In this document: one piece after another, positions 1 to 64,000 of the stretch
How the letters are laid out: each line of letters begins with the position of its first letter
How positions within the stretch are numbered: position 1 is the stretch's first letter
NCBI GenBank assembly: GCA_963710375.1
Contig: CAVPZX010000002.1
Coordinates: forward strand, 576,001-640,000
DNA from: Nitrospirota bacterium
GTDB taxonomy: Bacteria; Nitrospirota; Thermodesulfovibrionia; Thermodesulfovibrionales; Dissulfurispiraceae
Length of the DNA: 64,000 bases
Direction: 5' to 3'
The notes under the pieces: model-generated
Seen by the model: only the letters and a program-made list of their open reading frames with translations
Told to the model about the DNA's origin: nothing
Databases searched by the model: none
Program-made: the position numbers and the translations under genes

Positions 1-549
1 AAGAATGAATAGAATGAAGATCCACATCCCAAGGTAGTGCCACATCCTTACATAGGACAAGCCTCCCATCATGTTAGTGAACCATGCGAACAGGTTTGCA
101 CCGTGCAGGAACCCGAATGCATAGCCCCTGTAAAGAGCAGACCCCGACACCCCCATAAAAATTATCATCAGGCCCATAAAGAGATACCCCAAAGCCTGAA
201 GTGGATTGTATCTCCCGGTGTCCTTGTAGGTGCCTTTTATGAAGAGGTAATAAGCGAGTGTATCAGGAACGCCGGCAAGGTTTTTCCCTATACCGAAATC
301 CTTCCAGTCGGCTGAGAATCTTGAGTTAAAAGCCAGATACACTCTTACTATAAATCCCAGCACCAGCGCGTATGCCGCAAGTATATGGAAGCACCTCATC
401 CATACATACACATAACTGTCAGGCCCCCCTTTTATGAACGGCGAATGGGTGAAGAAGCCCGTGAATATGAGTATCCCGATTGCTATAACCCTGACCCAGT
501 GGTCGATCCTGTATGCCAGGTTCCATTCATATTTCATTTCGTTTCCCAT
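1..549 (-). CDS. Ni/Fe-hydrogenase b-type cytochrome subunit (3' end outside the window)
   Basis: Not in the ORF track. Manual translation from the ATG at 549 reads MGNEMKYEWNLAYRIDHWVRV...MRCFHILAAY...RYNPLQALGY...VRMWHYLGMW and stays open to base 1. It has transmembrane His heme ligands and the YNPLQ motif, and follows the large subunit. Confidence 0.9.
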   Translation of the reverse strand, partial: MGNEMKYEWNLAYRIDHWVRVIAIGILIFTGFFTHSPFIKGGPDSYVYVWMRCFHILAAYALVLGFIVRVYLAFNSRFSADWKDFGIGKNLAGVPDTLAYYLFIKGTYKDTGRYNPLQALGYLFMGLMIIFMGVSGSALYRGYAFGFLHGANLFAWFTNMMGGLSYVRMWHYLGMWIFILFIL

Positions 550-560
550 GGCATCCCCCC

Positions 561-2152
561 TTAAGAGACCTTGAATTCCATTATGCGATTAGATTCAGGA
601 TGGATCACATGTACCGTACATGCGAGACAGGGATCGAAAGAATGAACAACCCTCAATATTTCCAGAGGTTTATCGGCAACAGCCACTGGCGTTCCAATAA
701 GGGCTTCCTCGATCGGGCCCCTTACGCCGTTGTCATCCCTTGGACACACATTCCACGTTGTAGGCACAACGCACTGGTAGTTCTTGATCTTTTTCCCTTG
801 GACATCTATCCAGTGGCCCAATGCGCCCCTCGGCGCCTCCCAAAGACCGATCCCTTTTGCACTGTCAGGTATCTCGTAAGCAGTATAAACATCTGCATTG
901 CCTTTTTTGATGTTCTCGATGATTTCGAGGCCCCACTGGGTCATGCTATCGGCAACCATCTTACACTCAAGCGCCCTTGCTGCAATCCTTCCGATCACTC
1001 CTAAAAGCACCTGGGGCTGTCCCGCATGACCGATAGCAGCCAAAGTACCGTTAATAAGCTTCTGAACTGTCGGCTGGCCGGACGCATATGCCACCAGCAT
1101 CCTTGCGAGCGCACCGACTTCCATCGGCTTATTTTTCAGTCTTGGGGCTTTGGCCCACGTATATTTCTTGTTTTCGTCATAACCCGTATATTCAGGATCT
1201 GTTTCTCCAACTGCAGGATTGAGCGGTTTGGAATCCTTATACCAACTGTGCGAGGTGTGCTCTGACACATCCTCCGGCTTTGCCTCATGGACCTTTGGAA
1301 AGTCTTCAGCAAAAATCGCGCCTCTTGGCAGCAATCTTTTCTTTGGATCATAAGACGCATCCTCGAATACTCCCCATGACAGGAAATTGGCATGACCTTT
1401 GCCGACCCCTGCATAATCCAGATAATAAGGGGCAACAGCCAGGACATCGGGAATATACACATTATCTACCCAGTCCTGGAGTCTTTCGTCCTGAAAAGGA
1501 AATCTTTCATGTCCTCAATACTCGGAACGTGAGTACATCCCCCTGGAGGGCTGGTCATTGTCATAGGCATTCTTCCGCCAAAAATAGCACTGACTTGAGA
1601 TGCCCTTGATTGCATATTGAGCGCTTCGAGATAATGTGCAACAGCAAGGAGATTGATATCAGGCGGCAGTTTGTAAGCAGGATGCCCCCAATAAGCGTTT
1701 GCAAAAGGTCCGAGCTGCTTTGATTCTACAAAGGCCTTTAATTTCTCCTGGACTCTCTTGAGAGATGTCTCCTTCGGCTGGGCCTTGAGAGCAGATACAA
1801 CATCGACATAATCAAGCGCCGTAAGGTGATAGAACCACAGTATATGGGAATGGACGAACTGGGCGCCCTCAATAATATTTCTGAGCAGTCTTCCATTTGA
1901 AGGGGGTTTCGCCTTAAAAGCGTCATCCATGCTCATGGAAGACGCATGGCCATGAGAAGTGGGACATACGCCGCAGATTCTCTGTGTCAGGTGCCATGCA
2001 TCCCGCGGGTCCCTACCCTGAAGAATAATTTCAAAGCCCCTGAAAAGTGTGCCTGAAGTCCACGCATCCTTAACCTTGCCGCCCTCAATTTCGACATCCA
2101 GCTTAAGATGCCCTTCTATCCTTGTAATAGGATCAATTGTCAGCCTTGCCAT
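561..2152 (-). CDS. [NiFe]-hydrogenase large subunit, group 1; split by a single-base deletion at about 1480
   Basis: ORF 1466-2152 has RIEGH and the L1 motif RICGVCPTSH. ORF 561-1460 has EAPRGALGHW, the L2 motif DPCLACTVH and a 15-aa cleavable tail. Adding one base at GAC-TC-CAG restores ...RTKDxQDWVDNVYIPD. Confidence 0.92.
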
Positions 2153-3258
2153 TATTTTTCACCTCCCTCATCTTTACCCTTCAATCTTCCTGATGCCGCA
2201 GACCCCAACGCATGGACTGCTATGCCCGCCACGGTCACAATTGCCGCAGTCGCGCCAATTTTCTCTGTTGTAGCCTGGTAACCCGCCATTTTGACATCCG
2301 GCAGCCTTTTGTAGAATCCCGCAAATTTGTCAGGCCATCCCGGTTCTGCACAGCCTATGCATGGCCCTCCTGCTCCAATGCACCAGCTGACCCGGTTGTT
2401 GTATCTTACCTTCGGACATGCAGAATATGTCATTGGTCCCTTGCAGCCCATCTTAAACAGACAATATCCAAGCGCCTCTTCCTTCGATCCGAACTTCTCT
2501 ACAAACCTGCCTCCGTCGAAGTGAGACCTGCGCTCACAATTTTGATGAATCGGCTGGCCGTAAAACATTTTAGGTCTTCCTACACTATCGAGTTCAGGCA
2601 GTTTTCCGAGAAGCAGGTAATTTACGATGACCGCGGTAAGGAATTCGACGTTCACAGGACAGAGGTCGAGATTGACAAAAGGCTTGTCGATTCCTACTTT
2701 CTTAAGCGCAGCTGATACGCCGATTATCTGTGAGGGGTTTGGAGCTGCCGACGGCACACCGCCATAGGTGGCGCAGCTTCCTACTGCCAGAATCGCTACT
2801 GCTGGGCCTGCAAATTCTTTAAAAATGTCTATCATCTCCTTGCCGCCGATCGTTCCGAACCCTTTCCTGGTAGGCATACCACCTTCTATTACAAGGATGT
2901 AGCCGCCTGCTTTTCTTGAGGTATCAAGTATTTCTTCAGCTTGTTTACCTGCGGCAGCCTGAATTGTTTCATTGTAATCAAGACTAAGCACATCAAGAAC
3001 CAGGTCGGCCGCACTAGGATATGTCGCTTTGATAAGCGCTTCGGTACAGCCGGAATCAGAAGCAAAATTAAGCCATACAACAGGAGGCCGCTTTGACGCT
3101 TTTTCTATTGCCGCAGCTATCTTTGGAGTATATAGCTCCGACAAACCGAGGAGAGCTGCTGTAGCTCCGCAATACTTCAGGAAATCCCTTCTGTTGACAC
3201 CGCGAAACTCAATTGCATCCAGAAACTTCTTGGTGATTCCATCATCGTTCTCTGCCAT
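2152..3258 (-). CDS. [NiFe]-hydrogenase small subunit, Tat-exported, with C-terminal membrane anchor
   Basis: RRDFLK twin-arginine signal; GSCATYGG, HQNCERR, CLFKMGCKGP and PCIGC motifs; C-terminal TM helix; GGAGG RBS. Confidence 0.95.
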   Translation of the reverse strand: MAENDDGITKKFLDAIEFRGVNRRDFLKYCGATAALLGLSELYTPKIAAAIEKASKRPPVVWLNFASDSGCTEALIKATYPSAADLVLDVLSLDYNETIQAAAGKQAEEILDTSRKAGGYILVIEGGMPTRKGFGTIGGKEMIDIFKEFAGPAVAILAVGSCATYGGVPSAAPNPSQIIGVSAALKKVGIDKPFVNLDLCPVNVEFLTAVIVNYLLLGKLPELDSVGRPKMFYGQPIHQNCERRSHFDGGRFVEKFGSKEEALGYCLFKMGCKGPMTYSACPKVRYNNRVSWCIGAGGPCIGCAEPGWPDKFAGFYKRLPDVKMAGYQATTEKIGATAAIVTVAGIAVHALGSAASGRLKGKDEGGEK

Positions 3259-3348
3259 AGTCCATCCTCCCTATTTTTGTTGGGGTTTCATAAAAAAAGC
3301 CAAGAATTCCAAATGTTCATATATTGACTGATACACTTTTGTGGCATG

Positions 3349-3378
3349 AGCATACAATATGTTAAAACATGATGTCAA
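3349..3378 (-). promoter_or_regulatory. Candidate sigma70 promoter of the hydrogenase operon
   Basis: Minus strand reads TTGACA-N18-TATGCT about 90 bp upstream of the small-subunit ATG. Confidence 0.5.
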
Positions 3379-3462
3379 GACCCATTTCGAACAGCAGATT
3401 TCTAAGTGATGCGTTACTATCTTGCATCCTCCGGAAATCTGAAGTATTATTGAATTGATCTC

Positions 3463-5403
3463 ATGAAAAAGAACCTTACTCATAAGATTCTGGAAGCACA
3501 CCTGGTGGAGGGTGAGTTAATACCCGGCAGCGAGATCGCCATCAAAATCGACCACACACTTCTGCAGGACGCTACCGGAACTCTCGCCATGCTGGAGTTC
3601 GAGGCCTTGGGGCTTGAGCGGGTAAAGGTTGAATTGGCAGCGCAATACGTGGACCATAATCTCCTCCAGACAGATAACAAAAATGCTGACGATCACAAGT
3701 TCCTCCAGACCGCTGCGGCCAGGTACGGCATCCATTTCAGCAAGCCGGGTAATGGCGTCTCGCACCAGGTCCACATGGAGCGCTTCGGAGTTCCCGGCAA
3801 AACGCTTTTGGGCGCTGACAGTCATACTCCGGGGGCCGCAGGCGTCTCCATGCTGGGGATTGGCGCCGGTGGTCTGGATGTGACCCTGGCCATGGCCGGC
3901 TACCCATATTATCTCCCTTGCCCCAAAGTCCTCGGGGTAAGGCTCACAGGCAAACTCCCGGACTGGGTGAGCGCCAAGGACGTGATACTCGAGATGCTCA
4001 GACGTTATGATGTGAAGGGTTGCGTGGGCAAGATCATCGAGTATTACGGACCGGGAGTCAAATCTCTTTCCGCCACGGACCGCGAAACTATAGGGAACAT
4101 GGGCACCGAGACCGGTGCAACAACATCCATATTCCCGTCCGATGATAGGACGCTGGAGTATTTGTCGGACCAGGGACGGGGAGGCAACTGGATCAGTCTT
4201 GCCGCCGATGAGGATGCGGGATACGATGAAGATGCAGAGATAGACCTTTCAAAACTCGAACCGCTCATTTCAAAGCCGTCGTCTCCAGGAAATGTGGTCA
4301 CCGTGCGCGAAGTGGCAGGCAAGAAAGTAGACCAGGTGATAGTAGGAAGCAGCGTGAACTCTTCTTTCCGGGACCTCATGGTGGCAGCAAGGATGCTCGA
4401 AGGCAGACGGGTTCATCCGGAAACAAATTTTCATGTTAATCCCGGAAGCCGTCAAGTGATCGAGAACGTTGCCCAGGCAGGCGGACTTATGGCGTTCCTC
4501 CTGTCAGGGGTGCGTTTGCATGAGCCTGGCTGCCAGGGATGCATAGGCATGGGCCAGGCGCCAGGGACCGGAGAGGTAAGCCTTCGGACCTTTCCCCGTA
4601 ATTTCCCGGGCAGGTCCGGGACCAAAGACGACAAAGTCTACCTCTGCTCTCCTGAGACGGCAACAGCGGCGGGGTTGAAAGGGGTAATCACAGACCCCAG
4701 GGATATGGCGAAAGAGATGGAATATCCGAAGATAGAAGACCCGAAAAAATATACGATCGACGAAAAATCAATCATTTTCCCGACACATGAACTTATAAAA
4801 ACAGTGGTGATAAGAGGGCCAAACATCAAGCCCCTGCCGGACCTTGAACCCCTTACTGAAATTCTTGAAGCAGAGGTGGTGCTCAAGGTGGGCGACAACA
4901 TCTCGACCGACACAATCATGCCCGCAGGCAACAAGGTGCTGCCGTTGCGTTCGAATATCCAGGCGATAAGCGAACATGTGTTCGAGCAGATCGAACCAGG
5001 TTTTGCCGCTGAGTGCAGATCGAAAGGCGTCGTAGTCGTGGTAGGGGGAGAGAATTACGGCCAGGGGTCCAGCAGAGAGCATGCAGCGTTGGCGCCGCGT
5101 TATCTCGGGGTACGCGCAAAGATCGTGAAGAGCTTTGCACGCATCCACAAGTCCAATCTCTGCAATTTCGGTATCCTTCCTCTCACCTTTAAAGACCCTA
5201 AAGACTATGACCGGTTAAGCAAGGGTGCGAATGTCGTATTCCGCGATGTTCGCACCCGTATTAAGAAAGGCGACCGGGAGATTCCGGTTGAAGTGGATGG
5301 ACAGACTGTCATCACTGTCCTGGAAGTGTCCGAACGCCAGAGGAAGCATCTGCTGGCAGGAGGGACGCTGAATTTTGTAAAAAATGAAATACGTAATAGG
5401 TGA
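3463..5403 (+). CDS. Aconitate hydratase (single-chain, about 650-aa type)
   Basis: QDATG, DHN, GADSHT, GCQGCIGMG, RTFPRNFPGRSG, ISTDTIMP and NYGQGSSREHAA motifs. Confidence 0.93.
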   Translation: MKKNLTHKILEAHLVEGELIPGSEIAIKIDHTLLQDATGTLAMLEFEALGLERVKVELAAQYVDHNLLQTDNKNADDHKFLQTAAARYGIHFSKPGNGVSHQVHMERFGVPGKTLLGADSHTPGAAGVSMLGIGAGGLDVTLAMAGYPYYLPCPKVLGVRLTGKLPDWVSAKDVILEMLRRYDVKGCVGKIIEYYGPGVKSLSATDRETIGNMGTETGATTSIFPSDDRTLEYLSDQGRGGNWISLAADEDAGYDEDAEIDLSKLEPLISKPSSPGNVVTVREVAGKKVDQVIVGSSVNSSFRDLMVAARMLEGRRVHPETNFHVNPGSRQVIENVAQAGGLMAFLLSGVRLHEPGCQGCIGMGQAPGTGEVSLRTFPRNFPGRSGTKDDKVYLCSPETATAAGLKGVITDPRDMAKEMEYPKIEDPKKYTIDEKSIIFPTHELIKTVVIRGPNIKPLPDLEPLTEILEAEVVLKVGDNISTDTIMPAGNKVLPLRSNIQAISEHVFEQIEPGFAAECRSKGVVVVVGGENYGQGSSREHAALAPRYLGVRAKIVKSFARIHKSNLCNFGILPLTFKDPKDYDRLSKGANVVFRDVRTRIKKGDREIPVEVDGQTVITVLEVSERQRKHLLAGGTLNFVKNEIRNR

Positions 5404-5409
5404 TGGGTA

Positions 5410-6582
5410 ATGGATAAGGTAAAGAATATTGGACTGCGCGGTGTTACGGTCGCTGACACTAAAATCAGCCACGTCGACGGTGAAAACGGAATTCTCATCT
5501 ACCGGGGCTTCCAGATCGAAGAGCTTGCCCGGAGTTCTTCATTCGAGGAAACGGCTTATCTGCTTCTATATGATGAGCTTCCAAACAAGCAACAACTGGA
5601 GGAGTTCAAGGGCAAGCTGGCCGGGGAGCGGAGCGTCCCGGCTTTCATATTTGAAACTTTCAGGCTACTGCCGGGAAAGGCCCAACCAATGGATATACTC
5701 CAGGCATCCATACCACTCCTTGCCACGGATGATCCCGGTCTGGAGTTGGAAACACGCGAAGCTAACATTGCTAAGGCCATCAGGCTCATCGCTCTTATAC
5801 CGGCTTTGGTGGCCGGCTGGGACCAGATACGTAAGGGCCTGGAGCCTATGCCTCCTGATAATGCACTGTCCCATGCAGGCAATTTTTTATGGCAGCTTAC
5901 GGGCCAGAGGCCTGATACTGAGACATCACGAGATCTCGATACAGCGCTGTTGCTCCACGCTGATCATTCGTTCAATGCATCGACGTTTGCATGCCGCGAG
6001 GTGGTGTCCACGCGGGCGCACATGTATGCAGGGGTTGCGGCAGGCGTTGGCGCACTTTCCGGTAGCCTCCACGGCGGCGCCAATGCACAAGTAATGAAGA
6101 TGCTCCTGGGACTCCGGAACGTTGAGGACATTGCCGGGTGGGTAAGGACTCAACTCGACAGCGGACAGAAGATAATGGGCATGGGCCACGCGGTTTACAA
6201 GACTATGGACCCGAGGGCCCGTTTCCTGAAGGACATGTGTTTCAGACTGGGGAAAAAGCTTGGGCAGGAGCACTGGTGCCGGCTGTCGTCCCAGATCGAG
6301 GAGAGTGCGGTGGCGGAATTCGAGAAAAGGGGCAAGACCACGATCAAACCGAATGTCAACTTTTACAGCGCCGCGGTTTACCATATGATGGGGATTCCGC
6401 TCGACCTGATGACGCCCATCTTTGCCATAGCACGGGTTGCAGGATGGACGGCGCACATCATCGAGGAGAAATTCGGAGATGCCCAGGGAAAGCCGGCTCT
6501 TTACCGGCCCTCTTCCGAGTATGTGGGCAATTACTGCGGCAAGACCGGCTGCACTTATACACCGATAGAGGAAAGGCGGTAA
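5410..6582 (+). CDS. Citrate/2-methylcitrate synthase family protein (catalytic Asp reads as Asn)
   Basis: GLRGV, LIYRG, HADHSFNAST, LHGGAN and GMGHAVYKTMDPRA motifs. The usual PNVDFY motif reads PNVNFY. Confidence 0.9.
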   Translation: MDKVKNIGLRGVTVADTKISHVDGENGILIYRGFQIEELARSSSFEETAYLLLYDELPNKQQLEEFKGKLAGERSVPAFIFETFRLLPGKAQPMDILQASIPLLATDDPGLELETREANIAKAIRLIALIPALVAGWDQIRKGLEPMPPDNALSHAGNFLWQLTGQRPDTETSRDLDTALLLHADHSFNASTFACREVVSTRAHMYAGVAAGVGALSGSLHGGANAQVMKMLLGLRNVEDIAGWVRTQLDSGQKIMGMGHAVYKTMDPRARFLKDMCFRLGKKLGQEHWCRLSSQIEESAVAEFEKRGKTTIKPNVNFYSAAVYHMMGIPLDLMTPIFAIARVAGWTAHIIEEKFGDAQGKPALYRPSSEYVGNYCGKTGCTYTPIEERR

Positions 6583-6585
6583 GAA

Positions 6586-7968
6586 ATGATACGCGGGACT
6601 AAAAGAAAGCTGCAATCAATCAATCCCTATACAGGGGAAGTAATGCGGGAATTCGGACTCGTGACCGGACAGACGATTAATAAAGAAATAGCTCTTTCGC
6701 GAAAAACATTTTCCACATGGCGCGCCACGCCTGTCTCCGAACGGTCAAGCTACGTAAAAAAGTTGGCCGTACATCTCCGGGCGGAGAAACGGACCTATGC
6801 GGAACTGATGACAAAGGAAATGGGCAAGGCCTTCAGGGAGTCGTTGGGGGAGATCGAGAAATGCGCATGGCTCTGCGACTACTACGCGGAGAATGCCCCG
6901 AAGTTCCTGGAGACCGAGCATGTCACGACAGAGGCGGTGAAGAGTTATATAAGATTTGATCCGCTGGGGATCGTGCTCGCGATCATGCCGTGGAATTTCC
7001 CTTTCTGGCAGGCGTTCCGGTTCGGCATCCCGGCGATCTGCGCCGGGAACGTAGTGGTACTGAAACACGCATCCAATGTGCCGATGTGTGCCCTTGCCAT
7101 CGAAGACTCGTTCAAGAAAGCCGGATTCCCGGACAATGTTTTCAAGACGCTGCTCATCGACGCTAAGGACGCACTCAGTCTCATCGATGGTGACAAGATC
7201 GATGCGGTATCGCTCACAGGGAGCAACAAGGCAGGAGAGGAAGTCGGCGCCCATTCCGGAGGAAAGATCAAGAAAATGGTGCTGGAGCTTGGCGGCTCTG
7301 ATCCGTTCATCGTGCTTGAGGATGCAGACATTGAAAAGGCGGGGCGGACAGCGGTCAGTGCCCGAATGCTTAACGCCGGTCAGAGCTGCATAGCTGCAAA
7401 GCGCTTCATAGTTCATGAGAAAATAGCTGCGGAATTCAGTAAACACTTCGTCGCGCGCCTCAGAGAACTGAAGATCGGCGATCCCATGGATGAGTCAACT
7501 GATATCGGCCCGGTTGCAAAGCCTGACATCCTCAACTCCCTGAAAAAGCAGCTCAGGGACGCCAAAGCAAAAGGCGCTGAAGTTATACAGTTAGAACATT
7601 CCTTAAAAAAAGGGCTCTTCTTTGCGCCCTGTGCTGTATATAAAGCAACAAAGAAGATGAAGGTCCTTACCGAAGAGGTGTTCGGACCGATTGCGACCAT
7701 TATAATTGTTAAGGATGAGGATGAGGCGGTAAACGTGGCAAACGATACAGAGTTCGGCCTAGGCGCATCCATATGGAGCAGGGACCACGATCGGGCTGAA
7801 AAACTGGCGGCGAGACTGGAAGCGGGCTGCATAGCCATAAACGATATGGTGAAGTCAGACCCGCGTCTGCCCTTCGGAGGGATAAAGAAATCCGGGTTCG
7901 GCAGAGAGCTGTCGCATTACGGGCTGAAGGAGTTCGTGAACATCAAAAGCGTGGTCGTGAGAGAGTAG
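6586..7968 (+). CDS. NAD(P)-dependent succinate-semialdehyde dehydrogenase (Sad/GabD1-like aldehyde dehydrogenase)
   Basis: [46 protein letters not shown] and [14 protein letters not shown] motifs. Confidence 0.88.
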
Positions 7969-7970
7969 AA

Positions 7971-9602
7971 ATGAAGGCATCCGATCTCTTTGTGAAGCAA
8001 CTCGAAGAAGAAGGGGTGGAATACATATTTGGCCTGCCGGGAGAGGAAAACCTCGACTTCCTCGAATCCCTCCGGACCTCATCCATCAAAGTAATTATTA
8101 CTCGCCACGAGCAGCCGGCTGCATTCATGGCCGCGACCTATGGAAGGCTCACAGGAAAGGCAGGGGTCTGCTTCTCTACGCTTGGTCCCGGCGCATTGAA
8201 CCTCGTTACCGGTGTGGCCCACGCTCAGCTTATCGGCGCGCCGCTGGTTTCGATCTCCGGCCAGAAGGCACTCAGAGCGAACTGGCAGGCGCGGTTCCAG
8301 CTGGTCAACGTGGTCGAAGTGATGAGGCCCATTACCAAAGACTCAGTCTCCATCGTTGATCCGGACACCATCCCCACTGTTTTAAGGAATGCCTTTTCGT
8401 TGGCACAAACAGAACGGCCTGGAGCAGTACATCTGGAACTGCCGGTGGACGTTGCTGTTAGCCAAACCAACGCGCAGGTGCAGAAACGGGGATTCACGCG
8501 GAGGCCGGCGCCGGATACCAAGTGCATCACACAGGCAGCCGAACTGATTAACAAAGCTCAGTTCCCCTTGATCATTCTCTCGTCAGGGGCCAACAGGAAC
8601 CAGGTCTGCCGGCAGCTGACGCATTTCATCAATAGGACAGGCATCTACGCGATACATACACAGATGGGGAAAGGCGTTCTGAGCGATGACTCTGAATACA
8701 GCCTCTTCGCAACCGGCATTCACCGTCGTGATTACGTGAATTGCGGAATCGACAGGGCCGATGTGATCATAACGATCGGATACAATATCGTTGAATACCC
8801 GCCATATGTATGGAACAAGAACCTCGACAAGAAGATCATAAATATAGACTTCGCAGAAGCGCCGGTGGACAAATACTACAATCCCGAAATCGACATTATC
8901 GGCGATATTTCATGCGCTCTCAGGCAACTCGGGGAGATTATAACCCCCAAGGAAAACACCGGGACATTCAAGGTCGTGCGGGAATTCCTTAACCGGAAAC
9001 TCGCGCCTGATTTCAATAAACAGTATCCTTTGACACCGCAGGAGGTCGTGTTTCGTGTGCGGGAGGTCCTGTCGCACCAGGATATCCTGACACTTGACAA
9101 TGGAATCTACAAGCTGTGGTTTTCCCGCCTCTACCGTACTTACAGACCTAACACGTTCCTGCTGGATAATGCGCTGGCAACAATGGGCGCAGGACTTTCC
9201 GCCGGCATCATGGCCAAGATGCTTAAGCCCAGTCTGAACGTGCTGGCTGTCGTGGGAGACGGCGGGTTCATGATGAACGCCCAGGAGCTTGAGACCGCGC
9301 TTCGATATAGTGTACCACTCGTAGTCCTGATCCTAAACGACAATGCCTTCGGTTTCATTAAGTGGGAACAACAGGCCAAGGGATTTCCCGGCTTCGCCCT
9401 GGATTATTCCAATCCGGACTTTGTCAAGTATGCTGAAAGCTATGGGGCCGTGGGAGTGAAGGTAAAGGAGGGAGATGATCTGTCAGAACTCTTACGCAAG
9501 GCGTTTGCGCTCAAGAAACTTGTCATTATCGAATGTCCGGTCGATTATTCGGTCAACCTGGAAACCTTCTCAAAAGAACTAGCCAACATCGTCTGCGAAT
9601 AA
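7971..9602 (+). CDS. ThDP-dependent acetolactate-synthase-like enzyme; candidate 2-oxoglutarate decarboxylase
   Basis: IFGLPGEENL, RHEQ, STLGPG, LLDNALATMGAG and the ThDP motif GDGGFMMN...LNDN. No ilvN/ilvH partner; adjacent to SSADH. Confidence 0.8.
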   Translation: MKASDLFVKQLEEEGVEYIFGLPGEENLDFLESLRTSSIKVIITRHEQPAAFMAATYGRLTGKAGVCFSTLGPGALNLVTGVAHAQLIGAPLVSISGQKALRANWQARFQLVNVVEVMRPITKDSVSIVDPDTIPTVLRNAFSLAQTERPGAVHLELPVDVAVSQTNAQVQKRGFTRRPAPDTKCITQAAELINKAQFPLIILSSGANRNQVCRQLTHFINRTGIYAIHTQMGKGVLSDDSEYSLFATGIHRRDYVNCGIDRADVIITIGYNIVEYPPYVWNKNLDKKIINIDFAEAPVDKYYNPEIDIIGDISCALRQLGEIITPKENTGTFKVVREFLNRKLAPDFNKQYPLTPQEVVFRVREVLSHQDILTLDNGIYKLWFSRLYRTYRPNTFLLDNALATMGAGLSAGIMAKMLKPSLNVLAVVGDGGFMMNAQELETALRYSVPLVVLILNDNAFGFIKWEQQAKGFPGFALDYSNPDFVKYAESYGAVGVKVKEGDDLSELLRKAFALKKLVIIECPVDYSVNLETFSKELANIVCE

Positions 9603-9804
9603 ATTTATACAAGGAGCAGTCAGCCCACAGTGCTTCACTCAACTGCCACCCCAAAGGTCTTCGACCTTTCGGGGACCCCGTCTTCTCGCAAGGCATCCAG
9701 CCTTGCTCCGAGGCTATGACAGCCTCTGTCACCATCCTTGGTGTCTCTTAGGCTGTCAAAGTCCGCTCAGCACCATGGCCCGCCTGCTCCTTGTATAAAT
9801 TTAT
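9599..9804. mobile_element. MITE-like palindromic element with perfect 21-bp terminal inverted repeats
   Basis: ATAAATTTATACAAGGAGCAG (9599-9619) and CTGCTCCTTGTATAAATTTAT (9784-9804). Internal hairpins include GCAAGGC-ATCCA-GCCTTGC and AGGCT-ATGAC-AGCCT. Confidence 0.7.
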
Positions 9805-9820
9805 AAATAATATGGTTATC

Positions 9821-9872
9821 TTGAACAAGCAATAAGGCTTGTGATATTCTAAATGTAAATGAATTCTATTTA
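9821..9872 (+). promoter_or_regulatory. sigma70 promoter overlapped by a Zur/Fur-box-like 23-bp palindrome
   Basis: TTGAAC-N18-TATTCT with a TG extension. TAAATGTAAATGAATTCTATTTA (9850-9872) resembles the Zur box TAAATCGTAATNATTACGATTTA and lies just before zur. Confidence 0.6.
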
Positions 9873-9873
9873 T

Positions 9874-10290
9874 ATGAAATACTATCTGGATGTTCTCAAA
9901 CAGAACGGTTTGAAAATCACCCCTAAACGCAGGGCGGTCATCGATTTGTTTTTGAAGAACAACAGGCGTATGGGGCCGCGTGAGGTTTATCAAAAACTTA
10001 GGAAAGATATTGCCCCTTTGGGTTTGCCTACGGTTTACAGAATTCTGGAGCAGTTAAAAAACATAGGAGTCTTAATGCAAATACCTTCCGAGGACAGGCA
10101 ATTGTATTATGTGTTATGCAAGATGCCCGATGGGCACCACCATCATTTTGTCTGCAGAGGATGCAGGCGGGTGGAAGAAGTCGAGTATTGCAATTTCGGT
10201 GCTGTTTCGAAGTTTATCGAGAAGAATTTGAACGGAAAGGTAGAACAACATTTTTTGCAAATAGAGGGTCTGTGTTCTAAATGCAGGTGA
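9874..10290 (+). CDS. zur: Fur-family regulator, probably Zur
   Basis: KITPKR, TVYRIL, HHHHFVCRGC and GLCSKC motifs; first gene of a Zn ABC transporter operon. An alternative ATG lies at 9859. Confidence 0.85.
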   Translation: MKYYLDVLKQNGLKITPKRRAVIDLFLKNNRRMGPREVYQKLRKDIAPLGLPTVYRILEQLKNIGVLMQIPSEDRQLYYVLCKMPDGHHHHFVCRGCRRVEEVEYCNFGAVSKFIEKNLNGKVEQHFLQIEGLCSKCR

Positions 10291-10310
10291 AAAATCTTAT
10301 TATAAGTAAC

Positions 10311-10506
10311 TGTAATTCAGACAGTGAGGATAAGTCTCTTGCGCTCAGACGCTCCGTCTTGACAGTTCTAACGGCTCGTTTCGCTACAGGCGCAAAATTC
10401 ACCCTGCGGGATTCAGTTTCGCGCCTGTTTAACGCTCTCTCGCCGAGAACTGTTACCAAGACTGCGCGATTCGCTTCAGAGACCCATCCTCACTGTCTGA
10501 ATTACA
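10311..10506. mobile_element. Rod-like palindromic element (MITE/REPIN-like) with perfect 21-bp terminal inverted repeats
   Basis: TGTAATTCAGACAGTGAGGAT (10311-10331) and ATCCTCACTGTCTGAATTACA (10486-10506). Nested pairs: GTCTCT/AGAGAC, GTCTTG/CAAGAC, ACAGTTCT/AGAACTGT, ACAGGCGC/GCGCCTGT. Confidence 0.75.
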
Positions 10507-10508
10507 TT

Positions 10509-11408
10509 ATGAATAAAACCAGCCTGCGCCCTTTTGTGATGTTAATAATCATGTTTTTGTTTGCGTCAGTGGCCGGTTGCAAACACGAGACCGCCCAGGA
10601 AACAAAAAAGATCAAGGTGGTCGCTTCTTTTTATCCCATGTATATAATGGCACTCAATGTAATTAAAGACGTTCCTGAAGTGTCCGTAAGCAACCTCACT
10701 CCGCCAATGACCGGTTGTTTACATAACTATACATTGACGACCGATGATGTGAAAAAGCTGGCAGATGCCCAGGTCTTTGTTGCCAATGGGGCAGGCATGG
10801 AGTCTTTTCTTGACCGCGTTGTAGCCCAATACCCGCAAATTAAAATTATAAAATTAGCAGATGGAATCCCGCTTATCAAGGGTGAGGGTGAAGAGACGGA
10901 CAATCCGCATGTATGGGTGAGCATATCCCTCGCTATTGCCGAAGTTAAAAATTTCGGTAAAGACATGGAGAAGTTCGACCCTGCTCACGCGGACTTGTAT
11001 CGCAAGAATACCGGGGCTTATGTTGAAAAGCTGGAGACATTACGCCAAAAAATGAGAAAGGAAATGGCCCCCTATAAAGGACGAAAGATCATTACATTTC
11101 ATGAAGCGTTCCCTTATTTTGCACAAGAGTTCGGGCTCGAAATTTCGGCTGCGGTAGAGAGAGAACCTGGAAGCGAGCCGAGCGCCAGGGAACTCTCAAG
11201 GACTGTGGATTTGATCAGAAAGGCAGGTATCAAAACCTTGTTCAGCGAGCCCCAATACCCTGCTACAGCCGCCGATACTATCGCCAGGGAAACCGGGGCT
11301 AAAGTTTATATGCTCGACCCAGCAGTTACTGGCCCGAATGATCCTGACGCCTATATCAATATCATGGAAAACAACCTTGAGGTATTAAAAAGTGCTTTCT
11401 CCAGATAA
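10509..11408 (+). CDS. znuA: Zn/Mn ABC transporter substrate-binding lipoprotein
   Basis: Lipobox VAGC and LHNY, NPHVW, FHEAFPYF motifs. Start re-assigned to ATG 10509 because the longer ORF reads through the palindromic element. Confidence 0.88.
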   Translation: MNKTSLRPFVMLIIMFLFASVAGCKHETAQETKKIKVVASFYPMYIMALNVIKDVPEVSVSNLTPPMTGCLHNYTLTTDDVKKLADAQVFVANGAGMESFLDRVVAQYPQIKIIKLADGIPLIKGEGEETDNPHVWVSISLAIAEVKNFGKDMEKFDPAHADLYRKNTGAYVEKLETLRQKMRKEMAPYKGRKIITFHEAFPYFAQEFGLEISAAVEREPGSEPSARELSRTVDLIRKAGIKTLFSEPQYPATAADTIARETGAKVYMLDPAVTGPNDPDAYINIMENNLEVLKSAFSR

Positions 11409-12204
11409 CGAAGAGATCGAAAGTCCTGCGGGCGATAAGCTCTGCCGGCACTGTTGTATCAAGGTCAGTGATCTGACGGTCCGTTTAGGCAACAAGCCTG
11501 TTCTTGATAATGTCAACCTGCATATTCATTGCGGTGAGGTTGTTGCTATTGTAGGTCCCAACGGCGCAGGAAAAACCACTCTGTTACGGACGATATTAGG
11601 GGAATTACCTTATCGCGGCGCCATGGAATCGCGTATTGGCGGTATTGAAGGCAGGATCCCACGAATTGGATATGTTCCCCAAAACCTACATCTCGATCTG
11701 GATTCTCCCATTAATGTCACTGATCTGGTTGTCCTGGCAATCAGCAAGCATCCTGTTTGGCTCGGGGTGACCAGGAGGTTGTCGGAGGAAGCCCGGCACG
11801 TGCTGTCTGTCTTTTCTGCCGGGCATTTGGCAAAAAAAAAGATCGGCGAACTGTCAGGAGGAGAATTGCAACGTGTGTTGCTCGCCATTGCGATGACAGC
11901 GGAGCCGGAATTACTGCTCCTGGACGAACCCGGCAGCGGAGTGGATATTCAGGGGTTGTCTCTGTTTTATCAGCTTGTCAGAAGTTTAAGGGAACAACAT
12001 GACATCGCAGTTATCATTGTGACCCATGACCTGGCCGGCATCTCAACCTATGTTGACCGCATTATTCTCCTGAATCATTCGGTTGTTGCTGAAGGCGAAC
12101 CGGCCAAAGTGCTTTCCAACGAGAAAATACTTAAGACCTTTGGCCCCAGTCTTTGGAACATTTCCGCGATGCCTACCTTGCCGTACCTGAAAGAACAGCT
12201 ATGA
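11392..12204 (+). CDS. znuC: Metal ABC transporter ATP-binding protein
   Basis: GPNGAGKTT, IGYVPQ, LSGGELQR, LLLDEP and VTHD motifs. Confidence 0.9.
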   Translation: MLSPDNEEIESPAGDKLCRHCCIKVSDLTVRLGNKPVLDNVNLHIHCGEVVAIVGPNGAGKTTLLRTILGELPYRGAMESRIGGIEGRIPRIGYVPQNLHLDLDSPINVTDLVVLAISKHPVWLGVTRRLSEEARHVLSVFSAGHLAKKKIGELSGGELQRVLLAIAMTAEPELLLLDEPGSGVDIQGLSLFYQLVRSLREQHDIAVIIVTHDLAGISTYVDRIILLNHSVVAEGEPAKVLSNEKILKTFGPSLWNISAMPTLPYLKEQL

Positions 12205-13055
12205 TTGATCTATGGTACAAATTGGCTGATTATGTGCTGCCCTTTGATTTAGCGCGGTATATTTTCATAAAAAATGCCCTACTGGCAGTCCTTCTTGTTA
12301 CGCCGGTATTCGGAGTCTTGGGTACCATGGTGGTAAGCAACCGGATGGTTTTTTTTACCGAGGTTTTGGGACATTCGGCCCTTACCGGGATCGCCATAGG
12401 TGTTCTTTGCGGAATTCATGACCCGACGTTCCCGATGATTACTATTGCTGTGGTCCTGGCTGTCCTCGTAAACATTCTGAAAGATATGACGCGTGCATCC
12501 ATGGATAATGTTCTCGGGGTGGTTCTTGCGTTTATGATAGCGCTGGGAATCACTATCTTAAGCAGGCAGGGAGGATTTGTTAAATTCACTACCTATCTTA
12601 TTGGAGATATTCTTGCAGTTACCCCCCAACAAATCGCCTGGATAGCAGCCTTATTCGTTGTTGTGTTTCTTTATTGGTACTTTGCAGGCAATGCTTTGAT
12701 TTTGACGAGCGTCAGCGGATCGTTGGCTCGAAGCCGCAGGATAAGGACATTTCTGGTTGAGACAAGTTTTACCATACTGCTTGCCGTGGTGGTGATGGTG
12801 TCTATCCGTCTGGTGGGGATTTTGATTATAAATTCACTCCTGGTTTTACCTGCGGCAGCCAGCCGCAACCTTGCTCGAAGTGTGGGCTCGTATACGGCAT
12901 TTTCAATAGCAATAAGTATGCTGTCAGGGACAACTGGGTTATTCGCGTCTTACTATTGGGGCACTGCATCCGGAGCCACCATAGTTCTTTTCGCTGTAGG
13001 ATGTTACACAATATCGGCCCTGACAGGTCGCTTCCGGCATAAATTATTTATCTAA
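12201..13055 (+). CDS. znuB: Metal ABC transporter permease
   Basis: Hydrophobic ABC-3 permease (LGHSALTG, YLIGDIL, LVLPAAA); ATGA overlap with the znuC stop. Confidence 0.88.
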   Translation: MIDLWYKLADYVLPFDLARYIFIKNALLAVLLVTPVFGVLGTMVVSNRMVFFTEVLGHSALTGIAIGVLCGIHDPTFPMITIAVVLAVLVNILKDMTRASMDNVLGVVLAFMIALGITILSRQGGFVKFTTYLIGDILAVTPQQIAWIAALFVVVFLYWYFAGNALILTSVSGSLARSRRIRTFLVETSFTILLAVVVMVSIRLVGILIINSLLVLPAAASRNLARSVGSYTAFSIAISMLSGTTGLFASYYWGTASGATIVLFAVGCYTISALTGRFRHKLFI

Positions 13056-14591
13056 CTGGGCACTGTTTATAAACTTCGCCACGTCACGCCGTAGTTGGGA
13101 AATGGCGTCGCTGTCCAGATACATCATATGACCTGTCCGGTATCGTTGCGTAGTGACATTCTTTCCGAATACCGGCGTTATTCCCAGATGTGCCAGGGTA
13201 TATTCCGTGGCAAAATAAGGAGTTGCCAGGTCAAAATAGCCGCAGGCGAAAAACAGCTTCATATAGGGGTTCTTGTCAAGTGCGTTTCGCAGGTCCTCAC
13301 CGGTTTCGGCATAGCTGTTTTTGGCCTCCCAGTCCCATTTCCCGGTGCCCCCTCCCAAAGTAAAATATTCCAGGTCAGACTGGAAGCCTAGCTCGCCACG
13401 AACATAATCGTTGAACATTGCAGTAAAGGGAGGGCGGATTGCCGCAACAGTCGGATCAAAACCGACTGGCGCCGCTGGATCAAGGTCCGCCGCGGTAAAA
13501 CGGGTGTCCATGAAACCTACAAACCTCCTCTCTTTTCGAAGAAGCTCTTTAACAAAGCTGCCGGGATCAATGCGCAGATTGTGTTTGTCGATAAAGGTCT
13601 TGTCGAGTCCGGTAAATCCGGCCAGCTTATCAACTACTGCCTGTCGCTCTTCAGGTGACAGATGGTCCCCTTTGGCAAGGGCTGTTAAATAATCGGTGGC
13701 AGCCCAGGCCTCAACCGATTCCAGGGTCTTGTCCAGGTCAGCATGTGGCACAAGCTTTTTATGATACCAGGCCGTCGCAGCGTAACTGGGGAGTGACAAA
13801 ACGTATGCGAGATCATTACCGTTATTATAAGAGGTGGTCTGCGCATTCAGGATGGTAGAGACCATGATAATGCCGTTTAAGGCGATTCCATGATCAACCA
13901 GATACTCCGACAGGCCTGCAGCCCGAAAAGTGCCGTAGCTCTCCCCAACAAGAAAGAGCGGTGATCTCCATCGCTCATACCGGGTCAGATAAAGCCTGAT
14001 GAACCTTCCAATAGATTCAATATCACCCTGCACCGAGGCAAATTTTTTGGTAAGCTCAGGCTTGATGGCCCGACTATAGCCGGTACCAACCGGATCGATA
14101 AAGACAAGGTCGGCCTGATCCAGCCAAGTGAACTCGTTGTCCACCAGCTGGTATGGCGGCGGTGGCATGCTGCCATCAGCAAGCATTTGGACACGCCGGG
14201 GGCCGGCAGCTCCAAGGTGCAGCCAAACTGAAGAAGCGCCGGGACCGCCGTTAAATATGAACAAGAGGGGCCGTAGGCTGGCAGGAGTTGAGTTATGGAC
14301 CGTGTAGGCGATAAAAAAAATATGTGCTTCCTTTTCGCCGGCATCGTTCATTATCGGCAGTTGGCCTGCCGTTGCAGTATAGCTTATTTCCTTTCCCCCG
14401 ACAACAATTTTATGACTGGTAACAACAGGTTTTGTCTCGGGCATCTCATTCTTAACCTTTTCCGGCTGCTTTTCGCCAACCTTGTCCTGATCAGCAACAA
14501 TAGCTGTCTCTGACACCTGCGGTGACGAAGGGGTGGGAGCGCCGGCCATCAGCACCGTTGCGAGCAGTATCGATAAGAACAAATTGGTCAC
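13044..14591 (-). CDS. Peptidase S10 family serine carboxypeptidase, secreted
   Basis: Signal peptide and FNGGPG, FIDPVGTGYS, GESYG, DLATP, GHMMY motifs. Confidence 0.9.
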   Translation of the reverse strand: MTNLFLSILLATVLMAGAPTPSSPQVSETAIVADQDKVGEKQPEKVKNEMPETKPVVTSHKIVVGGKEISYTATAGQLPIMNDAGEKEAHIFFIAYTVHNSTPASLRPLLFIFNGGPGASSVWLHLGAAGPRRVQMLADGSMPPPPYQLVDNEFTWLDQADLVFIDPVGTGYSRAIKPELTKKFASVQGDIESIGRFIRLYLTRYERWRSPLFLVGESYGTFRAAGLSEYLVDHGIALNGIIMVSTILNAQTTSYNNGNDLAYVLSLPSYAATAWYHKKLVPHADLDKTLESVEAWAATDYLTALAKGDHLSPEERQAVVDKLAGFTGLDKTFIDKHNLRIDPGSFVKELLRKERRFVGFMDTRFTAADLDPAAPVGFDPTVAAIRPPFTAMFNDYVRGELGFQSDLEYFTLGGGTGKWDWEAKNSYAETGEDLRNALDKNPYMKLFFACGYFDLATPYFATEYTLAHLGITPVFGKNVTTQRYRTGHMMYLDSDAISQLRRDVAKFINSAQLDK

Positions 14592-14645
14592 CTCCTGCCA
14601 TTGAATTAATTATTATCCTAACACGGTTCTGCCATTTTGTGTCAT

Positions 14646-14738
14646 AAGGCCGTGAATTGTGAATGGTGAAGCGTGAATGGTAAAAGGCTTTTTTTCTGTT
14701 TCTCATTCACTATTCACCCATTCACCATTCACGGCCTT
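14646..14738. repeat. Inverted heptamer-repeat element (GTGAANN)n...(NNTTCAC)n
   Basis: AAGGCCGTGAATTGTGAATGGTGAAGCGTGAATGG ... ATTCACTATTCACCCATTCACCATTCACGGCCTT, with AAGGCCGTGAA/TTCACGGCCTT termini. Confidence 0.8.
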
Positions 14739-14828
14739 TTCTTTTAGAGGCCAACTTTAGTCTTGCCTTTTGTCCTTTTAGCCTCCATTATATTATTATG
14801 GTTAGCGAAGTTTAAAACGAGAGATTAT

Positions 14829-15857
14829 ATGAAAAAGAATAATATTGCATACAAGGGACTTGAGCGTAAACTGGAAAGGCTCAATGCAGAGGCTGAGACT
14901 TCTCTGGAATGGATGTTAGGCAAGAGCGACAAAATGAAAGAGGTAATCGAACAGATACGCCGAATCTCGAAGACGGATTTTACAGTCCTGATCCAGGGAG
15001 AAACCGGTGTTGGGAAGTCATTTATTGCCAACATTATTCATAACTTAAGCCGACGTGCTCACCATCCGTTTATAAGAATTGATATGGGAACTATACCCGA
15101 GACCCTTTTTGAAAGTGAACTTTTCGGGTATGAGAAGGGAGCGTTCACAGGCGCTGACAAAAACAGAAAAGGCTATTTTGAGCTTGCAGCCGACGGTGGG
15201 ACCATATTTGTTGATGAACTAGAAAATATGACCCCATATGCACAGAGCAAGTTTCTCACAGTTATCGAGGAAAGGAAAATACATCCCCTGGGAAGCGCCG
15301 AATCAAAGGACATAAATGTCCGCTTTATTTCCGCAACAAACAGGGACATAAAGCAGGCATTGGCGGAAAAACATATCAGGAATGACCTGTTTTACCGTCT
15401 CAGTGAATTTATCATAACTATTCCGCCATTGAGAGAGAGAGTTGATGACATACCTTTTCTCGCTCAGAAATTTCTTATGGAAGCAGAAGAAAAATTGAAT
15501 GCCCCACTGAAGAATTTCAGTGAAGAAATATTTGAAGCTCTCAAGCGCTATCCCTGGCCGGGTAATGTCAGGGAATTAAGAAACATTATTATAAGAAGAT
15601 CTGTGCTCATGTCCCAAAATCAGTCAGTAAAGCTCAGGGACATAGAACTTTTACTCGAGGACAACACGGGAAAGACAGAGTCTATCGATCTGTTGCCGCT
15701 TAAGGAACTTACCAAAATAGCTGTCAGGGATGTTGAAAGAAAGGCAATTAAAAAGGCTTTGGACTTGACAAGGGGCAATAAGTCAAAAGCTGCCTTGATC
15801 CTGCAGGTGGATTACAAGACACTTCTCACAAAGATTAAAGAATACAACCTTTCCTAA
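14829..15857 (+). CDS. sigma54-dependent transcriptional activator (AAA+ and Fis HTH) lacking an N-terminal sensor domain
   Basis: [37 protein letters not shown] and GNKSKAA HTH; only about 30 aa precede the AAA+ domain. Confidence 0.9.
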   Translation: MKKNNIAYKGLERKLERLNAEAETSLEWMLGKSDKMKEVIEQIRRISKTDFTVLIQGETGVGKSFIANIIHNLSRRAHHPFIRIDMGTIPETLFESELFGYEKGAFTGADKNRKGYFELAADGGTIFVDELENMTPYAQSKFLTVIEERKIHPLGSAESKDINVRFISATNRDIKQALAEKHIRNDLFYRLSEFIITIPPLRERVDDIPFLAQKFLMEAEEKLNAPLKNFSEEIFEALKRYPWPGNVRELRNIIIRRSVLMSQNQSVKLRDIELLLEDNTGKTESIDLLPLKELTKIAVRDVERKAIKKALDLTRGNKSKAALILQVDYKTLLTKIKEYNLS

Positions 15858-15952
15858 AGGCAGGTTAAGGTTATGGTAGAGGTTAAGAAAATACAAAAAA
15901 AATTTCGGGTTATATCTTTGCCTCTACCTTAACCTTAACCTATACCTGCTTT
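15857..15952. repeat. Inverted hexamer-repeat hairpin (GGTTAA/GGTAGA), possibly a terminator
   Basis: AAGGCAGGTTAAGGTTATGGTAGAGGTTAAG ... CCTCTACCTTAACCTTAACCTATACCTGCTTT. Confidence 0.7.
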
Positions 15953-15960
15953 TAGTGTTT

Positions 15961-16069
15961 TATGGATTCAATTCCATTAATTATGGGGTAAATTCCATAG
16001 TATACCAAAAGTTTAATTCAAGAAATATCCATTAAATTCAAGAGTAAGTCAATTGGCATTCTTCTTGAT
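15961..16069 (+). promoter_or_regulatory. Candidate activator sites plus sigma54 -24/-12 promoter
   Basis: Tandem palindromes TATGG-N8-CCAT(T/A) at 15961 and 15982. TGGCAT-N5-TTGAT at 16054-16069, where the -12 deviates from TTGC. Confidence 0.5.
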
Positions 16070-16157
16070 GTATGTAACTTCAAAGTCAAACAATCAATGG
16101 CAACCTTTCGAGGCTGTTGTTCCTGAATATGACACTGTCCAACAAGGAGGAAGTTTA

Positions 16158-16409
16158 ATGAGCGCAGGAATTGGCGGTATAGGCAATTTAGGCGGTAACA
16201 TAGGCGGTAATCCAGGCGTGACCCAGGCAACGGCAATACCGAAAGACCCTCTGAACGCTGAGGCACTGAATGGTATTCACCACAAAAAACATAAGGAAGG
16301 AGATATATCGTTTGAGGCCCAGATCAATAACCTTAACAAGGAAAAGGTAGCCGGCATCCAGTCCGGGACGAGTGGAGAGACAGGAACACGTATAAATAAA
16401 TACGTTTAG
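16158..16409 (+). CDS. Small Gly-rich hypothetical protein (83 aa)
   Basis: AAGGAGG RBS before ATG 16158; the protein ends GTRINKYV. Confidence 0.65.
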   Translation: MSAGIGGIGNLGGNIGGNPGVTQATAIPKDPLNAEALNGIHHKKHKEGDISFEAQINNLNKEKVAGIQSGTSGETGTRINKYV

Positions 16410-16427
16410 GGCTCGCAGTGAGGGTTT

Positions 16428-16757
16428 CTAACTGCCAGGCGCCTCAAGAGGATATCCCGCATTTTTCCATCCCTCTACGCCACCGCCGAGAACCTTTACG
16501 TTTTTAAACCCTATCTCCATATATTCGACTGCCCGACCGGCAGCACTTGCCTCCTTGGGTCAAGCACAATAGAAAACAATCTCCTGTTCTCTTGGCATAG
16601 AAGCGACATTACTTTTAAAAGCATTAAAGGAGATGGCACCTTCAAGATGCATATTTCTGAATTTTTCCTCGTCATCATAGGCACATACAAAAATAGCTGT
16701 GCCGGCCAGAACTTTCTTTCTTGTCTCTTCCGGAAGGATTCTTATAGGCTCAATCAT
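16428..16757 (-). CDS. Rhodanese-like selenoprotein (109 aa, in-frame TGA read as Sec66 in FYCAU)
   Basis: GGAGG RBS. After FYCA-TGA (16560-16562) the frame continues PKEASAAGRAVEYMEIGFKNVKVLGGGVEGWKNAGYP to a TAG at 16428, completing a rhodanese domain. Confidence 0.85.
16529..16543 (-). other. Candidate bacterial SECIS hairpin
   Basis: mRNA CUGCC-GGUCG-GGCAG starts 16 nt after the UGA and has G in the first loop positions. Confidence 0.65.
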
Positions 16758-16893
16758 TTTTCTGCCTCCAAAATTACTGTATTTAATCCTCAATTATTAC
16801 AATTATATCACCTATAAAGAACTTAGAACTGCGGAGAGTATTTTGGAATATATAAAAATGATTTATAATCTTCATAGAGAGGATTAATTTATA

Positions 16894-18657
16894 ATGGCAA
16901 CTAAACCCAGCCGGCTTGATTTACCACGCGGAGTTTTTCTTGTCTTTACCTTTCTAATGATAGGGATTATTGCAGCCGGTTATCTATATTACAAAAACCA
17001 GAAGGCCCACTTTGTAGAAAATATTAAGAATGATCTTGTTGCCATAACTGTCCTGAAAGTCGGGCAGATCGTAAATTGGAGAAAAGACCGGCTTGCAGAG
17101 GCTCGGGTCATTCAGGGCAGCCGGAGCATGCCGAGGCAAATGGAAGAATTTCTTGATAATCCCCGTAAAACAGGATTCAGGAAAGACCTTATGGACAGGA
17201 TGTTGTTGCTTAAAAAGAACTATGATTACAGTGATATTTTTCTGGTCGACGCAAATGGAAAGGCGGTTTTGTCCGTTGATTCATCTGCGACTGATATCGA
17301 ACAGCACGCAAAACACATGGCGTTGGAGGCAATTCATTCTGGTAAGGTGGTGTTAACTGATATCCAGATAACCGACTTATCCAAAACCATATATTTCAGC
17401 CTGATTGTCCCTATTCTCCTATCTAATAGCCGTCCGGCAGGCGCACTCTTGCTGATCATTGATCCCAACAGATTTTTATATCCGCTCATCCAGACGTGGC
17501 CTGTACCATCCAGAACAGCCGAGACCCTGCTGATCAGGCGCGAAGGAAATGATGTTGTATTCATTAATGAACTCAGGCATCGGAAAGGCACGACCCTTTC
17601 CCTTCGCTTCCCTCTCAGCCAAACTGACCTGCCGGCTGCCATGGCTGTGCTCGGCAAGAGGGGAATCACCGGGGGAATTGACTACCGGGGCAAGCCGGTG
17701 ATTGCGTGCACTGACCATATTCCCAATTCTCCGTGGTTTATCGTCACAAAAGTGGATGAAGATGAGGTGTATGCGCCCCTTCGGAAAAGTGCTTTTGTTG
17801 TCTCGGTCATTATAATAATACTTGTCACATCATCGGGCCTGGGCATCGCCTTGTGGTGGAGGCAGCAAAAGGTGCTTTTTTACCGTGAACAATACGAAAA
17901 AGAAATTGAATACAGCGTCGAACTCGAAAAAGCAAACAAAGAAACAGCAAAGACACTCGAAGAACTGCGCCGGTCCAATGATGAACTTAAACAGTTTGCC
18001 TATATCGCCTCGCACGACCTTCAGGAGCCTTTGAGAATGATAGCAAGTTACCTGCAGTTGATCGAGCGGCGCTACAAGGGCAGGCTCGACAAGGACGCTG
18101 ATGAGTTTATCGCTTTTGCTGTGGAAGGAGCAGGCAGGCTTCAGAATATGATCATCGGCCTTCTGGCTTATTCGCGCATAGAAACAAAGGGCAAGCCGCT
18201 TGAAGAGGTGAACTCGGCTGAGGTCTTCGCGAATGCCGTCTCGAACCTGAAACTCGTCATTGAGGAAAGCGGAGCCATGATAACCGCTGACCGTCTTCCG
18301 GTTGTCAAAGCTGACGCTGTCCAGCTTGTCCAGGTATTCCAGAACCTTATTTCAAATGCCATAAAATTCAGGCGGGAATCTCCACCCCGTATCCATGTTT
18401 CAGCGGTCCAGGAAGGGACAGAATGGGTCTTTTCAGTGAGTGACAATGGGATAGGCATCGCCGAGGAATATAAAGACAGGATATTTAATATTTTCCAGAG
18501 GTTGCATGGTAGGGAGTACCCCGGTGTCGGCATAGGGCTTTCGCTTTGCAGACGAATTGTCGAACGGCATGGCGGACGCATATGGTTTGAGTCAGAAGCA
18601 GGGAAGGGAACAACGTTTTATTTTACCATTCCAATAAAGGAGGGCAAGACATCATGA
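16894..18657 (+). CDS. Membrane sensor histidine kinase (Cache-like periplasmic domain, Cph1-like kinase core)
   Basis: Two TM helices and [36 protein letters not shown] motifs. Confidence 0.9.
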
Positions 18658-19106
18658 ATAATCAGAATATGGCAAAGCCGATTGATATACTGCTAGTTGA
18701 GGACAACCCCGGAGATGTGCGTTTGACACAAGAGGCCTTGAAAGAGGCAAAGGTCAGAAATGACCTTTATGTCGTTAACGACGGAGTTGAGGCCATGGCC
18801 TTTCTTCGGAAGCAAGGTGTTTATAAGGGGGTTCCGCGTCCTGATATGATACTTCTGGATCTGAACCTGCCCAAAAAAAACGGGCATGAGGTTCTCACCG
18901 AGATCAAGTCGGACGATGATTTGAAGCGCATACCGGTTGTAATGCTTACTATCTCTAAGGCTGAGGAGGACATTATAAAGAGCTACAATCTCTATGCGAA
19001 CTGTTTCATAACCAAGCCAGTTGACCTGGACCAGTTCCTGACTGTTGTGAAGTCGATAGAGGACTTCTGGCTCACGGTTGTAAAACTGCCAAACGGCAGT
19101 CATTGA
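18654..19106 (+). CDS. Single-domain response regulator (Rcp1-like)
   Basis: [21 protein letters not shown] and ANCFITKP motifs. Confidence 0.9.
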
Positions 19107-19108
19107 AA

Positions 19109-21028
19109 ATGGACAATGCGACAAAAATATTACTGGTTGAGGACAATTCCGGGGACGCCCGTCTGCTGGAAGAGATGCTTAAGGAAGCTAATATACGGTT
19201 CGAGATGCACTGCGTCGATAGATTGTCATCAGGGATTGAAAAACTAAAATCGGATGGCTTCGACATCATCCTGCTGGACCTCGGCCTTCCTGACAGCCAG
19301 GGGTTGCTTACGCTCACAAAATTGAATGGAATCAAACCTGAAGCTCCGATTATTGTGCTGACTGGTCTTCCGGATGAGGCCGTGGGTATCCAGGCCGTGC
19401 AGGAAGGTGCGCAGGATTTTCTTGTCAAAGGACAGGTTGATAAAAATCTGATAGTGCGCTCTATAAGTTATGCAATTGAACGCAAGAAGATACAGGGGGC
19501 GCTGCTGAAGTCCGAGGAATTAATTACAAGCATCCTCGAACATGTTGATGAGGGATTCATTATCATCGACCGTGACTTCCGGATCCTGTCCGCTAACATG
19601 GCATACTCCAAGATAGTCGAGATGCCTCTTGATAAGATAATCGGCAAGCACTGTTATGAAGTGTCATATAATTTATCCGCACCTTGTACCATAACGGTAA
19701 ATGATTGCCCGGTAAGAAGAGTATTTGAGACCCGGAAGTCCTGCTCAGCCATTCATAAGCATGAAGATTCAAAAGGACGCACAATTCATATCGAGAAAAA
19801 GGCGTATCCCTTCTCGAAAGATCCTTCTGGCGAGGTTATTACAGCGATCGAGACGCTTGTTGACATCACAGAAAAGCAGAAACTCGAAGAGCAGCTGCGC
19901 CAGTCCCTGAAAATGGAGGCGATAGGACAGCTGGCTGGCGGCGTGGCCCATGATTTCAACAACATCCTTACTGCCATTATGGGTTATGGAGGTTTTGCCC
20001 TGATGAACATGTCAAAAGACGACCCCCATCGGATAAATATCGAACATATGCTTGAGGGCGCGGAAAGGGCAGCGCACCTTACAAATGACCTGCTTCTTTT
20101 TAGCAGAAAACAGATTAGCGAAAGAAAGCACGTGGACCTGAACGAGATCATTAAAAAGATGGAAAAATTCCTGACAAGGATAATTGGTGAGGACATCGAA
20201 TGTAAAACCGCATTACATCCTGGAGCGCTGCCGGTCCTGGCTGATGCACACCAGCTTGAGCAGGTCATGATGAACCTTGCGACAAATGCGAGGGATGCCA
20301 TGCCGAAGGGAGGTGTCTTCAGTGTGACAACCGAAAGAATCAGGCTTAATAAGGAATTCATAACGGCAAATGAATACGGTCAGCCGGGCATGTATGCATT
20401 GATAACCTTTTCCGATACCGGCAAGGGTATGGACGAAACGACCCGGCAGAGGATATTCGAGCCCTTCTTTACCACAAGGGAACTGGGGAAAGGCACCGGA
20501 CTTGGGATGGCGGTAGTCTATGGCATTGTCAAAGGACATGACGGATACATTAATGTCTACAGCGAGCCTGAGCTTGGCACAACCTTCAAAATATACCTGC
20601 CGATGACTACCTTGCAAGGGGAACTGTCACTGGAATCAATCCAGCCCCTAGCGTTGGGGAAAGGCGAAACAATACTAATAGCCGAAGATGACCCAGCGGT
20701 AAGAGAAGTTCTCAGATTAAGCCTTGAAGAACACGGCTACATGGTAATAGAGGCTGAAAACGGAGAGGATGCGGTAAGACAATACAAGGACAATATAGAG
20801 AAGGTGTCCCTTGTCCTCCTTGATGTGATAATGCCGCTAAAAAATGGCAGGGAGGCATGTGACGAGATAAAGGGTCTCAAATCCGATGCAAAGGTAGTAT
20901 TCGTGAGCGGATACACTGACGATATTATTATGGGAAAGGGGCTGCTTAAACCAGACACTGAATTAATTACCAAACCGATCTCACCTGACAATCTCCTGAG
21001 AAGGGTTAGAAAAGTGCTTGACAGATAA
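19109..21028 (+). CDS. Hybrid histidine kinase (REC-PAS-HisKA-HATPase-REC)
   Basis: N-terminal REC, PAS (GKHCYE), [23 protein letters not shown] and a C-terminal REC. Confidence 0.92.
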
Positions 21029-21208
21029 AGAAATAATTTTATTACCCCCCTTCAGTTGTCAATCAGAAGCCCTTTCAGTGTAAAACCTCCATTTAGTATT
21101 GTATTTTATCCAACTTTGGTGTCCGATGCTTCCATCTTATGCCTTTTTTCCAAGTTTCAATCACTGTCATTTCTTTCCAAAAAGTCTTCGACTTTTCGGC
21201 AGACCCTG

Positions 21209-21296
21209 GTCATTGTGAGCTAGGCGAAGTAATCTCTTAGTTTGTAACCAATTGATTTGTAGAAATTAATTCTACGCTCTACTCCTCGTAATTACA
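21209..21296. repeat. Degenerate REP/RPE-like palindromic element
   Basis: GTCATTGTGAGCTAGGCGAAGTAATCTC ... CTCCTCGTAATTAC resembles the widespread GTCATTGCGAG...GCAATCT / GAGATTGC...CTCGCAATGAC palindrome family. Confidence 0.4.
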
Positions 21297-21415
21297 TTAA
21301 AAATACTTTTTGCAATAGAATTTTTTGTTTTCAGTGAATCAGGTGCATTTTTTGCAATACATTTGACGAGTGTTACAAAATACATCTATAAAGTTAGTGA
21401 CTGGTAATTTGGAAT

Positions 21416-22660
21416 ATGGCGACAAAATTCAAACATATTGACGAACCTGATGTGCCAATCCCGGTCAGGCAGCTGGTCATTGGAACCAGAATGCCCTGTA
21501 ATGTATTTGTAAGAGAAAAAGAAGCTCTAAGGGTCTTCTTTAACAAGGACGACCTCTACACCACAGTGTCAGACAATATCTTGAGAGAAAAAGGCGCTTC
21601 CGAAGTCTTCATACATCAGAGCGACAGCATGTACTTCGACTTGTACCTTGCCGGTAACCGTTCACTAAATAGGGTCAGAAATGCCGACAGCGTGGCTGCA
21701 TTCAAAGAATATTCTTACCGCAAGGAACAGCACCATCAGATCGATACCACCCTGCTTGTTCCCGGCACAGAGATTAATTTCAGCCTCTTTGTCCTGGATA
21801 AGCTGAATTATTCTCCTGTAGTTGAAGCCTCTGACAATTCTCACGCTGTCATAAGCGAAAACATGCTGAACATAGCCGGTGATGTCGCCATAAATAAATG
21901 TGACGTGCCACGCTACCTTGAATATATTTCTGCGCTTCAGAAGTCCCCTGAATTGCTTGAAGGCAACAAAACTAAAATAAGAGCGTTCGTCCTCAAAGAG
22001 ACATCAAAGGCCATATTGCAGAATTTCCTTGCCGACCCAAAGAGCGGCGAGACCATAAAAGAGGTAAGCGGGCTGGTCAATGATATGATCGATTGCATCA
22101 TGGAGGACAGGGATGCAATATATGCATTGCTGTCCCTGAAAGGATACGATTATTATACCTATACTCACTCAGTCAATGTCGCCGCATTATCCATCGGTTT
22201 GGGCGTCGCAATAAATTTGAACCGGGAAGATACCGAGAAATTGGGGTTGGGCGGCATGTGCCATGACATCGGAAAGAGTCAGATCTCGCACGAAGTATTG
22301 AACAAGCAGGGCAGGCTTAACCCTCTCGAATACAATATCATCAAGAGCCATGTCCTGGAAGGCGAGAAAATAATGCGTGAACATAAAAACTTCCCCTCCG
22401 AGTCGTTCAGTGCCATATTGCAGCACCACGAAAAGCTGTCAGGCAACGGATATCCCTACGGCCTTAGCGGGCATGACTTAAACATCTTCGGAAAAATCGC
22501 TGCTATCGCCGATTGCTATGATGCCTTGACAACACGGCGTCCTTACAAAACAGCTTACACACCGTTTCATGCCCTTTCGATTATTTCCAAAGATACAGGC
22601 GACTACGATCCCGACCTGTTGAAAGCTTTTATAAAGATGTTGGGCAAGATACACCTCTAA
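21416..22660 (+). CDS. HD-GYP domain protein (putative c-di-GMP phosphodiesterase)
   Basis: YTYTHSVNV, HDIGK, HHEKLSGNGYPYG and IADCYDALTTRRPYK motifs are all intact. Confidence 0.92.
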   Translation: MATKFKHIDEPDVPIPVRQLVIGTRMPCNVFVREKEALRVFFNKDDLYTTVSDNILREKGASEVFIHQSDSMYFDLYLAGNRSLNRVRNADSVAAFKEYSYRKEQHHQIDTTLLVPGTEINFSLFVLDKLNYSPVVEASDNSHAVISENMLNIAGDVAINKCDVPRYLEYISALQKSPELLEGNKTKIRAFVLKETSKAILQNFLADPKSGETIKEVSGLVNDMIDCIMEDRDAIYALLSLKGYDYYTYTHSVNVAALSIGLGVAINLNREDTEKLGLGGMCHDIGKSQISHEVLNKQGRLNPLEYNIIKSHVLEGEKIMREHKNFPSESFSAILQHHEKLSGNGYPYGLSGHDLNIFGKIAAIADCYDALTTRRPYKTAYTPFHALSIISKDTGDYDPDLLKAFIKMLGKIHL

Positions 22661-22756
22661 GGGCTCGCGGATAAATCAATTTGTTAAAAAAGAAATTATC
22701 AGGCAATCGGTCAGCAATTTTTTCTATGATCAGATGCTAAAAAAAGGAGGAATAAC

Positions 22757-22868
22757 GTGATACTCGATGATGTCAGGAAGATATCGAGGCAGAAAGGTGT
22801 GAAGACTGCTAAACATGAAGAAGGGTCAAATCATCAGGGCAATCCAGATGTCCGGAGGCTATCAATGA
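22757..22868 (+). pseudogene. Short Rho-N/SAP-like ORF with a +1 indel, overlapping the FNT start (ATGA)
   Basis: AAAGGAGG RBS. Removing one A at 22811-22813 gives MILDDVRKISRQKGVKTANMKKGQIIRAIQMSGGYQ*, resembling the MKKxELIRAIQ motif. Confidence 0.55.
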
Positions 22869-24226
22869 GCGAACAGTCTGATACGAACACGTGTTTTGCC
22901 CCCATAAATCCGGCGGCATCTTCTGTTGACAATCTTTTGCCTCCAGCAATAGCTCTGAAGGCCGAAAACGTTGGAGTTTTAAAGGCCAACCTCGACTTGT
23001 TTACGCTCCTGACGTTATCTATTCTTGCTGGGGCATTTATATCCTTGGGCTCGATTTTTTTTACTGCGGTAGTGGCTGGAAACGGAGTTGGCGGGTCTCT
23101 TAAACTACCTGTCGGCATTTTAAGGTTAGCGGGTGGGACTGTCTTCAGCCTTGGCCTGATTTTGGTGGTTATAGCAGGAGCCGAGCTTTTTACAGGCAAC
23201 ATCCTGATTATCATGGCTGCAGCCAGTAAAAAAATATCCATCAGGCTTGTGGCAAGAAATTGGGGGATGGCTTACGTCGGCAACATGATCGGCGCCATTG
23301 CAACGGCTTATCTGGTATTTGCCAGCGGCCATTACAAGTTAGCGGATGGCATCATAGGACTGCAAGCATTGGCAATCGCCAGCGCCAAATGCAAGATGCC
23401 CTTTATGGAGGCACTCATCAGTGGGATTTACTGTAACGCTCTGGTCTGCCTTGCCGTTTGGCTCTGCCTTTCCGGTCGTACGGTCATAGACAAAATCGGC
23501 AGTATAATCTTTCCCATCGCCGCTTTCGTCACCATAGGATTTGAGCACTGCGTGGCAAACATGTACTTCATTCCCACCGGTATCTTTATCAAAAACTACG
23601 CTGAACCAGGATTTTGGATAAAGACCGGCAATATTGCCGGCAATTTAGGAAGCTCCTATGAATCTCTTACGTGGAGTAATTTTTTTGTCGCAAACCTCCT
23701 GCCGGTGTCGCTCGGCAATATAATAGGCGGGCTCATGGTCGGACTTATGTACTGGATAATCTACAACCGTCCAAATACTTTAAACTTCGATAACCAAATG
23801 GAATTATTGAAAAAACTTATAGTTGTCGGCAGAAGGAAACACATTCGGTATACGGCGGAAGGGCATGTCACATTACACTCCGATTCGTGTTTTGCCAGGG
23901 GAAAGCTCTTCAATATAAGCGAAGGCGGTTTGTTATGTGCCATTAACAAGCAGGAGACCTACCTTCCCTGCAAGTTGGAGAAGATAATGTGCGATATAGA
24001 AAGTAACATGGAGGCGGGTACGACAATCACGGACCACAAACCTGATAAAATAAAGATTTCAGGCATTAATGCCCTTGTGGTCAACCTCGGCTCGGAAATG
24101 TTCAGTCAAATGACACTGGTATGGGTTTCGATTAAATTTATCAACCTCACACAGGAAAAGAAGAAGGAAATACTGGACTTTATTAAGGCGATACCCGACA
24201 AGGACAAACAAAACGGAAAAAACTAG
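22865..24226 (+). CDS. Formate/nitrite transporter (FNT) fused to a C-terminal PilZ domain
   Basis: FNT motifs GAELFTGN, CNALVCLAVW, GFEHCVANMY, GNIIGG. The C-terminal ~130 aa carry RRKHIR and NISEGG and end SIKFINLTQEKKKEILDFI. GGAGG precedes ATG 22865. Confidence 0.88.
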   Translation: MSEQSDTNTCFAPINPAASSVDNLLPPAIALKAENVGVLKANLDLFTLLTLSILAGAFISLGSIFFTAVVAGNGVGGSLKLPVGILRLAGGTVFSLGLILVVIAGAELFTGNILIIMAAASKKISIRLVARNWGMAYVGNMIGAIATAYLVFASGHYKLADGIIGLQALAIASAKCKMPFMEALISGIYCNALVCLAVWLCLSGRTVIDKIGSIIFPIAAFVTIGFEHCVANMYFIPTGIFIKNYAEPGFWIKTGNIAGNLGSSYESLTWSNFFVANLLPVSLGNIIGGLMVGLMYWIIYNRPNTLNFDNQMELLKKLIVVGRRKHIRYTAEGHVTLHSDSCFARGKLFNISEGGLLCAINKQETYLPCKLEKIMCDIESNMEAGTTITDHKPDKIKISGINALVVNLGSEMFSQMTLVWVSIKFINLTQEKKKEILDFIKAIPDKDKQNGKN

Positions 24227-24317
24227 CCGCAAATAAATAACTTCCACATTGATGCATCCCTCCCGCCTGCCGGAGTTTTCGAGAAAACCGAAACAGCGAT
24301 TCCGGTATAATAAAGGC

Positions 24318-24821
24318 ATGCAACCATCCAGTCATAAAACAAATCCATCCAGGTATATTACCCCTGAGGGTCGAACACAATTAAGCGAGGAACTCTCATA
24401 CCTCTGGAAGGTAAAGCGCCCTCAGGTCACACAGGCAGTGGCCGAAGCCGCAGCCATGGGGGACCGTTCAGAGAACGCCGAGTATATTTACGGAAAGAAG
24501 CAGTTAAGGCAGATCGATTCCCGCATCAGGTTTCTCGCAAAGAGGATGAGCGAATTGATGGTCGTGAACAGGCCGCCTGATGATACGTCAAAAGTATTTT
24601 TCGGCGCCTGGGTCGAACTTGAGGATTCCGATGGGAACCTGTTCCGGTATCGCATCGTCGGTGCGGACGAATTCGATCTCAAAAAGGGTTTTATCAGCAT
24701 TGATTCTCCCATGGCAAAGGCGTTGTTGCGCAAAACCGAGGGGGAAGAAGTTGTGGTGAGCAGACCCCACGGTACTGAAGCCTTTGTGGTGACATCAATC
24801 CGCTATGAAATACAAAAGTGA
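24318..24821 (+). CDS. greB: Transcription elongation factor GreB
   Basis: YITPEG, AAAMGDRSENAEYIYGKK and ISIDSPMAKALL motifs. Confidence 0.93.
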   Translation: MQPSSHKTNPSRYITPEGRTQLSEELSYLWKVKRPQVTQAVAEAAAMGDRSENAEYIYGKKQLRQIDSRIRFLAKRMSELMVVNRPPDDTSKVFFGAWVELEDSDGNLFRYRIVGADEFDLKKGFISIDSPMAKALLRKTEGEEVVVSRPHGTEAFVVTSIRYEIQK

Positions 24822-24876
24822 GGGAAGACTCCGGTGCATTCACTTGCCGGTTGCGAGATTTGGGGTATACTTTTAT

Positions 24877-25729
24877 ATGACGAAGCGAATAGTTATCAGA
24901 TTGTTGCCAATCTTTGCGCTGATGATTTTCTTATTCCCTGCGGCAGCAGGCGGTCATGAAGATAATGCCTCAGGAAATGCCGGAATTGTCGAGAGGACGG
25001 GTCAGAGTGTCCCGCTCGACCTGAACTTTCTTGATGAAGACGGTCGTATGGTCACGTTGCGCGAGTTGGTTACCAAACCCACTATACTTACACCCGTCTA
25101 TTATTCATGCAGCGACGAGCTGTCCGCTGATGCTGGGAGCACTGGCTTCCGTAATGGGAGAAGTCAAGCTTGAGCCCGGCAAGGATTATAAAGTAGTGAC
25201 GATCAGCATAGACAAAAACGATACGCCCGCAATCGCAAAGAGAAACAAGGGCAATTACATCAGGGCAAGCGGAGTTGCATTCCCGGCTGATGCCTGGCGA
25301 TTTCTAACAGGCGGAGAAGATAACATCAGCAGGCTCACCAAGGCCTTGGGTTTTAGTTATCGGCAGGAGTCCGGCACCAGAGCGGCTGGACCCGGCTCAC
25401 AAAAGGAATCTCAAGGGTTCGTCCATCCCACGGTGCTGATCTTTCTGGCGCCTGACGGCAAGATAATCAGGTACATCTATTATGGGCAATCACACTACGC
25501 ATCGCTCTCGCATGCTTCCTTTTCACCTGCGGATTTGACATTGGCACTCACCGATGCTGCACAAGGGAAAGTTCGGGCCGGTTCGATAAATCCTATACTC
25601 CTATGCTTCCCCGGCATATCCAGGAAGCAGGAAATATTCTATACACTGTTGTCGATAGTCGGTGTCTTAACGCTTCTTTGTGTAGCGGTCTTTTTTATTT
25701 ACCTGAGGAAGTCCGGAGGCCATCAGTAG
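24877..25729 (+). CDS. SCO1/SenC family protein; +1 frameshift at about 25117-25120 inside the CxxxC motif
   Basis: Signal peptide, PVYYSCSD[x]CPLML, WRFLTG, FVHPT and a C-terminal TM helix, spread over ORFs 24805-25173 and 25031-25729. Confidence 0.8.
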
Positions 25730-25765
25730 AACTAACCCAATATTAACCTTTCAGTGTCTATCGGA

Positions 25766-26140
25766 TCAGTCTTCAACTTTTTCACGTTTCGGCCAACTCC
25801 TGATGACCTGAACAATTTCACGCACATATGCACATTCACATTTCACCTGACATGGGCGCAATTCATTTTTGTGCAGACAGTACCCCGGGCATTCTTCAGT
25901 GCCGTTAAGTCTTTCAAGAAATATTGGGCCACGGGATAAGTCTTCAAAATGCTCAGCAGGAACAGAAAAAGAGGTTCCGCATATGTGGGTGAATAGAAAG
26001 AGTCCAGTCATAAGTTCTTCAAAATTCGCTTGGTAGCCTATCATACGAAGTTTTGGATCACTAAGAAAAGACAGTCTTCCGTGCCATTCAAACCCGCACA
26101 TGGAGCACTTCTTGAATAATGTCGACTGTGGTTTGTCCAT
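25766..26140 (-). CDS. Cys-rich hypothetical protein
   Basis: GGAG RBS immediately after the argF stop; CSMC, HIC, CPGYC and CQVKCEC motifs. Confidence 0.75.
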   Translation of the reverse strand: MDKPQSTLFKKCSMCGFEWHGRLSFLSDPKLRMIGYQANFEELMTGLFLFTHICGTSFSVPAEHFEDLSRGPIFLERLNGTEECPGYCLHKNELRPCQVKCECAYVREIVQVIRSWPKREKVED

Positions 26141-26144
26141 CTCC

Positions 26145-27053
26145 TTAGGGAGTAATCAGGAACTCAAGGAGTGCTTTTTCGGTATGCAATCTGTTTTCGG
26201 CCTGATCAAACACCGCGCTCTGAGGTCCATCCATAACCTCATCCGTTATCTCCTGGCCTCTATATGCCGGAAGACAGTGGAGGACTACAGCATCTTTTTT
26301 GGCGTGGCTGAGCAAAGCAGTGTTTATCTGGTACCCGGCAAACTGAGCTTTTCTATTTTCCGCTTCTTTTTCCTGTCCCATGCTCACCCAAACATCCGTG
26401 TAAACAATATCGGCATCAGCTACAGCCTCCACAGGGTCCCGCACAATGGTTATTGACCCGCCGGCGCTGCCCCGCGCCCTTTGGAGGATGTCAGGATGAG
26501 GATCGAAGCTATCAGGACAAGCGATAACCATATTGACGCCGGTAAGAGCAGACGCTTCTATGAGCGAGTTGGCAACATTATTGCCGTCTCCGATGTACGC
26601 CATACGTCTGCCCTTCAGGCCGCCCTTCCTTTCCATAATAGTCATTAGATCAGCCAGCGCCTGGCAGGGGTGATGAAGGTCCGAAAGACCATTGACCACC
26701 GGCACAGTTGCAAACGAAGCAAACTCCTCAACAGCAGAATGCGCGTAAGTCCTGAGAACAACGGCGGTGAGATAGCGGGACAGGACGCGCGCAGTATCGG
26801 CAATCGTCTCACCCCTTCCCAGATGTATTTCTTTTGGGTTGAGGTATAGTGATTGTCCTCCCAGCTGGTAGATACCGACTTCAAAAGATACCCTTGTACG
26901 AGTTGAAGGTTTTTCAAAAAATAGCCCGATGCTTTTGCCTATTAACGGGCATTTATGTGAGTCAGCGCCGGATTTCAGGGCCAACGCCCTTTCCAATAGG
27001 TGTTCGATCTCATTTTTTGTGAGATCATGTATTGCAAGAAGATCGCGTTTCAT
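26145..27053 (-). CDS. argF: Ornithine carbamoyltransferase
   Basis: FEKPSTRTRVSF, HPCQ, TDVWVSMG, HCLPA and QAENR motifs. Confidence 0.97.
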   Translation of the reverse strand: MKRDLLAIHDLTKNEIEHLLERALALKSGADSHKCPLIGKSIGLFFEKPSTRTRVSFEVGIYQLGGQSLYLNPKEIHLGRGETIADTARVLSRYLTAVVLRTYAHSAVEEFASFATVPVVNGLSDLHHPCQALADLMTIMERKGGLKGRRMAYIGDGNNVANSLIEASALTGVNMVIACPDSFDPHPDILQRARGSAGGSITIVRDPVEAVADADIVYTDVWVSMGQEKEAENRKAQFAGYQINTALLSHAKKDAVVLHCLPAYRGQEITDEVMDGPQSAVFDQAENRLHTEKALLEFLITP

Positions 27054-28249
27054 ATCGATCGGCTCAGCAGTTCGTCAAGCAGTTCAGCAAGCACGTCCAC
27101 CTCTTTTTTCTCGACAATAAGCGGAGGGGTAAAACGCAGCACATTGCCGAGGCCCGCACAATTGATCAGGATACCCCTGTCAAGGCATGCCTTTACAATA
27201 GGCATCCCGTCCCTAGTAAGTTCCATGCCGACAAAAAGGCCCTTGCCCCGCACATCGACGATCTGATCAAAGGCTTCCTTAAGCTGCAGCAGACGTCCCC
27301 TGAAATACTCTCCCATTCTGACGCAGTGGTCCAGGACAAACCCGTCCTCGAGAATTGCCTCCACAGTAGCAATAGCAGCGGCACACGCCAGGGGATTGCC
27401 TCCAAAGGTAGAGGCATGATCGCCGGGCTTGAACGCTGCAGCAATTTTATCAGTAGTCAGCATTGCTCCTATAGGCATTCCTCCAGCGAGGCCTTTTGCA
27501 AGTGTCATGATGTCGGGGACCATATTATAATGCTCATAAGCAAAAAACTTGCCGGTCCTTCCCATTCCTGTCTGCACTTCGTCAAGAATCAGAAGGAGTC
27601 CGTGCTTGTCGCAGAGTTCCCTGACCTCGCCAAGATAGCTGTCAGAAGGTACGTTTACGCCTCCTTCGCCCTGTATGGGCTCGAGCATCACGGCACAGGT
27701 CTTAGCGGTTATTGCCTCTTTAAGCGAATGCATGTCGTTAAACGGGACATGCTTGAAACCCGGCATCAGCGGTTCAAATCCCTTCTGGATTTTGTCCTGA
27801 CCCGTTGCTGTCAGCGTAGCAAGTGTCCTGCCGTGAAATGATTTCAATGCAGTAATTATCTCATACCGTTCATGCCCAAAATGTTCTTTTGCATACTTTC
27901 TGGCAAGTTTAATTGCCGCTTCATTGGCCTCGGCGCCTGAATTGCAGAAAAAAACCTTGTCGGCAAAGGAGTTGGTGACGAGGAGCTTTGCGAGTTTTAT
28001 TTGAGGCTCGCTATGATAATAATTCGACACATGTATTAATCTTTGTGCCTGTTTTTGGATTGCAACGACGACCTTTGGATGGCAATGTCCGAGCACATTA
28101 ACAGCAATCCCCCCCAGGAAATCGAGGTATTCCTTGCCGTCAGCGCCCCAAACCCGCATCCCCCGCCCTTTTCTGAGCACAATGGGGAAACGGTTATAGG
28201 TATGCATCAGGTAATTCTCTGACTCTTCGATGACTTTTCGAGGTTCCAT
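27050..28249 (-). CDS. argD: Acetylornithine aminotransferase
   Basis: NSGAEANE, FHGRT, EPIQGEGG, DEVQTG, AKGLAGG and STFGGNP motifs; overlaps the argF start. Confidence 0.95.
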   Translation of the reverse strand: MEPRKVIEESENYLMHTYNRFPIVLRKGRGMRVWGADGKEYLDFLGGIAVNVLGHCHPKVVVAIQKQAQRLIHVSNYYHSEPQIKLAKLLVTNSFADKVFFCNSGAEANEAAIKLARKYAKEHFGHERYEIITALKSFHGRTLATLTATGQDKIQKGFEPLMPGFKHVPFNDMHSLKEAITAKTCAVMLEPIQGEGGVNVPSDSYLGEVRELCDKHGLLLILDEVQTGMGRTGKFFAYEHYNMVPDIMTLAKGLAGGMPIGAMLTTDKIAAAFKPGDHASTFGGNPLACAAAIATVEAILEDGFVLDHCVRMGEYFRGRLLQLKEAFDQIVDVRGKGLFVGMELTRDGMPIVKACLDRGILINCAGLGNVLRFTPPLIVEKKEVDVLAELLDELLSRSI

Positions 28250-28289
28250 AGGAGATGATAACACAGAGCCAAATAGCAGGGCAAATTAT

Positions 28290-28379
28290 AAGGCCGTGAA
28301 AAGTGAAACGTGAATCGTGAAACGTCTTTTATTTCCGGCCGTTGCCATTCACGTTTCACGGTTCACGGTTCACGGTTTT
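28290..28379. repeat. Inverted heptamer-repeat element (second copy)
   Basis: AAGGCCGTGAAAAGTGAAACGTGAATCGTGAAACG ... TTCACGTTTCACGGTTCACGGTTCACGGTTTT. Confidence 0.8.
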
Positions 28380-28499
28380 TAGCGGGCTTTTCAAACATAG
28401 CGGTTTTATATTATTATATATGCTCGGCCTTATCTATTGGTCATCATTTCCAGTTAAGGATTGTAAGCTGCACATTACAATTAAATATCGGAGGGTTTT

Positions 28500-29642
28500 A
28501 TGCTAAAGCGTTATCTTTTGGCACCGGGGCCTACACCTGTGCCTCCTGAAGTTTTGCTCTCAATGGCGATGCCGATTATTCACCACAGGGCGCCTGACTT
28601 TTTGCCTGTACTTGAATCTGCAAAGACAGGTTTGAAGTGGCTGTTCCAGACAAAGAACGATGTGCTTATCCTCACCTCGACCGGCACAGGCGGCATGGTG
28701 GGGGCGGTAAATAATTTCTTTAATCCTGGAGACAAGGTGGTAGTGGTAAACGGAGGAAAATTTGGGGAACGCTGGACGAAGATTGCTCAGTCATACGGAC
28801 TGAAGGTGGAAGAGATACTCGTTGAATGGGGTTATTCGGTAAAGCCTGAGGCTGTTGAGGCAGTATTGAAGAACGACCCCGAAATAAAAGGGGTCTTTGT
28901 GCAGGCTACCGAGACATCCACAGGCGTGTACCACAACATTGAGGGACTCGGAAAAGTCGTAAAGAAATTCGAAAATGCACTGTTTATTGTTGATGCGATA
29001 AGCGCCCTGGTGGCCCAGGACATTAAGACAGATGATTGGGGAATCGATATCATGATCGGAGGTTCACAAAAGGGCATAATGCTGCCTCCGGGGCTTGCAT
29101 TCGTTAGTGTCAGTGATAAGGCATGGAAAAGAAGCGAGACCTCGAAAATGCCGAAGTTCTATTTTAATTTCAAAAAAGAACGGGAGAACCTTGCAAAGAA
29201 CCAGACAAATTTCACCTCTGCCGTGACCTTGATCATAGGGCTCAACGAGGCAATAAAGATGCTGCAGAAAGAAGGGCTCGAAAATGTCTTTAAAAGACAC
29301 GCGCTCCTTGCCCACGCGACGAGAGAGGCGGTAAAGGCAATGGGCCTCGGCCTCTATTCAAAAGAATCCCCGAGCAATTCTGTCACGGCAATAGAAGCTC
29401 CTGCCGGGATTGACGGGCAGTTAATTTACAAAAATTTGAGAGAAAAATACGGAATAACCGGGGCCGGCGGGCAGGACAAGGCAAAAGGCAAGATATTCAG
29501 GCTCGCCCATCTCGGGTATGCCGACATTTTTGATGTCATAACAGGCATTGCTGCCCTGGAAATGGTGCTGAAGGAACTTGGTTACGGTATAAAGCTCGGA
29601 ACCGGAGTTGCAAAAGCACAGGAAATATTGATGCAGCAATAA
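28500..29642 (+). CDS. Class V aminotransferase (serine-pyruvate/alanine-glyoxylate family); probable SerC substitute
   Basis: PGPTPVP, ETSTGV, VDAIS and GGSQKG motifs; upstream of serA. Confidence 0.9.
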   Translation: MLKRYLLAPGPTPVPPEVLLSMAMPIIHHRAPDFLPVLESAKTGLKWLFQTKNDVLILTSTGTGGMVGAVNNFFNPGDKVVVVNGGKFGERWTKIAQSYGLKVEEILVEWGYSVKPEAVEAVLKNDPEIKGVFVQATETSTGVYHNIEGLGKVVKKFENALFIVDAISALVAQDIKTDDWGIDIMIGGSQKGIMLPPGLAFVSVSDKAWKRSETSKMPKFYFNFKKERENLAKNQTNFTSAVTLIIGLNEAIKMLQKEGLENVFKRHALLAHATREAVKAMGLGLYSKESPSNSVTAIEAPAGIDGQLIYKNLREKYGITGAGGQDKAKGKIFRLAHLGYADIFDVITGIAALEMVLKELGYGIKLGTGVAKAQEILMQQ

Positions 29643-29653
29643 ATTCACAGATT

Positions 29654-29781
29654 TTTTGGCGCTCAAATTCGCCGCAGGTTTAAGCGATCTGATTGAGCTA
29701 AACCGCAGGCGTAGCAGAGCTACGTTGAGGATTTAGCGACTGAGGATCGATTAAAGATGCGGTGAAGTTGAGATGCCAAAA
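29654..29781. repeat. Rod-like palindromic intergenic element
   Basis: Nested pairs TTTTGGC/GCCAAAA, CTCAA/TTGAG, TTCGCCGCA/TGCGGTGAA, CGATC/GATCG, GCTAAA/TTTAGC, and an apical CGTAGC-AGA-GCTACG. Confidence 0.7.
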
Positions 29782-29823
29782 CGCTCACTCGATGAGGAGC
29801 GCATTAAAAGGAGGCGAACAAGC

Positions 29824-32702
<2,879 letters not shown>

Positions 32703-32706
32703 ACCA

Positions 32707-32797
32707 CGTGAACCGTGAAATGTGAATAGTGAAAGGTAAGAAGTTGGACTTCGTTTCCCGTTTACATCACGCTGCACGCTTCACGTTTCACGGCCTT
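32707..32797. repeat. Inverted heptamer-repeat element (third copy), overlapping the comF 5' end
   Basis: CGTGAACCGTGAAATGTGAATAGTGAAAG ... CTTCACGTTTCACGGCCTT. Confidence 0.75.
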
Positions 32798-33493
32798 TTG
32801 AATCTGCTGTTCCCCTCACCTTGTCCTGTATGCGGCAATGGTTCTGACAGTCACAGGCACAATCCTGTCTGTGTAGCCTGTTGGAGCGGGATTGAAAGAT
32901 ATTCAGGACCTGCATGCCTGATCTGCGGTCTGCCTCTGGTTTCTGAATATGCAACGTATTGTGAATCCTGTATGAAAGCACCGCCCCCTTTTTCAAAAAT
33001 TATCTATTATGGTGTTTATGACGGCGCCTTAAGAAAGGCCGTTCACCTCCTTAAATTCAAGGGCATTAAAAGGCTGGCCCGGCCCATTGCAGCCCTGCTG
33101 TCGGAACTGCCCATTCCAGATTCAGACGGGATTGTTCCTGTCCCTTTACATTCAAAAAAACTGAGGGAGAGGGAATTCAACCAGACCGCTTTAATCGGCA
33201 GACACCTGTCCAGGCGGTCCGGGATCCCGCTGTTGCTTGATATCTTGAAAAAGGATAAGACAACACTGCCGCAAACCGATGTCACAGGAAAGGAACGGCT
33301 GAAAAACGTTAAGAACGCATTCACTGCAGATAAATCCGTAAACGGCCTCAGGCTCATTCTCGTGGACGATGTTATCACCACCGGAGCCACAGTATATGAA
33401 TGCGCCAAGGTGCTGAAAAAAGCTGGTGCGGAAAGCATCACCGTTGTCGCACTTGCCCGCTCAATGCCTAAACATGCTCCTTTTTATTCATGA
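32729..33493 (+). CDS. comF: ComF family amidophosphoribosyltransferase-like protein
   Basis: Double zinc ribbon (four CxxC), VPVPLH, REFNQ and LVDDVITTGAT. Start uncertain (GTG 32729 or TTG 32798). Confidence 0.88.
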   Translation: MKGKKLDFVSRLHHAARFTFHGLLNLLFPSPCPVCGNGSDSHRHNPVCVACWSGIERYSGPACLICGLPLVSEYATYCESCMKAPPPFSKIIYYGVYDGALRKAVHLLKFKGIKRLARPIAALLSELPIPDSDGIVPVPLHSKKLREREFNQTALIGRHLSRRSGIPLLLDILKKDKTTLPQTDVTGKERLKNVKNAFTADKSVNGLRLILVDDVITTGATVYECAKVLKKAGAESITVVALARSMPKHAPFYS

Positions 33494-34046
33494 GATCTTT
33501 GTATCTGAAGCAGTCTATAACATGATCGTTAACCATGCCAACTGCCTGCATGAAAGAATAACAAATCATCGTACCGGCGAATTTAAAGCCTCTTTTTTTT
33601 AAATCCTTACTCATGGCATCAGACTCAGGGGTACTGCAAGGGATATCTGTTATCTTCTTCCACGAATTCATGATGGGTTTCCCATTCACGAATCTCCAAA
33701 TATAATTATTGAAGCTTCCAAACTCCTCCTGTACCTGCAGGAATGCTATGGCATTGCTGATAGTAGAGTTAATTTTGAGCCTGTTTCTTACGATCTCAGG
33801 ATTGTCAAGCAACATGGAAATCTTATTCTCTGAGTATCGGAAAATCTTCCGGGCGTCGAAATTATCGAAGGCCTTTCTGTAACCTTCACGCTTCTTAAGA
33901 ATAGTAACCCAGCTCAGCCCAGCCTGAGCACCCTCCAGAATCAGGAATTCGAACAGTGTTCTGTCATCATGAGTTTCCACGCCCCATTCGATATCATGAT
34001 AAGACTGCACAAGATCGCTTCCATCGGCCCATTCACAACGTTTCAT
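33468..34046 (-). CDS. tag: DNA-3-methyladenine glycosylase I
   Basis: RCEW, YHDIEWG, LEGAQAGLSW and MQAVGMVNDH motifs. Confidence 0.95.
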   Translation of the reverse strand: MKRCEWADGSDLVQSYHDIEWGVETHDDRTLFEFLILEGAQAGLSWVTILKKREGYRKAFDNFDARKIFRYSENKISMLLDNPEIVRNRLKINSTISNAIAFLQVQEEFGSFNNYIWRFVNGKPIMNSWKKITDIPCSTPESDAMSKDLKKRGFKFAGTMICYSFMQAVGMVNDHVIDCFRYKDLMNKKEHV

Positions 34047-34064
34047 ATCTAAAATCGTATAATT

Positions 34065-34649
34065 TTATTGAACAAGCTTGCGACCGAAGGCCATTGCCTT
34101 TTGGCGAAGTTGCATGTTCTGCTTGATCTCATCTGAAAACATCGATGCAAAAGGTACCAGCAGTGAGTCAAAGGAAAGGCCGGCAAACCCTGCGATAGCG
34201 CCGACAGTCTTCTCTACGAGCCTCAACCCCGGTTCTATATCTCCGCCGGCGGTAGCGACTACCCCTATTTTGAGATGCCCCATGTTGTGCCTATAGCTGC
34301 CTTTGGAGGGATCAAATTTAATTAGTGAATACATCCTGTCCACAAGGAGTTTTAATTGCGCGCTCATTCCGAAAAAATAGACCGGAGTTGCCAAAACGAG
34401 AATATCGGCCTCTGGAATGCGAGCTACGACCGGCTTAATCTCATCGTCAACAACGCATTCAAACTTGTCGGATTTCTGACATCCGAGGCAGGCAATGCAG
34501 CCGTTGTTTTTACTTTTCAGGCTCGCCACGTCTACTATCTCCACATCGGCCCCAGCCTCTTCAGCCCCCTTTGCCACCCAACTGACAACAGTATTAGAGT
34601 TGCCATTTTTCCTCGGACTACCTGTTAAAATCATTACCTTCCTGCTCAT
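34065..34649 (-). CDS. Flavodoxin-family / iron-sulfur flavoprotein
   Basis: GSPRKNGNS, CIACLGC...C and ATPVYF motifs. Confidence 0.88.
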   Translation of the reverse strand: MSRKVMILTGSPRKNGNSNTVVSWVAKGAEEAGADVEIVDVASLKSKNNGCIACLGCQKSDKFECVVDDEIKPVVARIPEADILVLATPVYFFGMSAQLKLLVDRMYSLIKFDPSKGSYRHNMGHLKIGVVATAGGDIEPGLRLVEKTVGAIAGFAGLSFDSLLVPFASMFSDEIKQNMQLRQKAMAFGRKLVQ

Positions 34650-34838
34650 ACACACCTCCGTATCATTATGCGATGGGTATCATTTCCTTCCGCAATAAAT
34701 AACCTAACTATTTATTATGTCATTTGCAAAAGATTGAGAAGCTGTCAACACCAATATACTTAAAAAAACCAAAACTATTTTAACCAATGAATTCATTTCC
34801 TCCTCTTCAAATTATACAGAAGTGAGGCTGTTTTTTTG

Positions 34839-35978
34839 TCACTTTTGAGTAGAGGTGCTGATCAGCGGAAAAACATTTTCCTTGATCCATGAAATGACCC
34901 TGCTGACCTCGTTCTTCACTTTCTTTTTTTGCGCCCCTGTTTCCTGATACTCTTTGTCCCGAAGCTTATGGCTCCTGAACCCATCGAGAGGATATTGTTC
35001 CAGGAACGCCTCCGGCAGGGCATTGGGCAGATCGACCTCATTCATAATCGCCCACGCGAGAGTCCATGCTTTGGCAACGTTCGTTACGTCGTATCCTCCT
35101 CCTCCGAGGGCGATCCACCTGGGTGAGAGATCTTTTATCTTCCCGACTACTTCGCAAAAACCGTTTGTCGTGTATTTCAGGTGGGCGAGGGGATCTGTGA
35201 TAAATGAATCGACCCCAAGCTGACTTACAACAATGTCTGGCTTGAACTTCTTGAGCAGCGACGGAACGACCTCCTCGAAGGAATATACAAAGAGCTCATC
35301 GTCGGAGGAAGGGGGCATAGGGATATTCACAGAATATCCCCTTCCTTCTCCTTCGCCGATCTCTGTCTCGAATCCTGTACCTGGGAAAAGGTACAGGCCA
35401 GATTCGTGGAATGATATCGTCAGCACTTTGTCGGTACGGTAAAACGCATCCTGCACGCCGTCACAGTGATGCGCGTCTATATCGATATAGGCTACTCTTT
35501 TCCCTTTTCTTAGTAGAGAGTAAATAACGATCACAGGGTCATTGATGTAGCAGAACCCTGATGCCTTGGCCGCCAGTGCATGGTGGAGACCACCCGAGAC
35601 GTTGAAGGAGATCGGCGCCGCGCCGCTGTCGACGAGCTCGGCTGCCTGAAGAGAAGCCCCTGTCACGAGCCGCGACCATTCGTAGACCCCCTTGAATACA
35701 GGGTTATCACCATAGCCGAGGCCATAATTTTCTACTCCGGGTATCTCGCTCCCATTGTTCACACCGTTCAGCATATCGATGTAATCTCGCGTATGATAAA
35801 GAAGCAGATACTTTTCTTCTGCTGGTATCGCCTGGATAACAGGGACATCTGGGAGAGATAGGAGTCCGTAAGCGTTCATTAGCTCATAAGTGAGTTTAAG
35901 CCTGAATGACCTGAGAGGATGCCCGGCTCCATAGTCATATTTAGCGAAGTCCTCGGAGTAGATGATGGATGTTTTCAT
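34839..35978 (-). CDS. acuC: AcuC / histone-deacetylase family protein
   Basis: GGLHHA, SGFCYIND, DIDAHHCDG, FPGTG, DPLAH and GGGGY motifs; start re-assigned to MKTSII. Confidence 0.9.
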   Translation of the reverse strand: MKTSIIYSEDFAKYDYGAGHPLRSFRLKLTYELMNAYGLLSLPDVPVIQAIPAEEKYLLLYHTRDYIDMLNGVNNGSEIPGVENYGLGYGDNPVFKGVYEWSRLVTGASLQAAELVDSGAAPISFNVSGGLHHALAAKASGFCYINDPVIVIYSLLRKGKRVAYIDIDAHHCDGVQDAFYRTDKVLTISFHESGLYLFPGTGFETEIGEGEGRGYSVNIPMPPSSDDELFVYSFEEVVPSLLKKFKPDIVVSQLGVDSFITDPLAHLKYTTNGFCEVVGKIKDLSPRWIALGGGGYDVTNVAKAWTLAWAIMNEVDLPNALPEAFLEQYPLDGFRSHKLRDKEYQETGAQKKKVKNEVSRVISWIKENVFPLISTSTQK

Positions 35979-36153
35979 GTCTTTTCTAATTATATGGGAA
36001 ATACGACGCCAATGGAAGGCTGCAAGCTTGTCACCACAATACGCAACGATCCTCACAGAAGACCTCACCTTAGCGCTTACTGATTTTTCTGCGGAGTTCA
36101 ATGACAACTCTGAAGTGTTGACGATGGTGATTATTATAAATGATAATATGACA

Positions 36154-36660
36154 ATGAAAAACTCTTGGCCTATACCTATTACAGTAATATTGTTATTCGT
36201 GGCTGCCTGCGCGCCTGTTATACGCGAGGACCTCATGAAATCCGGCGATAGGCAGGTGCCTCTGGTAAAAATGAGAGAAACACCCGCTTCTTTTCAAGGC
36301 AGACTTTTTATTCTCGGTGGACAGATAGTAAAGACAGAAGTCACCAATACGGGTTCTCTTCTTATCGAAGCAGACTACGATTCGGTGGACTCCAACGGGT
36401 ATATAGTAAGGAAAAACGACCATTCTAAAGGCAGATATCTTGCACTATTAACTAAGGATGGAAGGCATCTGGATCCCAAATCCTATTCGGAAAAGCAGTA
36501 TGTCACGATAGCGGGCGTATTCACAGGCGTGAGAACCGGCAAATTTCACGGGACCGATTACAAATATCCGGTCTTTGAAATAAAAGACATTTATCTTTGG
36601 CCGATCTCGAGGGATCTTCCGCTTTTTTACAACTTCGGCGGCGCTGAACACTCTTTCTGA
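36154..36660 (+). CDS. Slp family outer-membrane lipoprotein
   Basis: Lipobox VAAC-APVI and LGGQIV, GRYLA, LDPKSY, VTIAG, YKYPV motifs. Confidence 0.85.
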   Translation: MKNSWPIPITVILLFVAACAPVIREDLMKSGDRQVPLVKMRETPASFQGRLFILGGQIVKTEVTNTGSLLIEADYDSVDSNGYIVRKNDHSKGRYLALLTKDGRHLDPKSYSEKQYVTIAGVFTGVRTGKFHGTDYKYPVFEIKDIYLWPISRDLPLFYNFGGAEHSF

Positions 36661-36739
36661 CATCGTCAGACAATACCCCCCAAAACTGAGAAACTTTGTG
36701 GACGTTGTTATTTACGTTGCGTTATACTGCTTTAAACGC

Positions 36740-38287
36740 TCAGGCGTGCTTCTTTAAACGTCCGTACTTTATGCCTAGCCTATCCAAGCGCCACCGCAAA
36801 GTACTCGGATTGACGCCAAGTAATTCCGCTGCACCGCCAGGGCCGTGAATCCTTCCGTTGGTGATTTTCAGGACTTTGCTCAGGTGCAGAGCTGTCGCTT
36901 CATCGAGTTTCAAGGGGACTTCCTGTTGAGCAATGGATCCCCCTCCTCTCTCGGTGGAAAGCAGCGAATCAAACATCAATTGTCCTCCCCGGTGGCGTAT
37001 CAACTCCCGCTCAACCAGGTTCTCCAACTCTCGGACATTCCCTGGCCAAGCATAGTCCATAAGCCGCTGCAAAGCGCCGGGCACAATGTTGGGAGCGATC
37101 GGAACACCCAATTCCCTGCTTTTTTGTGTAACAAAATAGCGGGTCAAGGCCGGGATATCTTCCTTCCTCTGCCGCAGCGGCGGTATGATAATAGGGAAGA
37201 CATTCAACCGGAACCAAAGGTCCTCGCGGAACCGATTTTCCGAAACCATGCTTTCCAGGTTGCGGTGGGTCGCTGCTATCACCCTGATGTCAACATTTAT
37301 AGGCTTACTGCCTCCGACCCGTTCGATTACACGGTTTTGAAGCACCCGAAGGAGACGTACCTGTGCCTGGAGCGGCAGTTCACCGATTTCGTCCAGGAAT
37401 ATGGTCCCGCCGTCAGCGCGCTCGAAGCGGCCGCGCATATCAGTTACTGCGCCGGTGAACGCTCCTTTTTCATGACCGAACAATTCGCTGTCGATGAGGC
37501 TTTCTGGAATAGCTCCGCAGTTTACCTTTATAAAGGGTTTATCCTTTCGCGACGACGAAAAATGAATCGTATTGGCGACCAGTTCCTTGCCTGTCCCTGT
37601 TTCCCCCAAGAGCAGCACCGTGTTATTCAGCTGAGCAACCTGTTGTACCATCTCCATAACATTTCTTAATCCTGAATTCCCGCCGATAACCTCGTCTCCC
37701 GCCTGTGATATGAGCTCCCTATTCAAAAAACGGTTGTCATCGAGCAGGACGTCTCTGTATTTAAGTAGCTTTTCATGAGCCAGGGCATTTGAAAGGGCGA
37801 TGGCAAATGGTTCGGCGACGATAGCGATTAGATCGAGGTGATTTTGAGTATACAGTCCTTCACCCCTGGCTTTAAGTACGAGGTTACCAATCAGCTCATC
37901 TCCTATCCAGAGCGGCGACACAAGTACTGAGTTCCCTCTCAACTCCGATTTGATGAGAGTGGCAACAGATCGTATGAATTCGTTGGAAACAGATGAGTTC
38001 ATAATAACAGGCTTGTAGAACTCCTGGTGCGGAGCCGCTGCCTTTGTCAGCGCCCAGAGTTTCTCGGGAATCGGTATAATTTCATCAGGAATTTTGAGCT
38101 CTTCTGCAGCCGCGTGGGCTACTCTCCTGATTGCGCTCAAGTCATGGTCAAGAATGTTAAAGAATAGGCTATCCAGTGGGAAATGCTGTCTCAAATACTC
38201 GAACGCACTCTTCAGCGCGGTTTCTATCTGAAGACTGCTGCATATCCGGACTGTCACTTCCCTGAAAAATTCATCTTTGTTGACCAT
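36740..38287 (-). CDS. GAF-domain sigma54-dependent activator (FhlA/NifA-like)
   Basis: N-terminal GAF-like region, [24 protein letters not shown] and the [13 protein letters not shown]. Confidence 0.92.
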
Positions 38288-38329
38288 ATTCGCCAAACCT
38301 AATTATTCGAATGCCCGAAAAATAAAATT

Positions 38330-38459
38330 GCAACATATTGCTATTATAGTCCAGCCGACAATATATTGCAATCGTGATTGCGGTATATTGCTGTTTAAAA
38401 GACGCTGCCTTTTTCAGGCATTGATATTATTATGTTTTTTTGCTGGCACATAAATCGCT
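38330..38459 (+). promoter_or_regulatory. Activator sites plus sigma54 promoter
   Basis: GCAACATATTGC (38330), ACAATATATTGC (38358), GCGGTATATTGC (38380); TGGCAC-ATAAA-TCGCT at 38444-38459. Confidence 0.7.
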
Positions 38460-38668
38460 ATATAAAGAATATGAGGACAAGGATCAAAATGGTAAGGCTA
38501 CTTTATATAACCTGTAACTTGAACTTGGAAAAGGGGGTGGTGGCAAAGCAGATAACCGTTTCATAGACAAAAATTGGGAATTTAAGTAGTTCCATATAAT
38601 CACTCATGAGAATCTACTAAATTCAAGAAAGTTAATAAAACAATATATCACTCAAGGAGGGAACTTAA

Positions 38669-39127
38669 ATGAAAACAATTTTATCGACAGTTTTATCAGT
38701 GCTGGTGTCAGTTTTTCTCGTCAGTGTAGCTATCGCTGGGGACAATTCGTTTGTAGCTGGAGGGCAAGTGATTACTGGTCAGTCACTATTTCCTCTCAGT
38801 AATCCTTCACTAAGTGTTGTGACAGAAGGGCCGGCTGTGCCTCACGTGGCTGTTAGCGGCCAGGGGGCTAATTCGTTTGTAGCTGGAGGACAGGTGATTA
38901 CTGGTCAGTCGCTATTTCCTTTCAGCAACCCTTCAGTAACTGTTGTAACAGCAGACTCGGCTGTACCTCGCATTGATGTTAGCGGCAAGGTGGATAGATC
39001 GTTTGTAGCTGGAGGGCAATTGCTTACCGGACAGTCGCTATTTCCTTTCAGCAATCCTTCAGCAAGTGTTGTGACAGCAGGGTCGGTCGTACCTAACATG
39101 GGTATTAGCGACCTGGCGGATTATTAG
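38669..39127 (+). CDS. Secreted protein made of three tandem 42-aa repeats
   Basis: AAGGAGG RBS, Sec signal ending AIA, and the repeat NSFVAGGQVITGQSLFPFSNPS... with a 126-bp period (38744, 38870, 38996). Confidence 0.85.
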   Translation: MKTILSTVLSVLVSVFLVSVAIAGDNSFVAGGQVITGQSLFPLSNPSLSVVTEGPAVPHVAVSGQGANSFVAGGQVITGQSLFPFSNPSVTVVTADSAVPRIDVSGKVDRSFVAGGQLLTGQSLFPFSNPSASVVTAGSVVPNMGISDLADY

Positions 39128-39158
39128 TTTGTAGCTGGAGGTCACATCATTACTGGAC

Positions 39159-39188
39159 AGGCGCCGAGGTTTTAGGCGCCTTTTTTTT
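39159..39188 (+). terminator. Intrinsic terminator
   Basis: AGGCGCC...GGCGCCT stem followed by a T8 run. Confidence 0.7.
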
Positions 39189-39237
39189 CGGCGAACGGTC
39201 ATTGATATGTTCCCTCTCTTCATGATAATCTGCCTTT

Positions 39238-41460
39238 ATGCTGAATAAGCCATTTTTATTGAGCTCGTTATCCCTAAAAACCAAAATCACCGGACTAGTG
39301 CTGATTCTGTTTTTGTGCAACATTTGGGTGTTGACGTTTTTTATTTCAGAGCGAGTGGAACACGAAATGATCACCCAAATAGAAACACAGCAGTTCTCGA
39401 CTGCATCATACATAGCTGATAGTATTGAAGTGCAGGTTAAACTGCGCATTAACGCGCTGACAACAATTGCCGACAGAATCACCCTGGACATACTCGCCAA
39501 CCCCAGTAAATTAAGAGAGTTTTTGCGTGACAAACCTTTGTTGACGACCCTGTTTCAAAAAGGGTGTGTGGTGATTTCACGGGGAGGCATAGGAATAGCC
39601 GATTACCCTGTATTGCCAGGGCGGGCAGGAGCATCTTATTCAGACCGTGAATATTTCAAGGAAGTGGTAGCTACGGGAAGACCGGTGGTGGGAGAGCCAG
39701 GGACCGGTCGATTTTCTCAAGAACCTGTTATCCGTTTTGCAGTCCCTGTTATGACCTCACCAGGCAAGCTTGTCGCTGTGTTGGCAGGTTATACATTGGC
39801 GTCAGACCCGTCTCTGCTGGGGTCGATCAAAAGTCCTGCATACGAAGACTTCCCAGACAGACTACTTTTAGTATCTCCCAAAGATCGTATTTTTATCTCC
39901 GCGAGTGATCCGCTGCGCATAATGCAGCCAACACCAAAAATTGGTGTGAACCCTTTATTCGACAGGTTTATGGCCGGGTTTGAAGGTTCCGGAGTCGCCG
40001 TTAATTCGAGGGGTATCAGAATGCTTTTATCTGCCAAACAAATACCAACGCTAGGCTGGTTTATCCGGGTGGGGCTGCCGACAGAGTTGGCATTTTCGTC
40101 GATTCGTTCAATGAAGGACCGTGCATATTTGATAGCAGTTATCCTATCACTGCTAAGTTCGTTGCTCGTATGGATTATTGTCAGGCAAGCACTGCGCCCA
40201 CTCTACAATGCAAGCAGACTTATACGGGATATTACTGAGGAACGGTTGCCGCCACAGGACATTCCCGTTACTCAGAGTGATGAGGTAGGTCAGCTGCTCA
40301 CCAGTTTCAATGTGCATCTTAATTACCGCAAGAGTGCTGAAGATACGATGAGAAAGAGTGAGGAGAAGTTCAGAACCATAGCAGACTTTACCTATGGCTG
40401 GGAGTACTGGATAGCCCCCACCGATGAAATCCTGTACTGTTCTCCTTCAAGCACGCGTATTAGCGGATATTCGCCGGAGGAATTCATAAAAACTCCGAGT
40501 CTTCTGCAAAGCATTATTCATCCTGGCGATATGGAATTTTACCGTAGACATATCGAGGTCTTTCATAACAGTTATGATGATGGAGAACAAATTCAATTTC
40601 GCATAAGAACAAAAAACGGTGATGAGCGGTGGATAGGGCACGCATGTAAAGCTGTGTTTAATGAGGAAGGAAAGTTTCTTGGCAGAAGAGTCTCAAACAG
40701 AGACATAACTGACAGTAAACTCAAGGAAATGGAGATAGCCGAGTCCAGGCAGCATATAAACACCCTCAACGATAATATATTGAAGATGCTGAGAATTATG
40801 TCACATGACATAAGGAGCCCGCTCATAGCGACATCAGCTACGTTAAAGTTACTGTTACGGGGAACTTACGGGAAACTGGACGAAAGTGTTTTTCAAACGG
40901 TCAAAGACCTCTCAATCAGGATCACACAAATTATTGGGCTTGCAGAAGACTGTCTTGCCAAAGCACAGGTAGTGAACAGCGAACTCCAAATAGAGAAGAA
41001 TGAAATAGACCTCAGACGTGAAGTAATAGAGGCTGTGCTTGCTGAACTGGCAGCGGAAATAGAGAAGAAGAATATCTTCATTGACAACAGACTCGGTGCA
41101 ATTCCCACTGGCACCATAATAGTCAATGCCAGCAAAATGTGGTTGAAGGTTGTATACAGAAACCTTTTCAGCAATGCCATCAAATATGGTGGACATGGCT
41201 GCACTATAGCCTTCGGTTATGAAGATCATGGTTCTTATTACCGGTTTAATGTATACAACACAGGAATCCCTATTCCGGAAGATAAAAGGAGCATACTATT
41301 CACAAAATTTGGCAGAGTAATGAGAGATGGGGAGACTGTTCAGGATGGTGTAGGCATGGGCCTGTTCATGACAAAGGAAATAATCAACCAGCATGGTGGT
41401 GACATATGGTATGAAGCAAAACCTGAAGGTAATGATTTCATTTTTACATTGCCCAAATAA
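39238..41460 (+). CDS. Sensor histidine kinase (Cache-HAMP-PAS-HisKA-HATPase)
   Basis: Two TM helices, SDREYF, DEVGQL, a PAS domain, MSHDIRSPL, NAIKY and GMGL. Confidence 0.9.
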   Translation: MLNKPFLLSSLSLKTKITGLVLILFLCNIWVLTFFISERVEHEMITQIETQQFSTASYIADSIEVQVKLRINALTTIADRITLDILANPSKLREFLRDKPLLTTLFQKGCVVISRGGIGIADYPVLPGRAGASYSDREYFKEVVATGRPVVGEPGTGRFSQEPVIRFAVPVMTSPGKLVAVLAGYTLASDPSLLGSIKSPAYEDFPDRLLLVSPKDRIFISASDPLRIMQPTPKIGVNPLFDRFMAGFEGSGVAVNSRGIRMLLSAKQIPTLGWFIRVGLPTELAFSSIRSMKDRAYLIAVILSLLSSLLVWIIVRQALRPLYNASRLIRDITEERLPPQDIPVTQSDEVGQLLTSFNVHLNYRKSAEDTMRKSEEKFRTIADFTYGWEYWIAPTDEILYCSPSSTRISGYSPEEFIKTPSLLQSIIHPGDMEFYRRHIEVFHNSYDDGEQIQFRIRTKNGDERWIGHACKAVFNEEGKFLGRRVSNRDITDSKLKEMEIAESRQHINTLNDNILKMLRIMSHDIRSPLIATSATLKLLLRGTYGKLDESVFQTVKDLSIRITQIIGLAEDCLAKAQVVNSELQIEKNEIDLRREVIEAVLAELAAEIEKKNIFIDNRLGAIPTGTIIVNASKMWLKVVYRNLFSNAIKYGGHGCTIAFGYEDHGSYYRFNVYNTGIPIPEDKRSILFTKFGRVMRDGETVQDGVGMGLFMTKEIINQHGGDIWYEAKPEGNDFIFTLPK

Positions 41461-41496
41461 TAAAGGAAGAACAAAACAGAGAAAACAGCCTTCAGC

Positions 41497-41628
41497 TTAT
41501 TGATTTTGCTTTTCTGCTATGTAATCATCATGCAGACGTTCAACGATAAGTGATAACTCAGACTCTTCTATGTGAGAACATATTGGACTCTCACGCAGTA
41601 TTTCTATAAGTTCCGTCTTCGTAATCAT
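41497..41628 (-). CDS. Small hypothetical protein (43 aa)
   Basis: MITKTELIEILRESPICSH...; supported by the ORF only. Confidence 0.35.
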   Translation of the reverse strand: MITKTELIEILRESPICSHIEESELSLIVERLHDDYIAEKQNQ

Positions 41629-41939
41629 CTCTTGACATAGTTTATACCATAATCTATCTAATTCCTTCAAGGAGTAATTAGTCAACTTAGTCAACAGCGT
41701 CCCCGAAGTTATCACTCAACATTGCCTGATCGCCATCTGGTTAAACCGCTGACCAAACTTGGTGCAATTCCCGGTTCATTAAGGCATGGCGTACCTGCAA
41801 TGTGATAATAATAATGATATATCAATGATATAAATAATTATTACGAGCTGGTACAAACATTGCTTAATTCTCCTCGCTTTAATACTCGTAGAAACGTTGC
41901 AGGTAGAAACCGATCCGATGAATACACCTGTTCAACCAA

Positions 41940-42421
41940 TAAAAAGGATATGATCGAGCTTGAGACCTCAGATATTGGATAATTTAGGACTTGAAGCAGC
42001 AGTCGAGTGGCAGATTCGGGAATTCCAGAACAGAACTGACATACGTTGTGATCGGATTATCGAGCTTAAGAATGTCGTCATTGGGGAGCAACTCGCCACT
42101 GCCATATTCCGCATACTTCAAGAGGCCTTGACGAATATTATGAGACATGCAAAAGCGACGATGGTGCAGGTATTTCTAAAAGAACAAAACGGCAACATAC
42201 TACTGAAGGTCCGGGACAATGGGAAGGGGATAATGGAGAGTGAATATACCCAACCCGGTTCTTTTGGACTTGCCCGTATGCAAGAAAGGGTCAGATCTTT
42301 TGGTGGAGAGTTGACAATAAATGGAACTCCAGGAAATGGCACGACCATAACGGTAAACATCTCCCACTATATCACTCCTGAAACCACGCATATAGCTGAT
42401 TCCGGTGTATTGAGCATTTAG
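41940..42421 (+). pseudogene. 5'-truncated NarX/UhpB-type histidine kinase remnant
   Basis: KRI*SSLRPQILDNLGL, FRILQEALTNIMRHA, DNGKG and FGLARMQER. In-frame TGA at 41951; no H-box or sensor domain. Confidence 0.75.
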
Positions 42422-42576
42422 GGGACGGTGTTAACTTTGTTAACTTCAGAGGAGGCAGGGATTTAAAGAGTTCTGCCGCAAGATGGTCCCGATAAAAGTT
42501 ATTTTCGGTAATGTGCACATTTTTCTAGTTTCCGAGAGTGTTAGTTTGTCAGGTGCAGCCAACGTTTAAAATGACA

Positions 42577-43254
42577 TTACCCCTTCGTCCTATTTCTGGC
42601 AAACGCCTTTGATACCTTTGATAGATGGTCTGCCATTCTGATAGGATCGGGAAGTCTGTACCTGGTCAGACACTGAAGCAAAATTGCTATGGATGAAGGC
42701 AGGTCTATGAGATGTCCGGGAGAAACAAACACAGGTCTGACATGATCCCGCGTCCTCAGTACAGCGCCGACTCGTTCTCCTTTATATATGAGAGGCGACC
42801 ACTGGCCTTTCTCAGGCCCGGGTTCGGCATATTCACCCACCAGCCTCGACTTTGCGCAGCCTATCGTAGGGATGTCAATCAGCACGCCGATGTGTGAGGC
42901 GATGCCGAGCCTCCGGGGATGGGCTATTCCCTGCCCATCAACAATTATCACATCGGGTTTGTGCATGAGTTTCCTTATCGCACTGATGATAGCGTGCCCT
43001 TCCCTGAAGCTGAGGAACCCCGGGACATAAGGGAACCGGATATCTTCGATCGAAATAGCATCGGTCATGTGGGTGAGTGAAGGATATGCAAAGAGAGAGG
43101 CGACAGCGATTACCTGTTCCCCATCAAATGCGGCATCGACCCCAGCTATAGATGACGGATTTTTTCGCAGAGGGTGTATCCGTACCTTTTCCCTCAGCTC
43201 ATTTTGTATCCTCTTTGCAGCCTCCATATCCCTCGGCCAAACATACCCCGACAT
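42577..43254 (-). CDS. nfi: Endonuclease V
   Basis: AGVD, FPYVPGFLSFRE, VDGQGIAHPRRLGIASH, GCAKSRL and VSPGH motifs. Confidence 0.95.
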   Translation of the reverse strand: MSGYVWPRDMEAAKRIQNELREKVRIHPLRKNPSSIAGVDAAFDGEQVIAVASLFAYPSLTHMTDAISIEDIRFPYVPGFLSFREGHAIISAIRKLMHKPDVIIVDGQGIAHPRRLGIASHIGVLIDIPTIGCAKSRLVGEYAEPGPEKGQWSPLIYKGERVGAVLRTRDHVRPVFVSPGHLIDLPSSIAILLQCLTRYRLPDPIRMADHLSKVSKAFARNRTKG

Positions 43255-43377
43255 ATTATTATATTATCAGTTGGTCAACTTTCAGGGTTGAGGTTTATTA
43301 ACGGTCTTTTTGTTCGACAATTTTGGGTATAATGTAATAAAGTTGTGTGGCATGGAACAGCAGAAGAGGAGGCAAAT

Positions 43378-43872
43378 ATGAGGAAAAGTTGTGCTGGCTT
43401 GATAACCGTTATCCTTTGCAGCGGTCTCCTGATCATGGGGTCAGTTTTATCAACGTATGCTGAGCAGGGCGAGGGTCGTAAGCTTGTGTTCACAAAACAC
43501 TTTAATGACAGCCTGTTTGACATAACTGAAAAGGCGGAATTCAGTGTGGAGATTTTATTGGATGAAAAGGAACACAAGATCGGCAAAAACGTCATCGGCA
43601 TCGTAATACATAACTCTCATAATCAGGATGTGGAGAATGCCTCCTTGACGATCGATTATAGGAATACGGATACCGGTCAACCCGCAGCTCTGGGTACGGT
43701 CGTGAAAGAAAAAGGTGGGGGACTATATATTGTGTCCAATCTGAATCTTAACAAGGAAGGCAGGTGGAAGCTGACCATAACTGTCAGGAAGAATGGCGTC
43801 GATGACAGTGCATCATTTCTTTTCCCTGATGTTTTAAAAGAGAAATGGCCGGCCGGGAAATATAACCCTTAG
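43378..43872 (+). CDS. Periplasmic YtkA/FixH-like protein
   Basis: Signal peptide and the Ig-like segment EKGGGLY...GRWKLTITV. Confidence 0.6.
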   Translation: MRKSCAGLITVILCSGLLIMGSVLSTYAEQGEGRKLVFTKHFNDSLFDITEKAEFSVEILLDEKEHKIGKNVIGIVIHNSHNQDVENASLTIDYRNTDTGQPAALGTVVKEKGGGLYIVSNLNLNKEGRWKLTITVRKNGVDDSASFLFPDVLKEKWPAGKYNP

Positions 43873-43882
43873 GAGAAAAAAT

Positions 43883-45475
43883 ATGAAACTGAATGATATT
43901 ACCAGAGGGACAGGGCTCGAAGAACACGGAATTACCAATGTTAATCTAGTCTTCTGGACACCTCCCACCCCGGTACTGTACGAGCAAATCGTGAGACGGG
44001 GCGAAGGCCTTATTACCCATTTGGGAGCTATCGATGTGAAAACAGGCCATTATACCGGTCGGGCTGCCAACGAAAAATTCATAGTCGATGAACCGTCATG
44101 TCATGACCATATCAACTGGGGTAAAGTCAACCAGCCTTTGGACCCGGCTAAATTCGACGGCCTTTACAACCGGCTGGTGGCCTACTTGCATGGCAAGGAC
44201 CTGTTCGTTCAGGACTGCTTTGCCGGGGCAAGTCCTGAACACCGCCTGCCTGTGCGCGTGATTACCGAAAATGCCTGGCACTCTCTCTTCGCAAGGAACA
44301 TGTTGATCAGGGCGACCGAAGAGGAGTTGATCAAACACAAACCGGCCTTTACGGTCATCGACGTGCCGAGTTTTTATTCCATCCCTTCCGTTGACGGCAC
44401 TAACACTGAAGCCTTCATCATCGTAAATTTTGCCAGGCGGTTAATCCTTATCGGTGGTACAAGTTATGCCGGTGAGATCAAGAAGTCAATCTTTACCATT
44501 CTAAACTATTTATTGCCTCATGACAAAAATATCCTTTCCATGCACTGTTCGGCTAGTGTGGGTAAAAAAGGGGATGTGGCCATCTTCTTCGGTCTCTCGG
44601 GAACCGGCAAGACCTCACTCTCCGCTGATCCGAACCGGGCATTGATCGGCGACGATGAGCACGGTTGGGATGACAAAGGGATATTCAACTTCGAAGGCGG
44701 ATGTTACGCGAAGATCATCAAACTTTCGAGTGAATCGGAGCCGGAAATCTATGAAACGACCAGAAGGTTCGGCACCATCCTTGAAAACGTCGCCATTAAT
44801 ACGGTGACTCGCAGGATCGATCTGGATGACGATTCCTTAACTGAAAACACGCGCGCCTCCTACCCGATCACCCATATCCCTAATATCATACGGTCAGGCA
44901 TGGGGAGGCATCCTTCCAACATCATAATGCTCACCTGCGATGCCTTTGGGTTGTTGCCGCCAATTGCCAAACTGAGCCCGGTTCAGGCTATGTACCATTT
45001 CCTGTCCGGCTATACCGCCAAGGTGGCAGGCACCGAGGCAGGCGTTACCGAGCCGCAGGCGACCTTTTCCGCATGTTTTGGATCACCGTTCATGGCGCTC
45101 CATCCTTCAGTCTATGCCGAACTCCTCAACAAAAAAATCTCCGAACACGCTGTCAACTGCTGGTTGGTGAATACGGGCTGGAGCGGCGGCGGCTACGGTG
45201 TGGGAAGCCGGATGAAGATCGCCTATTCGCGGGCACTCGTCAGCGCTGCCATTGAAGGCGTGCTGGCAAAGGGGGAATTCGATAAGGACCCTTTCTTTGG
45301 GCTCAAGGTGCCGAAGGCATGTCCCGGCATGCCGGCTAAATTGCTAAAGCCGCGCAATGCCTGGGCTGACAAGGCGGCCTATGATAAAGCCGCTAAAAAT
45401 CTGGTGGAACAGTTCCGCAATAATTTCAGGCAATACGAAGGATATGTTCCGCAACCAGTGGCCGGTGTGCTCTGA
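43883..45475 (+). CDS. pckA: Phosphoenolpyruvate carboxykinase (ATP)
   Basis: YAGEIKK, SMHCS, GLSGTGKT, IGDDEHGW and FEGGCYAK motifs. Confidence 0.96.
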   Translation: MKLNDITRGTGLEEHGITNVNLVFWTPPTPVLYEQIVRRGEGLITHLGAIDVKTGHYTGRAANEKFIVDEPSCHDHINWGKVNQPLDPAKFDGLYNRLVAYLHGKDLFVQDCFAGASPEHRLPVRVITENAWHSLFARNMLIRATEEELIKHKPAFTVIDVPSFYSIPSVDGTNTEAFIIVNFARRLILIGGTSYAGEIKKSIFTILNYLLPHDKNILSMHCSASVGKKGDVAIFFGLSGTGKTSLSADPNRALIGDDEHGWDDKGIFNFEGGCYAKIIKLSSESEPEIYETTRRFGTILENVAINTVTRRIDLDDDSLTENTRASYPITHIPNIIRSGMGRHPSNIIMLTCDAFGLLPPIAKLSPVQAMYHFLSGYTAKVAGTEAGVTEPQATFSACFGSPFMALHPSVYAELLNKKISEHAVNCWLVNTGWSGGGYGVGSRMKIAYSRALVSAAIEGVLAKGEFDKDPFFGLKVPKACPGMPAKLLKPRNAWADKAAYDKAAKNLVEQFRNNFRQYEGYVPQPVAGVL

Positions 45476-45482
45476 AAATTTT

Positions 45483-46361
45483 CTAATCTGCTGGAAGAGG
45501 GATCCTGGACTCACACGGCACCCCGCTCTGGCATAAGCCGCAGGCATAAGCTTCAAACCCGAAATGGGACGTGCAATATTCCTTCATCGCTACCTCTACG
45601 TAAGGCCGGCATTTCAACTTGTCGTGGCCCTGGTCGCTTAAGGCCCCGGCGGGGCACCGGTTGACGCACTTCTTACAAGTCCCGCGACTGAAAAAAAGGC
45701 AATATTCGTGATGGTCTTTATATGGTCGCGGAGTCGGAGGTATCTGAATGCGTGCAACAACAGAACCGCAGCGTACCGCCTTTCCCAGCGGCGTAATCAA
45801 CCCATCGCAAAGGCCAAAGGTCCCAAGCCCCGAAGCATGGGCTGCATGCCGCTCAGACCAGGTTGACGCATAAAGATAGAGTTCTGACATCTTCCACGCC
45901 CATTCGGGTGAAAGCATAGGAGCAACAGCCTCAATTCCGGCGGCCCCGAGAGTATCGACAACATGCTTTCGGAGACTTACGTTTATCTCCTCGCCGAATT
46001 TCCTGGCCCTTGCCCAGCTTTCCGAAGGGTAAGTCGTCTCCTTTTTGTGATCAGCTTTAGTCTTGGCCGTTTGAGGCAAAATCCAGCTTATAACCGTCAA
46101 ATCGCCAGCCCGCACTTCCATTTGTGGAAAAGTCAGGCTGAATATTTCCAATGGGGTCCAGTGGAATAATCCGATATGCTCCTTGAATGCTTGATAAATT
46201 GGATCACCACCGGAAGAGAATCCCACCAGGGGGTCGTCCCATGCCTTGTCGTTTGCCGGATTTTTCAGGGTGTTTTCCGGTGATTTATTGATAAAGTCTT
46301 TTACAATACTTTCAAGCCATCCAGCCGCATCTTTTATTTCGTGGTTTTCCTGCATTTTCAT
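45483..46361 (-). CDS. Epoxyqueuosine reductase / reductive-dehalogenase-like Fe-S protein
   Basis: WSERHAAHASGLGTFG, CKKCVNRCP and CGLCQSGVPC motifs. Confidence 0.8.
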   Translation of the reverse strand: MKMQENHEIKDAAGWLESIVKDFINKSPENTLKNPANDKAWDDPLVGFSSGGDPIYQAFKEHIGLFHWTPLEIFSLTFPQMEVRAGDLTVISWILPQTAKTKADHKKETTYPSESWARARKFGEEINVSLRKHVVDTLGAAGIEAVAPMLSPEWAWKMSELYLYASTWSERHAAHASGLGTFGLCDGLITPLGKAVRCGSVVARIQIPPTPRPYKDHHEYCLFFSRGTCKKCVNRCPAGALSDQGHDKLKCRPYVEVAMKEYCTSHFGFEAYACGLCQSGVPCESRIPLPAD

Positions 46362-46380
46362 CCCAATAGCGCCATCACTC

Positions 46381-47209
46381 TCAATCCAACCATGTAATGT
46401 TGGCGTCTTTACGCAACGGCAGACGATGATATTTGTACTTCGGATACCCGATCATCATGGCCCCGAAACATGCATGTCCTTCGGGCAGCGCAAGTGTCTG
46501 CCGAAGCGGCGGCCACTGTGAGGCAGCCATCATAAAGAAACCGGCCCAGCAACTGCCCAGCCCGAAAGAAGGCGCTGCCAGATCCAGAAATGTAAGAGCA
46601 ATGGCGCTGTCGGTCCTGGCATTATTATAGTCTTTCGGCGAGTGGGCTATGACAAGACCTGGCGCTCCCCGGGTGACGCGGTCTATTCCAGCCTCCCAAG
46701 CTTTTACTAACACCGGGAAGTTATATTTCTCCGCCATTGGATGCTTCTCTGCAATCATATGGCGGATAAGGTGAACTACCAATCCGGCCATGCTTCGTAC
46801 CGCCTCACGCGAATTGACGGCAAGCCAGTTGACAAGTTGGCTGTTAGAGCCTGTTGGCGCATACCTCGCAATGTCAATTAGTTTTTCAAGCTTCTCACGC
46901 TCTATTGCTTTGTCCTGGTATGTACGGATAGACCTTCTGGAACGCAGAAAATGCTCAACGTGCTCAGCACTCAGCGCCAAGTCCTCTCTTACCGGCAGGC
47001 AGTCTTCAGTCTTCATTCCGGCAAGGGAGAAAGCCCCGTGGGGACAGACTGCAACACAATGTCCGCACCTGATGCAATATTTTTCCGCTCCCTGCACTGG
47101 CGTCGGAGGCTGAAGAAGCGTCACTCATTTCGAGGATGCGCATAGGACATTCATCCACGCAGATACCATCACGCTTGCACTTCTCTGTGTCGATCGTAAA
47201 AAAACCCAT
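46381..47209 (-). CDS. Nitroreductase with N-terminal 2x[4Fe-4S] domain; +1 frameshift at about 47110
   Basis: CKRDGICVDECP in ORF 47006-47209 joins CIRCGHCVAVCP, RRSIR, APTGSN and GLGSCW in ORF 46381-47124. Confidence 0.85.
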
Positions 47210-47505
47210 ATAAACCCTCCAAACTTTTGTTCTTCATAGCTTAACCAAGCAACCGATCGCCAAACAACCGAAGCCTGGGTGAGTCAGAAAAAAATTTTCC
47301 GAAATTGACGATATCGTCTATTTTATGTTAGTTTATAAAGTTTTGGCAATTTCCTCTATCATTTAATCTTTTTGTTCTGACACGAACAAACAGGGAGACA
47401 TTGCAGGACAGGGGAGTTGCGTGCATGAATGATGCATGGATGCTATGTACAGGAAATTCATGATATCACTTTTATAAACCTAAAAAAACAAAAGGAGTGT
47501 GTGCC

Positions 47506-47664
47506 ATGGCCGAGAAAGTAAAGTCCAAGACCGATGTAACTGCCAGAGCAGAGAACAAGGGCAAGGGTCAGAACTGCCGTAATTGCGGCAATAAGATCGA
47601 TGTTGTCCTGGCAGTTTCGCCGTCTGGAAAGAAAAAAATGCGCCGCGTATGCTGCGGGGAGTAA
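47506..47664 (+). CDS. Small basic Cys-containing protein (52 aa, CxxC...CC)
   Basis: Below the ORF-track cutoff. AAAGGAG RBS; MAEKVKSKTDVTARAENKGKGQNCRNCGNKIDVVLAVSPSGKKKMRRVCCGE*. Confidence 0.7.
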   Translation: MAEKVKSKTDVTARAENKGKGQNCRNCGNKIDVVLAVSPSGKKKMRRVCCGE

Positions 47665-47671
47665 TCTTTTA

Positions 47672-47709
47672 CCTCCCTTAGGCAAGGGATATCGCTTGCC
47701 TAAGGGAGG
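47672..47709. terminator. Perfect 15-bp hairpin between convergent genes
   Basis: CCTCCCTTAGGCAAG-N8-CTTGCCTAAGGGAGG. Confidence 0.7.
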
Positions 47710-47716
47710 AATCTCA

Positions 47717-48466
47717 TCATGATGCAGACCCAATCTCCCAGAGCTTCAGGTATTTCAGAAAGGTATAGAAGCTATAGAGCACTGCAAGGACAAAACCGTG
47801 AAAGCCATCCCTGAACCCTTGCTGTAACAGGAACATTCTTAAAAAGGTAACAGGGGGCTTTAGCACAAGCTGGTAAAATCTCGCCGAGCCCCCCTTTTGA
47901 TGCAGTTCTGTTGCGGCAAGCGTTGAATAAACATCCATCTTTTTTATGTAATCCGAAATTTTCCTGTACGTATAATGTTCCATGGGATTTTTACAATAGG
48001 CAGTCTTCCCATCTGCTACGATCTTCTCATGTACCTCCCTCTGCTCCACATGCGCACTCTCTTTTCTGAACAACCTTAAGGTATAGTCGGGCCACCAGCC
48101 TCCGTGCCGTATCCACCGGCCGAGAAAGAAGTTTTTTCTGGGGATGTAAAAAGCATTGTTGACGGAGCTTTCAATGGCGGTCCTGATTTCCCCGGCAAGC
48201 TCCTCCGTCACCCGCTCGTCAGCATCCAGCACAAGCACCCATGGCATAGACGCCTTGTCAATGCCTGATTGTTTCTGCCTTGCATAGCCCTGCCATCTGA
48301 TCTGAAAAATATTATCGGTATACCTGCGTGCAATAGATATGGTGCTGTCGGAGCTGAAGTCGTCGATAATGATAATTTCGCTGAACCCGCTGACGCTTTT
48401 AAGCGCCGCCTCTATATTCCGCTCCTCGTCTTTTGTCACTATGACGACTGATAAAGGCGCCTTCAT
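47717..48466 (-). CDS. Glycosyltransferase family 2 (WaaE/KdtX-like LPS core enzyme)
   Basis: DDFSSD, LDADE, GGWWPDY, VHE and GFRDG motifs. Confidence 0.9.
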   Translation of the reverse strand: MKAPLSVVIVTKDEERNIEAALKSVSGFSEIIIIDDFSSDSTISIARRYTDNIFQIRWQGYARQKQSGIDKASMPWVLVLDADERVTEELAGEIRTAIESSVNNAFYIPRKNFFLGRWIRHGGWWPDYTLRLFRKESAHVEQREVHEKIVADGKTAYCKNPMEHYTYRKISDYIKKMDVYSTLAATELHQKGGSARFYQLVLKPPVTFLRMFLLQQGFRDGFHGFVLAVLYSFYTFLKYLKLWEIGSAS

Positions 48467-49236
48467 TGCCCGCCCACCAGGACCGCCTTCACAGTGCCGA
48501 TGCCGACCTTCGTCTTCAGCATGACCGGTATCTTCCTATTGTCGTCGGTGAGCCAGATAAGTATGTCTCCCTTTCTAAAAAAAATGCCCTCTGATCTGAC
48601 AATCGGCTTTATCAGCAGCGTTCTAAATGTCCCTGCAGATGTCTCTATAACTTCCCGTTTCAACACCTGGACCTCTGCCTTATACAGTTTTTTGCTGTCA
48701 AATACATCGACGAAAACAGATTCCCCGACTTCGAGCGGCAGTGTCCTGACATAGTAGAAACTTGAGAGAGGATCGAGTGTAGATTTATTGATGCCGAACT
48801 CTTTCTTTTCTTTGGCCAGATAGTTTATATAGGTCACTTTTTTTTCGCTGTGATCCATAATAAATTCCTTGTCCCTCTTCTGCCTGCCTTCGTGTATAAT
48901 TATGCGGTAATCATGAGGCACTCCTATAAACCCCTCGTAATATCCTTTTCTCTCTCCATAATTAAGCGTGCTGATGACTAAATCCTCGACGTGATAGAAC
49001 AACGACGCCAAAGGAGAAGAATTGGCTTTCGATATGAACTGGATTTCGTCGCCTGTCTGCCTGACCTCCAGTTCTGCCTCGCCGGTCTTTATTCCTTCCC
49101 AGGTAAGGTCATAGTGGAGCTTTTCAGGGATCGAAAAAGAATTGGCCGGAGAAAATAGCACCGAGAGTTCAAAAAAAACAAGGACAAATAAAGCAGTTTT
49201 CAACACAATAGAAGGCCCCCGGTCGTTTACATCCAT
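48463..49236 (-). CDS. DUF3108 family exported protein
   Basis: Signal peptide and EKLHY, LDPLSSFYYVR, GTFRT, IWLTDDNRKIPV motifs. Confidence 0.8.
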   Translation of the reverse strand: MDVNDRGPSIVLKTALFVLVFFELSVLFSPANSFSIPEKLHYDLTWEGIKTGEAELEVRQTGDEIQFISKANSSPLASLFYHVEDLVISTLNYGERKGYYEGFIGVPHDYRIIIHEGRQKRDKEFIMDHSEKKVTYINYLAKEKKEFGINKSTLDPLSSFYYVRTLPLEVGESVFVDVFDSKKLYKAEVQVLKREVIETSAGTFRTLLIKPIVRSEGIFFRKGDILIWLTDDNRKIPVMLKTKVGIGTVKAVLVGGQ

Positions 49237-49257
49237 TTTAGTATGTTATATTAATCT

Positions 49258-49983
49258 ATGTTTGTAATTCCTGCAATAGATTTAAAAGATGGTCTCTGCG
49301 TGAGGCTCCTGCAGGGCAGGAAAGAGGATGCAACGGTATACTCAAGTGATCCGGTTGCCACTGCCAAAAAATGGGAGTCCTGCGGGGCCAAACTGCTGCA
49401 TGTCGTTGACCTTGACGGCGCTTTCACCGGCAACCAGAAAAACCTCGAAAGCATACGGAAAATCAGGGCTGCAGTGACAATGGATATAGAAGTGGGCGGC
49501 GGCATTCGCGATATGTCGAGGATAGACCAACTAATTGCACTCGGGATAAACAGGGTCATTCTAGGCACCGTTGCTATAGTAAAGCCGGTACTCGTAACTC
49601 AAGCGGCCCGCATATATCCCGGCAGAGTCCTCGTCGGCATCGATGCAAAGCACGGCCTCGTTGCTGTAAAGGGCTGGGTGGAAGTCACCCGGGCAAAACC
49701 GGTAGAACTCGCCCTCGCCATGCAGAAGCATGGCGCAGCCGGGATTATCTACACCGATATTTCCAAAGACGGGATGATGGCCGGACCCAATATCGAGGCG
49801 ACACGCAAAATGGTCGAGTCGCTTGCCATACCTGTCATTGCATCAGGCGGCGTTTCCTCAATAGATGACCTGAAAAAATTAATGGCAATAAAAAACCTGT
49901 GGGGCGCGATCACCGGAATGGCTCTGTACACAGGCTCTCTTGACCTGGAAGAGGCGATCAAGTTGACAACTAAAGGCTTTTAA
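49258..49983 (+). CDS. hisA: ProFAR isomerase
   Basis: [26 protein letters not shown] and ASGGV motifs. Confidence 0.96.
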
Positions 49984-49984
49984 T

Positions 49985-50858
49985 ATGCTTGCAAAGAGAA
50001 TAATACCATGCCTTGACGTAAAGGACGGCCGCGTAGTGAAGGGTGTCAATTTCGTCAATATAAGGGACGCCGGCGATCCTGTGGATAATGCCGTATATTA
50101 TGACGAACAGGGTGCGGATGAACTGGTTTTCCTCGATATAACCGCTTCTCACGAAAAAAGGAATATCATCCTCCATGTTGTCGAAAAAACTGCCGACGAC
50201 GTCTTCATGCCGCTGACAGTTGGTGGCGGAGTGCGGACGCTTGACGATATCAGGGATTTGCTCAATGCCGGGTGTGACAAAGTATCGATAAATACAGACT
50301 GCTGTGAAAGACCCTTATTTCATCAGCCGTGCTGCCGAGAAATTCGGCAGTCAGTGCATTGTTCTCGCAATTGACGCAAAAAGAGTGACCAGCGGCTTGA
50401 TCTATGAAACGGGAGAAAAGTGGTTAGGTGATGAATCCCTTAAATGTGTATGTCTACAGCCCGATAAAGTCGCTGACTTTTTGGGCGCCCCATCTGCAGG
50501 CAACGGTGGATTGTGGGCACTTTCGACTCATGGCGGCAGAAAAATGAAACATATTGATGCAGTCAAATGGGCAGAAAAAGCGGAGGAGCTCGGCGCAGGA
50601 GAGATTCTGCTGACGAGCATGGACAGGGACGGGACAAAAGACGGATACGACCTCGAACTCACAAGGGCTGTTTCAGAGGCTGTGTCTGTCCCGGTAATCG
50701 CATCCGGCGGAGTCGGCACCCTCGATCATCTTTACGAAGGCATTGTGCAGGGCAAGGCGGATGCAGTGCTTGCCGCGTCTATCTTTCACTATAGAGAACA
50801 TACGGTGAAAGAGGCAAAAGAATTCCTGAGGGCAAAAGGAATTCCCGTACGCTTATAG
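49985..50858 (+). CDS. hisF: Imidazole glycerol phosphate synthase cyclase subunit; +1 frameshift at 50298
   Basis: [28 protein letters not shown] and LAASIFH motifs. Removing A50298 restores SINTAAVKDP. Confidence 0.93.
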
Positions 50859-51195
50859 GAGCACTGCAATTCAGATGGTACGGGATTGTTTTCTTTGCGA
50901 GTGATTAGACTGCTGTGCCAGCCCTGCCGACTGCAAGGAAAGAAAAAATAACATCACCGGCCGGGCAGCGTCAAAAAGACACTGCTAAAACTGTAAAAGA
51001 TAGTATCCAATGTCAGTTCAAGTGTGAGTTTCAGCTTATACGCCGTATGGGTTTTGCCCGTAATAATATTTTCTAATTCTTCCTGCAATACGAAACTTAC
51101 GGTTTTATGTTGATGGTGAGATGTACGACCGGTAATCCGTGAATGTAAAGGCTCAGGATTTAAGCCAGCCGATAGCGTAGGGTGTTGAAAAAATG

Positions 51196-51221
51196 CTCCC
51201 GCATAAATCTGGGAGTTTTTT
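51196..51221 (+). terminator. Possible intrinsic terminator
   Basis: CTCCC-N10-GGGAG followed by a T run. Confidence 0.4.
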
Positions 51222-51367
51222 GGGTATAATAATAACCTATTGTGGCCGTGTATTTTTTTTGTGGGTTATAAAATTTGCGTTTGCATCGCAGGTATAATGA
51301 TAATAAAAACATATGAAATTATTAGAAAGAATCATTTTGGTTTTGTAAAACAGGGAGGGAATATAAA

Positions 51368-52132
51368 ATGTGTTTTTTAGACTATGACGATAAGGACTGT
51401 AACAGAAAGAATTTAATCAGCAAATACGATAAGGTAAAAATAAAATATGAAAAAATATGGAAGTATTATGACACCGAAATGCCCAAATGCATTGATGATT
51501 GTAAGAATAAAATTAATAAAGAAAACATTGACGGCCCGCAAGGGATATACTGGATTGGTGAGAAGTCTAAGATTTTTTTTGTTGGTTTGGAAAATGATGG
51601 ATGGCCTTCAGTGTCCGATAAGTATCAACCAGAGAATGTTAAGTATGCTCCGTTACACTTCCTGTATTTCAGGGGGGCTTGGATGAGCGGAATATGGAGG
51701 AGGATTAGGTATATCATAGAAAAGAGTGGGTTTGTAGTGCCAGGAGAAGAAGAATGGAGCAATATAATCGATTATTTTGCATTTAGTAATTTATGTAAAT
51801 GCTGTGATAAAAATAATAGCAAAAACAAGCAGGAGAAACTGTATTGTAATTGCTTTGGGCATGGGTTTATTCACAAAGAAATAGAGGCAGTTGATGCACC
51901 TATTAATGTTTTCTTTACTTTAGGGCACCCTGAATTTTTTAATACGTTTATGGGTGAAGCATCCGAGAGGTTGTGCGATGATAAAATATTAAAATGTATA
52001 AAAAGTGATAAAATATTTTATTGTTTACATCATCCTGCAAGGATGTCCGATGAAATTTTAGACTGTTTGTGCGCTGATATAAATGTAGAGATGGGAAGGA
52101 AGGATATTGTTGGTATTGGTAAAATAGTGTAA
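51368..52132 (+). CDS. Hypothetical protein with a possible uracil-DNA-glycosylase-like fold
   Basis: AT-rich. IFFVGLE, FSNLCKC and LHHPAR resemble the motif order of the UDG superfamily (inference). Confidence 0.55.
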   Translation: MCFLDYDDKDCNRKNLISKYDKVKIKYEKIWKYYDTEMPKCIDDCKNKINKENIDGPQGIYWIGEKSKIFFVGLENDGWPSVSDKYQPENVKYAPLHFLYFRGAWMSGIWRRIRYIIEKSGFVVPGEEEWSNIIDYFAFSNLCKCCDKNNSKNKQEKLYCNCFGHGFIHKEIEAVDAPINVFFTLGHPEFFNTFMGEASERLCDDKILKCIKSDKIFYCLHHPARMSDEILDCLCADINVEMGRKDIVGIGKIV

Positions 52133-52160
52133 TAAACGGAAAAATAAAGGAGGATACAAC

Positions 52161-52343
52161 ATGGCAATTGGATCAGCGGCTCAAAAACAAGAATACAATG
52201 TGTTTGTTTACGATGAAAAGGGTAACGTGCTTTTTCAGAAAACTGGAAAGCTTGTTGGATATACAAGTTCTACAGTAACTGTATATTTCCAGAACACGAC
52301 ATATACTTTTGATGTGAAGGGTAATGTGCTTTTTACGAAGTAA
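52161..52343 (+). CDS. Small hypothetical protein with an internal duplication
   Basis: AAGGAGG RBS; YDEKGNVLF and FDVKGNVLF repeat. Confidence 0.75.
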   Translation: MAIGSAAQKQEYNVFVYDEKGNVLFQKTGKLVGYTSSTVTVYFQNTTYTFDVKGNVLFTK

Positions 52344-52404
52344 TGTTTTTTTGGGAATGAATAGGCGGGGTGGAACAGGAAATATCCTCTGAAAGCAAAA
52401 AAAT

Positions 52405-52605
52405 ATGCGCTTAGAATGTGATAAATACAGGATACAACGTTCAAAAGTATTGGGTGAAATAGAGGGTTTAGCTGTGGCCTCGGTTAACGGTAAGGATGTA
52501 ATAACCAAGGAGCAATGTATCGAAAGGTTTGAGATGATACTAGAAAAATTCAAGGAATATGATAGGCTTTCGCGGCTTTATGTTAAAGGGTTGGAGAACA
52601 GCTAA
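52405..52605 (+). CDS. Hypothetical protein
   Basis: 66-aa ORF only. Confidence 0.4.
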   Translation: MRLECDKYRIQRSKVLGEIEGLAVASVNGKDVITKEQCIERFEMILEKFKEYDRLSRLYVKGLENS

Positions 52606-53025
52606 CCATATCACGTCTTGGAACAGAAAGTTATTGAAACCAAGAAAGGATGCAGTAGAACAGAAAATATCTTCTTGAGAAAATGTTATCCAGAGTGTTG
52701 CCCGCTCTCGTGAACGTGGTTTTTAAAGAGTGGGTGCCTTGTTGGCATTTGCCACGGACATCGTTACCAGTACAAAAGCTTCAGTGGCGCGTTTTGTTTC
52801 AATTCAGAAAATTGAGAGTTAAAACTTAACTCATCGTTACGCGTTTGCTTTTTGTTGAAAATCCTCAGTCTCGAACCTTGCTTGATATTGCGGCTTAGTC
52901 GGTGACATCCTCACTGTAAGGCTAATTTGAAAAACACGGACTTCGGAAAGATATTCGCAGGCATAGTTAACAACCCTTCGGAACCGGCACTGTTTTTATT
53001 TGGGTTTTTTTGTTGCCATTTTATA

Positions 53026-53232
53026 TCACAAAAGAAATTTTATGATTATAGAAAAGGGTGGGATACTGGTATCAACAACACTTTGTTCATCCCTATCATC
53101 AGCATAATAGGCCACTATGGTATCGTCAGACAGTTTTTCAATAATTATTTTATGGATACGACATTGTTGTTGAAAGGAGTTGCCGTTGTGGGTTTTTTCA
53201 AGGATTAGTCGTAATTTTTGAAGTATTGTCAT
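53026..53232 (-). CDS. Hypothetical protein
   Basis: 68-aa ORF with a GGGAG RBS. Confidence 0.4.
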   Translation of the reverse strand: MTILQKLRLILEKTHNGNSFQQQCRIHKIIIEKLSDDTIVAYYADDRDEQSVVDTSIPPFSIIIKFLL

Positions 53233-53313
53233 ATCACTCCCAGCTAATCGTTGCGTCCCGATACAGAAGCGGCTCAGGAGATATAATTAATATTTCAACA
53301 CTTAGGTCATAAG

Positions 53314-53646
53314 TTATTCTATCCCACCTTCAACTGACTCTGCTATTTTGAAAACAACCTCTATAACTTTTTCAGATTCTTCTTTAATCACTTCATCATT
53401 TGTTTTTGCATGAATCAAATTGAACCATCCCTTTGATTCAAGCATGCAAAGGAGTTTTTCGCAGTTTACGCATTTAGGATCGTAATGAATGGTTATGCTA
53501 CCTGTAAGAACATGGCTCTCAAGTGACTTGACGCCAGCTATGCTTTGTAGGTACTCACATAACTTATGAGCATTATCCTCATTATTATGGATAAACGGTG
53601 TCTGAATCCGTAATCTGCCGGGCACATGATGCACATAATATTCCAT
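53314..53646 (-). CDS. HMA2-like domain protein
   Basis: YVHHVPGRLRI and LTGSITIHYD motifs. Confidence 0.8.
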   Translation of the reverse strand: MEYYVHHVPGRLRIQTPFIHNNEDNAHKLCEYLQSIAGVKSLESHVLTGSITIHYDPKCVNCEKLLCMLESKGWFNLIHAKTNDEVIKEESEKVIEVVFKIAESVEGGIE

Positions 53647-53731
53647 TTGCGTCTCTCCGATTTGTTATTATTCAGTAACCTTATAATCAAATTTACCATA
53701 GATATTGTTAAAAGTTACAGCGTGGTTACCA

Positions 53732-53902
53732 ATGAATAGCAGGAACAATAAGAGAAATAATCCTTCCATAACTCAAAAGTCTGCGATAAAATCAACTAAC
53801 CAGCATGAGCAATATGGTTCTATTTGCACCAATAAAGATTGTAAACTGAAAAAAGCAGGTTGCAAAGGATTTGAAGGATGTCCGGGCTACAAAGGCCGAT
53901 AA
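53732..53902 (+). CDS. Small Cys-rich hypothetical protein
   Basis: C-terminal CTNKDCKLKKAGCKGFEGCPGY; no clear RBS. Confidence 0.35.
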   Translation: MNSRNNKRNNPSITQKSAIKSTNQHEQYGSICTNKDCKLKKAGCKGFEGCPGYKGR

Positions 53903-54004
53903 CACGAGAATAATAATCAGGGAGCTTATACATCTGCTATAATTCTGGTGAGTACAAATTATAATTATGCTAGTTTGCAAAATATTTTCAAAAAAAGCTG
54001 ATGA

Positions 54005-54832
54005 ATGATAGCTAACATTATAAAATATGCTCTAATAGTATCGATAATCGTGTTAATGATCCTCTCAGTGTGCAATTTTCAATATAAGCTTCTCTATTAT
54101 CCAAGCTCTTTTATACCCTCACGGGAAGTGCTCAGTGCTAATAACATACAATTCTGGCCCTCAGGTCCAAGCGGCTATCGAGGCTTCATTGGCACTACTC
54201 AGATCAAAAATCCTAATGGCACCATTATAGTATTTCATGGCAATGCCGGTACAGCTGCTGACAGAGCATATTATGTGACGGCGTTAGAATCTTCAGGGTA
54301 TCGAGTCCTGCTTGCCGAATATCCAGGGTACGGAGAAAGAGCAGGAGAACTGGGAGAGAAGTCATTTGTTCGTGATGCAAAGGAAACAGTACATCTTGCA
54401 GTGCAACAATATGGAAGTCCAATTTTTCTCCTGGGAGAATCCTTAGGCTGTGGAGTGACAGCAGAAGTAGCGAAGGACATGCCTGGCACGGTCGGCGGGA
54501 TTGTGCTTATCACTCCTTGGGACACGCTTCTGTCTGTTGCTCAATCCATATTCCCATGGCTGCCCGTGCGATTGTTTATGAAAGACAAATATGACAACGT
54601 TGGAAATCTTAAGGGCTATCGGGGAAGAATTGCCGTGGTAGGAGCGGAACAGGATACGATAATCCCGATGAAACACGCTACTGCATTGTATGAATCATTA
54701 TCTGGAAAGAAAGCAATGTTTGTGATTAAAGGAGCTGGACATAATGATTGGTTATCGTGGGTGGACCCTACATGGTGGCAAAAAATTATGGGATTTGTTG
54801 ATGGAAAAGTCAGCACTCCTACAGGAGCCTAG
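54005..54832 (+). CDS. Alpha/beta hydrolase (ABHD/BEM46-like)
   Basis: N-terminal TM helix and FHGNAG, EYPGYG, GESLG, AGHND motifs. Confidence 0.88.
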   Translation: MIANIIKYALIVSIIVLMILSVCNFQYKLLYYPSSFIPSREVLSANNIQFWPSGPSGYRGFIGTTQIKNPNGTIIVFHGNAGTAADRAYYVTALESSGYRVLLAEYPGYGERAGELGEKSFVRDAKETVHLAVQQYGSPIFLLGESLGCGVTAEVAKDMPGTVGGIVLITPWDTLLSVAQSIFPWLPVRLFMKDKYDNVGNLKGYRGRIAVVGAEQDTIIPMKHATALYESLSGKKAMFVIKGAGHNDWLSWVDPTWWQKIMGFVDGKVSTPTGA

Positions 54833-54954
54833 CTGATACTCATCTCCTTCCTGTAGTCCGCAAGACTAACGTGCTATATAATGGAGCAGATTACAACAGA
54901 AAATCGTTGCAGGTTGGTTGAGAAAATAATGGTGCGGAAATAAATGCTAAAAAA

Positions 54955-56037
54955 GTTACGATACATTTTCGACATTGACGTTTGATGGATCATTATGCAC
55001 GGGCATATCCTATCTTCAGCTGGATACGTGGCTGGAGGAGGCTACAGGATATGCTCAGGGGTCTTCAGAGGTTTGATAAAAACGAAGTGGCAAAACAGCG
55101 ACATAAGATCATTCAGTTCTACGATCAATATGGTGAGGCAGCCACTAAAGAAGCTTTTGGAGCAGATCGCAAGGTGATTTATACCTGGAAGAAAAAGCTC
55201 ATGCAGTCTGGAGGAAGGCTGGAAGCTCTTGTGCCTGTCAGTACAAAACCCTATAACGTAAGGACCATGTCTGTTGATCAGCGTATCGTAGAGTTCATTC
55301 GTGCCTACAGACGCAAGTACGGAAGAATCGGCAAAGAGAAACTTAAACCTTTGCTGGATGCATATTGCAAAGAAATGGGCATTACTACTATCTCTGAGTC
55401 TAAAATAGGCAAGATCATCAAGAGATACAAGTTCTTTTCCCAGGGCAGCCCAGGCAGAGTGTACCACAACCCCGACAGAAAACAGCCTGAGAAATGCAAA
55501 AGACAACGTGTAAAAAAATCACCCAAACCCCTTGAACCAGGTTACCTTCTGGCCGATAGTTCAGTTGTTCACGATGCCGGTGTTACCCGGTACCTGATTT
55601 CAGCAATAGATGTTGTGACTAAGTTTGCCCTGACTGGTTGCTACGGCTCGCTTTCAAGCCGCTCGGCAACAGACTTCCTGAAACGCCTTATGCTTGTTTG
55701 CCCGCTCCCAGTGCTGTCTGTGCAAAGTGATAACGGCTCTGAATTCCTCGGTGACTTTGATAAGGAACTCCAAAAACACAAAATACCGCATCTCTTTAGT
55801 TATCCTCGTTGCCCTAAGATAAATAGTTTCATTGAACGATACAACAGAACAATTAAAGATGAGTTCGTCGCTCAAAACCTCGACTCAATACATGACATCA
55901 AACTTTTTAGAATGCGATTGGCTGAGTATCTTGTCTTCTATAACTGCATTCGACCACACAAAAGTCTTGGCCAAAAATCGCCATCACAGTCACTCATAGA
56001 AAAAGGGGCAATGTCGAAAATGTTTGCAACTCGTACA
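54955..56037 (+). mobile_element. IS481-like insertion sequence
   Basis: Perfect 15-bp inverted repeat ACATTTTCGACATTG (54963-54977) / CAATGTCGAAAATGT (56009-56023). The right end is ...TCGTACA; the left tip is degenerate. Confidence 0.75.
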
Positions 56038-56046
56038 AATGCTTGA
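54985..56046 (+). CDS. DDE transposase (integrase core, IS481-like)
   Basis: N-terminal HTH, AIDVVTK, VQSDNGSEF, IERYNRTIKDE and YNCIRPHKSL; reads through the right inverted repeat. Confidence 0.9.
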   Translation: MDHYARAYPIFSWIRGWRRLQDMLRGLQRFDKNEVAKQRHKIIQFYDQYGEAATKEAFGADRKVIYTWKKKLMQSGGRLEALVPVSTKPYNVRTMSVDQRIVEFIRAYRRKYGRIGKEKLKPLLDAYCKEMGITTISESKIGKIIKRYKFFSQGSPGRVYHNPDRKQPEKCKRQRVKKSPKPLEPGYLLADSSVVHDAGVTRYLISAIDVVTKFALTGCYGSLSSRSATDFLKRLMLVCPLPVLSVQSDNGSEFLGDFDKELQKHKIPHLFSYPRCPKINSFIERYNRTIKDEFVAQNLDSIHDIKLFRMRLAEYLVFYNCIRPHKSLGQKSPSQSLIEKGAMSKMFATRTNA

Positions 56047-56071
56047 CAATCACCTTAAAGAGGCGTATAAA
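56043..56071 (+). promoter_or_regulatory. Near-consensus sigma70 promoter abutting the IS right end
   Basis: TTGACA-N17-TATAAA. The TGA inside TTGACA is the transposase stop codon. Confidence 0.7.
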
Positions 56072-56092
56072 TGAATTAAAGAGCGGCTTGCT

Positions 56093-56233
56093 AAAAGTGG
56101 TGGTCTTGCTCTTCTCAGGCTCAGCGAAAGGATGTAAAGGAGTAGGACGTAGGTTGTAGACGTAAAAGTCTTAAGCTGTATGTCTCAAACTGTGCAAACT
56201 GCTGAGATATGAGAGGAAGCAAGCACCACTTTT
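56093..56233. repeat. Long imperfect inverted-repeat element
   Basis: AAAAGTGGTGGTCTTGCTCTTCTCA ... TGAGAGGAAGCAAGCACCACTTTT, with inner CTCAGC/GCTGAG. Confidence 0.6.
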
Positions 56234-56255
56234 TTGTTTATTTGGAGTTCCAATA

Positions 56256-56579
56256 ATGACCCTGCTACGATGGTATCACTACATCGCCATTTTCTTTGCC
56301 GGTGCCTTTCTGACAAACGCGGTGCCGCACTTCGTGAACGGCGTCTCAGGCGGGCCGTTTCAGTCGCCGTTCGCCTCGCCGCCGGGCGAGGGGCTCTCGT
56401 CTTCGACTGTAAATGTGCTGTGGGGGATGACGAACCTGATCATAGGATATGTTTTGTGCCGCGCTGGCCGGTTGCAGTTGCAGCAGACACGACTGGCGCT
56501 GCTCTTCGGCGCTGGCGTGCTGGCGATGGCACTCCTTCTGGCGCGGAGTTTTGGCCGCTTTCACGGCGGACTCATATAG
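56256..56579 (+). CDS. Small membrane protein
   Basis: GGAG RBS, three hydrophobic segments, NAVPHFVNG...FQSPFASPPG...SS..NVLWG; GC-rich relative to its flanks. Confidence 0.75.
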   Translation: MTLLRWYHYIAIFFAGAFLTNAVPHFVNGVSGGPFQSPFASPPGEGLSSSTVNVLWGMTNLIIGYVLCRAGRLQLQQTRLALLFGAGVLAMALLLARSFGRFHGGLI

Positions 56580-56804
56580 ACGCTTGCGAGCGCAGGAAAA
56601 ACGATCTGCACGCTTCAGTCGTCAACGAACCGACAATGCAGTTCAGCGGTGTCCGATACTATCAGCTCTGTCAATGCGCTTGATTCTATTGAAAATCGTC
56701 GGTCACGATTCTTATCTGATTTTGCGGCATTGTCGGTGTACCGGTTGCGCAGGGCTCCTTCCTGCTCTACGAAGTTTCATAATACCGCAAATGTGTGCAG
56801 AGTT

Positions 56805-56882
56805 CTACCGGAAATATTGCCTGCCAGGCACCCAAACAGAGTACCCTTCCTCCGATTTCTGTAAGTTTACCTTGTATTTCAT
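56805..56882 (-). pseudogene. HicB-like antitoxin N-terminal fragment
   Basis: GGAGG RBS; MKYKVNLQKSEEGYSVWVPG followed by an early stop, where HicB normally continues LPGCxSQG. Confidence 0.6.
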
Positions 56883-57021
56883 AGCAGCACCTCCATAACA
56901 ATCCTTGTTACTATTTTACCCTTTATTACGGTTTGAGACAAACTTTAAATGAATTACTAGCGTAATCCCCGTGCTCTTGTCGCATGGAAGATTAATCTGC
57001 AGTTCGACACTCGTGAGGTAA

Positions 57022-57639
57022 TTATTTAGGCATATATTTGTCTTTGTCTGCCAGTCCGCGCTCAACGGCTTCAGACAGCGCCTTGTTGATCAATTCTTCC
57101 GCCTTTTCCCTGCTGAACGGGACTGTTTCATAGGATGAGGACACTTCAATTTTCTCCTTGTGCAGTAGTTCTCTTGTCTTGGCGTCAGCAATGCAAAGCG
57201 TGAATTTAATAGAGTAGATATACTCTGTCTTGATAAGATTTCCCGTCACATTGAGGGCAATGTCGTCCAGCGTCCCGCCAACAACAACGACGCCCCAGTC
57301 AGGCTTTAATGACTTAGGGTTCCCGTCCCACGTTTCGTTGGTCATGCTGACCTTATAGCCCCTGTTCTCAAGGTATGAGGCAAAACCTTTCGAGAGGGCC
57401 TCTGCCGGATCGCCAACAAGCGAAATGAAAGGGGTTCCACCTTCTTTTTTCCCGATTACCCTCTTATCGGCAACTTGCCTCTCATCACTGAGCAGAGCCA
57501 CTGTAACCGGGACACCGCCGGTTTTCTCATACTGCTTGAGCGGTTGGTAAGAAAGCGTTATTGGGTAATTTAAAGTGCCCGCACAAGAGACCATTGACGA
57601 CACGAGAAAAAGAAATACAATAATTGCCGCTCTTTTCAT
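57022..57639 (-). CDS. Lipoprotein (YajG-like)
   Basis: Lipobox MVSC, a DER motif and a C-terminal helix EELINKALSEAV. Confidence 0.7.
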   Translation of the reverse strand: MKRAAIIVFLFLVSSMVSCAGTLNYPITLSYQPLKQYEKTGGVPVTVALLSDERQVADKRVIGKKEGGTPFISLVGDPAEALSKGFASYLENRGYKVSMTNETWDGNPKSLKPDWGVVVVGGTLDDIALNVTGNLIKTEYIYSIKFTLCIADAKTRELLHKEKIEVSSSYETVPFSREKAEELINKALSEAVERGLADKDKYMPK

Positions 57640-57642
57640 TTT

Positions 57643-58668
57643 TTATGCTCCTTTTGGGCTCGGGGATAACCGGACCATATAGTTATTAATCATCTCATCC
57701 GACGCAGGGCAAACCTGCATGATGAAGCAGTCGCCGTTTTTTCTGACAGAAACATCGACGACAGAGAGGGTCTTTGCATCGGAATAGCGCGCGCAGAGCG
57801 CAGCAGCTATCCCCAGTTCATCTTCTGTCATTGTGCCGCTTGCAACCGTAAACGGACTGCCATGTCCCTCAACCCATAACAGGTAATCGCCGGCGCCGGC
57901 CAGGGAATCAATCATTTTGTTGTCCTCCTCATGCCTCCCGACAATAATCTTGCCGCTCGGGGGGACCCTGAAATGGCGACCCACTCGCAGCAACTGTATA
58001 TCTTTTGACTGAGGAGAAGGAGTATGCTCCAGCAGTTCCCTGAGACGATGTGAATAAATCGGGTCTGTCAAAAGACACCCTCCCGCAGGAGCTGGATAAT
58101 CGGTGAGACCAAATTCACGTGCAAGGGCAATTTGGGGTTTTCTCGACCTGCCGTTAAACGCGCAGAGCTTCTCCCTGTCAATAATCCCAGCCTGTTCAGG
58201 GATTGTCGGTTTAAGCAGTCGTGCGCTCAGAGGCCTCACAATATACCCGGCCAATCCAGCCTCTCTGTCGATCTTCGGGAAAGTGTCCCTGCGCTGGCTC
58301 ATAGGCCTCTGCCCAAGCACTTCTCCTGTTATGATGAAATCAGCCCCGCGCATGTCCATAAGCACTTTGGCCTCCCGCAGCATCAATATTCTGCAATCGA
58401 TGCAGGGATTCATGTTCTTTCCATGTCCGAACTTCGGCTTTTTTACAATTTCTGTAAACCGGTCTGCAAGATGGCAGAGTTTTACCTGAAACCCGAATTG
58501 AGCGGCAGCGGCAAAGGGATCTTTAGAACAGGATGACCTGTCGGAGATATCGCAGCCGAAATGGGTGAGAAAGGTCACGGCGGTCACTTCTATCCCCTGC
58601 CTCATGGCAACCAGGATTGCCAGAGTGCTGTCAAGCCCCCCTGAATATAGTGCTATCGCCCTCGGCAT
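57643..58668 (-). CDS. PP-loop tRNA sulfurtransferase-like protein (ThiI/MnmA-like, with C-terminal NFACT-R-like domain)
   Basis: SGGLDS, NPCIDC, TGEVLGQRPMSQ, PAGGCLLT and GRHFR motifs. Confidence 0.85.
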   Translation of the reverse strand: MPRAIALYSGGLDSTLAILVAMRQGIEVTAVTFLTHFGCDISDRSSCSKDPFAAAAQFGFQVKLCHLADRFTEIVKKPKFGHGKNMNPCIDCRILMLREAKVLMDMRGADFIITGEVLGQRPMSQRRDTFPKIDREAGLAGYIVRPLSARLLKPTIPEQAGIIDREKLCAFNGRSRKPQIALAREFGLTDYPAPAGGCLLTDPIYSHRLRELLEHTPSPQSKDIQLLRVGRHFRVPPSGKIIVGRHEEDNKMIDSLAGAGDYLLWVEGHGSPFTVASGTMTEDELGIAAALCARYSDAKTLSVVDVSVRKNGDCFIMQVCPASDEMINNYMVRLSPSPKGA

Positions 58669-58670
58669 TG

Positions 58671-59660
58671 TTATCTTTTCCGGTCAGGGAGCAGTGACTC
58701 CAATAATAATTCAGGGGTTGCCACAGCGGTCCCGACCTCTCCGACAACAATACCGGCCGCGTGGTTGGCTATAACTGCGGCATCTTTAAGTGAGGCCCCC
58801 GCAGCATGCGCAAGGGCGAAAGCAGCAATAACTGTATCCCCTGCCCCTGTGACATCAAAAACCTTCTGAGCAACTGTAGGGATATGCGTTGCCTTGATCT
58901 CTTTTGAATTTTCGAGTTCGAACAGGCTCATGCCGTCCTCCCCCCGTGTCACCAGCAGCGATTTGCAGGATAGCCGGTTCATAAGCGTCTTGCCGGCCTT
59001 CATCAGGCCTTTTTCATCTCTGATCTCAACACCGGCCCCCAGGGATGCCTCCATAAGGTTCGGAGTTATGAGTGAGACGTTCTTGTAAAAGCGAAAATGT
59101 CCCACTTTAGGGTCAACAGCAATAAACGTATTATTGGGCTTGGCATATTTGACCAGCGCCTTAATAAGCGGCGCCGAGACTATGCCCTTCTTGTAGTCGG
59201 AAACAATGACCGCATCATGCCCGGTGATCGCTTTTCTTATGTAATTCAGCAGCAGGGAGAGATTTTTCCCTTCGAGCCTCTTGCTGTCCTCCCTGTCGAA
59301 CCTGACGACCTGCTGGTTATGGGCAACCACTCGCGTTTTTACCGTGGTCGGCCTCTTGTCTTCGATAATCCCTTCGGTCCCTGCATTTTTTTCCTCAAGC
59401 AGTTCCCTCAAATATTTTCCGGCAGTGTCTTTGCCGATAATGCCCGCAACTGATACGTTGCCGCCGAGGGCGATTATGTTGTTGGCGACATTTGCCGCGC
59501 CCCCAAGAAGAAAAGACTCGCTTACCACATCAACTACCGGCACAGGGGCTTCAGGAGAAATCCTGTTCACCTTTCCGAAGATATAACGGTCAAGTATCAA
59601 ATCTCCGATAACAAGTATCTTCTTGTGTTTAAAAGAATTAATAATAGTTCTAAAACCCAT
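58671..59660 (-). CDS. rfaE1: D-glycero-beta-D-manno-heptose-7-phosphate kinase
   Basis: RISPEAPVPV, GGAANVA, SDYKKG, VDPK and DVTGAGDTV motifs. Confidence 0.93.
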   Translation of the reverse strand: MGFRTIINSFKHKKILVIGDLILDRYIFGKVNRISPEAPVPVVDVVSESFLLGGAANVANNIIALGGNVSVAGIIGKDTAGKYLRELLEEKNAGTEGIIEDKRPTTVKTRVVAHNQQVVRFDREDSKRLEGKNLSLLLNYIRKAITGHDAVIVSDYKKGIVSAPLIKALVKYAKPNNTFIAVDPKVGHFRFYKNVSLITPNLMEASLGAGVEIRDEKGLMKAGKTLMNRLSCKSLLVTRGEDGMSLFELENSKEIKATHIPTVAQKVFDVTGAGDTVIAAFALAHAAGASLKDAAVIANHAAGIVVGEVGTAVATPELLLESLLPDRKR

Positions 59661-59718
59661 CTTATAAAATAACGTATCACTCCAATTAGTTGCAAGCTGC
59701 TGAAGTCAAAGGCCCAAA

Positions 59719-60507
59719 TTAACTCCGGGGTTGGTCGTGGTCGGCGCGGCTTAAAGTCTCTCCTATTCTTTTCCACCTAACGCCCTCCGGTCCCCATGAC
59801 CAAAATACCAGGCGGGCTTTGCCGAGGACGTCCGAGAGGGGGACCGGACCAAACTGACGGCTGTCCCTGCTGGTCCCGGCATTGTCGCCAAGCACGTATA
59901 CCTCACCATGCGGCACCATATATGTGCTGCCGTCCGCGAGCCTTATCGTCTCACCGGGGAGTGCCGCTATCCGCTTTATATAGATTTTGCTGCGGTCGTC
60001 GGGATATATAAAGACGATGATGTCGCCTGTGGCCAGGGAAATCCGGTTGTATGCCGTCTTGTCCACAACAACCCGGTCTCCCTTGAGAGTCTGAGGTTGC
60101 ATGCTCTCGCTCGCTATTTTGTAAACTGCAGTGATGTTGTTGCGTGCATAAGAGTAAACTGAACCGAGAAAGAGCACTGAGCCTACAATCCAGGCTGCGA
60201 CATAAAAATACCAATGAGTATAGGCCTTTTGGTATGTCAGGCCGGTAGGACGCCGGTAAGCCTCGATGATCGAAAAAGCGTAGACAAACAGGACGGCTGA
60301 CAAGGTCAGGACAATGCCTGCGAGAAGGTACTTGTCGGGAAGAAGGACCGAGACCTTCAAGCCGGTAATAAATACGCCTGCGTATATCAGAATGAAGCAT
60401 ACGCCTTTAAGGAGTTCACCTTTATACACCTGCCCCAGGCCGGGCAGGGCCAATCCCAGTAAAGCAGCTATTTTGTTCCTTTCCGTATTTTGAGCTTTCA
60501 TCTCCAT
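59719..60507 (-). CDS. Signal peptidase I family protein with extra N-terminal TM helices
   Basis: SESMQP (catalytic Ser), YIKRI (catalytic Lys), LGDN and DSRQFG motifs. Confidence 0.88.
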   Translation of the reverse strand: MEMKAQNTERNKIAALLGLALPGLGQVYKGELLKGVCFILIYAGVFITGLKVSVLLPDKYLLAGIVLTLSAVLFVYAFSIIEAYRRPTGLTYQKAYTHWYFYVAAWIVGSVLFLGSVYSYARNNITAVYKIASESMQPQTLKGDRVVVDKTAYNRISLATGDIIVFIYPDDRSKIYIKRIAALPGETIRLADGSTYMVPHGEVYVLGDNAGTSRDSRQFGPVPLSDVLGKARLVFWSWGPEGVRWKRIGETLSRADHDQPRS

Positions 60508-60561
60508 CTACGCCTCCATGTTTTTATCAATGAATACGCAGTCAGCCGGAAAAGGTTCCCG

Positions 60562-60774
60562 TTATCGGCAAACCACGGGCGAAAAGACTGCTAGATACAG
60601 CCTCACGAGGTTCAGTATTCCTAAGAACATCCCACCCGCAGCCGCTGCCATGCGGAGAAGATCGGGGAATACCAGTGGCCGCTGTGCAACCGACCGCTGC
60701 CGCTCATGTTCATAATCGCGGATCTTGCGCATGGTCCCGGACTTGAAATCACTTGACGGCTCAAATTCCTTCAT
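60562..60774 (-). CDS. Small single-TM protein, putative anti-sigma factor
   Basis: GGAGG RBS; overlaps the sigma factor stop; PSSDF...MRKI followed by a TM segment. Confidence 0.6.
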   Translation of the reverse strand: MKEFEPSSDFKSGTMRKIRDYEHERQRSVAQRPLVFPDLLRMAAAAGGMFLGILNLVRLYLAVFSPVVCR

Positions 60775-61324
60775 AACCTTTACCTCCAAAATATTCCTTT
60801 ACCAATCTTTTCATCTTCTCCCTTGCCCTGAACAACCTGGATTTAACTGTGCCGACCGAGACGTTCTCCTTCAAAGCAATTTCTTCCAGGGAATTCCCTT
60901 CAAGGCTTCCTAGGATAGCGGCGCGAAAGGTCTCCGGCAGTTGCTCCAGTGAAAACTGAAGGGCTTCTCTCCGTTCGGCTTCGAGCAGTTCCTCCTCAGG
61001 GGATCTGCGCCCGTCCTCCAGTTCGAAGCTCTGGTCCAGGCAGACTTTCCGGGCTATGTTTCTGCTTCTCAGTTCGCTGATACAGCGGTTGCGGGCGGTG
61101 ATGAAGAGCCATGCCGAAAAGGGAGTGCCGAGCGTTTCATCAAACTCCTTGATGGACTTATAGACACTCAAAAAGACCTCTTGCCCGAGGTCTTCCACTA
61201 CGTCGCCGTCGCCTACGAGTCAGAAAATGAAGTTCAGAAGGCGACGGTGATATTTCTCCACGAGGATGGAAAAAGCCTCGATATCTCCTCGCCTGACCCG
61301 CAGTATAACCTCGTTATCCTCCAC
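60761..61324 (-). pseudogene. ECF sigma factor with an in-frame TGA at 61220-61222
   Basis: GGAGG then GTG at 61324. GDIEAFSILVEKY...LLNFIF*LVGDGDVVEDLGQEVF, FSAWLF..ARN and GTVKSRLFRAR all lie in one frame. Confidence 0.85.
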
Positions 61325-61651
61325 ACGTCCTCCGTATCCTGATAGCGTATTGATTATAATACGCGCAGACGCGAGAAAGGTTCCCGGCATGTTAGGACAA
61401 CAGTGCCGAATGACGCCGGGTTTAGCAGCTATACTGCTTGCAAACTGACCTGCTAACATCAAACCTCGTTATGTTATTCGTCATCTGACTTTTAATCCTA
61501 TTTTAGCTCTCACCGGAATAGCACCTTTTTCTTACTGCAATTGATAGGGTATTTTTTTCTTTTTCTGCATTGTCCGCCTGAGAACACGCGAAAAGCTCCT
61601 TCTCTAAAAAATGACAATTACCAAAAATAACTGACAAAATTCATTCCTAAA

Positions 61652-61712
61652 GTACTTCCTGAACACCACAGTTTAAGATTGACGCAACTCTATACACAAT
61701 GCACCAAGTAAT
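61652..61712. repeat. 61-bp diverged direct repeat, copy 1
   Basis: 49/61 identical to 63047-63107 by manual alignment. Confidence 0.75.
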
Positions 61713-61936
61713 CCTCACCGCAACAAGCTCTCCGATTGTGTTTATTTCCGTTTGAATGTGTTAAAAATCGTTTGCACAGATGTTACATATTAGAAGTCCG
61801 AGGCTTCAAAATAGCTTAGCGTTGAAAGAATACACCCTTACACTACAATTGCTTACGCGACAACTAAGAATGCATTAGCATATCTTTTCTGACTGTGCTA
61901 AAGTTCAGGAAACTAAGATGCCGCTGACGAGGAGAT

Positions 61937-62530
61937 ATGAACAGTCATCTTAATGAGCTTCTTGAAGAGATAAGAAAGTTGGAAAATGAAGTGCAGTCGG
62001 AGATGAAGCTGAGGGAAGAAGAGCTGAAATACAAGATTAGCAAAGGTAAGGTAGTATTCGAACGGGAGATTCTCGAACTTCACAAGAAAATTAGGATTCC
62101 GTTGTTCGTCTATATCATTAAAGCTCCCATTCTTACAATCTTGTCTGCGCCAATAATATATGCAATGGTTGTACCGGCAGTACTTATGGATCTCTGTCTA
62201 TGGATATATCAGACAGTGTGCTTACCTATTTATAAAATCCCGAAAGTTAAGCGGAGCGATCATATTGTTTTTGACCGTCATTATTTGAAATACCTGAATT
62301 TACTCGAAAGACTGCACTGTGATTATTGCAGTTATTTTAACGGCCTTTCGTCGTATGCAATGGAAACTGCTGGGCGGACAGAGCAGTACTGGTGTCCGAT
62401 CAAGCATGCATCAGGGGAAGCCCAACGCCATTCCAGAGCGCATTTTTTTACCGATTATGGGGATGCTGAAACGTATCGGACAAAACTTTTGGAAATTCGT
62501 AAACAATTTAAAGATATTCAGTTAAATTGA
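61937..62530 (+). CDS. Hypothetical membrane protein with Cys motifs
   Basis: AGGAG RBS, N-terminal coiled coil, TM segment, CDYC and EQYWCPIKH motifs. Confidence 0.8.
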   Translation: MNSHLNELLEEIRKLENEVQSEMKLREEELKYKISKGKVVFEREILELHKKIRIPLFVYIIKAPILTILSAPIIYAMVVPAVLMDLCLWIYQTVCLPIYKIPKVKRSDHIVFDRHYLKYLNLLERLHCDYCSYFNGLSSYAMETAGRTEQYWCPIKHASGEAQRHSRAHFFTDYGDAETYRTKLLEIRKQFKDIQLN

Positions 62531-62550
62531 CTCACGACGGAGGAATGGCG

Positions 62551-62811
62551 ATGCTGACGAAAGAGCAAACAGAACAAATGAAAAAGCAAATTCAGGAGGA
62601 GATGGCCGCGCATTATAAGTCGTCCGAAATGCAAGCGGCTTTGGAAGCTCTCATTAATGCAGTACACAAATACGAAGCCGGTGAAAAGTCTTCACAGGAC
62701 GCTATGAAATTGATAGAAGCGACGTGTGATTTATTTGTGAAACATGTCCAATATTTGAAAGCCAACAGTATTGACAGTATCGTGAAATGCTTTATATTCG
62801 AAAAGAAATAA
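62551..62811 (+). CDS. Hypothetical helical protein
   Basis: GGAGG RBS and an 86-aa ORF. Confidence 0.6.
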   Translation: MLTKEQTEQMKKQIQEEMAAHYKSSEMQAALEALINAVHKYEAGEKSSQDAMKLIEATCDLFVKHVQYLKANSIDSIVKCFIFEKK

Positions 62812-63046
62812 CACTTTAAATTACGGCTTATCGTTATAGGCTTTATCGAGTATAGATCACTGATAAGTACTGGTAATTAATACTCTTTTGTGGCACACCT
62901 AATATCAAAAGGTGAGGGCAAAATCGAGAAACGACCCATAAGCATTAGGGGTTGCAACAAAGCGTCTTCAATGTGTTGACCGAACTCTCAAGTACAAGTT
63001 GTTATCCTCGGCAACTTTAACTTCGTGCTGCTCTCTATTAGTCGGT

Positions 63047-63107
63047 GTACTTCCTGAACACCGTAGTTTAAGATTCCTGCAACTGTATGTGCAATCCACC
63101 CTGTAAT
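63047..63107. repeat. 61-bp diverged direct repeat, copy 2
   Basis: GTACTTCCTGAACACC..AGTTTAAGATT...GCAACT...GTAAT shared with 61652-61712. Confidence 0.75.
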
Positions 63108-63261
63108 TGAGAGTGCCACAGGAATCCGAATATTGGCGATTTCCGGTACTAACAACGCATATGGAAATATAGCGACACATGCTCAACTGCTCACAGTAGA
63201 GGATACTGCGGAGCGTCCTGATCATTCTGTGGGTTACAAATGAAAATCATTGCGAAGACTC

Positions 63262-63450
63262 AAGCACATGACTTCGCTCCCCTAATTCTTCGCCCTCGCC
63301 TTGCGGAAAAGGCCGAGCTTCGGCAAGCCCAAGCTGCTTTCGCGGCAAGCCTCGGCGCTGGGTCGTGGAGCGGACCAACTCCTGGCAAAAACGATTTCGT
63401 TGATTGCTGATCCGTTGGAAAGAGTATTGGCAGGCACTGCCTTAGGCCTC
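63262..63450 (+). pseudogene. IS5-family transposase C-terminal remnant
   Basis: From 63341 the frame reads RGKPRRWVVERTNSWQKRFR*LLIRW (the RWxVER signature), with an internal TGA at 63401. Confidence 0.75.
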
Positions 63451-63597
63451 TTGCGCACCGATCGTCTGGGGAAGCACGTTCACCATCGAGCCGTGCGGGA
63501 TGTCGCGCTGCGCCTGCATCGCGGTGGCGTCGGTTGCTATCGCAGTTCTGACTTCGTGCACGTGACGCGGGATGCGTATGCTGCTGGTAGGGAACCC

Positions 63598-64000
63598 TCA
63601 CCAGGGATACGGGTAGCCCTTAGCAAGACCCTTCTCCAGGGCGTAGTCGTGCCCGTAAATGTCGTCGTAGAAGTGAATGACGCCGTCTTCCGGCACGACC
63701 ACGGTGGCATAGACGATAAAGACCGGAATCGGTTGCGCGAGATTCACCTGCTGAGTCGCGGTGCCGTTCATGGCCTCGCGAATACGGTCCGGGGTCCAGT
63801 CGGGATTGTCGCGCAAGACCCACGCCGCCAGATCGGCGGGCTTTTCCAGCCGGATACAGCCGTGGCTGAAATCACGCCGGGACTTAGCGAAGAATTCTGT
63901 GGCCGGAGTATCGTGCATGTAAACGTTGTAGCTGTTGGGAAAAACAAATTTCACCAGTCCAAGCGCGTTCTTTGGACCCGGCTTTTGTCGGATGAAAAGC
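63598..64000 (-). CDS. L,D-transpeptidase (YcbB/LdtD-like), 5' end outside the window
   Basis: RQKPGPKNALGLVKFVFPN, YMHDTP, FSHGCIRL and FYDDIYG motifs; open to the window edge. Confidence 0.9.
   Translation of the reverse strand, partial: LFIRQKPGPKNALGLVKFVFPNSYNVYMHDTPATEFFAKSRRDFSHGCIRLEKPADLAAWVLRDNPDWTPDRIREAMNGTATQQVNLAQPIPVFIVYATVVVPEDGVIHFYDDIYGHDYALEKGLAKGYPYPW

Follow-up and report, generated by a model that had tools for sequence, protein, structure and literature searches.

Organization of the Locus

Within the window, here the whole 64,000-nucleotide stretch of Nitrospirota DNA that was analyzed, four genes on the forward strand encode an aconitase, a citrate synthase, a succinic semialdehyde dehydrogenase (SSADH), and an enzyme of the ThDP-dependent type. 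The features are as follows:

2152-3258, divergent from the aconitase gene: small subunit of a Tat-type NiFe hydrogenase
3259..3462, no strand assigned: divergent intergenic region between the hydrogenase and aconitase genes, the presumed promoter region; no consensus site found on the + strand
3463..5403, + strand: aconitase of the single-chain PRK07229/TIGR01342 type, 646 aa (NF005558, 958 bits; cut-off 612)
5410..6582, + strand: Si-type citrate synthase (type II-like), 390 aa (PF00285; TIGR01800, 411 bits against a cut-off of 421)
6586..7968, + strand: SSADH of the SsaD/Sad type, 460 aa (PDB matches; 9 of 9 residues)
7971..9602, + strand: ThDP enzyme, PRK08322, database name "acetolactate synthase", 543 aa (NF006187, 770 bits; cut-off 509)

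As the initial annotation had described, all four genes are co-oriented and GC-rich; they are separated by gaps of only 6, 3, and 2 bp, and their GC content of 53.4% exceeds that of the left flank (48.1%), the right flank (46.5%), and the genome (47.4%). This composition corresponds to z = 2.5 and is equalled by 1.05% of 1049 genome segments of the same size, while among 1326 long ORFs the GC3 values of the four genes (0.61-0.64) rank in the 93rd-96th percentile. The genes are likely co-transcribed as one operon. Scans for promoters (9 promoter-like sites; 5.7 expected) and terminators (4 found; 6.6 expected) were uninformative, and Rfam returned 0 matches in positions 1-16000 of the window. 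Inspection of the neighboring genes bore out two further statements of that annotation, namely that the acetolactate synthase-like gene has neither ilv neighbors nor a regulatory subunit beside it and that the isocitrate dehydrogenase gene lies outside the operon (on contig C8). The divergent hydrogenase gene is likewise real, but it adjoins the operon in only some genomes of the same genus. Close adjacency is confined to loci L046, L174, and L175, with a distant 43% copy at L032 and none at L031 or L033; a functional link between the two was thus rejected.

Conservation of Gene Order

A synteny survey, named in advance as a check, found the order to be kept in some 30 other genomes: all four genes recur in identical order and orientation at 32 of 80 related loci, and the arrangement is present at 30 of the 40 close loci that have at least 4.7 kb of upstream sequence. 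It reaches the Syntrophorhabdales and Syntrophaceae, and its conservation is far beyond chance. Other settings were also encountered. At the Methanosarcina locus L039, the ThDP/SSADH pair is followed by genes for SdhA, SdhB, and an aspartase/fumarase; in G097 and G116, members of another branch of the ThDP subfamily, together with a different aldehyde dehydrogenase (ALDH), lie back to back with an aconitase and a citrate synthase that likewise differ from those of the operon; and P0126 is a natural ThDP-ALDH fusion. An apparent SSADH-ThDP fusion at L062 was discarded because its junction is a run of N. Arguing against a bypass, close homologs of the ThDP enzyme occur without an adjoining SSADH in G020, G028, G084, G088, and Syntrophales.

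Succinic Semialdehyde Dehydrogenase, Aconitase, and Citrate Synthase

The best PDB matches of the dehydrogenase are the Synechococcus SSADH structures 3vz1, 3vz2, and 4it9 (E ~1e-136). Each of the nine residues described for SsaD (W130, N131, W135, R139, K154, S157, E228, C262, and S419; PMC7510979) has its counterpart here (W136, N137, W141, R145, K160, S163, E234, C268, and S424), and the carboxylate binders W135, R139, and S419 (SsaD numbering) are kept in all 48 rows of the group to which it belongs. With the NADP-determining Ser in place, the enzyme is predicted to prefer NADP. Its score of 536 lies under the PRK09406 equivalog cut-off of 730, as does that of the SSADH adjacent to a KGD proxy (676). 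A tblastn search with the protein gave a single match in the genome, where no glutamate decarboxylase (PF00282), the GABA-shunt feed for SSADH, was found.

The aconitase shares with other PRK07229/TIGR01342 proteins and with mitochondrial aconitase the DH, DSH, SSREH, and RIH substrate motifs and the CxxC ligands. Unlike them, it carries Ser297 (codon 4351-4353) in place of the first Fe-S ligand, the residue aligning with pig Cys358, such that two of the three canonical Cys positions are occupied, and it possesses a new invariant Cys approximately 100 residues downstream (Cys395, codon 4645-4647), which co-varied with Ser297 in a motif survey. Ancestral copies in the class have the usual Cys (10/10). 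The cluster ligand has apparently been relocated to the new Cys, a structural matter that may also bear on oxygen tolerance.

The citrate synthase retains its His motifs, and in this assembly alone Asn317 (6358-6360) stands where the catalytic Asp is expected. Asp occupies the position in 46 of 46 other aligned homologs, and cluster member P0275 matches the protein throughout save for Asp317; Asn317 is probably an assembly error, although a missing catalytic Asp, taken at face value, counts against the proposed cycle.

The ThDP Enzyme

The ThDP enzyme clears the NF006187 cut-off, as does the KGD proxy (877 bits). Trees were built with FastTree on 109 rows and with IQ-TREE on 39 chosen rows; 35 PRK08322-type rows exclude AlsS and IlvB with support of 98/98, and the enzyme itself groups with proteobacterial proteins in a branch of its own (100/100), apart from the cyanobacterial enzymes. 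Hence, the earlier expectation of kinship with OgdA held in part: the protein lies outside IlvB and AlsS, but in a sister subfamily rather than with cyanobacterial OgdA. The catalytic and cofactor residues of the Microcystis enzyme (E50, M410, D435, and D462) are conserved as E47, M405, D430, and D457. An AlphaFold model (pLDDT 94.6) recovered only the common ThDP fold with Foldseek, and the ESM Atlas returned only "acetolactate synthase" clusters. The best PDB sequence match, 13bb, was named acetolactate synthase by its depositors, a point against a decarboxylase role. From its family, residues, and partner gene, the protein is likely a 2-oxoglutarate decarboxylase.

A Candidate 2-Oxoglutarate Bypass

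The host, a Nitrospirota bacterium probably belonging to Thermodesulfovibrionia, encodes isocitrate dehydrogenase, SdhAB, a FumA-type fumarase, and malate dehydrogenase. SucA was found neither in its genome nor in any of 61 relatives or 36 carriers, and two-subunit KorA is lacking from the host (G000) and from nine of the ten genomes of its genus, as against its presence in 41 of 51 relatives outside that genus. An OgdA/SsaD-type bypass is likely because SucA and two-subunit KorA are missing, the other cycle enzymes are encoded, and the Methanosarcina pair precedes sdhAB. The bypass first suggested by the initial annotation gains support from the family assignment, the SSADH residues, the gene order, the independent TCA contexts, and the two absences; its weaker side is the placement of the ThDP enzyme apart from OgdA, together with its differing active-site residues.

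According to this proposal, citrate synthase and aconitase would produce isocitrate from acetyl-CoA and oxaloacetate, the ThDP enzyme would decarboxylate 2-oxoglutarate, its presumed substrate, to succinic semialdehyde, and the adjoining dehydrogenase would oxidize the latter to succinate; the cycle would be closed by the NADP-isocitrate, succinate, and malate dehydrogenases and fumarase, whose genes lie outside the operon. The shortcut would be one-way and independent of CoA, lipoate, and ferredoxin, yielding NADPH and zero substrate-level ATP. The cassette is likely of lateral origin and, within the host genus, likely supplanted the ancestral aconitase and two-subunit 2-oxoacid:ferredoxin oxidoreductase as oxygen respiration arose. 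We consider it probable that the operon runs an oxidative cycle by this route, having been gained laterally and having taken over from the ancestral enzymes with oxygen respiration.

Alternative Explanations

The same chemistry may serve another purpose, as a drain on 2-oxoglutarate or a source of NADPH and succinate alongside a functioning ferredoxin oxidoreductase, with the respiratory cycle not closed. KorA is also present in 24 of 36 other carriers; a strict replacement of KorA was rejected on this count, and in most carriers the bypass stands beside a KorA-type oxidoreductase. The host itself retains SucCD and a VorB-type enzyme, whose alpha subunit is encoded on contig C4 and whose beta and gamma subunits are on C3; these may provide an ordinary route. 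In addition, the SSADH has the NADP-determining Ser, and methanogens and syntrophs with no oxidase match carry the pair. Conversely, citrate synthase and aconitase, being encoded alongside, would feed the 2-oxoglutarate pool rather than drain it, KorA is missing from nearly all of the operon-rich host genus, and SucCD lies within a methylmalonyl-CoA/propionate cluster. On balance, a drain or supply role is unlikely.

It is decidedly unlikely that the ThDP subfamily acts on other or a broad range of 2-oxo acids, or carboligates 2-oxoglutarate, with the ALDH clearing the resulting aldehydes. Only two (K386 and A408) of the six contacts to docked 2-oxoglutarate (Q254, V382, K386, A408, L467, and K471) are identical, the enzyme has an IlvB-like FQ motif where KGD has HQ, its branch is separate, and proteobacterial members pair with an ALDH of another type lacking W135, R139, and S419 (12 of 60 rows) or with an alcohol dehydrogenase. 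These contacts derive from docking on a model, though, and position K471 is itself variable across the clade (Glu in 51, Lys in 23); moreover, the partner SSADH keeps every semialdehyde-binding residue, and three separate TCA contexts are on record.

That the protein makes acetolactate from overflow pyruvate, the catabolic role implied by its annotation, is very improbable. NCBIfam and other database names favor it; the closest solved folds are those of AlsS (TM 0.95, 32% identity), and such an enzyme requires no small subunit. Nevertheless, the protein scores under the cut-offs of two AlsS models (444 vs. 510 and 407 vs. 551) and outside AlsS in the tree, no acetolactate decarboxylase (AlsD) was found in the genome, and a KGD proxy bears the same family name. 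Biosynthetic IlvB is no better a fit: the protein misses the TIGR00118 cut-off (368 vs. 538) and has no small subunit adjoining, and the genome has a genuine ilvB, small subunit included, on contig C3.

A methylcitrate (propionate) role for the citrate synthase and aconitase, prompted by a best family of 2-methylcitrate/citrate synthase II and by propionate genes in the genome, is hardly credible, given an operon citrate synthase score of 292 on the PrpC model PRK12351 (cut-off 550), a separate PrpC (632 bits) beside AcnA and PrpE on C3, and no additional gene in the operon.

Relation to Oxygen and Significance

The description of the host as an anaerobe is doubtful because its genome encodes an A2-type heme-copper oxidase operon and dsrA was not found there; the organism is probably not a strict anaerobe. 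All 9 relatives that carry the pair have an A-type oxidase, compared with 12 of the 52 that lack it, an association that is not independent because seven of the nine belong to one genus. Among further carriers, a heme-copper oxidase is present in 28 of 30 Nitrospirota, and no oxidase match was obtained in six from outside the phylum. A broader proposal, which we hold only tentatively and think more doubtful than the bypass itself, is that the cassette constitutes a laterally acquired, oxygen-tolerant set of cycle enzymes, combining a CoA- and ferredoxin-free decarboxylase with a relocated-Cys aconitase (found mostly in aerobes), which would have replaced both the aconitase and the oxidoreductase of the ancestor as Nitrospirota derived from sulfate reducers gained oxygen respiration.

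The 2-oxoglutarate shortcut itself is already known from cyanobacteria. If the bypass operates as proposed, reconstructions of an "incomplete" cycle in Nitrospirota, some syntrophs, and Methanosarcina would be wrong, as would counting the ThDP gene under branched-chain amino acid synthesis; if the broader proposal is also true, thousands of "acetolactate synthase" proteins of the ThDP subfamily would be 2-oxoglutarate decarboxylases. The operon offers the cleanest test case for this large half of PRK08322.

Comparison with Known Systems

Compared with AlsS (B. subtilis 4rjj) and IlvB, the ThDP enzyme shares the fold and the ThDP motifs, and FQ as in IlvB, but it is only ~30-35% identical to them, falls below their family cut-offs and outside both clades, and coexists with a separate ilvBN. 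Also among the closest known counterparts is the OgdA/KGD and SsaD system of Synechococcus sp. PCC 7002 (A2770/A2771) and Microcystis (MAE_06010) (PMC5160925; PMC10418658; PMC7510979). It and the present pair are alike in NCBIfam family, in an adjoining SSADH with the nine residues, in a SucA-free host, and in their cofactor and catalytic residues. They differ in several ways: at 42% identity to the Microcystis KGD proxies, the ThDP enzyme belongs to a sister subfamily with other pocket motifs, and the present pair, known from sequence, is joined to citrate synthase and aconitase in a non-photosynthetic host.

Organization of the operon

The four co-oriented, closely packed genes described in the initial annotation were recovered as ORFs on the + strand, separated by gaps of 6, 3, and 2 bp.

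Genes of the operon, each assigned from its ORF and a family match
3463-5403, +, aconitase (PRK07229)
5410-6582, +, citrate synthase
6586-7968, +, aldehyde dehydrogenase (SSADH)
7971-9602, +, ThDP enzyme (PRK08322)

Their reported elevation in GC also held, at 53.4% vs. 47.4% for the host genome (G000; 3.19 Mb, 98.8% complete, and containing the window), a value reached by approximately 1% of 1049 equal-sized genome windows. The closest loci carry the labels Nitrospirota or Dissulfurispiraceae, the latter a family of Thermodesulfovibrionia. Directly 3' of the operon (9859-13055, +) are a Fur/Zur-type regulator and, after it, a ZnuACB-like metal ABC transporter, an arrangement also present in a relative (G005). 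The large subunit of a NiFe hydrogenase (561-2152, -) is interrupted near 1460-1480, giving separate ORFs of 228 and 299 aa; comparison of the spacing with locus L046 points to slippage by one base, which is probably an error of assembly.

The ThDP enzyme as a relative of OgdA

As stand-ins for the Microcystis 2-oxoglutarate decarboxylase (KGD), 20 metagenome loci with a 550-aa product were used; all 20 match the 14 residues numbered for the Microcystis enzyme in PMC10418658, and 19 match the C-terminus of that enzyme too. The ThDP enzyme is 42% identical to these proxies over its full length, and both it and a KGD proxy pass NF006187. The proposal that it would group with OgdA and not with acetolactate synthases was borne out in its second part only. 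In a 39-row IQ-TREE phylogeny, AlsS and IlvB fell outside the 35 family rows (98/98, with a long-branch warning at AlsS and IlvB), and proteins of Methanosarcina, Syntrophales, and proteobacteria shared a 100/100 branch with the enzyme, the KGD proxies lying elsewhere. A 109-row FastTree gave the same subfamily split, and pocket motifs differ between the two subfamilies. E50, M410, D435, and D462 of Microcystis KGD are retained, whereas of the six docked substrate contacts, only K386 and A408 are. Given the separate branch, the pocket differences, and the partly kept residues, the enzyme is best described as a relative of OgdA rather than a demonstrated member, probably with an OgdA-like function. 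No assayed member of its PRK08322 branch was found in the literature searched; the closest solved relative, PDB 13bb, bears the name acetolactate synthase. G000 encodes a true ilvB with its small subunit, and no AlsD was found there. Many relatives (L012-L026, L028, L030) encode additional PRK08322 paralogues (39-46%) whose pocket motifs resemble the cyanobacterial ones; no SSADH was seen next to them in the three loci checked with wide flanks (L176, L179, L180).

The partner SSADH has the Synechococcus enzymes 3vz1 and 4it9 as its best solved relatives, and retains 9/9 residues examined in PMC7510979, among them S157 and K154 for NADP and three (W135, R139, and S419) for the carboxylate of the substrate. 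The carboxylate residues are present in 48 of 60 aligned rows, the remaining 12 being a different ALDH type. Both this protein and the SSADH next to a KGD proxy fall under the PRK09406 cut-off. Searches of G000 yielded no further SSADH copy and no group II PLP decarboxylase.

Gene contexts would bracket the predicted reaction. In the window, the pair of SSADH and ThDP enzyme follows genes leading towards 2-oxoglutarate; its counterpart in Methanosarcina (L039) is followed by SdhA, SdhB, and an aspartase/fumarase. In G097 and G116, a different branch of the subfamily, accompanied by another ALDH type, is arranged back to back with an aconitase and a citrate synthase that differ from those here, and in one protein (P0126), a ThDP domain is fused to an ALDH.

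Alternative routes in the host

Neither SucA nor two-subunit KorA, for which the initial annotation had proposed a search, was found in G000. SucA was likewise not found in 61 relatives or 36 other genomes carrying the pair (carriers), and two-subunit KorA was present in 42/61 relatives and 1/10 genomes of the genus. Strict replacement of KorA by the bypass is contradicted by its presence in 24/36 other carriers, and weakened by a split VorB-type oxidoreductase retained in G000 (alpha alone on contig C4; beta and gamma on C3; L116:6020-7063, L133:1465-2777). The genome also encodes NADP-IDH, SdhAB, class I fumarase, and MDH, together with PDH, PFOR, IOR, a third citrate synthase, and PrpC-AcnA-PrpE; its SucCD lies within a methylmalonyl-CoA cluster. 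This propionate cluster (C3, 210-229 kb; L122, L123, L187) comprises mutase, MeaB, carboxylase, and SucCD with PrpC, AcnA, PrpE, and SdhAB; its regulator is PrdR-like and of the sigma-54 type.

Possible link to oxygen respiration

The description of the host as an anaerobe is doubtful, at least in its strict sense: G000 has a cox operon, with an SHPxVY motif in subunit I, and dsrA, present in 55/61 genomes searched, was not found in this 98.8% complete genome. We take the oxidase to be of the A2 type. The subunit I frame shifts around residue 480, close to the 3' end, relative to G003 (L164:5548-7189, C3), every His motif being upstream of the change; dsrA occurs in 8/9 other genomes of the genus. 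An A-type oxidase was found in 9/9 relatives with the pair vs. 12/52 without, and a heme-copper oxidase in 28/30 further Nitrospirota carriers and in 0/6 syntroph, deltaproteobacterial, and methanogen carriers. Since related genomes are not independent, the association is suggestive only. According to PMC5160925, the Synechococcus bypass peaks in activity during dark aerobic respiration.

Conservation and origin of the cassette

Gene order proved to be conserved elsewhere: among the best 80 loci from 364 relatives, 32 have the complete four-gene order and 11 more have SSADH upstream, and the complete operon occurs in 30/40 close loci whose upstream sequence extends over 4.7 kb or more. Carriers include Syntrophorhabdales and Syntrophaceae. 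Spread is patchy, with a ThDP homologue of at least 65% in 6/151 genomes of the class (G000 counted). An ancestral aconitase (approximately 50-55% identity) is present in nearly all relatives, and the operon type is the sole one in G000 and most of its genus. Together with the raised GC, these distributions suggest that the operon is a cassette gained laterally. Parts also occur separately, as aconitase and citrate synthase without the pair (G018, G028, G041) or the ThDP gene on its own (G020, G028, G084, G088). One genome (G006; L173, L174) has the entire operon twice.

Variant residues in aconitase and citrate synthase

Ser297 of the aconitase aligns with the cluster ligand Cys358 of pig aconitase. 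All operon-type aconitases share this Ser, with Cys395 invariant (37/37), and the ancestral type has Cys at 297 with Ala or Thr at 395 (10/10). Ser with Cys recurs in 119/120 proteins of a sister subfamily (approximately 55% identical), whose named sources are mostly aerobes (Methylobacter, Nitrosomonas, Nitrosococcus). Among four plasmid copies, Ser with Cys was seen in those of Azotobacter and Haladaptatus, and Cys with Val in those of Monoglobus and Ilyobacter. This co-variation suggests that Cys395 may be a relocated cluster ligand. The citrate synthase of this assembly has Asn317 at the position of the catalytic Asp, which is kept in 46/46 other homologues and in an otherwise identical protein on five contigs; given further one-base slips in G000, assembly error is likelier than decay.

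Comparison with the known bypass

Related genes in methanogens and anaerobes were reportedly noted already in 2011. The pair with aconitase in Nitrospirota was not found in a search of open-access papers, and the available portion of PMC4224347 contributed nothing further. The chemistry predicted here is likely that of the known OgdA/SsaD bypass; the present analysis extends it with a division into two subfamilies, an association with the oxidase, and the variant aconitase.

Follow-up and report, generated by a model that had tools for sequence, protein, structure and literature searches.

Rhodaneses carry sulfane sulfur on a cysteine of the active-site loop, and their six-residue loop ends mostly with Arg, Thr, or Ser (PMC8533005, available in part). 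Seven-residue loops of the His-Cys-X5-Arg type handle phosphate or arsenate (PMC6272796, available in part). Rhodanese selenoproteins with selenocysteine (Sec) two residues past the loop cysteine (CxU) have already been catalogued, as form 3 (NCBIfam NF041203, rhodanese_LYCAU) in PMC13188914 and as form 2 of COG0607 in PMC9312934, and a UxU form of a 'rhodanese-related sulfurtransferase' has been described in Olavius symbionts (PMC1976440); these three sources were likewise available in part. In PMC1794560, rhodanese is mentioned in the reference list only. A literature search, with subscription journals mostly outside it, returned no biochemical study of any CxU rhodanese and no description of the subfamily presented here, which is marked by a V-C-A-Y motif (VCAY subfamily). 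Nevertheless, the subfamily may already be among the sequences catalogued in PMC1976440 and PMC13188914, and the catalogue representative TKB26178.1 may be of either the VCAY or the LYCAU type.

The stretch of DNA analysed (the window) comprises 64,000 nucleotides of a Nitrospirota genome assembly that is 98.8% complete. The features of the gene and its surroundings are as follows.

16428..16757, minus strand: CDS of the predicted rhodanese-like selenoprotein, 109 codons/residues, ATG to TAG, read through an in-frame TGA.
16765..16769, minus strand: Shine-Dalgarno-like GGAGG, 7 nt upstream of the ATG at 16757.
16683..16685, minus strand: Cys25 of the V-C-A-Y motif, at the Asp position of the rhodanese D-x-R motif (alignment to VDVRD of BH2092, PDB 3o3w).
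16566..16568, minus strand: Cys64, at the canonical rhodanese catalytic position (alignment); 31 of 105 relatives have TGA here, predicted to be another Sec.
16560..16562, minus strand: in-frame TGA, codon 66, predicted Sec; TGA in 105 of 105 distinct loci, Cys in distant relatives.
16528..16544, minus strand: predicted bacterial SECIS hairpin GCUGCC-GGUCG-GGCAGU, with its apical loop 21 nt past the UGA (folding, covariation).
16053..16409, plus strand: ORF of 118 residues, rich in Gly and Asn and convergent with the selenoprotein gene; neither Pfam nor NCBIfam gave a match.

From the ATG at 16757, which is preceded by the same Shine-Dalgarno-like motif as the ATGs of its relatives, the frame runs through 65 residues ending in FYCA to a TGA at 16562-16560 (codon 66). 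The original prediction was that the ORF called up to this point is truncated and that the frame goes on with a rhodanese C-terminus. This was indeed seen: 43 sense codons, including GFKNVKVLGGGVEGWKNAGYP, follow the TGA and end at a TAG at 16430-16428, and the match of the read-through protein to Pfam Rhodanese (PF00581) spans the TGA, covering residues 29-100 with 39.5 bits (E 8e-10), above the gathering score of 22.2 bits. Not a single letter differs over the gene in contigs of four public runs, which belong to one study and are not independent, as one of them (X1) may be the source of the assembly. The AlphaFold model of the read-through protein has a pLDDT of 94.4, and its best structural match is Escherichia coli GlpE (Z 15.8, rmsd 2.3, 104 residues); Foldseek likewise indicates this fold. 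In the alignment, Cys64 falls on the catalytic Cys of rhodaneses, placing the predicted Sec66 two residues past it, as had been proposed, and Ser71 aligns to the loop-end residue. The active-site loop (C64-S71) thus has eight residues and carries a two-residue insertion relative to 6mxv. The product would be a single-domain rhodanese-fold protein, probably located in the cytoplasm.

The best NCBIfam match of the protein is NF041203 (E 7e-17), at 61.3 bits against a cut-off of 115 and over model positions 53-124 only; in the genome scan it scored 53.2 bits, also below the cut-off, with the Y-C-x-U motif present (FYCAU). The two share a single rhodanese domain, a Y-C-A-U-P-x-E-x-[ST]-[SA] loop, the position of Sec two residues past the catalytic Cys, and a SECIS at the same place. 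However, the five members above the cut-off, found in 5 of 31 related genomes, keep D-x-R where the present protein has V-C-A-Y, and a hydrophobic N-terminal leader, lacking here, is found in the four members whose N-terminus was retrieved. A FastTree analysis of 165 sequences and ~105 columns, which excluded rows having Trp at 64 or 66 and involved no formal test of clades, placed the VCAY family apart from six NF041203-type sequences with a support of 0.99, on a short alignment and with one other domain included. Because of the score below the cut-off, V-C-A-Y for D-x-R, the lack of a leader, and the separate position in the tree, the protein is not filed in NF041203; from these comparisons, the VCAY family is a sister subfamily of the same kind and is not placed inside it. 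UxU members are scattered among CxU members in the tree, suggesting repeated switching between the two forms. The Olavius protein resembles 31 of the 105 close relatives analysed below (metagenome part, the best 80 of 486 matches) in having a second Sec at the position of the catalytic Cys, but the copy in the window is CxU, and the Olavius protein may be of either the VCAY or the LYCAU type.

E. coli GlpE and other single-domain thiosulfate sulfurtransferases share with the protein the fold, the Cys at the catalytic position, and the loop-end Ser, whereas the identity to GlpE is 16%, the loop has eight residues in place of the six found in thiosulfate sulfurtransferases of the GlpE/PspE type, C-A-Y stands for D-x-R, and Sec is predicted; the NCBIfam GlpE model gives 20 bits against a cut-off of 102. 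BH2092 of Bacillus halodurans (PDB 3o3w, 3nhv) aligns without gaps through the long loop (YCWGPACNGATKAA vs FYCAUPKEASAA) and also has a second loop thiol, but its second Cys is at +5 rather than +2, and it keeps DVRD. The Cdc25/ACR2 phosphatases and arsenate reductases likewise combine the rhodanese fold with a longer loop; theirs is His-Cys-X5-Arg, according to the available part of PMC6272796, whereas that of the present protein is Tyr-Cys-X5-Ala (Y63-C64...A70), and Arg occurs at position 70 in 2 of the 60 rows of a wider-family alignment (32-70% identical). Several relatives diverge in architecture. Seven loci (L044, L051, L052, L054, L058, L060, and L061) encode rhodaneses of several domains in which the loop reads C-x-G-x-x-TGA (CxxxxU) and a hairpin follows at an equal distance; in two of them both positions are TGA, and Cys is found instead in L057. 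By motif only, these resemble the catalogued UxxxxU form 5. In two other relatives (P0075 and P0081), Cys-type VCAY domains are fused to longer C-terminal regions, and P0075, from Planctomycetota, bears the name CBS domain-containing protein, which may hint at regulation.

For the comparison at the DNA level, 109 loci were gathered, 29 from genomes and the best 80 of 486 metagenome matches, of which 105 were distinct after removal of duplicates; L023, L024, and L064, copies of the gene in genome G002, and L028, where the domain is Cys-coded and part of a longer protein, were left out. Contig C54 of G002 contains two identical copies of the gene, at 35193-35519 (plus; L039) and 46016-46342 (minus; L064), inverted and ~11 kb apart, representing either a duplication or an assembly artefact. 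Since similarity to the query was the basis for choosing the loci, the following counts describe the close clade only (metagenome part, the best 80 of 486 matches): column 66 is TGA in all of the distinct loci (105 of 105), after which the frame stays open for 33-80 codons, and TGG does not occur there in any of them; codon 64 is TGY in 74, TGA in 31, and nothing else; and column 25 is Cys in all 104 loci that cover it. At the level of codons, the alternation of TGY and TGA at codon 64 is the classic Cys/Sec pattern.

Homologues had been predicted to show Cys or TGA at the column of Sec66. This was correct for the close loci and, in the wider-family alignment, for 29 of the 59 other rows, which have Cys (as does the relative L028), but not for 24 of the 59, which have Ser, Asp, Gly, Thr, Glu, or Phe; the other six have Trp. 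Judging from these substitutions (Ser, Asp, and others in ~24 of 59), the wider family does not depend on Sec at position 66. By comparison, position 64 is kept in 55 and Cys25 in 57 of the 60 rows. The Trp-bearing database relatives are probably cases in which TGA was read as Trp by another code, as the cluster of P0003 itself holds 63-residue members cut at FY. Homologues thus do not generally replace Cys/TGA by Trp, Arg, or Gly, the pattern named beforehand as speaking against a selenoprotein: TGA is found throughout the close loci and Cys in distant rows, and the Trp rows look like misread TGA.

A hairpin, CUGCC-GGUCG-GGCAG, had been placed 16 nt after the UGA, and it begins at exactly this distance. 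In the bacterial SECIS model quoted in the available part of PMC13188914, the loop has 3-9 nt, the stem has 4-16 bp, a G lies within the first two loop positions, the distance from the UGA is 16-37 nt, and the MFE is -7.5 or lower; the hairpin agrees with all four constraints quoted there, with a 5-nt loop, a 5-6 bp stem, GG, a distance of 21 nt, and -10.1 kcal/mol. Its folding energy corresponds to a z score of -1.65, and 15 of 200 shuffled sequences fold as well. The same simple SECIS test is passed by 50 of the 978 long ORFs of the genome that end in TGA, three of these being true Sec sites of formate dehydrogenase (Fdh)-type genes. The hairpin alone is therefore not told from chance, and the case for recoding rests on conservation.

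In the close loci (metagenome part, the best 80 of 486), G26 of the loop is invariant (105 of 105); the wobble base of Ala73, within the stem, is C in 93 and T in 10 and never A or G, while that of Ala70, which is not part of the stem, is unrestricted (A 25, G 39, C 22, T 4). The wobble pairs 21-33 and 24-30 are of the Watson-Crick type in 91 and 100 of 105 loci, respectively, above all 5000 shuffles, which ignore relatedness and so overstate the signal. In the 29 genome loci, 14 doubly changed cells were counted, compared with 6.1 in shuffles, and none of 500 shuffles reached this number (kinship was again ignored, which overstates it); stem pairing was 90%, against 21-60% in slid controls, and two other covariation measures on these 29 loci were not above shuffles. 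No such hairpin is formed by the Cys-coded L028, and one Fdh-type gene of the genome shares the hairpin core GCC-GGUCN-GGC. By its pattern of substitutions, the hairpin behaves as a constrained RNA. An Rfam scan around the gene returned no family at gathering score, and a promoter scan returned no sites; one terminator-like site inside the gene is at chance level.

The gene is flanked by a divergent histidine-kinase gene and by the convergent Gly/Asn-rich ORF, which has no known family, and is thus probably monocistronic. The Gly/Asn-rich ORF is kept beside the selenoprotein gene in three close loci. When 388 neighbouring ORFs from the 109 loci (including the best 80 of 486 metagenome matches) were clustered, the largest common family was present in nine loci, and Pfam assignments to 70 of 122 neighbouring ORFs of 28 loci were scattered over various functions, several of them linked to redox or stress (catalase-peroxidase, OsmC, nitroreductase, flavodoxin, and GrdB-like proteins) and none of them recurrent. 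Since no neighbour recurs, no partner, donor, or acceptor is proposed from the neighbourhood. Elsewhere in the window, a long imperfect inverted repeat (about -44 kcal/mol) lies at 15854-15955, directly after a sigma-54 activator gene; as blastn matched it to 35 places in the genome at 70-94% identity, it belongs to a dispersed family of palindromic intergenic repeats. Its matches to Rfam miRNA families are weak and below the gathering scores.

The best explanation for these data, which we hold with moderate confidence from the sequence comparisons, is a Sec-decoded rhodanese-fold protein with a Cys64-x-Sec66 redox pair. Decoding would take place via the hairpin, SelB, and Sec-tRNA, with SelA presumably present in the organism. 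Given Sec, it is reasonably probable that Cys64, at the catalytic position, would be loaded by a donor with sulfane sulfur (alternatively, with selenium or an oxidant); that the neighbouring Sec66 selenolate would then attack the loaded Cys64, releasing the load or passing it on; and that the Cys64-Sec66 bridge so formed would be re-reduced by a cellular thiol or thioredoxin. As position 64 is kept in most rows of the wider family and position 66 is often lost, Sec66 is read as an accelerator, that is, a rate-enhancing helper that would not be indispensable. The loop-end Ser71 fits the Ser/Thr of sulfurtransferases as defined in the available part of PMC8533005. Against this mechanism, the loop has eight residues rather than the six that define sulfurtransferases in the same source, C-A-Y replaces D-x-R, position 66 has another residue (Ser, Asp, Gly, Thr, Glu, or Phe) in 24 of 59 wider relatives, and no conserved neighbour indicates a donor or acceptor (largest common family, 9 of 109 loci).

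Alternatively, the selenoprotein could employ three chalcogens (Cys25, Cys/Sec64, and Sec66) as a binding or shuttling site for a thiophilic metal or metalloid, for example As(III), Hg, Cu(I), or Zn, and would then not carry sulfane sulfur: in the alignment, it is Cys25 that takes the place of the Asp of D-x-R, and the loop is longer than in sulfurtransferases. From the strand order of rhodaneses, we take the strand that ends at the position of Cys25 to adjoin the catalytic strand of Cys64. Moreover, Cys25 is as conserved as Cys64, both in the close loci (104 of 104; metagenome part, the best 80 of 486) and in the wider family (57 vs 55 of 60 rows). Nevertheless, such a metal site is unlikely, because three of the 60 rows retain Cys25 although 64 and 66 are both lost, as would also be expected of a residue buried for structural reasons, and because the loci have no recurrent metal or arsenic operon context. 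The label 'ArsR family transcriptional regulator' attached in RefSeq to a truncated relative (WP_027715360.1, 65 residues) does not help, as no ArsR domain in Pfam or NCBIfam backs it.

Still less likely is a classical thiosulfate/polysulfide sulfurtransferase or selenium carrier, in which Sec66 would be the primary nucleophile and Cys64 would be secondary. The fixation of Sec at 66 in the whole close clade (metagenome part, the best 80 of 486), in which position 64 varies between Cys and Sec, and GlpE as the closest fold are what would be expected of such a protein, but the rhodanese cradle is built around position 64, and it is this position that the wider family keeps (55 of 60), while it often loses 66.

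With regard to the decoding involved in the preferred reading, a Sec-decoded protein with a Cys64-x-Sec66 pair, the genome had been expected to contain selA, selB, selC, and selD. The last three were identified: a tRNA-Sec gene (selC), which is the only tRNA gene with a TCA anticodon, a selB gene scoring over the cut-off, and a selD gene that itself contains an in-frame TGA and a hairpin. In addition, three molybdopterin oxidoreductase (Fdh-type) genes have TGA in R[VLI]*H together with hairpins. In one of these (contig C9), the Pfam match continues from 47853 in a different frame, which points to a frameshift or a split gene. The relevant positions in the assembly under study (G000) and in the relatives G003 and G007 are as follows.

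G000 C6:108794 (plus strand), C9:46963 (plus strand), C3:118949 (minus strand), and C2:about 371,666 (minus strand): three Fdh-type genes and selD, with in-frame TGA and SECIS-like hairpins.
G000 C2, about 1,070,000-1,072,325: end of the assembly contig.
G003 C3, 884,000-907,000, and G007 C4, 1,546,000-1,568,000: selA block.

selA was not found in the assembly with TIGR00474, PF03841, or tblastn using SelA of eight relatives; SepSecS was not found in the assembly either. selA was found in 26 of the 31 genomes searched, and four of the nine other genomes of the genus also lack it. In G003 and G007, selA lies in a block with hdrABC, folD, folE (G007), rsmG, and mnmG, and the assembly has no orthologue of any of them; genes for a 5-formyl-THF cyclo-ligase-like and a CooC-like protein are also included (names from translations; mnmG and folD were checked by family). 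In both relatives, this block comes directly after the rRNA operon that marks the end of contig C2 in the assembly. mnmG and folD are missing in four of the five selA-less genomes of the genus (three besides the assembly under study).

When runs X1-X4 were compared with the G003 block, selA-covering contigs ~88% identical to G003 were obtained, and the genome's own identity to G003 is 85-89%. Judging by the labels of relatives that are 85-86% identical, the organism is probably a Dissulfurispiraceae-like Nitrospirota. The depths of the selA contigs and the window were 15.5-16.6 vs ~17 in X1, 8.8 vs 6.6-9.0 in X2, 8.1-8.7 vs 3.4-8.7 in X3, and 9.1 vs 4-7 in X4, the last fitting less well. One X1 contig (depth 15.9) has exactly 123 mismatches and 4 gaps relative to G003, the same as contig C6 of the assembly, and this identical count indicates that the run-to-G003 comparison picks up the organism under study. 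No contig in runs X1-X4 joins selA to the assembly. Since the whole selA gene block is missing and depth-matched selA contigs are present in runs that hold the DNA of the window, selA is most likely present in the organism and was dropped from the assembly by a gap. The block seems to be lost repeatedly in binning or assembly next to the rRNA operon. A genome without selABC, which had been named as contradicting the prediction, is thus not what was found: selB and selC are present, and selA is absent from the assembly only, most likely through a gap.

It is accordingly very improbable that the TGA genuinely terminates a selenoprotein gene which recently fell silent because the organism has lost selA, or that Sec is made without SelA. 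The lack of both selA and SepSecS in a 98.8% complete assembly, and of selA in four of the nine other genomes of the genus, would agree with such a history; however, the whole hdrABC-folD-folE-selA-rsmG-mnmG block is without orthologues and adjoins the rRNA operon at the end of C2, selA contigs of matching depth that differ from G003 by ~12% (11-15% for the genome) are present in X1-X3, and selD, the Fdh-type genes, and the rhodanese gene are all intact around their TGAs. SelA-independent synthesis of Sec was rejected, as there is no SepSecS and the gap explanation fits better. Reading of the TGA as Trp or another ordinary residue, or a downstream frame open by chance, is effectively refuted by the DNA-level counts, since the six Trp rows of the wider alignment, which would fit it, look like alternative-code calls, no TGG occurs at the column in 105 loci (metagenome part, the best 80 of 486), TGA serves as a general stop (978 long ORFs), and the genome has a tRNA-Trp(CCA) and, as its sole TCA-anticodon tRNA, tRNA-Sec. 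The recoding first predicted at this TGA is strongly supported by TGA in 105 of 105 close loci, Cys in distant relatives, covariation in the SECIS stem, and the presence of selB, selC, and selD, and we regard Sec decoding of codon 66 as very likely on these grounds.

The suspicion that standard annotation truncates the gene proved right, as 56 of 60 homologue-search matches end at FYCx or FY. The finding therefore corrects a systematic annotation error, and the closest NCBIfam selenoprotein model scores the protein well below its cut-off. It also indicates that '99% complete' bins from this genus can lose selA, and Sec users would then be miscounted. As a tentative and rather doubtful extension, the VCAY rhodaneses may form a widespread and so far uncatalogued selenoprotein subfamily with a three-chalcogen active site (Cys25 plus C/U-x-U) that has left classical thiosulfate transfer for another task, for example persulfide/selenide reduction or the handling of As(III) or soft metals, with repeated CxU/UxU switching and one hairpin serving two UGAs 6 nt apart. 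The small soluble protein, with its natural CxS, CxC, CxU, and UxU versions, is convenient for studying the contribution of Sec to such a loop. The UxU/CxU family likewise raises the question of how one SECIS serves two close UGAs and, if the three-chalcogen reading is true, would allow tandem insertion of Sec in bacteria to be studied in a natural system.

Follow-up and report, generated by a model that had tools for sequence, protein, structure and literature searches.

In the window, a stretch of 64,000 nucleotides from a Nitrospirota genome, we identified a gene (22865..24226; like all features below, on the plus strand) that joins a FocA-like channel of the FNT family to a C-terminal PilZ domain, and its sequence gives roughly even chances that the product is the subunit of a formate channel modulated by c-di-GMP. 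The fusion itself is confirmed. The open reading frame, 453 amino acids long from ATG 22865 or 489 from the alternative start GTG 22757, contains no stop from either start through 24226, so the FNT domain runs in frame into the second domain, as the original prediction held. Shine-Dalgarno-like runs lie ahead of both starts (AGGAGG, 22745-22750, for the GTG; GGAGG, 22854-22858, for the ATG), and the ATG is preferred because of the lengths of the homologues; promoter and terminator scans stayed near chance level at the locus. Across 23760-23830, where the original prediction had wanted the join confirmed, the junction is bridged by contigs of run X4 (23635-23858, 1 difference) and run X5 (23679-24315, 0 differences). 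A contig of run X1, possibly the source of the window's own DNA, covers the whole locus, and run X3, which alone comes from a second study, leaves 23746-23758 uncovered. With independent contigs crossing the junction and the tail common to the whole clade described below, a fusion artefact was ruled out. No other FNT gene was found in the genome.

The FNT channel domain (residues 29-298; 22949..23758) was found complete, including the Thr and His of the two loops that had been read from the sequence. It matches PF01226 with an E value of 2.6e-70 (237 bits, cut-off 34.6) and passes TIGR00790 (241.8, cut-off 232.3), and it stays under the FocA equivalog cut-offs (TIGR04060, 253 against 290.1; NF008069, 257.6 against 440). 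FocA is nevertheless its nearest relative: the best PDB matches are the E. coli (3KCU), Salmonella (3Q7K) and V. cholerae (3KLY) proteins at E values of 1e-66 to 1e-68 (about 1e-68 for 3q7k and 3kcu), compared with 4e-14 for NirC. The LFTGN loop (23186..23200) carries T110, the equivalent of FocA T91, invariant in all 36 sequence clusters of the fusion family, and the FEHC loop (23540..23551) carries H228, the equivalent of FocA H209, which together with E227 is likewise invariant in 36/36. We checked 14 constriction and salt-bridge positions of FocA (F75, L79, L89, F90, T91, K156, N172, V175, F202, E208, H209, A212, N213 and N262). All 14 are kept in the window's protein and 13 are invariant across the 36 clusters, the L89 position being L or M; most of the constriction positions are named in PMC5525234. 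From its membership of the FNT family, the channel is likely a homopentamer.

Formate is probably the substrate, since the FocA-like sequence is accompanied in the host by formate dehydrogenases with in-frame TGA and by acetyl-CoA synthase. The original prediction had left formate, nitrite and HS- side by side; formate is favoured, and a nitrite or sulfide channel is disfavoured, as matches to NirC and HSC lie far below those to FocA and searches of the 98.8% complete genome for DsrA, NIR_SIR, NrfA and cytochrome d1 gave only one weak, partial match, to cytochrome d1. A pyruvate formate-lyase (PF02901) match was found neither in this genome nor among the neighbouring genes scanned.

Directly behind the last membrane helix lies Y300-N-R302 (23762..23770), corresponding to the Y-L-R motif of FocA, and it is here that the tail attaches; across the 36 clusters the Y of this cap is present in all and the R in 33, with H in 3. 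The termini of FocA are cytoplasmic and loss of R280 stops formate uptake (PMC5572259), which agrees with the cytoplasmic placement originally proposed for the tail. A linker helix follows (residues 311-322; 23795..23830), predicted as a helix in both models; the full-length model (pTM 0.53) falls below pLDDT 50 at residues 302-310 and 319-323 and leaves the placement of the linker loose.

The second domain (23831..24190) is a canonical PilZ domain of six strands and a helix (AF2 pLDDT 82). Pfam PilZ matches residues 323-394 with 20.6 bits in the whole protein and 24.6 in the tail alone (cut-off 22.5); five homologues pass at 26.7-39.6 bits, the window's own domain being the lowest-scoring of the six tested. 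A PDB sequence search with the tail profile returned no match, and only the fold search did: the top Foldseek and VIA-align matches of the tail model are all PilZ, led by YcgR (5y6g, Z 13.7, rmsd 3.5, 119 residues aligned). Of the top 15 VIA-align rows (Z 13.7-8.6), nearly every one bears a title naming PilZ or a c-di-GMP receptor, and the row after them drops to Z 7.2; most top structural matches were solved with c-di-GMP. Both ligand motifs of the original prediction were recovered, namely RKHIR (23834..23848; R324 and R328, with R323 ahead of them) and, 21 residues on, NISEGG (23912..23929), which together agree with the canonical motif as defined in 10.1101/814665; the domain also ends as had been described, with the strand SIKF and then a helix in the model. 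A complex prediction for four tails (residues 296-445) with c-di-GMP gave a score of 0.00 and weighs neither way.

Sequence comparison indicates that the tail likely derives from a REC-PilZ protein. Its nearest sequence relatives, soluble and about 240 amino acids long, are REC-PilZ proteins from the host's class, and a YcgR-type source was therefore dropped. R324, R328, G346, S352, G354 and G355 are invariant in both groups, and the last receiver helix aligns with the linker helix, L314 and K317 corresponding to L (23/24) and K/R (24/24); the linker helix is thus likely a remnant of the donor's receiver domain. The REC-PilZ proteins differ by the D of their second motif and by a barrel Arg, seen in 24/24 and lacking in the fusion branch of the window. 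This barrel position, N407 in the window's protein (24083..24085), is Arg in 3/3 deep fusions and in 0/8 Nitrospirota fusions, and D is replaced by N in five of the latter eight.

At 90% identity the fusion family comprises 36 clusters: eight from Nitrospirota, three from a deep group including Ca. Magnetomorum and 25 of Methylococcaceae type. They form one FNT clade with support 99 in quick IQ-TREE and FastTree analyses; 38 loci were left out of the FNT tree, being either duplicates of the fusion or redundant rows (Vibrio, Nitrospira-like and others). The tail is present in every cluster, shortened in one. RxxxR is intact in 31/36, comprising all 11 non-methanotroph clusters, and is gone in five of the methanotroph type; [D/N]hSxxG is intact in 10/11 non-methanotroph and 5/25 methanotroph-type clusters, and both motifs together are intact in 5/25 of the latter. 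One motif-intact cluster of this type holds WP_052808364.1 of Methyloterricola oryzae. The methanotroph-type tails share another invariant motif, [K/R]NLMGR in a hairpin (25/25). In the eight Nitrospirota genomes the PilZ part is about 40% identical on average and the channel 77%; of the 119 PilZ positions 11 are invariant, and these include R324, R328, S352 and G355 (hypergeometric P 2e-4, inflated by kinship). Elsewhere in the genus the gene occurs only in genome G386, where an in-frame TAA, possibly an assembly error, cuts off half of the last strand and the helix. Of the 6,556 matches in a search of representatives at 50% identity, the best 150 included one full-length row, and Pfam scans of 30 long matches from these best 150 found CBS and receiver domains and no PilZ; FNT-PilZ fusions that arose independently on distant FNTs may exist. 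Because CBS or receiver domains occur on FNT channels of other lineages, attachment of regulators to FNT channels recurs.

The gene upstream of the fusion (21416..22660) encodes an HD-GYP phosphodiesterase and, as had been noted from the sequence, is co-oriented and has all catalytic motifs (HD_5, E 3.7e-28; HSVNV, HDIGK, HHE, GYP, ADCYDAL and RRPYK). The three-gene phosphorelay described upstream of it was also found, with a kinase, a receiver and a hybrid kinase gene that end 387 bp short of it. The further claim, that this neighbouring phosphodiesterase controls the channel, did not hold up as a property of the family. In a tblastn survey covering HD-GYP and GGDEF genes, none adjoined the fusion at any of 17 other loci; one locus has an HD-GYP gene about 8.7 kb off and another a weak GGDEF-like match about 5 kb off. 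The closest relatives of the HD-GYP gene within the genus mostly have a cinA-like and a rarA-like gene as neighbours and lack an FNT gene within about 1.5 kb, so that conserved linkage to HD-GYP or phosphorelay was ruled out, and the HD-GYP gene, seen beside the fusion in this genome only, stands outside the system. Among the neighbours scanned, no partner gene was kept across the whole family.

An added layer, compatible with c-di-GMP modulation, would be that in this genome the adjoining HD-GYP protein and the phosphorelay set a local c-di-GMP pool, which we consider improbable. The two genes point the same way with 96 bp between them (to the GTG), and no terminator is predicted in between. 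Since the window's HD-GYP copy is a paralogue away from the family's usual locus, recent recruitment is possible, and adjacency by chance would occur at about 1% per single locus (14 HD_5 matches; about 3,000 genes, an estimate). These points are offset by the 0/17 count, by the 12-17 HD-GYP-like genes in each of five relatives tested and by the lack of a receiver domain that would link the HD-GYP protein to the phosphorelay.

In the mechanism that we propose, c-di-GMP would bind the PilZ tail and order the RxxxR loop onto the barrel; because an Arg directly precedes RxxxR, the ligand would probably be an intercalated dimer. Ordering of the loop would pull the 20-residue linker with its helix and thereby shift the Y-x-R cap where the pore opens to the cytoplasm. 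In E. coli, FocA is controlled by contact with pyruvate formate-lyase, and the tail would stand in for that contact. As signal we propose the general pool of c-di-GMP rather than a dedicated neighbouring gene, and the host has 12 GGDEF, 14 HD_5 and 8 PilZ matches. By analogy with cellulose synthase we lean very slightly towards the ligand relieving inhibition. Direct control of formate passage by c-di-GMP gains in likelihood because the fusion recurs in three distant bacterial groups. A universal role of c-di-GMP in the family is countered by the motif erosion in the methanotroph branch. Also weighing against c-di-GMP modulation are the loss of the barrel Arg and the change from D to N in Nitrospirota fusions, the stop in G386, the low Pfam score of the window's own PilZ and the loosely modelled linker.

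The tail could instead be a docking module that tethers the channel to a partner such as a formate dehydrogenase, a chemosensory complex or an enzyme of C1 metabolism, whether or not c-di-GMP takes part, and with no gating of the pore. We regard this as unlikely, but several points favour it: many PilZ domains are adaptors (10.1101/2020.02.11.943704), FocA itself answers to a protein partner (PMC5572259), and the methanotroph tail, in which [K/R]NLMGR is fixed, is under selection despite the lost ligand motifs, with dN/dS of 0.10-0.34 in 10 of 14 pairs, those with unsaturated dS. Against docking, it is the hairpin that varies in the window's branch and the ligand-binding residues that are invariant, and no conserved partner gene accompanies the family. 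The same dN/dS values, far under 1, count in favour of c-di-GMP modulation and against the idea that the tail is a decaying passenger of a REC-PilZ gene fusion on an ordinary, unregulated FocA-like channel. In Nitrospirota the tail does change more quickly (41% identity, compared with 77% for the channel), several methanotroph sub-branches have lost motifs and G386 carries the premature stop; in addition, FocA can do without as many as five residues at its C-terminus (PMC5572259), so added sequence may be tolerated on such a channel. Yet the 40% identity of the tail is near the 48% of the free REC-PilZ family, both Arg are invariant in all non-methanotroph clusters, and a tail retained throughout three distant groups is hardly what decay would leave; we therefore judge the passenger reading to be quite improbable. 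Least probable of all, in our view, is that the protein acts as a sensor in which formate or another anion in the channel alters the PilZ tail and so signals to motility or chemotaxis proteins. In 4/4 genomes of genus g55 the next gene encodes a co-oriented Cache-domain chemoreceptor, directly abutting in three, but this neighbour is limited to that genus and the pore residues are all as in a working channel.

C-di-GMP modulation, our preferred reading, has partial precedents. The cellulose synthase BcsA is likewise a membrane protein with a C-terminal PilZ domain (4p00 matches the tail model with Z 11.4), and its gating loop is moved by c-di-GMP (PMC8461298); it differs in being a polymerase and translocase gated at the active site, whereas the proposed effector here is a small-anion channel. 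FocA shares the constriction residues and the Y-x-R cap, but has five residues where the fusion bears a 150-residue PilZ tail, and the host lacks a match to its regulator. FNT-CBS and REC-FNT fusions also combine the channel with a cytoplasmic signalling domain, although they use another ligand or signal and belong to separate FNT clades; no characterisation of them was found in the literature. The PilZ effectors known so far have motors, polysaccharide synthases, transcription and signalling enzymes as their targets. Second messengers control ion flux through cytoplasmic domains in other transporters, namely c-di-AMP on the RCK domains of potassium transporters and cNMP in cNMP-gated channels. 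These have unrelated folds and no PilZ, and carry cations rather than formate; an RCK-domain protein regulating ion transport appears in a review table (PMC10519070). Our literature search, in which c-di-GMP, PilZ and ion-channel papers were judged by title or the start of the abstract, found no paper on an FNT-PilZ fusion and no PilZ domain on a metabolite channel.

Taken as a whole, the family may, with a likelihood slightly short of even, represent a pentameric small-anion channel gated by c-di-GMP, whose five PilZ domains tie the motile-sessile second messenger directly to formate exchange. It would have arisen by a single capture of a REC-PilZ tail and spread among Nitrospirota, methanotrophs and a magnetotactic lineage of Desulfobacterota type, and in the methanotrophs it would now be undergoing rewiring to another input. 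The fusion also provides a way into the question of FNT gating, here by a small ligand that would act on the C-terminal cap, and the motif-intact and motif-lost variants of the family are natural built-in controls. Should the tail indeed gate the pore, a central C1 flux, and with it formate cross-feeding by sediment and soil bacteria, would be under the direct control of c-di-GMP.

The reading frame of P0001, the 453-aa FNT-PilZ fusion protein of the window, runs unbroken from 22757 (GTG) or 22865 (ATG) to 24226. Counted from the ATG, its FNT domain spans residues 29-298 (Pfam E 2.6e-70) and its PilZ domain, starting at residue 323, has a borderline score, 20.6 bits in the full protein and 24.6 alone against a cut-off of 22.5. 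Contigs of sequencing runs X4 and X5 span the junction, as asked of the reads by the original prediction; in the X3 contig a gap of 13 bases immediately precedes it, and an X1 contig covers the entire stretch, X1 being a run that may be the source of the window DNA. The fusion is real, and it is conserved. It is the sole FNT gene found in the host genome (98.8% complete). Both in-frame starts (22745-22867) carry a strong Shine-Dalgarno-like run and could yield forms differing by a basic N-terminal extension of 36 residues. Elsewhere in the window, an SCO1/SenC-like gene (24805-25729) appears to be divided between two frames that overlap (24805-25173 and 25031-25729), which may reflect a frameshift.

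The AlphaFold2 model of the tail, built from a 32-row alignment (pLDDT 82), shows six strands between a linker helix and a C-terminal helix. PilZ domains ranked first for it with Foldseek and VIA-align: YcgR 5y6g (Z 13.7, rmsd 3.5, 119 aligned), PP4397 (Z 13.4), MotI (Z 12.9) and Alg44 (Z 12.0). The tail is most closely related to REC-PilZ proteins (about 240 aa) from the host's class, one of them in the host itself. The linker helix aligns with their final receiver helix (L314 matches L in 23 of 24 donor rows, K317 matches K/R in all 24), so this helix was likely retained in the fusion. The likely donor is a REC-PilZ protein frequent in the host's family (L116:6892-7611, G000:C5; L114:6401-7120); it is conserved and has canonical motifs as well as an invariant hairpin. 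The tail starts directly after Y300-N-R302, the equivalent of the FocA Y-L-R cap. According to PMC5572259, both termini of E. coli FocA are cytoplasmic and loss of R280 abolishes formate uptake, leaving the pentamer intact.

In the host's order FNT genes occur in 17 of 301 genomes and eight of these are fusions; in the host's genus the fusion is present in two of ten genomes. A search with the tail added five clusters, whose proteins bear the names Nitrospirota, Ca. Magnetobacterium and Ca. Magnetominusculus. Judged by its named relatives, the host is probably a member of the Nitrospirota (Thermodesulfovibrionales). Scanning of metagenomes revealed a second branch in 3 of 80 loci, with the names Methyloterricola oryzae, Methylotetracoccus sp. 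and Methylococcaceae, and the full-length fusion was found in 7 of 64 genomes of one methanotroph family, reached through pmoB. In a profile search with both branches, 36 fusion clusters (402-489 aa) topped the best 120 matches, and ordinary FNTs, about 300 aa long, came next among these; three of the 36 branch deeply, including one of Ca. Magnetomorum sp. HK-1. In FNT-domain trees (a quick IQ-TREE with 25 fusions in 112 rows, and FastTree with 36 in 46), a branch supported at 99 separates all fusions from the other rows. A single fusion event followed by transfer between phyla would be the simplest reading. Public records contain both Pfam domains, yet they are named just formate/nitrite transporters.

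The closest solved structures are FocA proteins (E about 1e-68), followed by HSC (1e-19) and NirC (4e-14), and P0001 scores over the FNT subfamily cut-off and under the FocA equivalog cut-offs. Fourteen pore and salt-bridge positions agree with FocA; 13 are invariant in all 36 clusters and the remaining one is L or M. The host genome encodes an acetyl-CoA synthase and has three formate dehydrogenase matches, two with an in-frame TGA and an iron-sulfur part at the N-terminus, the third with a Tat-like leader; no match to PFL-like proteins, DsrA, NIR_SIR or NrfA was found in it. One methanotroph fusion locus adjoins aminotransferase and hydroxyacid dehydrogenase genes, presumably of the serine cycle. 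Because of this FocA-like pore, gene content and neighbourhood, formate is the likely substrate.

Both ligand motifs are present in P0001, RxxxR as RKHIR (23834-23848) and [D/N]hSxxG as NISEGG (23912-23929). Among non-methanotroph clusters RxxxR is intact in 11/11 and [D/N]hSxxG in 10/11, the exception reading xxSEGG; binding by this form is reported for PA2989 (10.1101/2020.02.11.943704). Across eight Nitrospirota genomes the PilZ part has a mean identity of 40%, similar to the 48% in the free donor family, and four of the five motif positions fall within the 11 invariant of its 119 positions. The dN/dS was 0.10-0.34 for the tail, with dS saturated in 4 of 14 pairs, versus 0.02-0.17 for the channel. 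A barrel Arg, at a position which we take to face the ligand, is found in 24/24 donors and 3/3 deep fusions and is missing in 8/8 Nitrospirota fusions (N407 in P0001). In the methanotroph branch (L198:4230-5498, L295-L301; P0163-P0177, P0190-P0193, P0195-P0200) RxxxR is kept in 20/25 and the second motif in 5/25; a new hairpin motif, [K/R]NLMGR, is invariant there as the ligand motifs erode, and this PilZ may now serve another partner or ligand. In G386, the only other fusion-bearing genome of the host's genus, a TAA lies in frame in the last PilZ strand (L083:2677-2750) and the sequence behind it is still recognisable, either a true truncation or an assembly error. On balance, c-di-GMP binding looks ancestral and is probably retained in P0001; it is not needed across the whole family.

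The upstream HD-GYP gene (21416-22660, + strand) does carry its catalytic motifs; the proposed control of the channel by this gene and the preceding phosphorelay was not supported. Nothing visible connects the kinase-receiver-hybrid kinase trio with the HD-GYP protein, and the latter has no receiver domain. Members of its family occur several times per genome in the host genus. Read gene by gene, 8 of 10 related loci, including the host's own 63% paralogue, lie between genes we take to be cinA-like and rarA-like, and none of the ten has an FNT within about 1.5 kb. By tblastn, no HD-GYP or GGDEF gene adjoins the fusion in 17 other loci (1.9-19 kb each, two possibly near-duplicates); these loci contained one HD-GYP gene, about 8.7 kb off, and a single GGDEF-like match, weak and about 5 kb away. 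The linkage is not conserved, the system is the fusion gene alone, and a local phosphodiesterase acting on the channel is quite improbable. Neighbours vary between lineages: G386 has a transhydrogenase, G480 has nos accessory genes, G483 has SiaABC-like genes, the methanotrophs have proA/nadD-like and pmoC genes and, directly downstream in all four genomes of genus g55, there is a Cache_3-Cache_2 chemoreceptor (L001:7299-9332, L002:7444-9495, L151, L152) that possibly senses the channel's substrate.

The most likely reading, at about an even chance, is that c-di-GMP binds the tail and orders the RxxxR loop, which via the linker helix would displace the Y-x-R cap and alter formate flux. A point against it is that the full-length model leaves the tail position unfixed. 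The precedent is BcsA, in which, according to PMC8461298, ligand bound by the PilZ domain at the C-terminus shifts a gating loop. That the tail is instead a docking module is rather unlikely; that it is a passenger is very unlikely, and that the protein serves as a sensor is the least probable.

Full-text search found no description of the fusion, although supplementary architecture tables or subscription papers could contain one. In the parts searched, neither Galperin and Chou (10.1101/814665) nor the PilZ network study (10.1101/2020.02.11.943704) contains 'channel', 'transporter' or 'formate', an FNT survey (PMC5525234) contains neither 'fused' nor 'CBS', and a receptor review (PMC10519070) includes no such channel. 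Other arrangements were also observed. FNTs with C-terminal CBS domains, candidate nucleotide-regulated channels for which no paper was found by literature search, are widespread in Vibrio and occur in other lineages (L045:5962-7413 and many Vibrio loci; P0018, P0021, P0051, P0078, P0088-P0090, P0131). Receivers are N-terminal to FNT in Desulfobacterota and Myxococcota records (L035:5569-6846, L048, L054, L066, L069, L076) and C-terminal in P0014, so these fusions probably arose separately. In family f6 (L155:2316-3749, L156-L160), proteins of 480-590 aa with an N-terminus read as GAF-like carry a histidine kinase ATPase domain and end in a PilZ-like domain, related to the tail's donor, in which the first motif is mostly altered. 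In anammox-type planctomycete records (L027, L028, L030, L043, L044), two FocA-like genes from different sub-branches lie side by side, and their products might form a hetero-oligomer. Both parts of the apparently undescribed FNT-PilZ fusion are of known kinds and their combination is new; since FNT-CBS and REC-FNT fusions also exist, regulators attached to FNT channels are a recurring and apparently unstudied theme.
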